DNA of 42,025 nucleotides from Bacteroidales bacterium (GTDB lineage Bacteria > Bacteroidota > Bacteroidia > Bacteroidales > Muribaculaceae). Under the pieces are notes generated by a model. It did no database searches, was not told the origin of the DNA, and saw only the letters and a program-made list of their open reading frames with translations. The first letter of the stretch is position 1; each line of letters begins with the position of its first letter. Below are positions 1 through 42,025 of this stretch, piece by piece. The position numbers were made by a program, and so were the translations under genes. The stretch spans positions 1 to 42,025 of the forward strand of contig SFER01000001.1 in the NCBI GenBank assembly GCA_004557195.1, read 5' to 3'.

Positions 1-489
1 GCAATGGTTGTGAGAAATGTTGGATGGGATGCTAATGGTACTTCACCAAGCAATTCAGGTGGCGCATTTAACACTACTTATTATTGTGAAAATATCCCCA
101 CCGTGGCAAACGCTTCTGCAGGGCAACTCTATCTCGAAACTTCATTCGGTGTACGTCCTATAACTCTCACAGGTTATTACAAATATAAATTGTGCGACGC
201 CAAGCTCGATGAGACCGAAAAAGCCAAAGTTACCGTTACAGTGTATGACAGCAGCAATGCGGTTGTAGGTGTAGGCAGCGTAGAGCTTGGTGCTCAGGCC
301 AACTATACTCAATTCAATGTGCCTGTTACCTACTCGGTGCTCAAAAAGGCTAACAAAATTAAGATTATGATTACGTCGTCAAATCGTGCTGAAGGTTCGG
401 TTAAGGTTTCCGACCACCTCGGTGAACGTGAAGCCTCGAAATATGGTGCTATCCTCACCGTCGATAATCTCTCATTCTCTTACAAATAA
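1..489 (+). CDS. C-terminal part of a PCMD-like surface protein; the 5' end lies outside the window
   Basis: The frame is open from base 1 (ORF track 4..489). The beta-rich tail ...ILTVDNLSFSYK parallels the ...LYLDDLELVYE and ...LWLDELQLDWDYDQ tails of the two PCMD paralogues downstream. There is an 11-nt gap to the next gene on the same strand. Confidence 0.5.
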   Translation, partial: AMVVRNVGWDANGTSPSNSGGAFNTTYYCENIPTVANASAGQLYLETSFGVRPITLTGYYKYKLCDAKLDETEKAKVTVTVYDSSNAVVGVGSVELGAQANYTQFNVPVTYSVLKKANKIKIMITSSNRAEGSVKVSDHLGEREASKYGAILTVDNLSFSYK

Positions 490-500
490 AATAGCAAGCA

Positions 501-2030
501 ATGAAACAGACAATTAAAATATTTCTTTTGGGAGCGATTGCGGCATTGTCGATGACAAGTTGCGACGACCCGGTGTATCCCAATATCGACAATGGCGAGG
601 GATTCGGCACCGGTTCACTCAAAACAGCCTCCCTTTCGGTTTCTGTCCTCAATAGCGAGGAGGTGCTCGAAAGCCGCGCCGGTGTTGATGTGAGCAATTT
701 CACTGTGAAAATCATCAACGAGGCAGGCGAAACCGTCAACACATGGCTTTATAGCAAAATGCCCGAAATTGTAACACTCAACGTGGGCAAATACACACTC
801 GAGGTGTATAACGAGGAGTGCAAAGACGCAGATTGGGATTCTCCCTACTACTACGCCACCAAGGAGTTCACCATCGCGAAAAACGATGTTTCCACCATTG
901 GCGAAGTGGTGTGCAAACTTGCCAATGTGAAGGTGTCGGTGAAATATTCCGATGCTCTCAAGGCAGCACTCGGCGATGATGTGAATGTCAACGTGGTTGT
1001 GGGCAACCAATTCTCGCTCGACTACAAATATGGCGAGGAGCGCGCAGGTTTCTTCCGCTATATCGAAGGCAGCAGCACTCTCGTTGCCACTTTCTCGGGT
1101 ACTGTTGAAGGCTATTATATCAGCGACTACAAAGTGATTTCGGATGTTGCCCCCGGACAGCACCGCATCATCACATTCTCGCTCAAAAGCACCCCCGACA
1201 CCCCCGACGAGAGCGGTTCGATTGGAAACACCGGTCTTTCGCTCGACTTCAGCGTGGATAAAGTTGACCTCACTCTCGACAATCCGGTTACCGAAGACCC
1301 TGTAGATCCCGACGATATGCTCGAACTCGGCGAACAAGCACTCTCGTTCACCAACGTGGCAGGCAGCAAGACCGTTACCATCACCTCTACAGGCGATTGG
1401 ACCGCTACAAGCAACGCTTCGTGGTGCACTGTGGCTCCCGCTTCGGGTGCAAAAGGCACAACCACTGTAACTGTTAATGTTACTGAAAACGAAAGTATGG
1501 AATCGGGTCGCTCGGCTGTCGTTACATTCCGTATGGGCGATGTTGAGACCGAACTCACTGTAACTCAGGCTCCGAAACCCGACGAGACTGCTCCGACAAT
1601 CACCAGTGAGACTCTCGACCTCTCGAGCGTGAACAACTACACCGAAAGCCTCGTTGCCAAGGTGCTCATCAATGCCCCCAACGGCATTGCCAACCTCAAT
1701 GTGGTTATCAATTCCGAGACACTTACTCCTGCCGAGCTCGAATCGGTTGAACTTTGCGACAGATTCGACCTCGTAGATCCTCAATATCCTTCCAACAGTC
1801 CTTACAACGGCAATCCCGATTATGCCGGTGTGCTCAACACCAAACTTTCAGCCCTCGGATTCCCGACACAATCTAATGTGGCAGGACAGACATCACTCGA
1901 ATTTGACATCACCGGCTTCTTGCCTATGCTTAAAGCACTCGGCTCGGGTCAAAGCAACTTCGTTCTCGAAGTAGTTGATACCAAGCGACAAATCGTATCG
2001 GCAGCAATCCGTATTAACATTCCTGAATGA
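501..2030 (+). CDS. Surface lipoprotein with a DUF4493-like N-terminal region and a BACON-like domain
   Basis: ATG at 501. Lipobox signal MKQTIKIFLLGAIAALSMTSC followed by acidic DD. The DUF4493-like block (VSNFTVKIINEAGE...GKYTLEVYNEE...DSPYYYATKEFTI...VVCKLANVKVSV) is paralogous to the N-terminus of the next ORF. The BACON-like segment is TVTITSTGDWTATSNASWCTVAPASGAKGTTTVTVNVTENES...RSAVVTF. Confidence 0.7.
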   Translation: MKQTIKIFLLGAIAALSMTSCDDPVYPNIDNGEGFGTGSLKTASLSVSVLNSEEVLESRAGVDVSNFTVKIINEAGETVNTWLYSKMPEIVTLNVGKYTLEVYNEECKDADWDSPYYYATKEFTIAKNDVSTIGEVVCKLANVKVSVKYSDALKAALGDDVNVNVVVGNQFSLDYKYGEERAGFFRYIEGSSTLVATFSGTVEGYYISDYKVISDVAPGQHRIITFSLKSTPDTPDESGSIGNTGLSLDFSVDKVDLTLDNPVTEDPVDPDDMLELGEQALSFTNVAGSKTVTITSTGDWTATSNASWCTVAPASGAKGTTTVTVNVTENESMESGRSAVVTFRMGDVETELTVTQAPKPDETAPTITSETLDLSSVNNYTESLVAKVLINAPNGIANLNVVINSETLTPAELESVELCDRFDLVDPQYPSNSPYNGNPDYAGVLNTKLSALGFPTQSNVAGQTSLEFDITGFLPMLKALGSGQSNFVLEVVDTKRQIVSAAIRINIPE

Positions 2031-4228
2031 TTATGAAGAAGTTAATTTATAATATAGCACTGGTGGGTCTCCTCGCAGGAGGCCTCACCTCCTGCCAATC
2101 CGACAAACTCGGAGAGGGGCAAGGCAAGGTTACATTCACTCTGTCGCTCGATGATGATGTGAAACTCTATTCACGCGCCGCAGCCGAAAACTCCGAAGAA
2201 TTGGCTAAGAACTGCACAATCTATGTATATAACTCAGCCGAGACACTTGTGCGCAAGTATCACGGAATAGATGAAGTGCCTGCCGAAATATGGCTCGTGA
2301 GCGACAACTACCGCGCCGAGGCTTGGGCAGGAAAGAAAACCGCCGCTTCGTTCACCGACAAGTATTACCGCGGCGTGCAGCCTTTCACTGTGTCAAACGA
2401 AGGCACTCAGACAGTGGCTATCAACTGCACCGTGGCAAACACCGTGGCTTCGGTGAACATGACTCCCGAGGCTGCCGCCATGCTTGCCGACTACACCGTT
2501 ACTATCGGCAATGCCAAAGGCTCGCTCGACTTCGATGCCACTAACACCGATGCCAAAGGCTACTACATGATGGGCAACAACGAGACTTCGCTCACATGGA
2601 CCCTCACCGGTACTCAGCCCAACGGCACTATCTACTCGCAAGAGGGCACTATCGACAATGTGAAGGCTGCAACAGAATACCGCCTCACATTCAAATACAA
2701 CGGCGTTGATACCGAAATCGGTGGTGCGATGTTCACTGTTACTGTCGATGAAAGCACTATTGACATCGAGGACAACATCACAATCATGGCGGCTCCGCGC
2801 ATCACTTGCTCGGGCTACAACGACTTCAAGGAGCCTGTGGTGCTTGAGAAGAACCAGTTCCGCCAGGCTGTTATCTATGTGTCGTCGCCCACTCAGTTGA
2901 GCGCGTTGAAGATTTCTTCGGAAGCATTTACAACCAAATTCGGGTTGTCATACAACAGTTACAACTTCAACCTCATGGACGAAAGCGCAAAAGCCGAACT
3001 CGCAGCCAAGGGTATCACTCTCACCGATGCCACTCCTGCCGATGCCAATGGCGGCTCGCTTGCAAAACTCATCTTCACCAAGGACCTCCTCAACAGCAGC
3101 CTTAACGAGAATGGCGAATACACCATCACTATCGAGGCTACCGATGCCCGCAGCACCGACGCTTCGTTGTGCAAGACCAGCACCGCAGTGTGGAACATTG
3201 AGGTAACCGATGCCTACCTTATGACTTCCGATGCCGCATTTGCCGATGTTAAGCAATATTCCGCTACCATCCGTGGCACAATCCTCAAAGACGCAGCCAC
3301 AGGCATCAAGTTGCAGTATATCGAAGACGGCGGTTCTGTTTGGAACGATGTAGAGCCTACAATCGAAGGTACCGCGCTTTCGGCAAAACTCACCGGCTTG
3401 ACACCGCTCACAACCTATCGTTTCCGCGCAATTTGCAACGAATACACAGCCAAGGAGAAGACATTCACTACAGGTAGCGCAATGCCACTCACAAATGGTG
3501 GATTTGAAGACTGGTTTACCGATAGCGACGATGCGCTTGTTCCATCTGCCGGCTCGGGCAGCAACCTCTTCTGGGATTGCGGTAACCACGGCTCAATCAC
3601 GTTGAACGTGAACATTACCAACCCCGAGACTTCATTCGTTCATGGTGGCTCCAAGTCGATAAAGATGTCATCGAAATATGTCAACCTTGCAGGTATCGGT
3701 AAGTTTGCCGCAGGTAACGCATTTATAGGACAGTATCTCGCAACCAATGGTACTGATGGTATCCTCGGTTTCGGACGTCCGTTCACATCACGTCCCAAGG
3801 CACTCCGTGGATATTGCCGCTACATCTCTAAGGCTATCGACAACATCACGAACGATGGTAAGAGCAACGGCGCTGTTAAGGGCGAGAACGACCGTGGTAT
3901 CGTGTATGTTGCAATGTTTGACGGAACAACCGACACATACACCTACAAGGGCAACCCCTACACATGGCCTATGGTAATCCGCACCAAGAACAAAGAGCGT
4001 CTCTTCAGCAAAACCGATGAGCGCGTGATTGGTTATGGTGAAATAATCTGGACCGAATCGACAGCCGGCGAAAATTGGATTCAATTTGAAGTGCCCATCA
4101 CCTACAACCGGGATGTCAACCCGAGTGCTATGCTCATCGTTTGCTCGGCAAGTTATTGGGGCGACTTCTTCACCGGTGGCGACGGCAGTACGCTCTATCT
4201 CGACGACCTCGAACTCGTTTATGAATAA
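2027..4228 (+). CDS. Surface lipoprotein: DUF4493-like region, Fn3-like domain and C-terminal PCMD (putative carbohydrate metabolism domain)
   Basis: The ATG overlaps the upstream TGA (ATGA), so the genes are probably translationally coupled. An alternative ATG is at 2033. Lipobox LLAGGLTSCQSD. Fn3-like LTGLTPLTTYRFRA. PCMD-like motifs NGGFEDW, FWDCGNHG, GKFAAGN, GTDGILGFGRPFTSRPKALRG and SASYWGDFFTGGDGSTLYLDDLELVYE are shared with ORF 6030..7595. Confidence 0.75.
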   Translation: MIMKKLIYNIALVGLLAGGLTSCQSDKLGEGQGKVTFTLSLDDDVKLYSRAAAENSEELAKNCTIYVYNSAETLVRKYHGIDEVPAEIWLVSDNYRAEAWAGKKTAASFTDKYYRGVQPFTVSNEGTQTVAINCTVANTVASVNMTPEAAAMLADYTVTIGNAKGSLDFDATNTDAKGYYMMGNNETSLTWTLTGTQPNGTIYSQEGTIDNVKAATEYRLTFKYNGVDTEIGGAMFTVTVDESTIDIEDNITIMAAPRITCSGYNDFKEPVVLEKNQFRQAVIYVSSPTQLSALKISSEAFTTKFGLSYNSYNFNLMDESAKAELAAKGITLTDATPADANGGSLAKLIFTKDLLNSSLNENGEYTITIEATDARSTDASLCKTSTAVWNIEVTDAYLMTSDAAFADVKQYSATIRGTILKDAATGIKLQYIEDGGSVWNDVEPTIEGTALSAKLTGLTPLTTYRFRAICNEYTAKEKTFTTGSAMPLTNGGFEDWFTDSDDALVPSAGSGSNLFWDCGNHGSITLNVNITNPETSFVHGGSKSIKMSSKYVNLAGIGKFAAGNAFIGQYLATNGTDGILGFGRPFTSRPKALRGYCRYISKAIDNITNDGKSNGAVKGENDRGIVYVAMFDGTTDTYTYKGNPYTWPMVIRTKNKERLFSKTDERVIGYGEIIWTESTAGENWIQFEVPITYNRDVNPSAMLIVCSASYWGDFFTGGDGSTLYLDDLELVYE

Positions 4229-4253
4229 CAATCTTGTCTCATAAATACCAAGT

Positions 4254-4296
4254 ACTTGCGCGGCAGCGGCAAAAGGCAGCCGCGCAAGTTTTTTTC
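4254..4296 (+). terminator. Rho-independent terminator after the first lipoprotein operon
   Basis: An 11-bp stem ACTTGCGCGGC (4254-4264) / GCCGCGCAAGT (4279-4289), followed by a run of T (TTTTTTTC). Confidence 0.7.
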
Positions 4297-4334
4297 AAAT
4301 ACGGTAGCAATTTGCACAGCATTGCTATTTTTAG

Positions 4335-4342
4335 TATTTTTG
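4335..4342 (+). promoter_or_regulatory. Bacteroidetes-type -7 promoter box (TAnnTTTG)
   Basis: TATTTTTG lies 26 nt upstream of the ATG at 4368, directly after the terminator. Confidence 0.45.
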
Positions 4343-4367
4343 CAAAACAATTAGTATAACATCTTTT

Positions 4368-5117
4368 ATGAATGTAATTTCTAAGGCTATGTGTTCCATC
4401 ATGCTCATCACCTCGATGGTAATGGGCACGGCAAATGCCATAGCACAGGAAAAAACAGAGAAAGTGTTTGGAGATTACACATTTGTCCCCAAAGGACAGT
4501 GGGTAGCAGGCTTGAGCGCATCGTTCAGCCAAAGCAACAACAATAATTATCAGTTTCTTATAGTGGAGAACATCAGCGGCAACACTTATTCAATGAAGGT
4601 TAGCCCGATGTTTTGCTATATATTCAAAGACAACCTCGGTATAGGTGGCAGATTCGGCTATTCCCGCTCGCGTACTAAATACAACAGCGCCGACTTGATT
4701 CTCGACACCGAAACCAGTTACGAAGTTGAAAACTACTACAGCATCAACCAGACATTCTCGGGAATGGGCATTTTCCGCACCTATATCCCGCTGGGTCATC
4801 AAAATCGCTTCGCTCTGTTCAACGAGGTGCAACTCGAATTTGGCTACGGCGAGTCGAAACTCACAAAAGGTCTCGGCACCGACTTTAGCGGCACATTTCA
4901 ACGCAATTACTCGGTGAACCTCGGTTTGTGTCCCGGAATGGTGATGTTCCTCAACAACTACTCGGCTATCGAAGTGAATGTGGGTGTACTCGGTTTCGGA
5001 TACACACACACCAAATCCACTACAGACCAAATATATGTGGCAAACCTCAAAACCCGGTCTGCCAATTTCAAAGTGAACTTATTCTCCATCTCGTTTGGAG
5101 CAGTGTTTTACCTATAA
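4368..5117 (+). CDS. Outer-membrane beta-barrel protein (paralogue 1)
   Basis: Cleavable signal peptide (..MVMGTANAIAQE). Alternating amphipathic beta-strand pattern. C-terminal ANFKVNLFSISFGAVFYL ends in an aromatic-x-hydrophobic residue pattern. Shares FVPKxQW, FNEVxLxF and ANFKVNLFxIxFG with ORF 5130..6017. Confidence 0.65.
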   Translation: MNVISKAMCSIMLITSMVMGTANAIAQEKTEKVFGDYTFVPKGQWVAGLSASFSQSNNNNYQFLIVENISGNTYSMKVSPMFCYIFKDNLGIGGRFGYSRSRTKYNSADLILDTETSYEVENYYSINQTFSGMGIFRTYIPLGHQNRFALFNEVQLEFGYGESKLTKGLGTDFSGTFQRNYSVNLGLCPGMVMFLNNYSAIEVNVGVLGFGYTHTKSTTDQIYVANLKTRSANFKVNLFSISFGAVFYL

Positions 5118-5129
5118 CCGCCCGGCATC

Positions 5130-6017
5130 ATGAAGAAAACAGTTTCACTCCTTATTCTGACAATTATCACGGCACTCTCGGTGCGCGCTGTCGATGAACT
5201 CCCCAACATCCCGGGGCTGTATCGCGGCGACCTGCCCGAATTTATCGAGAGAGCCGACACTATACTCCCGGGACTCGAAGACGGGCTGCGCAGAGTGGTC
5301 ATCAATGGCGACACCGCAGATATTGTTATCCCCGGAAAGAACCTCGGCAGATACGACCGCGGACTGTTCAACTATCTGTTTGTGCCCAAAAAACAGTGGG
5401 CATTCGGTCTCACAGTGTCGTATGGCGAACTCACCTCGGAGGATTTGCGGCTGTTTGACGTTCTCGGCGACCTCGATGTCAAAGGCAGCGCATTCTCCAT
5501 TCGCCCCTATGTGAGTTATTTCTTTGCCAACAACTCCTCGATAGGTATGCGCCTCAGTTATGTGCGCAACAACCTCGACCTCAGCTCGATGGATGTAGAT
5601 TTTATCGACGACTTGAGTTTCTCGCTCAAAGGGATACTCTACAACACCGAGAGCTACTCGGCATCTATCTTCTATCGGCACTATTTCGGACTCGATGCGT
5701 CGAAACGCTTCGGCGTGTTCAACGAGGTGGACCTCTCGTTCTCAAGCGGCAACGGCCAGTTCCGCCGTGTATATGACGGCGAGCCTCGCGACACCCGCAC
5801 CAACACTGTGGAGGCGCGTCTCAACTTTTCGCCCGGATTGAGTGTGTTCATAATGGACAATGTGAGTTTCGACGTGTCGTTTGGTGTACTCGGATTCTAT
5901 CTCAAAAACGAAAAACAGAAGACCAACGGGACGAACGAAGGCTCTCGATTCTCGAGCGGTGCCAATTTCAAGGTGAACCTCTTCAATATCAATTTCGGAG
6001 TGTCGGTTCACATATAA
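5130..6017 (+). CDS. Outer-membrane beta-barrel protein (paralogue 2)
   Basis: Signal peptide MKKTVSLLILTIITALSVRAVDE. Carries the same conserved blocks as ORF 4368..5117 (FVPKKQWAFGL, FGVFNEVDLSFS, ANFKVNLFNINFGVSVHI). There is a 12-nt gap on either side. Confidence 0.65.
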   Translation: MKKTVSLLILTIITALSVRAVDELPNIPGLYRGDLPEFIERADTILPGLEDGLRRVVINGDTADIVIPGKNLGRYDRGLFNYLFVPKKQWAFGLTVSYGELTSEDLRLFDVLGDLDVKGSAFSIRPYVSYFFANNSSIGMRLSYVRNNLDLSSMDVDFIDDLSFSLKGILYNTESYSASIFYRHYFGLDASKRFGVFNEVDLSFSSGNGQFRRVYDGEPRDTRTNTVEARLNFSPGLSVFIMDNVSFDVSFGVLGFYLKNEKQKTNGTNEGSRFSSGANFKVNLFNINFGVSVHI

Positions 6018-6029
6018 TCAAGCGATATT

Positions 6030-7595
6030 ATGAAGCGAAATATTCTGTTACTTGCAATATCAGTGTTGTTTTTGGTGGGCTGCATCAAAAACGACATCCC
6101 ATATCCGATGATTCAGGTGGATTTTCTCTCGATTTCTGCTGAAGGCGAATCATCGCCTGCGACTATCGACACCAAAAAACTTATCGTAACCCTCAATTTT
6201 CCCGAGCAAGCCGATATCGGGAAGGTGAAAATAACTGATTTCAGCATCACCGAGGGCGCAACACTTCTGTCGCCCGACACCGCTGAAACGCTCGACCTTC
6301 GCACCGGCAATGTAAAGGCTGTGCTGAGCCTGTATCAGAACTATGAGTGGACCATCACCGCCAATCAAGAGATAGAACGCTATTTCACCGTAGAAAACCA
6401 GGTGGGCGCGAGCGTAATCGACGTGCCCGGCAAGCGCGTGGTGGCTTATGTCTCTAAAAACACCGACATCTCGAGGCTCAAAGTGCTTTCGCTCAAACTC
6501 GGTCCTGCCGACATCTCCACTTATCTCCCCGAAGCCGAGGGGAAATACTGCGACTTCAACGACCCGATAATAGTATTTGTCGATTATCATGGTGTGCGCG
6601 ACCGCTGGACGCTCTATGTGAAGCGTTCCAATAGCGATGTGAGCACCGACCGCGTAGATGCCTGGACCAGCGTGGCGTGGGCTTACGGCTCGGGTCAGGA
6701 TGGTTATGACAACGGATTTGAATATCGCAAGACAAGCGACACCGAGTGGACCCGCGTTCCCGCAGAGTGGGTAACGCATAAAGGTGGTGCATTCACGGCT
6801 CGAATAATCCATCTCGAACCGCTCACAGAATACTCGGTGCGTGCCTATTCAGGCTCAAACTATGGCGGCGAGACAATCTTCACCACCGCTGGAATGCTCG
6901 AAATCCCCAATGCGTCGTTTGAAGACTGGACTCTCGATGGCAAACAGTGGAATCCGTGGATATTGGACAAAGACAAGTTCTGGGACACCGGCAACCGCGG
7001 CGCTACCACGCTCGGCGACAGCAATAGCGTTCCCACCGACGAAGGCTACAAAGGAAAAGGCGCGTTGCTCCAAACCAAGTTTGTGGGCATCTCCATTGTG
7101 GGGAAACTCGCTGCCGGAAATATCTACACCGGAGATTTTATCCGTGTCGATGGCACCAATGGCATACTTAATTTCGGGCGCGAATTCACCGGGCGTCCCA
7201 CTCGCCTCCGCGGTATGTTCAAGTATTCCACTTCGCCGATAGCCTACACAAGTACGGAATATTCCCATTTGAAAGGGGAGCCGGACACCGCCAGCATATA
7301 CATTGCACTCACCGACTGGGCGCAGCAGTTTGAGATACGCACAAATCCCAAGAACCGCCAGTTGTTCGACCCCAAAGACGATGCCGTGATAGCCTATGGC
7401 GCATTGCAATACGGCTATGATGTACCGGAATACACCGAGTTCAAGATCGACCTTGAGTATCGCTCGACATCTCGAGTGCCACGCTACATCGTCATCGTGG
7501 CATCGGCAAGCAAGTATGGCGATTTCTTCACCGGTGGCGCCACAAGCACTCTGTGGCTCGATGAACTCCAATTAGACTGGGACTACGACCAATAG
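6030..7595 (+). CDS. Lipoprotein with an Fn3-like domain and a C-terminal PCMD domain
   Basis: Lipobox LFLVGCIKND. Fn3-like HLEPLTEYSVRAYS. PCMD-like NASFEDW, FWDTGNRG, GKLAAGN, GTNGILNFGREFTGRPTRLRG and ASASKYGDFFTGGATSTLWLDELQLDW. Confidence 0.75.
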   Translation: MKRNILLLAISVLFLVGCIKNDIPYPMIQVDFLSISAEGESSPATIDTKKLIVTLNFPEQADIGKVKITDFSITEGATLLSPDTAETLDLRTGNVKAVLSLYQNYEWTITANQEIERYFTVENQVGASVIDVPGKRVVAYVSKNTDISRLKVLSLKLGPADISTYLPEAEGKYCDFNDPIIVFVDYHGVRDRWTLYVKRSNSDVSTDRVDAWTSVAWAYGSGQDGYDNGFEYRKTSDTEWTRVPAEWVTHKGGAFTARIIHLEPLTEYSVRAYSGSNYGGETIFTTAGMLEIPNASFEDWTLDGKQWNPWILDKDKFWDTGNRGATTLGDSNSVPTDEGYKGKGALLQTKFVGISIVGKLAAGNIYTGDFIRVDGTNGILNFGREFTGRPTRLRGMFKYSTSPIAYTSTEYSHLKGEPDTASIYIALTDWAQQFEIRTNPKNRQLFDPKDDAVIAYGALQYGYDVPEYTEFKIDLEYRSTSRVPRYIVIVASASKYGDFFTGGATSTLWLDELQLDWDYDQ

Positions 7596-7742
7596 CAGCG
7601 GCGCTATTGCTCCAAGTTTAGGCGTAATTGCCGTAACGCCTCGGCTGCCGATTCGTTTTGGTCGAGCAGCGTTACAAACTTTGAGCCGATGATTGCTCCG
7701 GAGGCGTTTGCCATTGCCGATGTCAGCGTCTGGCGATTGCTA

Positions 7743-7850
7743 ATTCTTGTGAGCGCCTGTGTGGTTCAAGCCCTCACGCTTTAGATAGATTTGTGCCCTA
7801 TAGCGCTCACTTAGTCGCTTGGCAAAGTAAAGCGGTGACGGACTCCCGCC
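7743..7850 (-). pseudogene. trpB: Relic fragment of tryptophan synthase beta chain
   Basis: The translated minus strand gives [36 protein letters not shown]. This matches the conserved TrpB block ([37 protein letters not shown]) that contains the PLP-binding lysine. The reading frame stops right after HK. The sequence on both sides has at most faint resemblance to TrpB, and about 350 aa of the protein are missing. Confidence 0.6.
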
Positions 7851-7920
7851 CGTCGTCGCAGCGGCGGCAGAATTTGTATTAATATACGTTAAGTGGTTTG
7901 GTGCTATGAGTTGGATTTCG

Positions 7921-7928
7921 TACCTTTG
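7921..7928 (+). promoter_or_regulatory. -7 promoter box (TAnnTTTG) for the DUF4886-like gene
   Basis: TACCTTTG lies 42 nt upstream of the ATG at 7970. Confidence 0.4.
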
Positions 7929-7969
7929 TTTGTAAATACTCATTTGATTTAATCTCTAAATTATACACT

Positions 7970-8803
7970 ATGAAAAGATTTCTTTATCTGTTTTTGTTCT
8001 GCTGCATTGCTGTTATCAGTTATGCCGGCACACCTGTGAAAATTCTCGCTATCGGAAATAGTTTCTCGGAAGACGCTATTGAACAAAATCTCAACGAGTT
8101 GGCTTCGGCTGCGGGGTATTCAACGATTATCGGCAACCTCTACATCCCGGGTTGCTCGCTGGAGCGCCACTATGACAATGCGGCGCGCAATATCGGCGAT
8201 TACCGCTACCGCAAAATCGGGGTTGATAACGTAACGGTAGAAACTAACAAGGTAGCTCTTGAGACTGCCATCGGTGATGAGAAGTGGAATTATATCAGCC
8301 TGCAGCAGGCAAGCCATTTCTCCGGTTTGTGGAACACCTACGAGCCTTATTTGCATGAGTTGGTAACTTATATCCACAAGTTGGCACCACAAGCCAAGAT
8401 TGTGTGGCACCAAACATGGGCTTATGCTCAAAACTCCGACCACAGCGGATTTAAAAACTACGCAGGGAGCCAAAAACAGATGTATGATGAGATAATGAAA
8501 TGTTCGCAGCGCGCTGTGAATGAGGAAGGCTTTGATATTATAGTGCCCAACGGCACTGCCATGCAGAATGCACGCACCACATTTATTGGCGACAACATCA
8601 CTCGCGACGGTTATCACCTCAACTTGGTGTATGGCAGATATACAGCCGCGTGCACCTGGTTTGAGGCGATTTTCAAGAAATCGGTCGTTGGGAATAGTTA
8701 CGCCCCCAAGGTGATGAGCCGCGAGTTGATTCGCGCGGCACAGACTGCGGCACACAATGCTGTGAGCAATCCCTATTCGGTAACCGAGGAGAAGCGGAAA
8801 TAG
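7970..8803 (+). CDS. Secreted SGNH-hydrolase-type protein (DUF4886-like)
   Basis: Signal peptide, then KILAIGNSFSEDA (SGNH block I with a Ser nucleophile) and C-terminal RDGYHLN (DxxH block V). The layout is as I recall it for Bacteroides DUF4886 proteins. Confidence 0.7.
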   Translation: MKRFLYLFLFCCIAVISYAGTPVKILAIGNSFSEDAIEQNLNELASAAGYSTIIGNLYIPGCSLERHYDNAARNIGDYRYRKIGVDNVTVETNKVALETAIGDEKWNYISLQQASHFSGLWNTYEPYLHELVTYIHKLAPQAKIVWHQTWAYAQNSDHSGFKNYAGSQKQMYDEIMKCSQRAVNEEGFDIIVPNGTAMQNARTTFIGDNITRDGYHLNLVYGRYTAACTWFEAIFKKSVVGNSYAPKVMSRELIRAAQTAAHNAVSNPYSVTEEKRK

Positions 8804-8811
8804 CAGGTTTT

Positions 8812-8848
8812 CAACCACCTCTCTGTTAAGCGAATGGAGAGGTGGTTG
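8812..8848 (+). terminator. Perfect 12-bp hairpin downstream of the DUF4886-like gene (possible terminator without a T-tract)
   Basis: CAACCACCTCTC (8812-8823) / GAGAGGTGGTTG (8837-8848) with a 13-nt loop. No T-run follows. Confidence 0.35.
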
Positions 8849-8924
8849 TCATAGAAAAGTGGAAATTTTGAGGTGCTATTGTAAATTAATTGCATAACTT
8901 TTAAAATAATACAAAATAAATCAC

Positions 8925-8932
8925 TAACTTTG
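8925..8932 (+). promoter_or_regulatory. -7 promoter box (TAnnTTTG) for the Wzc-like gene
   Basis: TAACTTTG lies 48 nt upstream of the ATG at 8980, in an AT-rich spacer. Confidence 0.45.
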
Positions 8933-8979
8933 TGGGCAATTTATATTTAGTTGATAACAAAAACATCTGTTAAGTTACT

Positions 8980-11403
8980 ATGAGTCAAATTATTGGCAAT
9001 GGAAAACCGGTTGAAGAGGAAAATTCGTCGGTTTCCTTGAGTGATTTCTTTTCATTATGCCGCAAGTATTGGATGTATTGCGCCGCATCGGTTTTCGTGT
9101 GCTGTGTAATTGCGGTTTTGCTCGCAAAGTCGAGCCCATTATCTTATCAAGCCGAGGCACAAATCCTTATTAAAGGTGAGAAAGAGACCGGCGACCTTCC
9201 AACAGCCGCATTATTCTCCGATTTGGGAATCGCACAAAGCAGTTCGGGAGTAAACAATGAGATGATTATCATCAACTCTGTTACAATGCTCAAGCAGGCG
9301 ATTATCCGCATCAATGCCAACGTGTTGTACTATCATAAAGGATTGCTCCGCGAGGTGAACATCTACAAAGCATCCCCGATTAAACTCACACCCGCAAGCG
9401 ATATGGGTGAGAATAGTTTTTGGGTTGATATTGATGTAGTCGATGCCAATGAATATGAGTATCGCTTCCACTATGTAGATAAGGTGTCGAAAGACGAAGT
9501 GGAAACCGAATGGACACGCGCAAAATTTGCCGAAGTCGTTAAGGAAAAATATGATTTCATAGTAACAAAGACCGAGAAATTCAATCTTGAGAACGATATG
9601 CGCGACTTGAAGGTGGTTTATCGCGATCCCTTCTCGATGGCTAAATCGTTGTATCCGTCGCTTGCTGTCAACACCATCTCAAAGGAAACCAGCGTGTTGA
9701 AGATGACTATCAACACCGACAACTTCGAGATGACAAAAGACCTTCTCAACTCGCTTATCAGCACATATAACGATGACGTTATCAACGACAAGAACCGCGT
9801 GGCTCGCAATACCGAGAACTTTATCCGCGACCGTATTGCCTCGCTCGCCGTTGACCTTGACGGAATTGATGGCAAAATCGAGCAACTCAAGCGCACCAAT
9901 AAAATTCCCGATATCGCCACAGCCGCACAACAATATGTGGAAACCGGCGAGAAATATCTCGATAACCTCACACAAGTGGAGACACAGATTTCGCTTGTAA
10001 ACTATATCTACGAATTTATCAGCAAGGAGGAGAACAAATATGGCTTGATTCCCGAAAATATCGGCATTGCCGACCTCGGTATCCAAAATCAGATAACAGC
10101 CTACAATAAGGCAATCCTCGACTTGTCGAAATTGATGCCCGGAGCAGGCGACGAGAACCCCTATCTCAGAGAGCAAAAGGCAGTGTGCGACAACTTGCGC
10201 GGCAATGTAATCGCCTCAATCCAGACACTCCAACGCTCGTTGGGCATTAAGCGCTCGCAAGCACTTGCGCAAGCCAACATGATGGATTCGCGCATCTCGA
10301 GAGTGCCCGGACAAGAGAAGGAAATCAGCGATGTGCTCCGTCAACAACAAATCAAGAACTCGCTTTACCTGTATTTGCTTAACAAACGTGAGGAGAACGC
10401 CTTGCAGATGGCTATCACCGAGCCCAACGCCAAGGTGATTGAAGAAGCATTCGGCGAAGAAATTCCGGTAGCTCCACGCACTCTCAACTTCCTCATGATT
10501 GGATTCCTCCTCGGTCTCTTGATTCCGGCAGGAAGCATCTACGGCTACCTTTGGATTCAGTCGCTCAACACCACAATCCGTGTGCGTAGAGACATTGAAG
10601 ATCGCTCGGATATTCCGGTGCTCGGCGAGGTTCCGACACGCAAAGAGGGCAAAACAGCAAGAGATGCCGCCGATATTATTGCCGTAATCGACAACGGTAA
10701 GGATATCCTCACCGAGGCATTCCGCATCTTGCGTAGCAACCTCCGCTTCTTTGTCGATGAAAACGATGGCGAAAATGTAGGTGCAAAAGTAATACAGTTC
10801 ACTTCAACCACACCGGGTGAAGGTAAGAGCTTCTTTGCAGTGAACCTTGCTCTCTCTCTCGCATTCTCGGGCAAGCGCACATTGCTCATCGACCTCGACT
10901 TGAGAAAAGGCACACTCTCGAAAAACCTCGGATTGCGCCGCTACTCGGGTGTGAGCACATATCTCACCGATATCAAGTTGCGCGAGAACGATGTAATCGC
11001 AAAGACCGATTACAGCGAAAACCTCGACATCATACCCACCGGAGCTCTTCCTCCCAACGCTACCAATCTTCTTGCATCGAAGCGCTTTGAGGAATTTATC
11101 AACACCCTCCGCACTCAGTACGACTACATCCTCCTCGATACAGTGCCGTTGTCGGTAATCGCCGACCCGATTATCGTAAATCGTGTTGCCGACCTCTTGG
11201 TTTATGTGATTCGCAGCAACCATATCGACCGTCGCTACCTCCCCGAGGTGTCGAAAATCAAAGAGCGTAACAAGATTAAGAATCTTGCCTTTGTGCTCAA
11301 CGATGTAAGTTACGAAGACAAAGGTTATGCTAAGTACAGCCACGGCTATGGCTACGGCTATGGCATTGGTTACGATTTCGGTGATGAGAAAGACAAAGAT
11401 TAG
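8980..11403 (+). CDS. Polysaccharide co-polymerase / tyrosine autokinase (Wzc/GumC-type chain-length determinant)
   Basis: N-terminal TM segment, a long coiled periplasmic region, then a second TM segment (LNFLMIGFLLGLLIPAGSIYGYLW). Kinase Walker A TSTTPGEGKSFFAVNLALSLA, Walker A' LIDLDLRKG, Walker B YILLDTVP. C-terminal Tyr cluster YAKYSHGYGYGYGIGYDF. Confidence 0.9.
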   Translation: MSQIIGNGKPVEEENSSVSLSDFFSLCRKYWMYCAASVFVCCVIAVLLAKSSPLSYQAEAQILIKGEKETGDLPTAALFSDLGIAQSSSGVNNEMIIINSVTMLKQAIIRINANVLYYHKGLLREVNIYKASPIKLTPASDMGENSFWVDIDVVDANEYEYRFHYVDKVSKDEVETEWTRAKFAEVVKEKYDFIVTKTEKFNLENDMRDLKVVYRDPFSMAKSLYPSLAVNTISKETSVLKMTINTDNFEMTKDLLNSLISTYNDDVINDKNRVARNTENFIRDRIASLAVDLDGIDGKIEQLKRTNKIPDIATAAQQYVETGEKYLDNLTQVETQISLVNYIYEFISKEENKYGLIPENIGIADLGIQNQITAYNKAILDLSKLMPGAGDENPYLREQKAVCDNLRGNVIASIQTLQRSLGIKRSQALAQANMMDSRISRVPGQEKEISDVLRQQQIKNSLYLYLLNKREENALQMAITEPNAKVIEEAFGEEIPVAPRTLNFLMIGFLLGLLIPAGSIYGYLWIQSLNTTIRVRRDIEDRSDIPVLGEVPTRKEGKTARDAADIIAVIDNGKDILTEAFRILRSNLRFFVDENDGENVGAKVIQFTSTTPGEGKSFFAVNLALSLAFSGKRTLLIDLDLRKGTLSKNLGLRRYSGVSTYLTDIKLRENDVIAKTDYSENLDIIPTGALPPNATNLLASKRFEEFINTLRTQYDYILLDTVPLSVIADPIIVNRVADLLVYVIRSNHIDRRYLPEVSKIKERNKIKNLAFVLNDVSYEDKGYAKYSHGYGYGYGIGYDFGDEKDKD

Positions 11404-11428
11404 TAACTCGATAGAAATTTGATATAAT

Positions 11429-11467
11429 GAGCAAGGCGAGCATTTATCGTTCACCTTGCTCTTTTTT
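11429..11467 (+). terminator. Rho-independent terminator after the Wzc-like gene
   Basis: GAGCAAGG (11429-11436) / CCTTGCTC (11454-11461) followed by TTTTTTG. It ends only about 15 nt before the ugd ATG. Confidence 0.65.
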
Positions 11468-11481
11468 GACAATATAAAACT

Positions 11482-12825
11482 ATGGACAGATTGAACATTG
11501 CTATCGTAGGCACAGGCTATGTGGGGCTTGTCTCCGGAGCCTGTTTTGCCGAAACCGGTGTAAATGTAACCTGTGTGGATATCAACAGGGACAAAATTAC
11601 CTCGCTCATCGACGGCATTATGCCCATCTATGAGCCCGGATTGCGTGAAATGGTGCTTCGCAACGTGAAGAATCGCCGCTTGTCGTTTACCACCGACCTT
11701 GCCTCGGTGCTCGACAAGGTGGATATCGTATTCAGCGCGGTAGGCACACCCGCCGACGAAGATGGCAGTGCCGATTTGAAATATGTGCTCGAAGTTGCTC
11801 GCACTATAGGCGCCAACATGAGCAAATATCTACTCGTAGTTACCAAAAGCACAGTGCCTGTGGGCACCTCGGTGAAGGTGGAGAACGCCATCAGAGCCGA
11901 GTTGCAACGCCGTGGAGTAGATATCCCCTTTGATGTGGCATCCAATCCCGAGTTTCTCAAGGAAGGGGCTGCAATCAAAGATTTCATGAGCCCCGATCGA
12001 GTGGTGGTGGGCACAAACTCCGACCGCGCACGCGAACTCATGGAACGGCTCTACAAGCCTTTTATGCTCAATAGTTTCAGAGTCCTTTTTATGGATGTCG
12101 CATCAGCCGAAATGACCAAATATGCCGCCAACGCAATGCTCGCCACACGCATCAGTTTTATGAACGAGATAGCCAACTTGTGCGAGAAAGTGGGGGCTGA
12201 TGTCGCACAAGTGAGAAAGGGAATCGCCTCCGACCCTCGAATCGGGAGCAAATTCCTCTATCCCGGTTGCGGATATGGCGGCTCATGCTTCCCAAAGGAT
12301 GTCAAAGCGCTCATTTTCACTGCGAAGGAGAACGATTGCGCAATCGACCTCGTGGAGGCGGTGGAGCGCGTCAACGACAGGCAAAAACAGATACTGTTCC
12401 GCAAGACCATCGACCATTTTGGTTCGCCGGAAGCCTTGAAAGGGAAAACCGTGGCAGTGTGGGGGCTTTCGTTCAAACCCGAGACCGACGACATGCGCGA
12501 GGCTCCGGCTCTCATCTACATTCGCGCACTGCTCGATGCCGGGTGCATCGTGAAAGCCTACGACCCTATTGCGATGCCCGAGGCAAAACGCCGTCTCGGC
12601 GATGCTGTTACCTACAGCCTCGACATGTATGACGCCGTGCTCGATGCCGACCTCCTCGCTGTGGTTACCGAATGGAAAGAATTTCGTGTGCCGGCGTGGG
12701 GCGTGGTGGCAAAGGCGATGCGAGGCAATGGTGTAATCGACGGCAGAAACATCTACGACGCCGAAGAATTGCGCGAAAACAACCTCGTGTGCCACTCGAT
12801 AGGGCGACGCACCACTTATTTTTAG
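11482..12825 (+). CDS. ugd: UDP-glucose 6-dehydrogenase
   Basis: N-terminal Rossmann motif IAIVGTGYVGLVSGACFAE. Catalytic-Cys block GYGGSCFPKDV. Typical length (447 aa). Confidence 0.9.
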   Translation: MDRLNIAIVGTGYVGLVSGACFAETGVNVTCVDINRDKITSLIDGIMPIYEPGLREMVLRNVKNRRLSFTTDLASVLDKVDIVFSAVGTPADEDGSADLKYVLEVARTIGANMSKYLLVVTKSTVPVGTSVKVENAIRAELQRRGVDIPFDVASNPEFLKEGAAIKDFMSPDRVVVGTNSDRARELMERLYKPFMLNSFRVLFMDVASAEMTKYAANAMLATRISFMNEIANLCEKVGADVAQVRKGIASDPRIGSKFLYPGCGYGGSCFPKDVKALIFTAKENDCAIDLVEAVERVNDRQKQILFRKTIDHFGSPEALKGKTVAVWGLSFKPETDDMREAPALIYIRALLDAGCIVKAYDPIAMPEAKRRLGDAVTYSLDMYDAVLDADLLAVVTEWKEFRVPAWGVVAKAMRGNGVIDGRNIYDAEELRENNLVCHSIGRRTTYF

Positions 12826-12846
12826 CAACAAATCCACAATCTACTT

Positions 12847-15800
12847 ATGTCTATAAAAACAGAATTTGTCGATGCCTTGTCGAGTCGGGTATTGATGCTC
12901 GACGGCGCGATGGGCACCATGATACAGCGTGCAGGGCTCTCGGAGGAGCAGTTTCGCGGCTCCCGTTTCGCTTCTCATCATTGCAACCTTGCAGGGTGCA
13001 ATGACTTGCTTGCGCTCACTGCACCCGATGTGATAGAGGCAATCCACAGAGAGTATCTTGCCGCCGGAGCCGATGTGGTTGAAACCGACTCGTTTAACGC
13101 CAACGGCATTTCGCTTGCCGACTACTCGCTGCAGGACTATGCCTATGAAATCAACCTTGCCGCCGCTACCGTGGCGCGCCGGGCTGCCGACAGCTTCTCA
13201 ACTCCCGGCAGACGCCGCTATGTGGCAGGCAGTGTGGGACTTTCAAATCGTTCGCTCTCTATTTCTCCCGATATCGAGAACCCCGCAGCGCGAGCCACCG
13301 ATTGGGACACCATGGTGGAGGCGTATCGCCCACAGTTCCGCGGACTTATCGATGGCGGAGTGGATTTTATTCTAATTGAAACCATATTCGACACCCTTAA
13401 CGCCAAGGCGATTGCCGCCACAGCACGCGAAGTGATGGCGGAGAAGGGGGTGGAATTGCCTATACTCTTCTCTATCACTCTCACCGAGAGCGGTCGAGTG
13501 CTTTCGGGGCAGACAATAGAGGCGTTTATCGCATCGGTGGAGCATTTCCGTCCTGCGGCAATTGGTCTCAACTGCGGTTTCGGGGCGTCTTCGATGCTCG
13601 CTCACTACAGGCGTCTCGCCGAGTGCGCTCCATGTCCGGTTTTCCTCTATCCTAATGCCGGATTGCCAAACGAAATGGGGCAATATGATGAGACTCCCGA
13701 GAAAATGGTCGCCGACCTCGAGCAAATTCTCAAGGATGGCTCGCTGAATATGATAGGAGGGTGCTGTGGCACTACTCCGCAACACATCGCCATGATTGCC
13801 GAGCGCGTGCGCGGGCTTAAGCCTCGTGTGCCGCAACCTGCCGCCGAGCGACTCTCCCTCAGCGGACTTGAAATGGTGGAGATAGTCCCCGAGCGCAATT
13901 TTGTGAATATCGGTGAGCGGTGCAATGTAGCCGGCAGCCGCAAATTCCTGCGTTTAATCAACGAAAAACAATACGAGGAGGCTGCGACAATAGCGCGCGG
14001 ACAGGTGGAGAACGGAGCGCAAATAATCGACATCAATGTGGATGACGCGATGCTCGACTCGGTTGCCGAAATGAGCAATTTCCTGCGACTTATCTCCTCC
14101 GACCCCGACATCGCACGCGTGCCTTTTATGATAGACTCCAGCGACTGGAACGTGATAACAACCGCACTCAAAACCGTGCAGGGCAAACCGATTGTCAATT
14201 CCATAAGTCTGAAGGATGGCGAGGCTGAATTTTGCCGCAAGGCGGCTTATATCCGCAACATGGGTGCCGCCGTGGTGGTGATGGCATTTGACGAGGAGGG
14301 ACAGGCGGTTACTTTCAAGCGCAAAATCGACATCTGCGCCCGTGCCTATTCGCTTCTTGTAGAAAAAGTGCATTTCCCGGCTACCGATATAATTTTCGAC
14401 CCCAATATACTCGCTGTGGCTACCGGCATTGCCGAGCACAACCGCTACGGAATTGATTTCCTCGACGCTTTGTCGTGGATTAAGTCCAATCTGCCGCACG
14501 CCAAGGTGAGCGGCGGACTCAGCAATCTCTCTTTCTCGTTCCGAGGCAACAATTATGTGCGCGCCGCCATTCACTCGGTATTTCTCTACCACGCTGTGGC
14601 GAGAGGGATGGATATGGCTATTGTCAATGCCGGCGCGATACCTTCCTATGATGACATTCCGGAGAATCTGCGCTCTGCGATAGAGGATGTACTTCTCGAC
14701 AGCGACAGCGATGCCCCCGAGCGGCTGATACAAATCGCCGGGGAGATGAAAGAGGGTGGCGCCGAGGTGCAAACCGAGTGTGCCGACACATCTTCGCTCC
14801 CGGTGGACAAGCGCATCGCCGAAGCATTGCTAAAGGGTAGGGAAGAGGATATCCCTGAGCTCCTGCAACTGCTGATTGACGAGGGCAAGTCGCCTATGGA
14901 AATCATCGATGGCGCCTTTATGGACGGAATGAACCGCGTGGGAGTGCTTTTCGGCGAAGGCAAACTCTTCTTGCCGCAGGTGGTGAAGAGTGCGCGTGCC
15001 ATGAAGCACGCCGTAGATTGGCTCAAGCCGTATATGCCGGAAGCCGATTCCGACAATTCGTCGCGCGCCACTGTGGTAATTGCCACGGTGAAAGGCGATG
15101 TGCATGATATCGGGAAAAACATTGTGGCTGTGGTGTTGCGTTGCAATGGATTCAACGTAATTGACCTCGGCACGATGGTCCCGCTCGAAACAATTCTCGA
15201 TGCCGCTCGCACGCACAATGCCGACATCATCGCATTGAGCGGACTTATCACTCCGTCGCTCGAGGAGATGAGGCGCGTTGCGGCTGCGATGCAGCAAGCC
15301 GGAATGACCATTCCGCTGATGATAGGCGGGGCTACCACTTCCGCGCTCCACACAGCCGTGAAGATTGCACCGGAATACAGTGGTGTGGTGGCTTACACCC
15401 GCGATGCCGCCGAAATGCCTTCGGTGGCACACCGTCTTCTCTCCGATGCAGCCTATGTCGCCTCTCTGAAGGAGTCGCAAGAGGCTCTGCGCCGTAACTA
15501 TGAGGCGAAGAAAAACCTTGTGCCGCTTGTCGAGGCTCGTAGCCGTGCCGCTCGCATCGATTGGAGTGGATATGTGGCTCCTGTGCCGTTGATGGGGAAT
15601 GTAGATGACCTCCGTCTCACTGTCGATGAGGTGGTGCCGTATATCAACTGGGTGCCGTTCTTCGCCTTGTGGCAGATTCCGGCATCGCTTGCCCGGGTTG
15701 CCACAATCGGTGGTTGCGACCACTGCAGGGCGCAATGGCTTGCGTCGGTGCCTACTGCCGATGTGAATAAGGCGGCTCAGGCAATGCAACTCTACAAAGA

Positions 15801-16482
15801 TGCCCTGCGTGTAATCCGATTCTTTGCCCACAATGCCAACGATAGCATCACCGCCCGTGTGCGCTTCTTCGATGCCCACGCCGATGGCGATGATATCCTG
15901 GTAGGGGAGAAGCGGCTGCCGATGCTCCGCTCGCAGGCCTCCGATGGCTCTTTCCGCTCGCTCGCCGACTATGTGTCGCCCACAGCGGATAAGATAGCCG
16001 CATTTGCCGTAACCGCCGGTAGCGGAATCGAGAGTGCCATCAATCGAAAGAAAGAAATGAACGATGAATATGAGGCGCTGCTCTATCAGGCAGTGAGCGA
16101 CCGCCTTGTCGAGGCTGCTGCAGAGTGTTTCCATCGCCGAGTGCGCACCGCAATTTGGGGATATGCCCCCGATGAAGCGGAGCCTGAGACCACACTGCTC
16201 CGCAACGACTACAGTGGCATCCGTCCCGCTGTCGGCTATCCCTCGTTGCCCGACCAATCGCTAATTTTCGACCTCGATTCGCTTCTCGACCTCGCCTCGA
16301 TAGGAATATCTTTGAGCGAAAACGGAGCTATGACACCCCTGTCGAGCATCTGCGGACTAATGATTTCTCACCCTCAAAGCGCCTACTTCTATATAGGAAC
16401 AATAGGCGACGACCAGCGTGAGGATTATGCCGATCGTCGCAATGTGTCGTTGGAAACGTTGTCGCGTTTCCTTCCGCTTTAA
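12847..16482 (+). CDS. metH: Cobalamin-dependent methionine synthase (all four modules present)
   Basis: Homocysteine-binding GGCCGTTPQHI. Pterin-binding region. B12-binding DVHDIGKNIV (DxHxxG). C-terminal AdoMet activation domain (IRPAVGYPSLPDQS). 1211 aa. Confidence 0.95.
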   Translation: MSIKTEFVDALSSRVLMLDGAMGTMIQRAGLSEEQFRGSRFASHHCNLAGCNDLLALTAPDVIEAIHREYLAAGADVVETDSFNANGISLADYSLQDYAYEINLAAATVARRAADSFSTPGRRRYVAGSVGLSNRSLSISPDIENPAARATDWDTMVEAYRPQFRGLIDGGVDFILIETIFDTLNAKAIAATAREVMAEKGVELPILFSITLTESGRVLSGQTIEAFIASVEHFRPAAIGLNCGFGASSMLAHYRRLAECAPCPVFLYPNAGLPNEMGQYDETPEKMVADLEQILKDGSLNMIGGCCGTTPQHIAMIAERVRGLKPRVPQPAAERLSLSGLEMVEIVPERNFVNIGERCNVAGSRKFLRLINEKQYEEAATIARGQVENGAQIIDINVDDAMLDSVAEMSNFLRLISSDPDIARVPFMIDSSDWNVITTALKTVQGKPIVNSISLKDGEAEFCRKAAYIRNMGAAVVVMAFDEEGQAVTFKRKIDICARAYSLLVEKVHFPATDIIFDPNILAVATGIAEHNRYGIDFLDALSWIKSNLPHAKVSGGLSNLSFSFRGNNYVRAAIHSVFLYHAVARGMDMAIVNAGAIPSYDDIPENLRSAIEDVLLDSDSDAPERLIQIAGEMKEGGAEVQTECADTSSLPVDKRIAEALLKGREEDIPELLQLLIDEGKSPMEIIDGAFMDGMNRVGVLFGEGKLFLPQVVKSARAMKHAVDWLKPYMPEADSDNSSRATVVIATVKGDVHDIGKNIVAVVLRCNGFNVIDLGTMVPLETILDAARTHNADIIALSGLITPSLEEMRRVAAAMQQAGMTIPLMIGGATTSALHTAVKIAPEYSGVVAYTRDAAEMPSVAHRLLSDAAYVASLKESQEALRRNYEAKKNLVPLVEARSRAARIDWSGYVAPVPLMGNVDDLRLTVDEVVPYINWVPFFALWQIPASLARVATIGGCDHCRAQWLASVPTADVNKAAQAMQLYKDALRVIRFFAHNANDSITARVRFFDAHADGDDILVGEKRLPMLRSQASDGSFRSLADYVSPTADKIAAFAVTAGSGIESAINRKKEMNDEYEALLYQAVSDRLVEAAAECFHRRVRTAIWGYAPDEAEPETTLLRNDYSGIRPAVGYPSLPDQSLIFDLDSLLDLASIGISLSENGAMTPLSSICGLMISHPQSAYFYIGTIGDDQREDYADRRNVSLETLSRFLPL

Positions 16483-16486
16483 GCCG

Positions 16487-17104
16487 TTAATTCCAGCCGT
16501 CGTAGTGGATGTTCTCCGGCTTCCACTTGTCTTTTATGTTCTTCTCCTCGGCAGGATATCCCACCGGGATGAGGCAGAGAGGAATGATGTTCTTGGGCGC
16601 GTTGAGGATGTTGGAAACCACATTGGCTCGCTCCATGTTGGGGTAGATTCCGGTCCACACAGCCCCAAGTCCGAGGCTGTTCACCGCAAGCAGGATATTC
16701 TCAGTTGCAGCCGAAGCATCTTGAATCCAGAAATCACGAGCCACACCCTCGAGAGCCTTGTCCATATCGCCGCACACCACGATGGCAAACGAGGCATTGG
16801 CAGTCATCTTGGCATTGGGAAGGCTGTCGGCGAGTTCCTTGAGCAATTCAGGCTTCTTAATCACCACAAAAGCCCAAGGCTGCTTGTTCACGGCAGTGGG
16901 AGCAGCCATCCCGGCGCGTAAAATCTTTTCGATTATCTCGTCGGGCACAGTGCGCTCGGAGTCGTAGGCTCTAACGCTGCAGCGAGTCATTATGTTGTCG
17001 TAGGCAGCGTTGCCTTGCGGCTCCTCGGTATTGGCAACCTTGAAAATCAGCACTCCGGCAAGAACAGCTAGAATCACATTTAGTACAATAGATGTTTTTT
17101 TCAT
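16487..17104 (-). CDS. Nitroreductase-family flavoprotein with an N-terminal hydrophobic segment
   Basis: RCSVRAYDS...ILRAGMAAPTAVNKQPW is a typical nitroreductase N-terminal motif. It is preceded by MKKTSIVLNVILAVLAGVLIF. Convergent with metH; the two stop codons are 4 nt apart. Confidence 0.8.
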   Translation of the reverse strand: MKKTSIVLNVILAVLAGVLIFKVANTEEPQGNAAYDNIMTRCSVRAYDSERTVPDEIIEKILRAGMAAPTAVNKQPWAFVVIKKPELLKELADSLPNAKMTANASFAIVVCGDMDKALEGVARDFWIQDASAATENILLAVNSLGLGAVWTGIYPNMERANVVSNILNAPKNIIPLCLIPVGYPAEEKNIKDKWKPENIHYDGWN

Positions 17105-17138
17105 ATAAATACAAATTAGAGGGGTTGAATTTCAATGG

Positions 17139-17146
17139 CAAAAATA
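17139..17146 (-). promoter_or_regulatory. -7 promoter box (TATTTTTG on the minus strand) for the nitroreductase gene
   Basis: The plus strand reads CAAAAATA, 35 nt upstream of the start at 17104. Confidence 0.4.
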
Positions 17147-17360
17147 CAAAAACAACTCGAACAATGCATATTGTGAGGGTGTATTTTTACCACTTTTTAA
17201 TACAATGCAGAGCACGGTGGCTATGTTTTATTTTACTAAAAAATAGGTCTATTTGTAGGATTTATTAACAAAAATGCTAATGTGCGGGGCGTATATAGTT
17301 AAATTTTGCTAATTACGGAAATTTTTCTTGGATTATTTTTTTTGTTTTACAAATAATGCA

Positions 17361-17368
17361 TACCTTTG
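17361..17368 (+). promoter_or_regulatory. Orphan -7 promoter box (TACCTTTG) with an upstream TTTG
   Basis: TACCTTTG at 17361-17368 with TTTG at 17341-17344. No annotated gene follows on this strand before the terminator at 17599. Confidence 0.4.
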
Positions 17369-17598
17369 CAGTGTTGTTAAGAACGTATATGTATATTTTG
17401 CTTGTGGATAGGATCAAACAGAAATTCATCCATAAACTTATTAGAAAAAATGAATGCTACGTTTATGATGGAGCTTCATTCCACCGGCGAAGTTTGTACG
17501 CAAGTAACAACTTTAGTTGGTTTGTTGATGTACATAAACATAAGATATAGATTTAGTATTAAATAGTTGTTTTATAGATAATTGTGTATTTAAAGATT

Positions 17599-17627
17599 GG
17601 GATAGTCGTGAGACTGTCCCCTTTTTT
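17599..17627 (+). terminator. Rho-independent terminator closing the orphan transcription unit
   Basis: GGGATAGTC (17599-17607), loop GTGA, GACTGTCCC (17612-17620): 9 bp including one G-U pair. Followed by CTTTTTTATT. Confidence 0.7.
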
Positions 17628-17730
17628 ATTGTCAAATAAAAAAGGCTGCGCCTTGGGGTGTAGCATTCTGTAGAGATTGTGTTCCTAAACTTTATTTGGC
17701 TTCGAGTTCAAAGCCGGAGTACATTCCTTT

Positions 17731-18309
17731 TTAGCCTTTGAGGAGGGTGGTTACGGTTGAGAGTGTTGAGGTTTTGCTGTAACTTGCTATCTTTGTTACG
17801 ATGTCGATGAGTTTTGTTACATCGAAGGTTACTTGCAAGGTTGTGCCTTTCTTTATGTAGGCTTTTGCTTCGGCTATTTTGTAGCGGCCGAGTGAATTGA
17901 AGTTGAATTGGAATCTGCCGTCGTCGGTTTTCTCAATTGTGCCCGATGCAGTTCCTTTTTTGAATTTCAACTCGAAATTGCCCTCGGCGTCGATGGTGAG
18001 CACCATGTTGTCAAGACCTACTCTCTTATAATATGGAGCCATTTTGTCTTCGATAACGCCTGCCATATATTCGCCACCTGCTTTGTTGAGGAGGTCTTCG
18101 CTTTCAAATGCAACGGCAGGGGCTTTGTATTTCCATGTGCCGGCAAGGTCTTTCACCTCAAGGTCGCTCTTGGAGACGAGGAGGTTGAGGATGTCGTTTG
18201 CTGTGTCGCTGTTGAGGAGTGAGCCAAGGCTACTCAAATCGAATGCGCTTGCCGAGAATGCCACTAACATTGCGGCAAGTGATAATAACATTTTTGATAC
18301 ACGATTCAT
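17731..18309 (-). CDS. Secreted DUF4923-like (lipocalin-like) protein
   Basis: I chose the ATG at 18309 (MNRVSKMLLSLAAMLVAFSASA signal peptide) because the track start at 18339 is a GTG lying inside the -7 box. The motifs LAGTWKYKAPAVAFESEDLLNKAGG...KLIDIVTKIASYSKTSTLSTV match my recollection of DUF4923 proteins. Confidence 0.6.
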   Translation of the reverse strand: MNRVSKMLLSLAAMLVAFSASAFDLSSLGSLLNSDTANDILNLLVSKSDLEVKDLAGTWKYKAPAVAFESEDLLNKAGGEYMAGVIEDKMAPYYKRVGLDNMVLTIDAEGNFELKFKKGTASGTIEKTDDGRFQFNFNSLGRYKIAEAKAYIKKGTTLQVTFDVTKLIDIVTKIASYSKTSTLSTVTTLLKG

Positions 18310-18338
18310 AATTATATTTCTTTTAATGTTTCGAGGCA

Positions 18339-18346
18339 CAAAATTA
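18339..18346 (-). promoter_or_regulatory. -7 promoter box (TAATTTTG on the minus strand) for the DUF4923-like gene
   Basis: The plus strand reads CAAAATTA, 30 nt upstream of the ATG at 18309. Confidence 0.45.
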
Positions 18347-18511
18347 ATGAAAAATATTTATTTCACCCAAACTAATAGACCAATGTGGCAAATTCTTGAA
18401 AAAATGCTCGATTTGTGTCGGAAATTCGAGGTTTTTTCATAAAAAGTGCGTTAAATTAGGTGAAATTACCGATTTTGGCGCAAAATGCGCGCGGCGCACA
18501 TAGCGAGGTTG

Positions 18512-18519
18512 TAACTTTG
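18512..18519 (+). promoter_or_regulatory. -7 promoter box (TAACTTTG) for the capsid-like module
   Basis: TAACTTTG lies 31 nt upstream of the ATG at 18550. Confidence 0.5.
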
Positions 18520-18549
18520 CAGCGTAATCAATCAATTAATCATTAAACT

Positions 18550-19089
18550 ATGGAAACAGATTTTGAAAACAAAACCGATGGGCTGCTTGAGGCTCAAAAT
18601 GAAAACTGTATTGAACAACCCACTGTCGAGCCTATAGCTGAAGATGCGCCCGGCGACACCGTAAAGGCGGTGCTCGAGGCTCTTGCCGACGACCGATTGC
18701 GCTCTACTCTCGCCGAAATTTTCGCTCCAAAGCCAATGCCGGCTCCGGCAAAGCCGCAGGTGCCCGATGTGAGAGGCAAAGTGTCGGATTTCCTTTCGGA
18801 AATCGATGGCGAGAATCCCGATAATAGCGACATGGTGGAGAAGTCGCAAGCGGTTGTCGAGCAGATTCTTGAGAATCCCGAAGGCGACGAGTGGAAGATT
18901 GTTATCGCTAAAGGAATTGCCTACGACAACGCCGTGAACCGTGCATATATCAAAGGTCGCAACGAGCAAATCGAGGTGATTAGAAAGACCACCAATGTGC
19001 CTCTCGACGATTTTGAGCGTATCCAGGCGCTGAAACACCGCGATTCCGATTTCCTCGCCAATCCTCGCCGCAGTGTGTGGGATATCTAA
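18550..19089 (+). CDS. Acidic hypothetical protein; scaffold-like or cargo-like partner of the capsid-like protein
   Basis: 179 aa. The N-terminal two thirds are very rich in D, E and P and low in complexity (ETDFENKTDGLLEAQNENCIEQPTVEPIAEDAPGD...PKPMPAPAKPQVPD). A more basic, structured-looking C-terminal part follows (KGRNEQIEVIRKTT...ANPRRSVWDI). It lies 77 nt upstream of the capsid-like ORF. I recognise no family motif. Confidence 0.55.
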   Translation: METDFENKTDGLLEAQNENCIEQPTVEPIAEDAPGDTVKAVLEALADDRLRSTLAEIFAPKPMPAPAKPQVPDVRGKVSDFLSEIDGENPDNSDMVEKSQAVVEQILENPEGDEWKIVIAKGIAYDNAVNRAYIKGRNEQIEVIRKTTNVPLDDFERIQALKHRDSDFLANPRRSVWDI

Positions 19090-19165
19090 TCTTCAACATT
19101 TAATCACAAAACACACTATCTAATAACACACATTAATTCACTTAATTTTTTAATCTCTAAAAACT

Positions 19166-20584
19166 ATGACTAACAAAAACAATCGAAGCAATGCTTCAAC
19201 TTCCAAATCATTCATTGCTAAAATGGCAATTACTGTTGCCGAGTTTATCGAAAAACACCCGTTCCTCGCTCTTGCCGCGATTCTTGCCCTGGTGGGTTTG
19301 CTTGCATGGCTCGATGATTCCTGCAGCGCTGCATCGTTGGCTTCGGCAGTGATTGCCGGCACCGATGGCGGAAAACATGTGGTGGGCGGACCGATTACCA
19401 CCGACATTGTGCGCAAGGAGGGGGACTTCCTGCTCAACGAAATCGACAGCCGCATTGTGAAGATTCGCCCTATGGCGACTCCTATCGACCAAATCTCGCG
19501 CCTTGCCGGTGCAAAACACGCGGGCAGCATGATTGTCGATTACTACTCGGTGGATACCAAGCCTACCGTTACCAAGGTAACCGGCGCAGTCGCTGATATG
19601 GGAAGCAATGCGGTGTCGCTCAATGTCAAGAATCCCGAAATCTTTGAAGTTTCCGACACTATCTTGGTTAAAGGCGTGAGCGGCTATGACTCCGACGGTG
19701 TTACCACCCATGGCGACTTGGTGTTGTATGTCTTCGAAAAGAGTTCGACGGGAATCAAGGTTCTTGCGGTCAATGGCAAGAAGTCGGGCAATTTGGATAG
19801 TTGCATCCCCGCTATCCCCGAAGGTGCCGAAATTGTGAGAATGGGACGCGCCGCGACCGAGCTCGATGTGCAGTCGCCGCAATTTGAGTCTCTCCCGGTG
19901 AAATCGCAGAACTTCTGCCAGATTTTCAAGATGCAAATCGAGCAGAGTACGTTCCAGCGAATCGCGAATAAAGAGGTGGATTGGGGATTCTCCGACCAGG
20001 AGGAGGCAGCCATCTACGACATGCGTCTCGGCATGGAGAAGAATTTCCTTTTCGGAGCCAAGCGCAGAATCCTCGACCCCAACAAAAAAGAGGATGTTCT
20101 CTTCACCGGCGGCATCTGGTGGCAAGCGGGCAAAGAATATTCCTACGCCAAAGAAGATGGTCTCACTCAAGCATCGCTCATCAATATGATGAAAGAGGCT
20201 TTCACCGGAAATGCCGGCAACAAGCGCAAGGTGCTCATCGGCGGTAGCGAGCTCATCGAGTTGCTTAGCAATATCGAGACCACCAAAGTGCTCTCGGCTG
20301 GCGAAAACATCGTGAAATGGGGCATCGATTTCACCGAAATACGCTCTAAATTCGGCAAATTCTATGTCCTTCTAAGCGAGATTTTCGATGAGTGTGGCAT
20401 GCCCGGATGTGGCATCGTAATCGACCCCGAGTATATCCAGAAGTATAGCCATATCCCGTTCGGAACTCAGTCGCTCAACCTCAAGGATGCCGGAATCCGC
20501 AACACCGACGCTCTTGTGCTCACCGAGGCAAGCTGCGTCACCCTCCGTTACCCCAAGGCTCACATGCGCATCACCGCTTATTAG
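19166..20584 (+). CDS. Major-capsid-like protein of HK97-fold type with an N-terminal hydrophobic extension
   Basis: The N-arm-like block LLNEIDSRIVKIRPMATPIDQISRLAGAKHAGSMIVDYYSVDTKP resembles the xxLxxxIxxIxPxxTPxxxxxG...W/YxxD pattern of SU10/P22-type coat proteins. The spine-helix-like block is QNFCQIFKMQIEQSTFQR...EEAAIYDMRLGMEKNFLFGAKR. 472 aa. The assignment is by motif recollection only. Confidence 0.65.
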   Translation: MTNKNNRSNASTSKSFIAKMAITVAEFIEKHPFLALAAILALVGLLAWLDDSCSAASLASAVIAGTDGGKHVVGGPITTDIVRKEGDFLLNEIDSRIVKIRPMATPIDQISRLAGAKHAGSMIVDYYSVDTKPTVTKVTGAVADMGSNAVSLNVKNPEIFEVSDTILVKGVSGYDSDGVTTHGDLVLYVFEKSSTGIKVLAVNGKKSGNLDSCIPAIPEGAEIVRMGRAATELDVQSPQFESLPVKSQNFCQIFKMQIEQSTFQRIANKEVDWGFSDQEEAAIYDMRLGMEKNFLFGAKRRILDPNKKEDVLFTGGIWWQAGKEYSYAKEDGLTQASLINMMKEAFTGNAGNKRKVLIGGSELIELLSNIETTKVLSAGENIVKWGIDFTEIRSKFGKFYVLLSEIFDECGMPGCGIVIDPEYIQKYSHIPFGTQSLNLKDAGIRNTDALVLTEASCVTLRYPKAHMRITAY

Positions 20585-20615
20585 GCCATTATTCTCTTTT
20601 CTCACCATTTGTGAT

Positions 20616-20654
20616 GGCAGAATCCTCGCTTTGGATTTTGCCATCGCCTTTTAT
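20616..20654 (+). terminator. Hairpin terminator after the capsid-like gene
   Basis: GGCAGAATCC (20616-20625) / GGATTTTGCC (20633-20642): 10 bp with one G-U pair. Followed by ATCGCCTTTTATT. Confidence 0.5.
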
Positions 20655-20659
20655 TGCGC

Positions 20660-20667
20660 TATCTTTG
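20660..20667 (+). promoter_or_regulatory. -7 promoter box (TATCTTTG) for the third gene of the module
   Basis: TATCTTTG lies 38 nt upstream of the ATG at 20705. Confidence 0.45.
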
Positions 20668-20704
20668 CAGTATAATTTGTTGAACTCATAAAAATTAATG
20701 CGAT

Positions 20705-21268
20705 ATGACTATATGGTACTCCGGACCCTTTGTTGAAAGGCTCACCAAATCTATTGTGGAACTGTGCGCAAGCCGCGGAATTATCAAGGACCGCCTTTTT
20801 GATGTCGAAGACCTTGAGGAACGATGGAAAAAGAGTGCGCCGCAATACATGGCAGACTCGGTGCCCGAAATCGCCCGCTATCCCATGGTGGCGATAGCAT
20901 GGGCTGCCTATTACGGCATCGGTGCCGCGGTGCTCTGGGATGCTGCATGGGAGAAGGTGAAGGATATCGACGACCTCTATGTGTATATCCGCGATGTGCG
21001 CGGCTATGATTGTATGGACGAATATGTGATGGATTCTCTCCTCGATGTGAAAGAGGGGCAAAAGCGTCGCGCGCTCATCGACGGCACTCTGCAGGAGTGT
21101 GCCCAGTTGGCACTGTCGCTCATTCGCAAAGAGGGAATCGAGCCGGCAAGCGTCGAGGCGTTCCAAATGTATGCCAAGACCACCGAGATTTTCTTCCGAC
21201 TCGGTGCCACTATCGCCCTCACTACTCTCGGCTACAAACTCGAGAAGGTGAATTTAAATCTCAACTAA
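20705..21268 (+). CDS. Hypothetical, probably all-helical protein (third gene of the capsid-like module)
   Basis: 187 aa, no signal peptide. Trp/Tyr-rich segment YPMVAIAWAAYYGIGAAVLWDAAWEKV. It has its own promoter box. Its 3' end overlaps the convergent gene 21254..22099 by 15 nt. I recognise no family. Confidence 0.55.
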   Translation: MTIWYSGPFVERLTKSIVELCASRGIIKDRLFDVEDLEERWKKSAPQYMADSVPEIARYPMVAIAWAAYYGIGAAVLWDAAWEKVKDIDDLYVYIRDVRGYDCMDEYVMDSLLDVKEGQKRRALIDGTLQECAQLALSLIRKEGIEPASVEAFQMYAKTTEIFFRLGATIALTTLGYKLEKVNLNLN

Positions 21269-22099
21269 TCCGGATTCCATCTCGATGTCGAGAGGAAGAT
21301 GAAGCATATAGGTTAGAATCGGATAGCACTTTCCTCGGCAGGCGCCATAGAAGTGCATAGCCTCGCGTCCTGCCACCACATTCGACGCGCCGAGCCAAAA
21401 TTCGGCGAGCGCAAGAGGTGTGTAGCCATTCTCAAAAGCATATTGGAGCAATTTGGGCGCAGCGCAGTCGCCTGCCGCAGCGGGCGGGATGAGCGGCACG
21501 CGTGGATATTGCCGCGCGCTATATTCGCCTCTGCTTCTTCGTGCTGCTATTTCTCGTGTGCGTTCCTCAGCCCTGAGCCGCTCCAATTCATTGTGGCATC
21601 GAGCAAACAGTTCGCCAAGCGACATCCGGTTGCCGGCTATATCGGTAATTACATATTGTTCAAATAGCCATTGCTGCAGTTGTGCCGACATTCCCGCACG
21701 CTTGGCGGCAAGTGCCTCCACATCCCCCTCTCCGGTTTCGATTGCTCGGTTGATAGCGGTTATTTCAGCCTCTTTTCGGCGAAAATAGCCATCCTCCGGC
21801 GTGGCGTCGAAGATTGGAGGCACGAAATAGGGGTGATTGTTGCTTTTGTTCAAGTTGCCCGAATACGCCGCAAGAAATCCCGGTGTATTATCTGCGCTTC
21901 GCACGATGAGGGTGCCAAACATTTTGCCTCTCCGCGCAATTTCCTTGCTCCACGATTCGTTTTGAGCCACAGTCGCGGCAATAATCGTCGCAGCTCTGCG
22001 ACACAGCGGCTCGCTGCATGGCAGAAACGGGTTGTTGAGTGTAGCGGGCAATTCGCTTGGCAACACATCGAGGAGGTGGAAACGGCTATCTTGTGGCAT
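21254..22099 (-). CDS. Stand-alone homologue of the N-terminal (deaminase-fold-like, Cys-motif) module of long Bacteroidota RluA-family proteins; the RluA domain is absent
   Basis: I chose the ATG at 22099 because the track start at 22120 is a TTG. Blocks GKMFGTLIV...GFLAAYSGNL...HPYFVPPIFD, a coiled middle part, then PPAAAGDCAAPKLLQYAF...ALAEFWLG...FYGACRGKCYPILTYML. The ORF stops (LVEI*) where, as I recall, homologues continue into the pseudouridine synthase domain. There is no HRLD motif anywhere downstream. Confidence 0.55.
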   Translation of the reverse strand: MPQDSRFHLLDVLPSELPATLNNPFLPCSEPLCRRAATIIAATVAQNESWSKEIARRGKMFGTLIVRSADNTPGFLAAYSGNLNKSNNHPYFVPPIFDATPEDGYFRRKEAEITAINRAIETGEGDVEALAAKRAGMSAQLQQWLFEQYVITDIAGNRMSLGELFARCHNELERLRAEERTREIAARRSRGEYSARQYPRVPLIPPAAAGDCAAPKLLQYAFENGYTPLALAEFWLGASNVVAGREAMHFYGACRGKCYPILTYMLHLPLDIEMESGLVEI

Positions 22100-22120
22100 A
22101 ATTCCGAGGCTTGAATACAA

Positions 22121-22148
22121 CGACTGCCTGCGGTGGGGCAGGCAGTCG
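22121..22148 (-). terminator. Perfect 11-bp GC-rich hairpin between secA and the downstream gene (attenuator, processing site or weak terminator)
   Basis: CGACTGCCTGC (22121-22131) / GCAGGCAGTCG (22138-22148) with a 6-nt loop. On the minus strand it is followed by TTGTATTC, so there is no real T-tract. Confidence 0.35.
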
Positions 22149-22163
22149 GGTAGTTATAGTTTG

Positions 22164-25100
22164 TTACTGGTTGTTAGCACCGTGGCAATTCTTGTATTTC
22201 TTGCCGCTGCCGCACGGACAAGGTTCGTTGCGTCCCACTTTAGGCACTGCGACAATCGGAGTGCGCGGGCGTTGTGCCGCAGCGCCGGCTTGCGATGCGG
22301 CTTTACGCTGGGCTGCCTGAGCCTCGGCATAATCGTCTTTGCGCTCCACATATTGTTGCTTGCGCTGTTGTGACGGGAGTGGTTCTTTTGCCTCGGTGGG
22401 TTGTTCTTGGACGTTAACGGCTCCGCGCATGAGGATGCTCACAGCCTTCTCGTTCATAGTGTCCACCATTGTCTTAAAGAGGTTGAACGACTCGAGTTTA
22501 TAAATCAATAGCGGGTCTTTCTGCTCGTAACTTGCATTTTGTACCGACTGGCGCAACTGGTCGAGTTCGCGGAGGTGTTCTTTCCAAGCCTCATCGATGG
22601 TCATGAGCACGACATGCTTCTGCCAGTCGCGTACCATGCTCTTGCACTTCGAGTCGTAGGCTTCGACGAGGTTGGTGGGAATACCATAGATGCGGCGTCC
22701 GTCCTTGATAGGCACTCTCACCATCACTTTCGAGGCATCGATTCCGGGGTTGGCTTTCACCTGCTCCATGAAGTTCTCGAAGAATGGCATTGCCACCTCG
22801 CAAAGGTTCTCGCTGCGGCGTTTGAAGTTGGCTTTTACAGCCTCGAAGAGTTTTTGAGTGGCTTCATCCGAGTCCATAGCCTTGTATTCGGTTTCGTTGA
22901 ATGGAACGTCCATAGCAAAGATGCGCAATACGGCATATTTGAGTTCGTCGAAGTCGAAACCTTTGTATTCCTGGATGAGCGATTCGGTTTTCTCGTAGAG
23001 CATATTCATGATATCGAGTCCGATACGCTCCCCTTTGAGTGCGTGGTGGCGGCGAGTGTAGATTACGTTACGCTGCGAGTTCATCACATCGTCGTATTCG
23101 AGAAGACGCTTGCGGATTCCGAAGTTGTTCTCCTCAACGCGTTTCTGGGCATTCTCAATAGCGTTGGTAAACATCGATGATTCGATGCGTTCACCCTCTT
23201 TGAGACCCATTCGGTCGAGCATTTTCACCACTTTATCGCTCACGAACATGCGCATGAGGTTGTCCTCAAACGACACATAGAATACCGAGCTACCCGGGTC
23301 GCCTTGACGACCGGAACGGCCACGCAACTGGCGGTCAACGCGGCGGCTCTCATGGCGCTCGGTGCCGATGATGGCAAGACCTCCGGCGGCTTTCACCTCG
23401 GGGGTCAACTTGATGTCGGTACCACGACCCGCCATGTTGGTGGCAATGGTTACAACGCCCTTGCGTCCTGCCTGTGCCACGATGTCTGCCTCTTTCTGGT
23501 GCAATTTGGCATTGAGCACGTTGTGAGGGATGTGGCGCATGGTGAGCATTCGGCTCAGCAACTCGGAGATTTCAACAGAGGTGGTACCTACAAGCACCGG
23601 ACGCCCGATTCTCACCATCTCTTCGATTTCGGCGATTACAGCCTCGTATTTCTCGCGCTTGGTCTTATACACGCGGTCGGGCATATCGACGCGTTGCACC
23701 GGTTTGTTGGTGGGGATGGTTACTACTTCGAGTTTATAGATGTCCCAGAACTCGCCCGCTTCGGTTTCGGCTGTACCGGTCATACCCGACAGCTTGTGAT
23801 ACATGCGGAAATAGTTCTGGAGAGTGATTGTGGCAAATGTCTGTGTGGCTGCTTCTACGTTTACCCCCTCTTTTGCCTCGATTGCCTGGTGGAGACCGTC
23901 GCTGTAGCGGCGTCCTTCCATGATACGTCCGGTCTGCTCGTCAACGATTTTCACTTTGTTGTCGTCGATGACATATTCCACGTTGAGTTCAAAAAGGGTG
24001 TAGGCTTTGAGAAGCTGGTTCACGGTGTGCACGCGCTCGGCTTTGATGGCATAATTGCTCATCGCCTCGTCTTTGCGAGCCTGGCGCTCTTCGTCGCTTA
24101 TGGTTGTGTTGCCCTCGATTTCCGAGAGGATGGATGCGATGTCGGGGAGCACGAAGAAGTTGGGGTCGTCGCTGGTGCCGGTGAGCACATCGATACCTTT
24201 GTCGGTGAGTTCCACGCTGCGGTTTTTCTCATCGATGATGAAATAGAGCGGGTCGGTTACAATGTGCATGTCGCGGCTGTTGTCCTGCATGTAGAATGCC
24301 TCGGTTTCGAGCATTTTGGGCTTGATTCCCTCCTTGCTCAAGAACTTGATGAGCGCGCCGTTTTTCGGGAGTCCCTTGAATGCGCGGTAGAGGAGCAATG
24401 CGCCTTCTTTGGCTTCTTCTTTATTTTCGCTCTCGATTTTCTGCTTGGCTTGGCTCAAGAGTTCGGTTACCAGTCTGCGTTGGGCATTTACAACCTTCTC
24501 TACATTGGGTTTGAACTGGTTGAAGAGTTGGTCGTCGCCTTTGGGCACGGGACCGGAAATAATAAGCGGTGTACGGGCATCGTCGATAAGCACCGAATCG
24601 ACCTCATCGACAATGGCGAAATTGTGGCGGCGTTGCACGAGGTCTTCGGTAACGGTTGCCATGTTATCGCGGAGGTAGTCAAAACCAAATTCGTTATTGG
24701 TACCGAAAGTGATGTCGCAGTTGTAGGCGGCACGGCGCTCCGGTGTGTTGGGCTGTGTCTTGTCGATACATCCCACCGAGAGTCCGTGGAACATGTATAG
24801 CGGACCCATCCACTCCGAGTCGCGCTTGGCGAGGTAGTCGTTCACTGTAACCACATGCACGCCGTTTCCGGTGAGTGCGTTGAGGAACACAGGGAGCGTA
24901 GCCACGAGGGTTTTACCCTCACCGGTTGCCATTTCGGCAATCTTGCCGCCGTTGAGCACAACGCCACCCATAAGTTGGCAGTCGTAGTGCACCATATCCC
25001 AGGTGATTTCGTTGCCACCGGCTTTCCAGTGGTTGCGATACAAGGCTTTGTCCCCCTCGATTGTGAGGAAGTCGTGTCCGGCGGCTGCGAGTTCGCGGTC

Positions 25101-25502
25101 GAAAGCGCTTGCGGTTACCTCGATGGTTTCGTTGTCTTTGAAGCGTTGCGCAGTTTCTCTCACGAGGGCAAACACTTCGGGGAGCACCTCCTTGAGTTCA
25201 TCCTCGAGGATGTCGAGAATCTCCTTGTCGAGTTTGTCGATTTGCTCCCAGAGCGGCTCGCGCTGGTCGTATTCGAGAGTCTGAATCTCTGCTTTGAGTT
25301 CGTCTATCTTATTGCGCTTGGCTGCGGTGGCTTCTTTGAGGCGTTGCTTCACTGCCGTCACTTTGGCACGCAATTCATCGTTACTAATGTCTTTTAGGGT
25401 CGGCATTATGGCATTGACTTGCGCCACAATCGGCTCTAATTTTTTGATGTCGCGTTGCGACTTATCGCCGAAAAGCGATTTTAGAAAATCGGTAAATCCC
25501 AT
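22164..25502 (-). CDS. secA: Preprotein translocase ATPase SecA
   Basis: I chose the ATG at 25502 ([21 protein letters not shown], a canonical SecA N-terminus). Walker [19 protein letters not shown]-like [24 protein letters not shown]-terminal zinc finger [14 protein letters not shown]. Confidence 0.95.
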
Positions 25503-25565
25503 TTTATATTGTGTTATTATTTTTTTCGTTGGTGTCGATGCAGGGCTATCCCTGCTAATAAGTTG

Positions 25566-25573
25566 CAAAAATA
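25566..25573 (-). promoter_or_regulatory. -7 promoter box (TATTTTTG on the minus strand) for secA
   Basis: The plus strand reads CAAAAATA, 64 nt upstream of the ATG at 25502. The predicted leader contains the hairpin GCAGGG-nnnn-CCCTGC (about 25540-25555). Confidence 0.4.
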
Positions 25574-25608
25574 CTAATAATTAATCAAATGCACTGCATT
25601 TATTGCAA

Positions 25609-27204
25609 TTAAAATGCGAGAGGCTTGTCGCAAGCCCCGTTGGGCGACCTTATTCGCAGCACTCGTGCCACTGTTGGAGCGAGGAAGGTGGCATCGACTG
25701 CCGTTCTCACTTTCTCGGCTTTCAGTCCGGGGGCACAAAGGATTATCGGGGTGTTCACTGCGTTGCCGCGCACTGTGCGGTTGCGCTGCGATGGGGTGTC
25801 GTGCACTATTGTCCAGCCGGGAAGTATCTCGATATACACATCTGCCGAATTGGCGTTGCTGGTGGCGAGATACATCGCTTTTGCCTCGGGGGTTACCGGG
25901 TTGTTGACTATCTCTTCGAGCGCGTAAGCCTCTTTCACGCCGCTCATCAAGCGCAGAAATTCCGCCGAGCGCATCCTCATGTCGGTGATGTCGAGGTTGG
26001 CGTCTTTTATGGCGCTGCGGTTGAAGTAGAATCGGCCTTCGTCGTAGCCGTTGAGCCATTCTCCGTTGCCATATTTGGCAATGAGGAACATGTTGAGCAG
26101 CGACACTGCCCGCTTGGGATAGAATTTTCCGGTGGGCACATTGAATCGCTCTTCGTCGGCTGAATGGTCGTCGAAATATCCTGTCGAGGCTACAAACACC
26201 ACAGCGTTGTCCATCCCCACAGCGCTGTCGATTGCTCGGAAAATCCGTGCGAGTTCGCGGTCGAGGCGCAAGTAGGTGTCTTGGAGCTCGTAGCTGTAGT
26301 CTGCGGTAACGCCATAGGTGTAGGGGGCTGCCGTGAGCCCGATATTCACAATGTCGAGTTCTTTTCGCTTCCCGAGCGACAGTTTGGCAATGCAATCGAT
26401 TGCCACCGAGGTTACTTCATCATTGACAAGAGCCGATTCCTTGTAGGCGCGGTAGCGTTGTGTCTCGGTTTTGCCGTAGAAATAGCGGAAGGGGTACATC
26501 CGGCGATGGGTGGGGAGTGCCACATATTGCTCGCTCGAAGCCATCGGTCGCCACGACATTGTGTCGAGGCGCGATGTGAGCGGTGTGGCATAGTTGCGTG
26601 CCTGGATTACCGACGGCACATCCTTGTAGAAGGTGGTGGTGCTCCATTTCCCATCCACATCGTTTATCCAGAAGGCGCCGTTGGCAGAGTGTCCCGCCAT
26701 GATTATCGCCTGCTGTGCGTCGGGGGCGAATGAATAAACATTCGACAGCCCGATGCTTGCGATGCGAGCCTCGTCGCATAGTGTCGATACACTTATCGCC
26801 CTTGGCGAAAGGGTTTCAGCGGTGAAATTGCCCATCGCTTCGGGGTCGTGGAGTATCCGCTCGTCGTTGCGGGTGGCGCGGTTGCGTATTTTGTAGGATG
26901 TAATGCTGTTCACATTGGGATAGGCGCCGGTGTAGAGTATTGCGGTGCCCGATGCGATGTCGGGGTGTGGAATTTTGAAATCCACATTCTCAAAGCACAC
27001 TCCGCTGCGCAACAGGCGGTTGAAGCCATCCTCGCCGAAGTGGTCTTTGAGCATTTCGATATAGTCGCTGCGCAATTGGTCAATGACTATCCCCACCATG
27101 AGGGTCGGACGGTCGCTTTTCGACTGCCCGAATGCGCTGCACACCACCATCGACATGAGCATGGTGGCTATCAAGCGGTTTATCTTGTTCTTTTTATGTC
27201 GCAT
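25609..27204 (-). CDS. Secreted alkaline-phosphatase-superfamily protein (nucleotide pyrophosphatase/phosphodiesterase-like)
   Basis: I chose the ATG at 27204 (MRHKKNKINRLIATMLMSMVVCSAFGQ signal peptide). The metal-site block LMVGIVIDQLRSDYI is typical of the AP superfamily. The start overlaps the 3' end of the upstream gene by 25 nt. Confidence 0.75.
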   Translation of the reverse strand: MRHKKNKINRLIATMLMSMVVCSAFGQSKSDRPTLMVGIVIDQLRSDYIEMLKDHFGEDGFNRLLRSGVCFENVDFKIPHPDIASGTAILYTGAYPNVNSITSYKIRNRATRNDERILHDPEAMGNFTAETLSPRAISVSTLCDEARIASIGLSNVYSFAPDAQQAIIMAGHSANGAFWINDVDGKWSTTTFYKDVPSVIQARNYATPLTSRLDTMSWRPMASSEQYVALPTHRRMYPFRYFYGKTETQRYRAYKESALVNDEVTSVAIDCIAKLSLGKRKELDIVNIGLTAAPYTYGVTADYSYELQDTYLRLDRELARIFRAIDSAVGMDNAVVFVASTGYFDDHSADEERFNVPTGKFYPKRAVSLLNMFLIAKYGNGEWLNGYDEGRFYFNRSAIKDANLDITDMRMRSAEFLRLMSGVKEAYALEEIVNNPVTPEAKAMYLATSNANSADVYIEILPGWTIVHDTPSQRNRTVRGNAVNTPIILCAPGLKAEKVRTAVDATFLAPTVARVLRIRSPNGACDKPLAF

Positions 27205-28397
27205 TCTTTCTTTGTAATGTATAAGTAGGTGGCTTGTCGCACCATTGGCACGAGCATGAGCATCACAAATGAGGCATCGCCACGCTGTGGTACAATCCAC
27301 CACGCAACAAGCGCGAGGATTAACACTGCAAAGTTAATAAAATGATACCAATATACTCCTTTTTTTGCCGATTTTAACCACTCGGCAATCGCAGGGAAGA
27401 GATACAGCGGGTGTAGCCACAGCCCCACAAAGTTGTTGCCGGTGGCGGCGTGGAGCGATACGAAGATGAGAAACCACACAATGCATCCGCCCGCGGCATA
27501 GAGGGTGTATATCACCGTGTCGGCTACTCGGCACACTTTCCCGCGGTGTAAGTCCCACGCACTCAGTGCTACGACCAGCAGAAGCAGCAGTGCGGCGGCT
27601 ACCGTTGGAGTTTGCCACCATGGTGTGGGTGGCAGGATGGCTCCGCAGTCGGCTCCGGGATTGAGTATGTTGGTACAGAGCACCACAGGCACTTTCTGCC
27701 CGGTGCTGTCGGTGTAGGTTGCTCCATCGAGCGCTTTCTTGAGATACAGCGGCGCGAACATCTTTTCGCGTGCCGTGGTGGGCTTGTCGAGGTCGGCTCC
27801 CAGGGCAAGGTCGATGCCCAACGACAGCCAGGGATAATTGCCGTTATATTCCCTCATAATGTCGCGGAATGTCAATTCCGGTCGTGTGTCGGCGGGATAT
27901 TCTATGGTGCCTCCCACTGCGCGCTCCACTATGTCGCGGGGGCGTGTCGAGCAGTTATCGCCGATATAATCGTAGCGGTAGGCACGATTTTGCGGCAGGC
28001 AGTTCCACAGCAGGTAGTCGAGCATTGCGTGCACATGGGTTTGCGGCAAGTTGAGCACCTGCTCCACCACCTTGCTCCCGCGCTCGCGGTATTCGGGGAT
28101 GAAATACTCGTAGGGGTAGTGTACCACCAAGTACATGGCGTCGCCCTTCACAAAGCGATAGACAAAATTGGCTGAATAGAAATCAAACACCCCATAGTTG
28201 AACACCTCGTCGAAATCGGAGCCGCGCATCCTTATCGCGGTGTGCCCATACACCTCGTAAATCTCCCCTCCGGGGTAGCAGGTGATGACACTTGCCGTGA
28301 TGGAATCGGTGGCTACGGCTGCCGGCGATGCGCTTCCAAGCCCTGTCCCAATCAGTGCCGCGCATAAAATGAGTATGTAACGTGCAAAATTTCTCAT
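27180..28397 (-). CDS. DUF4105 / Lnb-like membrane protein (N-terminal periplasmic domain plus C-terminal polytopic TM domain)
   Basis: I chose the ATG at 28397 (MRNFARYILILCAALIGTGLGSA). EVYGHTAIRMRG...VFNYGVFDF resembles the DUF4105 core. The C-terminal third has several Trp-rich TM helices (TVAAALLLLLVVALSAW, CIVWFLIFVSL, INFAVLILALVAWWIV). Confidence 0.65.
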   Translation of the reverse strand: MRNFARYILILCAALIGTGLGSASPAAVATDSITASVITCYPGGEIYEVYGHTAIRMRGSDFDEVFNYGVFDFYSANFVYRFVKGDAMYLVVHYPYEYFIPEYRERGSKVVEQVLNLPQTHVHAMLDYLLWNCLPQNRAYRYDYIGDNCSTRPRDIVERAVGGTIEYPADTRPELTFRDIMREYNGNYPWLSLGIDLALGADLDKPTTAREKMFAPLYLKKALDGATYTDSTGQKVPVVLCTNILNPGADCGAILPPTPWWQTPTVAAALLLLLVVALSAWDLHRGKVCRVADTVIYTLYAAGGCIVWFLIFVSLHAATGNNFVGLWLHPLYLFPAIAEWLKSAKKGVYWYHFINFAVLILALVAWWIVPQRGDASFVMLMLVPMVRQATYLYITKKECDIKRTR

Positions 28398-28540
28398 AAT
28401 CGACTGCAAAATTCTCAATTTTCCTCGACATCTGCAAGCAATCGCCCGAAAAACACCGCCCCGCACTCCAAAAGTGTGTGTTGTGAGCGGATTTGGTGAA
28501 TTTCGCCGGTGATATTCTTTAAATTTTTAAATAATAGTTT

Positions 28541-28548
28541 TATCTTTG
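28541..28548 (+). promoter_or_regulatory. -7 promoter box (TATCTTTG) for the esterase gene
   Basis: TATCTTTG lies 49 nt upstream of the ATG at 28597. Confidence 0.4.
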
Positions 28549-28596
28549 TGGTGGCATTATCCTGCCATGAATATGAGAACTTAAAATTTACTGTAT

Positions 28597-29682
28597 ATGA
28601 AACACTTTCTTTTTTCTATTATGGTTGCGGCTCTCGCTCTCTCGGTGAGCGCTGCCGACAAGACCATTGCCGCCGATTGCAGTGATATCTCTTTCAGCGG
28701 GCGTGTTCAGCACCTCTCCGGAGGCGCTGTGCGCTACGACTGGGTGGGAACCTACTTCCAGACCGAGTTTTCGGGGCGTCGCATTGCTGCGGTGCTTTCC
28801 GAAGAGGGCACAAGTTACCACAATGTGTTTATCGACGGCAATTTCGTCGCAAAAATCAAGGTGTCGGGCGCGGAACCTACTACCTACACTCTTGCCGACA
28901 ATCTCGCCAAGGGAAAACACATCCTGCGCTTGCAGAAGTGCACCGAGGGGGAATTTGGCTGCACCACGCTCCATGGTCTCGTGCTCGAGAGCGGCGCTTC
29001 GCTCGGCAAGGTGTCGCCGCGCAAGCGTTTTATCGAGGTGATTGGCGATAGCTACACTTGCGGCTATGGCACTGAGAGCAAGAGCGCAAACGAACGCTTC
29101 GCTCTCGAAACCGAAAATTGCGATAAGGCGTATGGCTGCATCATCGCTCGCTATTTCGATGCCGATTATGCGCTCGTGGCTCATTCGGGGCAAGGCATTG
29201 TGCGACACTATGGCGACAGCGTGCAGGTGTCGGCAAACAATATGCCCAACCGCTGGATGCACGTTTTTGATGCTCACGGCAAGGAAAAATATGATTTCAA
29301 GGCCTATCGCCCCGACATTGTGATTATCCAACTTGGCGAAAACGATTTCTCTCCCACGGCTATTCCTGCCGAGGAGCATTATGTGGGCAACTACATCCGC
29401 CTCATCGAGAATGTGAAGGAGAAATATGGCGATGTGCCGGTGCTTTGCGTTACCCCCTTTGCCGCCAACATCTATCTCAAGGCGGCAATTGCTTCGCTCC
29501 GCGACCGCACTTTGGGCATGAGCCGTGTGTATATGGCTCACAGCCTCGGCAATCTCGTCTCTCGCGACAACGATATGGGTGCCGACGGGCATCCCAACTA
29601 TCAAGGGCAATGCAAGATTGCAATGTCGCTAATCCCGCAGATTTCATTCATCATGAATTGGAATCTCAAGGAATTGTTCTGA
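28597..29682 (+). CDS. Secreted carbohydrate esterase of the SGNH type with an N-terminal beta-sandwich (CE2-like acetyl esterase)
   Basis: Signal peptide MKHFLFSIMVAALALSVSAAD. An N-terminal module of about 130 aa, then FIEVIGDSYTCGYG (GDS block) and C-terminal GADGHPN (DxxH block). Confidence 0.75.
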   Translation: MKHFLFSIMVAALALSVSAADKTIAADCSDISFSGRVQHLSGGAVRYDWVGTYFQTEFSGRRIAAVLSEEGTSYHNVFIDGNFVAKIKVSGAEPTTYTLADNLAKGKHILRLQKCTEGEFGCTTLHGLVLESGASLGKVSPRKRFIEVIGDSYTCGYGTESKSANERFALETENCDKAYGCIIARYFDADYALVAHSGQGIVRHYGDSVQVSANNMPNRWMHVFDAHGKEKYDFKAYRPDIVIIQLGENDFSPTAIPAEEHYVGNYIRLIENVKEKYGDVPVLCVTPFAANIYLKAAIASLRDRTLGMSRVYMAHSLGNLVSRDNDMGADGHPNYQGQCKIAMSLIPQISFIMNWNLKELF

Positions 29683-29751
29683 TTTTAAGCCTTTTATCAA
29701 CGTATTGTAATTTTAGGCGGTTGCATATTTGTGCAATCGTCTAAAATTGTG

Positions 29752-29759
29752 TAAATTTG
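29752..29759 (+). promoter_or_regulatory. -7 promoter box (TAAATTTG) for mtaB
   Basis: TAAATTTG lies 19 nt upstream of the ATG at 29778. Confidence 0.4.
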
Positions 29760-29777
29760 TAGCCCAAATAAGTATAT

Positions 29778-31125
29778 ATGATCGACGACACTGTGTTTAA
29801 CGGAGGTACGGTTGAGTATCACACCTTGGGATGTAAACTCAATTTCGCCGAGACCTCCACTATAGGTAAAATCTTGTCAGACCGCGGTTTTCACACCACG
29901 AGGGCGGGCGAAATCCCCGACATCGTGGTGGTGAACACTTGTAGTGTAACCGAACTTGCCGACAAGAAGGGTCGTCAACTCATTCGCCGCCTTGTGAAGA
30001 AATATCCCGACGCGCTGATGGTGGTTACCGGCTGCTATGCCCAACTCAAAGGGAATGAAATTGCCGAAATCCCCGGTGTCGATATCGTTCTGGGCAGCGA
30101 GCAGAAACTCGAAATCGCCCGAGCAGAAACTCGAAATCGCCCGCTACATCGATGAGTGGCGCGACAAGCGCGAGCAGTCGGTGGTTATCACCCCACACAA
30201 CATGATTCGCCGCTTCGGCGCTTCTTGCTCACGTGGCGACCGTACTCGCTATTTCCTCAAGGTGCAAGACGGATGCGACTATTATTGCAGCTACTGCACT
30301 ATTCCAATTGCCCGCGGTCGCAGCCGCAGCGGCTCAATCGAGTCGATGGTGGAGCAGGCGCGGCATGTGGCTGCCGAAGGCGGAAAAGAAATCATCATCA
30401 CCGGCGTGAATATCGGCGACTTCGGCAAGGGAACCGACCACAACTTCTTCGACCTTGTGAAAGCCCTCGACGAGGTGGATGGCATTGAGCGTTACCGCAT
30501 CTCTTCCATCGAACCCAACCTCCTCACCGACGAGATAATTGAATGGGTGGCACAATCGCACCGTTTCATGCCCCATTTCCACATTCCGTTGCAGAGTGGC
30601 TGCGACGAGGTGCTCAAAATCATGCGTCGCCACTACGACACCGCCCTCTATGCCTCGAAAATTGAGAAAATCCGCTCCATAATCCCCGACGCTTTCATCG
30701 GTGTCGATTTGATTGTGGGAATGCGCGGCGAAACACCCGAATTTTTCGAGCAGTCGCTCCAATTCTGCCGCTCTATCGACGTGAGTCGCCTTCATGTGTT
30801 CCCTTATTCCGAGCGTCCGGGAACTCGAGCCCTCGGAATCGACTATGTGGTCTCCCCGCAGGAGAAAAGCCTCAGAGCACACAAGATGCTCGCCCTCTCC
30901 GACGAGAAACTCCGCAATTTTACATCCCGTTTCATCGGAACTTCTCGCCCCGTCCTCTTCGAGCAGCCGCCGAAAGGACATCCTATGCACGGATTCACTG
31001 ACAATTACCTTCGCGTGGAAACAACCTACAACCCCGCGTTGGTCAACAACATAGCAGTCGTCTCGCTCGACGAAATAATCGGCGACGAAATGAATGTAAA
31101 ATCAAACTCTCTATCTCAATCGTAA
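29778..31125 (+). pseudogene. mtaB: tRNA t6A37 methylthiotransferase MtaB, frameshifted by a 22-bp tandem duplication
   Basis: ORF 29778..30155 encodes the MTTase N-terminal domain (YHTLGCKLN...VVNTCSVT...VVTGCYAQL). ORF 30037..31125 encodes the radical-SAM domain (DGCDYYCSYCTIP) and the TRAM part. Removing one 22-bp copy joins them in frame as ...VLGSEQKLEIARYIDEWRDK... Confidence 0.85.
30099..30142 (+). repeat. Perfect 2 x 22-bp tandem direct duplication inside mtaB
   Basis: GAGCAGAAACTCGAAATCGCCC occurs at 30099-30120 and again at 30121-30142. 22 is not a multiple of 3. Confidence 0.95.
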
Positions 31126-31135
31126 AAACCCCTAT

Positions 31136-32152
31136 ATGAAACCTGTAGCAGTTATAATCCTTAATTGGAATGGAAGAAAACTCCTAAAACAATTCCTCCC
31201 TTCGGTGGTCAAAGGCACCAATAAAACGATTGCCGATGTTATTGTCGCCGACAACGGAAGCCATGACAAGTCAATTGATTATATTAACGACAATTTTCCC
31301 GATGTAAAAATCATTAGATTTGAGAAAAACCTCGGTTTTGCACAAGGATACAATGAAGCCATTAAGCAAACCAACTATAAATACACCCTCTTGCTCAACA
31401 ACGATGTCGCTGTGCCCGAGGGGTGGCTCGAACCGCTCTACGATTTCATGGAGAATAACCCCACTGTGGGTGCCTGCCAGCCTAAAATTCTCTCCTACGA
31501 AAATAGAAAATTGTTTGAATACGCCGGCGCTTCGGGCGGCTTCCTCGACCGTAACGGATTCCCGTATTGCCGCGGACGCATTTTCAGCCATGTGGAGCAC
31601 GACCACGAGCAATACGACAACACCACCACGGTGTTCTGGGCTTCCGGCGCCGCTCTAATGGTGCGCACCGAACTCTATAACCGCGTGGGCGGTCTCGACC
31701 CCCTCTTCTTTGCCCACATGGAGGAAATCGACCTCTGCTGGCGCATCCACCTGCAAGGATGCGATGTGGCTGTGGTGCCGCAGTCGCAGGTTTATCATCT
31801 CGGTGGTGGCAGCCTTCCCGCTTCCAACCCCAAGAAAACCTACCTCAACTTCCGCAACAACCTACTGCTCCTCTACAAGAACACACCTGCCGACGTGCGC
31901 GACAAAATCGTGCGTCGCCGCATGATTTGGGACGCCCTGGCATTCACCATGTTTGCCGGCACATTCCAATTCAAAAATGCCTCGGCAGTGATTCGCGCCC
32001 ACCGCGACTATCGACAGATGAGGAAAAACTACACCACCCTCAAGGCTCCCGAGAAAAATCTCCTCGGTCCCTTCAAAGGTTCGCGCGTCAACATCATCAC
32101 ATCATTCTACATCTGTCGCCGCCGCCGCTACCGCTCCCTCAAAAACCTCTAA
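31136..32152 (+). CDS. Family 2 glycosyltransferase
   Basis: VAVIILNWNG...VIVADNGSHDKS...LLLNNDV...FWASGAALMVR...EEIDLCWR are typical GT2 (rhamnosyltransferase-like) blocks. It starts 10 nt after the mtaB stop. Confidence 0.85.
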   Translation: MKPVAVIILNWNGRKLLKQFLPSVVKGTNKTIADVIVADNGSHDKSIDYINDNFPDVKIIRFEKNLGFAQGYNEAIKQTNYKYTLLLNNDVAVPEGWLEPLYDFMENNPTVGACQPKILSYENRKLFEYAGASGGFLDRNGFPYCRGRIFSHVEHDHEQYDNTTTVFWASGAALMVRTELYNRVGGLDPLFFAHMEEIDLCWRIHLQGCDVAVVPQSQVYHLGGGSLPASNPKKTYLNFRNNLLLLYKNTPADVRDKIVRRRMIWDALAFTMFAGTFQFKNASAVIRAHRDYRQMRKNYTTLKAPEKNLLGPFKGSRVNIITSFYICRRRRYRSLKNL

Positions 32153-32210
32153 TCTCTTAGATTCGTGGTCCTGTAGAGGCTGCGTTTCCTGTTTTATAAT
32201 GCATTTCTTG

Positions 32211-32243
32211 GTAGTCGCATTTTTTGCGACTACTTTGGTTTTA
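32211..32243 (+). terminator. Terminator after the GT2 gene
   Basis: GTAGTCGC (32211-32218) / GCGACTAC (32226-32233) followed by TTTGGTTTTATT. Confidence 0.55.
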
Positions 32244-32265
32244 TTGGGCATATAGTGGGTGGGGA

Positions 32266-32296
32266 TAAAAAAAGAGTGTGCCGATTGACACACTCT
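32266..32296 (-). terminator. Rho-independent terminator after yidC
   Basis: On the minus strand: AGAGTGTG, an 8-nt loop, CACACTCT, then TTTTTTTAT (plus-strand A-run at 32266-32273). Confidence 0.7.
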
Positions 32297-32317
32297 CTTG
32301 TATTATGGTGGGGGAGG

Positions 32318-34426
32318 TTACTTGCGACCGTTGCGGCGCTGCTGCTCGCGGAGCTGTGCTTGCTGCTGACGCTGCATTTCCTCGAGGCGTGCCATGAATC
32401 CGCTTTTCTTCTTGGGCTTCTTGGCTGCGGCTGCCATTTCGGCTCTCACGTCTTCTTCTTTTACCACAAAGCGGAATGCGTAGGTGGTTACGATGGTGAT
32501 GAGGAGCGAAAGGAAGTAGTAGTAACTAAGTCCGGCGGCGTAGTTGTTGAAGAACACGAGGAACATGATGGGCATGAGGTACATCACAAATTTCATTCCC
32601 GGCATCTGGTTGCCCGACTGGTTCTGCATGTTGATGTGGGTGTAGATGATGTTGGTTGCGGTCATCAACAAGCAGAAGAGGCTGATGTGGTTGCCGAAGT
32701 AGTTGGTGATGAACGGAATCTGACCGGTCCACGACACGATGGCGTCGGGGGCGGAGAGGTCTTTAACCCACAGGAACGATTCGCCGCGCAATTCGATACA
32801 GGATGGGAAGAATGTGAACATTGCGAAGAGAATCGGCATCTGCAGCAACATGGGCAAGCATCCGCTGAATGGGCTTGCGCCGGCGCGGCTGTAAAGCGCC
32901 ATTGTCTCTTGCTGGCGTTTGAGCGCGTTTTCCTGTCCGGGATATTTGTCGTTAATGGCTTTGATATCGGGTGCGAGGATGCGCATCTTGGCTTGCGATT
33001 TCATGCTCTTGTAGGTGAGTGGGAAGAGTACCAACTTGATGAGGAGTGTCATGAGCAGGATAACAACGCCATAATTTGAAACCCAACCGGCGAGGAAGTC
33101 GAAGATGGGGATGATGAAATAGGTGTTGATTCCGCGGAAGAAGCTCCATCCGAGGGGAATGAGGTGGGTGAGCTCAAGCGACTCGCCGTCGGCGGCAAGT
33201 GTGTCGTCGTAGCTGTCGAGGAGCGAGAACAAGTTGGGACCGAAATAGAAGTGGAACGAAGCGGGCACCTCGGTGGCAGAGGAGTATTCGAGCACCGAAT
33301 TTACGTTCATATCTTTGAGATATGCGAAGTTGTCGGCTGTGCCTTTTTCAAACACCTTGGTTTTGAGGTCAACGCTTGTAAACGGCTTGTCGGAGATGAG
33401 CACCGAGGAGAAGAATTGGTTTTTGAATGCAATCCATTGCACTTTGTCGCTGAGGCGCTTGTCGTCGCTCTCGGTTTCGCTCATGTAATCTACATCGCCA
33501 CCGGCGTATTTGTAGTAAATGGTGCTGTTGCGCTCCTCAAACATTCTGCCTTGCTCGTGGCGGCTCATTTTCTGATGCCACTTGAAGCCCATCTCGGCGA
33601 TGCTCTGCGGAATCACCTTCGACATTCCGTTTTGCACCACTTCCATCTTCACGATATAGTCGTTGGCGGGGATGGTGTAGCGGAGTGCCCAGGAAGCGCC
33701 GTTGGCAAGGTTGAGGGTCATCACCACGGTGGAGTCGTTGGGCATCGAAGGGGCGAAGTAGAGCTCCTTGGTGTCGAAACGCTGGTCGGTTGAGTTGAGA
33801 ATGAAGCCGTAGTCGTTGGTCTTGGCATCAAACATTACGAGTTCATCCTCTTTTTCCTGCTTGTTGGCTGAATAGGCGTCGTAGTCTTTGAGTGTAACCT
33901 GCGATATTACACCGCCCTTGGTGGAGAAATCCACTCTAATATGCTTGTTTTCAACAACGAATGTTGAATCGGTGCCATTGACAAACGGGGTGAAATCGCG
34001 ATATTTGCCGGCAGTGAAAACGGCATCTTTGAGAGCCTTGGATGCGGCTGAATAGAGCGTGGCATCGATGGTCTTGTCGATAATTTTCTCCACTGCGACA
34101 ACGGTGTCGGGGAGAACGAGCGTACCTGCGATTTTGCCTTTCGACACCACGAGGTTCATTTTGTCGTTAGAAAGTGAATAGGTAGCGTCCTCGGCTGTGC
34201 CTTCTGCCTTTCCGTAGGCTTGCACTGTGCGTCGAATCACATCGACATCGGCTGCCGAAATTGAGTCGATAAATATCACCTCGTCGGCGACGTTGTTGTC
34301 GGCGGCAGCGGTTTGCGAGATTCGCTTACTCTCTGCTATCTCTTCGGGGGATGGTTGATTGAGCCATGTGAAGCCGAAAATCACAAGCCCCATCAATAGC
34401 AGTCCAATAAGTGTGTTCTTATCCAT
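32318..34426 (-). CDS. yidC: Membrane protein insertase YidC (long Bacteroidota form with a basic C-terminal tail)
   Basis: N-terminal TM segment, a large periplasmic domain, then the conserved core (PLGWSFFRGIN...LLMTLLIKLVLFPLTYKS...GCLPMLLQMPILFAMF). Lys/Arg-rich C-terminal tail. Confidence 0.9.
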   Translation of the reverse strand: MDKNTLIGLLLMGLVIFGFTWLNQPSPEEIAESKRISQTAAADNNVADEVIFIDSISAADVDVIRRTVQAYGKAEGTAEDATYSLSNDKMNLVVSKGKIAGTLVLPDTVVAVEKIIDKTIDATLYSAASKALKDAVFTAGKYRDFTPFVNGTDSTFVVENKHIRVDFSTKGGVISQVTLKDYDAYSANKQEKEDELVMFDAKTNDYGFILNSTDQRFDTKELYFAPSMPNDSTVVMTLNLANGASWALRYTIPANDYIVKMEVVQNGMSKVIPQSIAEMGFKWHQKMSRHEQGRMFEERNSTIYYKYAGGDVDYMSETESDDKRLSDKVQWIAFKNQFFSSVLISDKPFTSVDLKTKVFEKGTADNFAYLKDMNVNSVLEYSSATEVPASFHFYFGPNLFSLLDSYDDTLAADGESLELTHLIPLGWSFFRGINTYFIIPIFDFLAGWVSNYGVVILLMTLLIKLVLFPLTYKSMKSQAKMRILAPDIKAINDKYPGQENALKRQQETMALYSRAGASPFSGCLPMLLQMPILFAMFTFFPSCIELRGESFLWVKDLSAPDAIVSWTGQIPFITNYFGNHISLFCLLMTATNIIYTHINMQNQSGNQMPGMKFVMYLMPIMFLVFFNNYAAGLSYYYFLSLLITIVTTYAFRFVVKEEDVRAEMAAAAKKPKKKSGFMARLEEMQRQQQAQLREQQRRNGRK

Positions 34427-34445
34427 TTAATATAATTTGTTATGT

Positions 34446-36092
<1,647 letters not shown>

Positions 36093-36195
36093 GTGAATAA
36101 TATCCACTATCCCAAAAGCAGTGGTAAATTTAGCAATTTTTTAGGTGAATTTCGCAATTAATCACGGCATGATTCCGAGCATCTTCCGCGATACG

Positions 36196-36732
36196 CTATA
36201 ATGTGAGCCGCAGCACCCTGATGGGGCGGTTTTCGCCCGAATACAACTCATTGGAGAAATAGTGCTCGCCTGTTGCGCAGAAGCCGCATTTCTCCATCAC
36301 CCGTCCCGAGGCGGGATTGTCGGTGAAATGTCCGCTCACCAGCGAGGTTAAGCCGGCATTTCGTGCATAGCCAATCACAAGGCGCAGCGCCTCGGTGCAG
36401 ATGCCCATCCCCCAATAGGGCTGTGCCACCCAATATCCCACCACCGGCTCGCCGGGGAGTGCCGGGATGCCGTCGTGCTCGCACGATTCGCCGTAGCCTA
36501 TCGCTCCAATCGGCTCTCCGCTCTCTTTGAGCACGATTGCCCATGTGGTGGGGGTGTTGAACACGGTGCTGATGATTGTGCGGCTTTCCTCGACATCGCT
36601 ATGGGGCTGCCAGCCTGCGCGGGGTCCCACATCGGGGTGGGAGGCATGGCGATAGAGTGCCTCGGCATCGGTTCCCTGCCATTTGCGCAAGCCGATGCGT
36701 GCCGTTTCCATCTCAAATATCTTGTTGTCCAT
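36196..36732 (-). CDS. GNAT-family N-acetyltransferase (RimJ/RimL-like)
   Basis: RIGLRKWQGTDAEALY..., an acetyl-CoA-binding block YWGMGICTEALRLVIGYA, and C-terminal ASGRVMEKCGF. Confidence 0.85.
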   Translation of the reverse strand: MDNKIFEMETARIGLRKWQGTDAEALYRHASHPDVGPRAGWQPHSDVEESRTIISTVFNTPTTWAIVLKESGEPIGAIGYGESCEHDGIPALPGEPVVGYWVAQPYWGMGICTEALRLVIGYARNAGLTSLVSGHFTDNPASGRVMEKCGFCATGEHYFSNELYSGENRPIRVLRLTL

Positions 36733-36740
36733 GTCGCTAA

Positions 36741-36788
36741 AATAGATAAAAATGGCGACAAGGGGGCAAAACCCCGGCTTGTCGCCAT
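36741..36788 (-). terminator. Rho-independent terminator after the nuclease gene
   Basis: On the minus strand: ATGGCGACAAG...CTTGTCGCCAT (36788-36778 / 36762-36752) with an inner GGGG/CCCC stem, followed by TTTTTATCTATTTT. Confidence 0.65.
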
Positions 36789-36803
36789 CGGTGTTGAACT
36801 TAA

Positions 36804-39194
36804 TTATTTCAAAATCACTTTTTTGCCTCGGCTGTTGTCGAGGGTTACAACGTAGGCACCGGGAGCGACTGCAATCACTGCTTTGTCGCCGGTGATGTGT
36901 TGCGAAGCCACTTCAGCGCCGTCGAGGGTGTAGATAATCACGTCGCAGTCTTGCGCGCCTTCCACCATCACTCCTCCTGCGGTGGGATACACATCCCATG
37001 CGAGGGCGTCGATGCGCGATACCGACGAATAGTCCGAGATTTCGATGTCGTCGATATTCATGCGCTTGCCGGCTGTCTGCTCAAACTTGATGCGAACCGC
37101 ACCGGCGATGTTTGCCGGGATTGTGTAGGCTGTGAGGATAGTCTCGCTCACTTCGATTTCCTTGAGGAGGGTCCATGTCTCGCCATCGTTCACCGAATAT
37201 TTCACCTCGATGGTGGCATTGTCGTCGCTGCCGAAACGTGCCGCGTAGAACGAGATTGTTCCGGCTCCCGAGGTCTTGTTCTCCATCATTTCGATATAGG
37301 AATTTGCGGTCTTGCCAAATCGTGCCGATTGCGAGCCGCGGCTGTTGGGGTCGCCCCACACGCCCACATCGCCGAAGCGCCACAGGCAGGCGTGTCCGTC
37401 GATTGCGGTGCTCCAGTAGCCGCCGGTCTCGATTCCCTCGAAGTCTTCGATGAACGACTTGGGATAGCCCACAGTGGCGACGACATCCACTTCGTCGCCC
37501 TCAAACGATGCTGTGGCGAGCGTGAGCAGTCCGGTGTAGGTTCCTTCGTTCAAAACTGCCTTGCAGCGCACATAGATGTATTCGCCTTCGGGGTCGATGG
37601 TGAGGTGTTGCGACCAATTTTCCTTGTCGCGGCTTATCTCGAAGTTGCCCGAGATTTTGGCGTCGATTTGCTCGGTAACATATTCGGTGTAAACCTGCAC
37701 GCTCATCGGCTCGGAAGCCACGCCTGGAAGAGTGTTTAGCACGATGCCGCTCTCGGGATAGATGAGCGCGAGAATCGGGGTGGGGTCGGCTGTTGTTACC
37801 TTCACCTTGTTGGATTTGAGTGTGCCGTCGGTGAGGCTGAGCATATAATAGTAGTCGGTGCTGTAGTTCAGCCCGGTAACAACGAGTTGTTGCGCCGAAG
37901 CAGCCACTTTCACCGGATAACCGGCAACGGGGGTGGTTGCGTCGCTCTCGAAGAGCGAGAAAAGATAGTCGGCGGTGCCCGAGATGTTGGTCCAGTGGGC
38001 TGTGAAGCCGTCGATGCCGATTCCGGTGGCTTGCTGTGCCGGGATGCCGTCGAGTGCCGATGCTTTGGCGATTATAGAGAAGGCTATGTCGCCACTCTCC
38101 ACCGAAATCGATGTGGAGTAGTCGCCGGCGACATTGGCGGTGAAATAGATGTCGAATTTTGCGCCTTCGGCACTGCACAACTCATCTTTGTCGAGAATGT
38201 TTTTCGACACCGAGAAATATCGCGGGTCATCCACCTCGATGGCGAAATTCTCGGTGAGCGCCGATGCTTTCACCGTTACTGTGGTCTTCACCTGGCGGTT
38301 GAGCGATGTGGTGCCGAGGTTATAGACAGTACCATCGACAGGCGAACTCACATTCGGCTTGGCGGCACCGCCGGGCACCCAGCCCTCGTTGCTGCGGTTG
38401 CCCCAGATGTATTCTGCAAGTTCGGGGTGGTCGATAAACGGGTTGCGGTTTTCCTGATGGTTGCTCACTGCGTCGTTGCGGTTGATTTCTTTTTGGCTCA
38501 CCGGGTCCTCGCGGTGCCACTTCATGAGTAGGTTGATAGCCCAGGTGGTGTAGCAGGGGTAGTTGTTGCCGGCGAGCATCGGGCTGTTCCAGGTTGCGAA
38601 ACGGTCGTTGTAGGCTGCCGCCATATAGAAATAGGTGCGCGCAAAATCGCCTTTATATTGGTCGTCCGGCTCAAACACAGTGCCGCTGTAGCCGGGGAAT
38701 GTACACTTGCCAAGGCGTCCGAGCGGCTTGATGGAGCCGTTGGAGGCGAGGTATGTGCCGTTCTCACATTCGCCATAGGGGTAGTTGCTCCGCTGCCCGT
38801 TCACTTTGCCGTCGGTAGGGTAGATGTGATAGGCGTCGGAATACATCGGAGATGCATCGTCAAACCAACTTTTGGGGAATGAGTGCTCGCGATTGTAGCA
38901 GTCGCCCACCTTGGTGTAGCTGCCACACTGCTTTTTGCCGGGGGTGAATTTCGATGTGGAATACATGTCCCACACATATCCGTCTGCGGTTACATCCGAG
39001 GTCTTGTAAACGGTCCATAGTCCGTTGTAACCCACATTTTCATGGCTTCCCACAATCCGGCACAATGCCTTGAGGAGTTCCGATTTGTTTTTGCCTTCGG
39101 CACTTTTGTAATATCCCGAAGGAGCGGCTGCCCACACTGCCACAGGCAGGGCAAGGGCGCACACAAGGAGTAGAAGATTCTTTAGTTTTGTCAT
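36804..39194 (-). CDS. T9SS-secreted extracellular nuclease (endonuclease I family) with Ig/Fn3-like repeats and a C-terminal sorting domain
   Basis: I chose the ATG at 39194 (MTKLKNLLLLVCALALPVAVWA). Endonuclease-I-like blocks NREHSFPKSWF, YHIYPTDGKVNGQRSNYPYG, KGDFARTYFYMAAAY and NRNPFIDHPELA. The last roughly 75 aa (WDVYPTAGGVMVEG...IIYTLDGAEV...PGAYVVTLDNSRGKKVILK) look like a T9SS type-A C-terminal domain. Confidence 0.8.
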   Translation of the reverse strand: MTKLKNLLLLVCALALPVAVWAAAPSGYYKSAEGKNKSELLKALCRIVGSHENVGYNGLWTVYKTSDVTADGYVWDMYSTSKFTPGKKQCGSYTKVGDCYNREHSFPKSWFDDASPMYSDAYHIYPTDGKVNGQRSNYPYGECENGTYLASNGSIKPLGRLGKCTFPGYSGTVFEPDDQYKGDFARTYFYMAAAYNDRFATWNSPMLAGNNYPCYTTWAINLLMKWHREDPVSQKEINRNDAVSNHQENRNPFIDHPELAEYIWGNRSNEGWVPGGAAKPNVSSPVDGTVYNLGTTSLNRQVKTTVTVKASALTENFAIEVDDPRYFSVSKNILDKDELCSAEGAKFDIYFTANVAGDYSTSISVESGDIAFSIIAKASALDGIPAQQATGIGIDGFTAHWTNISGTADYLFSLFESDATTPVAGYPVKVAASAQQLVVTGLNYSTDYYYMLSLTDGTLKSNKVKVTTADPTPILALIYPESGIVLNTLPGVASEPMSVQVYTEYVTEQIDAKISGNFEISRDKENWSQHLTIDPEGEYIYVRCKAVLNEGTYTGLLTLATASFEGDEVDVVATVGYPKSFIEDFEGIETGGYWSTAIDGHACLWRFGDVGVWGDPNSRGSQSARFGKTANSYIEMMENKTSGAGTISFYAARFGSDDNATIEVKYSVNDGETWTLLKEIEVSETILTAYTIPANIAGAVRIKFEQTAGKRMNIDDIEISDYSSVSRIDALAWDVYPTAGGVMVEGAQDCDVIIYTLDGAEVASQHITGDKAVIAVAPGAYVVTLDNSRGKKVILK

Positions 39195-39211
39195 ATCTCT
39201 AAGATAAGTGT

Positions 39212-40258
39212 TTATTTGCTTTTCTTGTTTTTGCCGGCGAGCATTCCGCAAGCCGCCATGATATCTTCGCCGCGCGAACGGCGGATTGTGCAGAGCACCC
39301 CCATGTCGTTGAGCGCATCGCGAAATGCTGTCATCTTCTCCGGCGGACAGGTGCGGAGCGGAGAGCCGGGAATGGCATGGAAGCGGATGAGGTTGACACG
39401 CGCCGATGTGCCGCGGATGAGTTTCTCGAGCGCCTCGGCATGGCGGATGTCGTCGTTCACGCCGTTCCACATGATATATTCCACCGAGAGGCGACGCTGG
39501 TGGGCGAAATCGTAGTTCCGCAGCAGCGACATCACATCTTTCACACTGAAGGCCTTCTCCACCGGCATCAGCTGCTGTCGCTCGTCGTGGAATGGCGAGT
39601 GAACGCTTATGGCGATGTGCACCGATGTTTCCTCGGCAAGCCGTTTCAATTCGCGCAGGCGTCCTATCGACGACACTGTTACTCGTTTCGGGCTCCACGC
39701 AAATCCCCATGGCGAGGTCATTATCTCAATCACCTTCATCACCTGCTCAAAGTTGTCGAGCGGTTCGCCCATCCCCATAAACACCACATTGGTGAGCGCG
39801 AGCGACTCGGGGATGCTGAGCACCTGGTTGACAATCTGCGCAGCGGTGAGGTTGCCGTGAAAGCCCTGGCGTCCGGTCATGCAAAACGAGCAATTCATCT
39901 TGCACCCTTTCTGCGACGAGATGCACAGTGTGGCCCTGTCCTCCTCGGGAATATAGACACTCTCCACCGCGTTGCCATCGTGGCATGAGAAAAGATACTT
40001 TTTCGTGCCGTCGATGCTCTCGGTGGTAAGCGACGGGAGTTCGCGCCCCACGCAATACCGCTTCGACATTGCCTCGCGTACCCCTTTGGGAATGTCGGTC
40101 ATCTCGTCTATCGAGGTGACGCGCTTGTCGTAGAGCCACTTGGCTATCTGCTTGGCGCGGAACCGCGGCAAGGTGAATTCGGCGGCGAGCACTTCGAGGT
40201 CGGAGAGCGTCATGCCGATGAGCGGCAGTAGTTTATTTGATTCGGTGGTAGTTTCCAT
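39212..40258 (-). CDS. rlmN: 23S rRNA/tRNA A2503 C2-methyltransferase RlmN (radical SAM)
   Basis: I chose the ATG at 40258 (METTTES...). FRAKQIAKWLY, radical-SAM CKMNCSFCMTG, GMGEPLDN, and the C-terminal catalytic Cys region IMAACGML. Confidence 0.9.
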   Translation of the reverse strand: METTTESNKLLPLIGMTLSDLEVLAAEFTLPRFRAKQIAKWLYDKRVTSIDEMTDIPKGVREAMSKRYCVGRELPSLTTESIDGTKKYLFSCHDGNAVESVYIPEEDRATLCISSQKGCKMNCSFCMTGRQGFHGNLTAAQIVNQVLSIPESLALTNVVFMGMGEPLDNFEQVMKVIEIMTSPWGFAWSPKRVTVSSIGRLRELKRLAEETSVHIAISVHSPFHDERQQLMPVEKAFSVKDVMSLLRNYDFAHQRRLSVEYIMWNGVNDDIRHAEALEKLIRGTSARVNLIRFHAIPGSPLRTCPPEKMTAFRDALNDMGVLCTIRRSRGEDIMAACGMLAGKNKKSK

Positions 40259-40277
40259 ATTTTTAAAGTGTGAATTA

Positions 40278-40285
40278 CAAAAGTA
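40278..40285 (-). promoter_or_regulatory. -7 promoter box (TACTTTTG on the minus strand) for rlmN
   Basis: The plus strand reads CAAAAGTA, 20 nt upstream of the ATG at 40258. Confidence 0.45.
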
Positions 40286-40350
40286 CAACAAATAGCACAC
40301 CCCGCAAAGCAACCACCTATATTTAACAGTATTTAAGCGATGCGATGCAT

Positions 40351-40501
40351 GCGCTGCACGCAGCGCAGGTTATAGGGTTATGGGGTTATGAGGTTAGGTG
40401 GTTATGAACAGTTGCACCCGCTCCGGGGTGCTCACCGCCTCGTCCCTCGTTCCTCATTCCTCATTCCTGTCTAACCCCTAACCTGCACTGCCCCGCAGCG
40501 C
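40351..40501. repeat. MITE-like unit bounded by imperfect terminal inverted repeats
   Basis: The left end GCGCTGCACGCAGCGCAGGTTATAGGGTTATGG (40351-) resembles the reverse complement of the right end TAACCCCTAACCTGCACTGCCCCGCAGCGC (-40501). Each end carries a GCGCTGC-n-GCAGCGC palindrome next to degenerate GGGTTA/TAACCC repeats. Confidence 0.6.
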
Positions 40502-40506
40502 TTTCG

Positions 40507-40595
40507 GAGAGGCGAGGTATTATCAATCCCCGGAGGGGATGGCAGCCGTGCGTAGCCCCGTATTTCGCCGACCTGGGCGTCGGCGACATGCGGGG
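40507..40595 (+). repeat. Structured repeat unit U1 (about 89 nt)
   Basis: AGAGGCGAGGTA, hairpin ATCCCC-GGA-GGGGAT, GCAGCCGTGCGTAGCCCCGTATTTCGCC, hairpin CGCCGAC-CTGGGC-GTCGGCG, GACATGCGGGG. It is the reverse complement of U2. Confidence 0.75.
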
Positions 40596-40693
40596 CACCC
40601 ATGATACACAGAACGTTGCACGCAACACCATGGTGGAAGCGACAGCCTCGCACCACCTCCGGGGTGCGATTTGGGGGGACACCACCACGCCCT

Positions 40694-40782
40694 CCCCGCA
40701 TGTCGCCACGACCCCGCGTGGCGAAATACGGGGCTACGCACGGCTGCAACCCCTCGCGGGGTAGCGAATTACCTCGCCTCTT
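40694..40782 (-). repeat. Structured repeat unit U2 (inverted copy of U1)
   Basis: It shares perfect 14-nt and 28-nt blocks with the reverse complement of U1. Hairpin 2 is CGCCACG-ACCCCG-CGTGGCG, so 3 of its 7 base pairs are changed in a compensatory way relative to U1. A partial third copy lies at about 40795-40840; its segment CCCAGGTCGGTGAAATACGGGG has 1 mismatch to the reverse complement of U1. Confidence 0.75.
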
Positions 40783-40892
40783 GCTATCGCCCACCCCGCA
40801 CAGCGCCTGCCACCCAGGTCGGTGAAATACGGGGTATGGGAAATGTCCGCCTTTTGTCATCGTTCCGACGTCAACGGCGTGTGCGTGCAGAA

Positions 40893-40974
40893 GCACTCGC
40901 TCTGGGGTGCTCACCGCCCCACCACCGCTCCACCTCGTCCCTCTTAACCCATAACCTGCGCTGCAACGCAGCGC
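40893..40974 (+). repeat. Direct-repeat copy of the 40414-40501 segment
   Basis: GCACTCGCTCTGGGGTGCTCACCGCC...CCTCGTCCCTCTTAACCCATAACCTGCGCTGCAACGCAGCGC parallels GCACCCGCTCCGGGGTGCTCACCGCCTCGTCCCTCG...CTAACCCCTAACCTGCACTGCCCCGCAGCGC. Both keep the GCAC(C/T)C...GGGTGC hairpin. Confidence 0.7.
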
Positions 40975-40983
40975 CATGGGCAC

Positions 40984-41020
40984 AAAAAAAGTGTGCCATC
41001 CTCGCGGGTGGCACACTTTT
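40984..41020 (-). terminator. Bidirectional rho-independent terminator, serving the T9SS cargo gene on the minus strand
   Basis: GTGTGCCA (40991-40998) / TGGCACAC (41009-41016), flanked by AAAAAAA on the left and TTTT on the right. Confidence 0.75.
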
Positions 41021-41033
41021 GTGGGAAACTAAA

Positions 41034-42025
41034 CTATTTTACTAACACTTTTACTACTGTATTGTCAGTTTTTACTACATAGAAGCCGGGGGCTACTGCG
41101 ATAGCGTCGCTGTCGGCAATGTTGCGTGTGGCAACGAGTGCACCGCCTGCTGTATATACGTTCACTGTGGCTGGTGATGCTACGCTCACTGCGATTTCGC
41201 CGTTCATGCCACGAACGATGGTGCTGCCGATTTCGGCTTCTTCAACTCCTGTTGAAACATCCTCCGAACTTGTTGCGTTGAATGTCAATGCTTTGTCGCC
41301 ATTAACCACGATACCGGTGAATTTGTACCATGCACCAGCAACGACAGCGCTCTTGGCAGAGAGTTTGGCAATATTTACTGTCATCTCCACTGCGTCTGGT
41401 TCCTCTTTCGAAGCCGCGAGGGTAACCTCATTGCCCGAAACGGCTTTCACGTAGCCTGTGAGGTGGCAGTATTCGCCTGCTTGCGGAGCCACGAGCCAGA
41501 TGTTGTTGACATGGGCATTGTCGGCGTAGATGTTGAAGTTGGCAACGCGGTAGTTGTTGAGTTCGCGTGTGCTTGCAGCCTTTGCGTTTGCTGTTGTAAT
41601 GTTAATAACAGGGAATGTTGTGGTGTTGTCACCCTTTGTGAAGGCTGTGCCAGCTTCGATTTCCTTGTTTACATCTTCGGCTGTGAGACCTGGGATGGCA
41701 ACCCAGTCTTCTTGAACTAAAGTGATGTCTTTGCGGTCGCCTTTGGGGTTGTTGTCGCTGAAGTATTCACCTGCCTTGTCGCTATTGTAGAGGTTCTTGT
41801 TTGAACCCATGTTGCCTATTGTAGAGGCATAAACGTAAGTGCCGTCGAAATAGTGGGTGTGGAGAGTGTTGAGAGTAGTGTTCTTGCTGCCCATGATGCT
41901 CGACCAGTGTGCATAGAGAGTGCCGTTGGTGGTTGCGCCCACTGTGGTTACGGCATTGCCTGTAAACCAGCGGTTGTCATACCAGCCCTGGAATGTGCAC
42001 CCCACTTTTTCTGCTGCATAGAGTG
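41034..42025 (-). CDS. T9SS cargo protein with a Listeria-Bacteroides-repeat-like segment and a C-terminal sorting domain; the 5' end lies outside the window
   Basis: The frame stays open to base 42025 (..LYAAEKVGCTFQGWYDN...TLYAHW resembles the GYxFxGWY repeat). The track start at 42005 is an internal GTG. The C-terminal NVYTAGGALVATRNIADSDAIAVAPGFYVVKTDNTVVKVLVK looks like a T9SS C-terminal domain and resembles the tail of ORF 36804..39194. Confidence 0.7.
   Translation of the reverse strand, partial: LYAAEKVGCTFQGWYDNRWFTGNAVTTVGATTNGTLYAHWSSIMGSKNTTLNTLHTHYFDGTYVYASTIGNMGSNKNLYNSDKAGEYFSDNNPKGDRKDITLVQEDWVAIPGLTAEDVNKEIEAGTAFTKGDNTTTFPVINITTANAKAASTRELNNYRVANFNIYADNAHVNNIWLVAPQAGEYCHLTGYVKAVSGNEVTLAASKEEPDAVEMTVNIAKLSAKSAVVAGAWYKFTGIVVNGDKALTFNATSSEDVSTGVEEAEIGSTIVRGMNGEIAVSVASPATVNVYTAGGALVATRNIADSDAIAVAPGFYVVKTDNTVVKVLVK

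Follow-up and report, generated by a model that had tools for sequence, protein, structure and literature searches.

A coat and scaffold gene pair of phage origin maintained in the chromosomes of Muribaculaceae and allied Bacteroidales

We analysed a 42,025-nt stretch of Bacteroidales DNA (hereafter, the window) in which two genes of phage descent, G1 and G2, lie amid housekeeping genes. On balance, we regard the pair as a two-gene operon kept by the host, probably the part that never varies in a set of head and packaging genes acquired from a podophage lineage akin to BF1-TP2. Together the two products would be expected to assemble shells: like a phage scaffold, G1 would bind G2 through its conserved C-terminal ~60 residues and so start the assembly of closed HK97-type shells. 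In cells, the ancestral element would have packaged DNA into tail-less heads, and later lineages would have lost or dispersed the accessory genes, always retaining coat and scaffold. In the genome analysed here, the shells might acquire a portal and a terminase from genes beyond the window, or might be portal-less; a multi-locus arrangement resembling that of gene transfer agents (GTAs), with unlinked portal and terminase, seems somewhat more likely than a portal-less shell. Searches of the literature on DUF5309, on Muribaculaceae and Bacteroidales capsids, on encapsulins and on Bacteroidota GTAs or satellites yielded no description of the G1-G2 system, in keeping with an earlier preliminary description of this DNA, which could name no family of this kind. 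Positions of the features discussed below are collected in Table 1.

Table 1. Features of the G1-G2 locus, in coordinates of the window
Feature	Position	Strand	Basis
-7 promoter box, Bacteroidota-type, TAACTTTG, 31 nt 5′ of the G1 start codon	18512..18519	+	pattern search
G1, acidic 179-aa protein, shortened member of the scaffold-position family	18550..19089	+	family profile, E=1e-19
Conserved C-terminal core of G1 (..YIKGRNEQIEV..RRSVWDI)	18910..19086	+	alignment of 26 cellular and phage members; profile coordinates
G2, predicted 472-aa SU10-type (HK97-lineage) major capsid protein of a cell-specific clade	19166..20584	+	PF17236, E=4.1e-46
Intrinsic-terminator-like hairpin, 15-bp stem followed by a U-run, end of the G1-G2 unit	20611..20647	+	RNA fold
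Second -7 box, TATCTTTG, upstream of G3	20660..20667		pattern search
G3, third ORF	20705..21268	+	

The sequence of G2 clearly identifies it as a genuine coat protein of the HK97 lineage, SU10 type. Its only Pfam match is SU10_MCP (PF17236; 158 bits against a cut-off of 24.1), extending over profile positions 9–289 of 292. G2 also matched phrog_26635 (E=2e-101), and a sequence profile of the G2 family matched the solved phage VP1 capsid protein 9in6 (E=2e-8); at the level of sequence, the HK97-lineage coat reading put forward in the preliminary description is supported. The AF2 model of G2 was of low confidence (pLDDT 59.8, pTM 0.43) because only close homologues (38, at 59–70% identity) served as input. 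Foldseek with this weak model placed 9in6 first (E=4e-10), followed by P1, S6 and crAss001, and the best matches in BFVD were podovirus and crAss coat proteins; given the quality of the model, the TM-scores of only ~0.2 in both searches are not meaningful. The blocks proposed earlier as N-arm and spine helix are the most conserved parts of G2, and AF2 confidence is low there. A hydrophobic N-terminal helix is common to G2 and the phage coats. Identity of G2 to other cellular coats is 51–93%, and to viral coats 40–45%.

G1 is as acidic as first described (pI 4.44, with Asp and Glu making up 37 of its 179 residues), and its N-terminal part is of low complexity. A word-based search with G1 reached only relatives at least 91% identical; the family was recovered via gene position and local profiles. 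One of its members lies directly 5′ of the coat gene at 67 of 81 genome loci and at 80 of 81 viral loci. G1 is about half as long as the phage homologue, with which it shares the C-terminal ~60 residues only, the rest of the protein being short, variable and acidic. We thus assign G1, by sequence, to the scaffold family as a shortened homologue of the scaffold-position protein of related phages, and consider its C-terminal core a putative coat-binding region. Of the two roles suggested for it at the outset, scaffold or cargo, the family profile favours the former; as to the latter, no enzymatic or cargo domain was found in G1 with Pfam, NCBIfam or PHROGs.

All three ORFs of the locus are intact, and GC3 and codon usage of G1, G2 and G3 lie inside the range spanned by the flanking genes. 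Both -7 boxes and the hairpin terminator were also found as the preliminary description had them. The hairpin (dG -24.8 kcal/mol, z=-5.9) was not equalled by any of 200 shuffles; the screen relied on this shuffle-based z-score, a simple MFE cut-off (-15 or lower, 110 nt) having failed to discriminate. In the minimal clade, a TAnnTTTG box is present 5′ of G1 at 39 of 40 loci, where 0.09 would be expected by chance. The G1-G2 spacer has no such box. The combination of an own -7 box, a short box-free spacer and a terminator fits a single bicistronic G1-G2 transcript. These elements had been called ‘host-style’, but they do not discriminate, as phage relatives share them: the box precedes the scaffold gene at 72 of 77 phage loci, and a hairpin of similar strength lies 3′ of the coat gene at 73 of 77 phage loci and at 35 of 45 minimal-clade loci. 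The expression signals of the pair are an inheritance from the phage ancestor and, as such, are no evidence of domestication.

The SU10-type/P22-like podophages BF1-TP2, BS-TP4 and BKO1-TP3 of Bacteroides (PQ571263, PQ571277 and PQ571269, respectively) carry a homologous coat gene (43% identity) with a homologous scaffold-position gene directly 5′ of it, the -7 box before the scaffold, the hairpin after the coat, and the hydrophobic N-terminal helix of the coat itself. Unlike these phages, whose scaffold-position protein is also about twice the length of G1, the window is devoid of terminase, portal, tail, lysis and regulatory genes, and its pair sits in a fixed housekeeping context and belongs to a separate, cell-only clade. 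The preliminary description had reported no other phage genes or att-like repeats in the 42 kb, and our searches agree. Pfam scans of 25 other ORFs gave no further phage gene. Profiles for portal, large terminase (TerL), the head-module proteins c3, c4 and c5 of relatives (see below) and related families had no match over the ~19 kb that precede the pair or the 21 kb that follow it, and when every ORF of 79 phage loci was run against the window by tblastn, G2 was the sole match. Degraded remnants of portal or TerL, att-like repeats, tRNA genes, and integrase, replication or regulatory modules were likewise not found in the window, no Rfam family was matched, and a PADLOC defence scan of G1, G2, G3 and hyp281 was negative.

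We examined the relationship of cellular to phage coats in NJ trees. The 81 sampled species-genome loci (at least 216 species genomes gave a match) grouped with two nominally viral contigs in one clade, with bootstrap support of 100/100, apart from 79 phage contigs; cellular and phage coats are 40–47% identical. The clade is confined to chromosomes of Muribaculaceae, Barnesiella and allied Bacteroidales, and TerL accompanies the coat at 2 of 81 genome loci compared to 77 of 81 phage loci. As the trees are NJ and midpoint-rooted, they only suggest the order of gene loss; the finer subclade containing the window had a bootstrap value of 11/100.

The coat gene is intact at 82 of 83 loci, the sole exception being cut by a contig end. 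Over 18 species pairs, dN/dS is 0.02–0.18 for the coat and 0.04–0.30 for G1. Between the window and its relative L002, dS of G1 and G2 (0.21–0.29) matches that of the flanks (0.15–0.26), and dN/dS is 0.25 (G1) and 0.12 (G2). In the genome collection, 73 blocks are indexed for a protein identical to G2, and gene context is identical in all three contigs listed. As far as sequence comparison can tell, the pair has become fixed in the species, descends together with its flanks and is subject to purifying selection. Since flanking genes differ among subclades, occasional transfer of the pair between lineages may also have taken place. One alternative, two functionless leftovers of a decayed prophage, can point to the unquestionable phage origin of the genes and to the additional phage-like genes at some loci of the clade (L019, L023, L044 and L046). 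However, sporadic spread, disrupted ORFs and relaxed selection, which characterize prophage remnants, are not what is seen for this pair, and its homologues form a cell-specific clade spanning at least 216 species genomes instead of always residing in complete prophages. A plain relic thus appears already contradicted by the data, and we give it hardly any credence; the selective retention that the preliminary description had allowed for is what the dN/dS values indicate.

Loci of relatives present the same head module at different degrees of completeness. The fullest cellular form, found at L075, is a seven-gene operon coding for terminase, scaffold, coat, c3, portal, c4 and c5. An intermediate form is a six-gene module without the terminase, another has a stray portal in addition to the pair, and the minimal one, the bare pair amid housekeeping genes, accounts for ~40 sampled loci. 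In the minimal clade, accessory genes are lacking in different branches and the pair is retained throughout; tail genes were seen at none of the cellular loci. The truncated P22-type portal, c3, c4 and c5 of relatives are constrained, judging by dN/dS where a close species pair allowed an estimate, and TerL is intact in some relatives. Orphan portals (dN/dS 0.13–0.29) were found beside fumarate-reductase-like genes on contigs of up to 249 kb and are most similar to portals linked to the window's own clade; an intact TerL was found 7.6 kb away from a minimal pair, separated from it by housekeeping genes. Cellular TerLs are 47–49% identical among themselves and 37–43% identical to phage TerLs. 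No solved structure was matched by the profiles of c3, c4 or c5, and the PHROGs families for c3 and c4 are only ones without assigned function. That related genomes have kept a constrained portal as well as TerL and three more genes of the head module argues for a GTA- or satellite-like DNA-packaging head at least as strongly as for a protein compartment.

The likeness to GTAs (RcGTA of Rhodobacter, BaGTA of Bartonella, VSH-1 of Brachyspira) lies in vertically inherited, constrained structural genes of phage derivation without integration or replication genes, all of which holds for the pair, and in components distributed over several chromosomal loci with the terminase retained in some genomes, which we observed in relatives. 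In contrast to GTAs, tail genes were found at no cellular locus of the clade, and of the full set of head, packaging and tail genes the portal and TerL are found in related genomes and not in the 42 kb window. The system further differs in its phage lineage of origin and in being reduced to two genes in many species. Murine virus-like-particle fractions are rich in Muribaculaceae DNA by a mechanism that is uncharacterised (bioRxiv 10.64898/2026.07.08.737213), which lends circumstantial support to a DNA-carrying particle. Particles that do carry DNA could account for the abundance of Muribaculaceae DNA in such fractions from the gut; particles without DNA would make the pair a new family of self-assembling shells whose scaffold tag is very short, of interest to nanocompartment engineers.

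The second of these outcomes corresponds to a stand-alone encapsulin-like nanocompartment, in which a portal-less shell would form around the shortened scaffold and hold protein instead of DNA, either the acidic N-terminal region of G1 itself or an unlinked protein bearing a G1-like C-terminal tag. The many loci with G1 and G2 alone, the constant retention of the pair as accessory genes go missing from different branches, and the lack of even a degraded portal or TerL in the window are in line with this possibility; moreover, keeping only the capsid-proximal C-terminal scaffold motif next to a short variable acidic remainder resembles the logic of targeting peptides. As in encapsulins, an HK97-lineage shell gene is found outside phage, beside a small partner with a conserved terminal motif, and is conserved across many species. 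Yet the shell belongs to PF17236 and lies outside all four encapsulin shell families (Linocin_M18 (PF04454), family 2, PF05065 and DUF1884 (PF08967)), and the encapsulin census includes no SU10, PF17236 or DUF5309 system (Andreas and Giessen 2021, PMC8346489). G1, the partner, is homologous to scaffolds and has a conserved C-terminal motif but no enzyme or recognisable cargo domain; no second protein with the G1 motif was detected at any locus examined, each giving one match; and packaging and tail genes are missing from the window, whereas close relatives within the clade keep portals and TerL under constraint, linked, nearby or unlinked. We consider a protein-filled compartment unlikely, although it deserves more weight than the remaining alternatives. 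Of the domesticated capsid or encapsulin-like nanocompartment originally proposed, the domesticated coat is supported by the cell-specific, constrained clade, and the nanocompartment is not established.

We know of two forms of domesticated phage capsid, GTAs and encapsulins, and of no system of either form, GTAs included, in Bacteroidota, a dominant gut phylum; literature searches gave none either. The present clade bears on how particles of the GTA type and of the encapsulin type might pass into one another: large and cell-specific, it contains one head module in all stages of reduction, and selection still acts on the genes that are left. A bolder reading, which we regard as rather doubtful, is that the clade preserves this transition stepwise, from the seven-gene operon to the six-gene module, then to the pair with a stray portal and finally to the bare pair; the pair in the window would then be a nascent fifth encapsulin-like type derived independently from a P22/SU10-like coat, with the scaffold remnant as internal anchor. 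The graded series makes the transition testable, as species with the six-gene module can be compared with bare-pair species for particles, DNA content and phenotype.

Host coat and scaffold might, alternatively, act on other phages by co-assembling with, or redirecting, the heads of infecting BF1-TP2-like phages, either poisoning phage assembly as a defence or moving host DNA with borrowed terminase and tails as a helper-dependent particle. Homologues of coat, scaffold, portal, c3 and c4 do occur in related phages of Bacteroidales, and the seven-gene operon of L075 (TerL, scaffold, coat, portal and small proteins) and the six-gene module, neither of which shows tail genes, resemble capsid-forming satellites (cf-PICI), which steal only tails. 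In contrast to phage satellites (PICI, cf-PICI, P4-like), with their integrase, replication and regulatory genes and att-based mobility, the window contains no integrase, primase/replicase or regulatory genes, att flanks or tRNA, and the pair is syntenic and vertically inherited rather than mobile. The negative PADLOC scan, a fixed chromosomal position combined with low dN/dS, unlike that of arms-race genes, and an identity between cellular and phage coats that is low for co-assembly also speak against such interference, which seems to us improbable. We retain a host-kept coat and scaffold core, probably derived from a DNA-packaging head, as the preferred interpretation.

The phage-derived module comprises two genes and not the three of the preliminary description. 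When conservation of the trio was followed across related genomes, only G1 and G2 were kept together: G3 remains beside them only in L002, a 94%-identical relative, and other G3 homologues (45–73% identity) occupy housekeeping contexts with no capsid gene nearby. The size and position of G3 are similar to those of c3, but the c3 profile does not match it and its homologues sit elsewhere, so we rejected G3 as a divergent c3. The G3 model had no PDB match, although it was of high confidence. We conclude that G3 is a host gene unrelated to the G1-G2 pair; in MAG GCA_028689665.1, a G3 homologue and a G1-G2 pair are both present, on different contigs.

The 472-aa product of G2 was matched by Pfam SU10_MCP (PF17236) over almost the full length of the profile (E=4.1e-46) and by phrog_26635 (E=2e-101). 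A profile search with G2 and 37 homologues matched a single solved protein, the major capsid protein of Vibrio phage VP1 (9in6, E=2e-8). The AlphaFold2 model of G2 was weak (pLDDT 59.8, pTM 0.43) because its input was limited to close homologues; with this model Foldseek ranked phage capsids at the top (VP1, E=4e-10, followed by P1, S6, and crAss001) at TM-scores of only ~0.2, and the BFVD matches were podovirus and crAss-like coat proteins. Based on the Pfam, PHROG, and VP1 profile matches together with the Foldseek ranking, we consider membership of G2 in the SU10_MCP family established, in line with the capsid-type coat proposed in the preliminary description; its predicted N-arm and spine helix are plausible.

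The product of G1 is acidic, as described initially (pI 4.44), and received no family assignment in Pfam, NCBIfam, or PHROG. Neighbour clustering followed by a family profile revealed a relative directly 5′ of the coat gene in 67/81 genome loci and 80/81 viral loci, including gp57 of Bacteroides phage BF1-TP2. From phage to cell, only the C-terminal ~60 residues of the family are conserved (..GY.RGRNE.IE..R(R/K)SVWD). The median length is 264 aa in phages versus 130 aa in cells, and in the clade of the window a short, variable, acidic stretch replaces the N-terminal two-thirds of the scaffold protein. Judged by these alignments, G1 is a shortened scaffold-family protein. Its conserved end probably binds the coat, given its position and the way phage scaffolds work.

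Coordinates of features in the window and in related loci
Feature	Sequence	Position	Strand	Description
G1	window	18550-19089	+	ORF, acidic, scaffold family
G2	window	19166-20584	+	ORF, SU10_MCP family
G3	window	20705-21268	+	ORF
hyp281	window	21254-22099	-	gene beside G3
Hydrophobic helix	window	19259-19312		G2 residues 32-49
Antisense ORF	window	19208-20170	-	320 aa, overlaps G2
AT-rich gap	window	17105-17730		625 bp, GC about 0.37
Rearrangement	window	16487-18309		just 5′ of DUF4923
Rearrangement	L002	4614-9147		counterpart of the above
Head module	L075	1646-8733		seven genes
Terminase/pair locus	L249	9602-11377 and 19209-21083		
Orphan portals	L168-L190 and L219 (e.g. L179, L186)	~10001-11293		

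A transmembrane-like hydrophobic helix (PFLALAAILALVGLLAWL) lies near the N-terminus of G2, ahead of a conserved (A/M)AV..AG..GGKH motif (residues ~59-76); this feature recurs in 75/79 phage and 62/83 cellular family members. Such a helix is unusual for an HK97-lineage coat and could be a cleaved propeptide or serve membrane-associated assembly. Long antisense ORFs overlap the coat gene in the window and in L002 (the 94%-identical relative), L008, L013, and L020; in some relatives they reach 478-521 aa and cover the whole gene, and they even match antisense counterparts at phage loci. They are probably an artefact of codon composition, able to mislead simple gene callers.

G1-G2 forms an autonomous promoter-to-terminator unit. 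A TAACTTTG box lies 31 nt 5′ of the G1 start, no box of that kind occurs in the 76-nt G1-G2 spacer, and G2 is followed by a 15-bp hairpin with a U-run (dG -24.8 kcal/mol, z=-5.9). In the clade of the window, the box precedes G1 in 39/40 loci (0.09 expected) and is found in the G1-coat spacer in 0/40. These signals had been described as host-style. They are indeed present, but the same box precedes the scaffold gene in 72/77 phage relatives and a strong hairpin follows the coat gene in 73/77. Box and hairpin are inherited from the phage ancestor and thus provide no evidence for domestication.

All three ORFs of the preliminary description were confirmed, but its three-gene module has to be reduced to a pair. 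G3, which has its own TATCTTTG box on the 5′ side, was rejected as a member: among 81 related genome loci it adjoins the coat gene only in L002, and its homologues (45-73% identity) are surrounded by housekeeping genes, away from any capsid gene. MAG GCA_028689665.1 carries the G3 homologue and the G1-G2 pair on separate contigs (13 and 31; L163 and L077, respectively). The predicted fold of G3 is all-helical and confident (pLDDT 90), with no match found in the PDB. It is a conserved Muribaculaceae protein that convergently overlaps the 3′ end of hyp281; elsewhere its relatives accompany either hyp281-like genes or pseudouridine-synthase-family proteins of ~540 aa that resemble hyp281 in their N-terminal part.

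At least 2969 relatives of G2 were found in the protein collection. They occur in 216 species-representative genomes, mainly of Muribaculaceae, Barnesiella, and allied Bacteroidales, and in only three isolated phages (43% identity); 78/80 contigs retrieved from IMG/VR, viral contigs of 4-83 kb, carry copies 40-45% identical to G2. A neighbour-joining tree built from 162 coat proteins united all 81 genome loci with two nominally viral contigs in one clade (bootstrap 100/100) and placed 79 phage contigs outside. The coat of the window is 51-93% identical to cellular copies versus 40-45% to viral ones, and a large terminase accompanies the coat in 77/81 phage loci versus 2/81 genome loci. A single intact coat ORF is present in 82/83 loci of the cellular clade, the remaining one being cut by a contig end. 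Across 18 species pairs, the coat had dN/dS values of 0.02-0.18 and G1 of 0.04-0.30, indicating purifying selection. The window and L002 share local gene order, and G1 and G2 (0.21-0.29) have diverged at synonymous sites to much the same degree as flanking genes (0.15-0.26), which points to vertical inheritance over this species pair. In the assembly collection, 73 blocks index a protein identical to G2, and its gene context is the same in the three contigs among the matches listed. The clade, intact ORFs, low dN/dS, matching synonymous divergence, and constant context exclude a plain prophage relic. Of the two outcomes that the preliminary description had held against its own reading, a protein lacking an HK97-fold match or a sporadic, neutral relic, neither applies.

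The two nominally viral contigs within the clade (L082 and L083, 58-59% identity to G2) carry full-length scaffold and coat and gave no terminase or portal match. They may be misclassified chromosomal fragments or an intermediate form.

Within the cellular clade, gene content shrinks stepwise. Basal groups retain full-length scaffold and several phage-like genes. The fullest version, on an uncultured Barnesiella contig (L075), is a single-strand operon of TerL (large terminase, 690 aa), G1, coat, c3, portal, c4, and c5, with no tail genes in view. About 20 loci lack TerL but have the other six genes, with MetK and further housekeeping genes as flanks. The large clade of the window (bootstrap 79/100) has the bare pair; five of its loci also have a portal adjacent or nearby, and two have a c4-c5 pair at a distance. 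These accessory head-module genes correspond to the BF1-TP2 gp61 portal, gp54, gp58, and terminase-like gp60; portal, c3, c4, and c5 are constrained where present (dN/dS 0.06-0.21, 0.12-0.26, 0.09-0.13, and 0.19-0.43, respectively). When all ORFs of minimal-clade loci were compared with phage loci by BLAST, the coat and sometimes G1 matched, and nothing else did. Rumen metagenome contigs (L203-L237) display a further order, portal, G1, coat, with no c3, c4, or c5 detected.

Module genes are also dispersed. The cellular portal profile revealed 517 relatives among metagenome contigs. In ~18 human-gut assemblies, an intact portal of 456-483 aa stands directly 5′ of fumarate-reductase-like genes on contigs of up to 249 kb, and none of coat, G1, c3, c4, or c5 is found within 10 kb of it. 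With dN/dS of 0.13-0.29, these orphan portals are constrained, and they are most closely related to the coat-linked portals in the clade of the window. In a widespread species with the minimal pair (L249/L250; coat 73-75% identical to 'Candidatus Limisoma' loci), an intact large terminase (c24 profile, 3e-233; phrog_2, 3e-20) lies 7.6 kb downstream, beyond a PTR2 transporter and SufE; L249 also has unannotated 840-aa and 468-aa genes in this interval. Cellular terminases are 47-49% identical among themselves versus 37-43% to phage ones, in parallel to the coat. Therefore, a 'minimal pair' locus is no proof of a minimal system.

G1-G2 are of phage origin. We lean towards a reading in which the pair forms the shell-building core of a head and packaging gene set that was captured from a BF1-TP2/SU10-like podophage lineage and domesticated. 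G1 would nucleate assembly of G2 into closed shells, and the ancestor would have packaged DNA into tail-less heads. The lineage of the window may keep its partners outside the 42 kb, as in a gene transfer agent (GTA), or may have been reduced to a portal-less protein shell; of these, the dispersed, DNA-packaging option seems somewhat favoured over a stand-alone shell. According to a preprint, ~19% of the bacterial DNA in virus-like-particle fractions from mice is of Muribaculaceae origin, and the mechanism that carries large Duncaniella regions is uncharacterised (bioRxiv 10.64898/2026.07.08.737213); this is circumstantial support only.

The pair is predicted to work like a phage coat and scaffold. 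Like GTAs, it is vertically inherited and constrained, lacks mobility genes, and has module genes dispersed over several loci, but its cellular loci have no identified tail genes and its DNA packaging is putative. It has none of the integrase, replication, or regulatory modules typical of satellites. Domestication, as proposed initially, is supported, while the encapsulin-like part is not established: unlike encapsulin families 1-4, G1-G2 has a different shell family and no enzyme cargo, and its relatives still keep packaging genes. The original observations were largely right, except for the third gene and the weight given to expression signals. PADLOC gave no match, and no account of this system turned up in the literature searched.

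The window is ordinary chromosomal DNA of Bacteroidales and encodes MetH, nitroreductase, a DUF4923 lipocalin, SecA, YidC, CTP synthase, and an endonuclease I protein, together with capsule and glycan genes. As initially noted, it holds no other phage genes: profiles of portal, terminase, and five other head-module genes gave no match even at relaxed thresholds, G2 was the sole match in tblastn with all ORFs from 79 phage loci, and the window gave no match to Rfam and contained neither att-like repeats nor tRNA genes. G1-G3 fall inside the host range for base composition, GC3, and codon usage, confirming the host-like codon choice reported before. The AT-rich gap between nitroreductase and DUF4923 contains no gene-sized ORF, tRNA, or Rfam match. 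Just 5′ of DUF4923 the window and L002 are rearranged: this gene adjoins YidC and CTP synthase in L002, and MetH and nitroreductase in the window.
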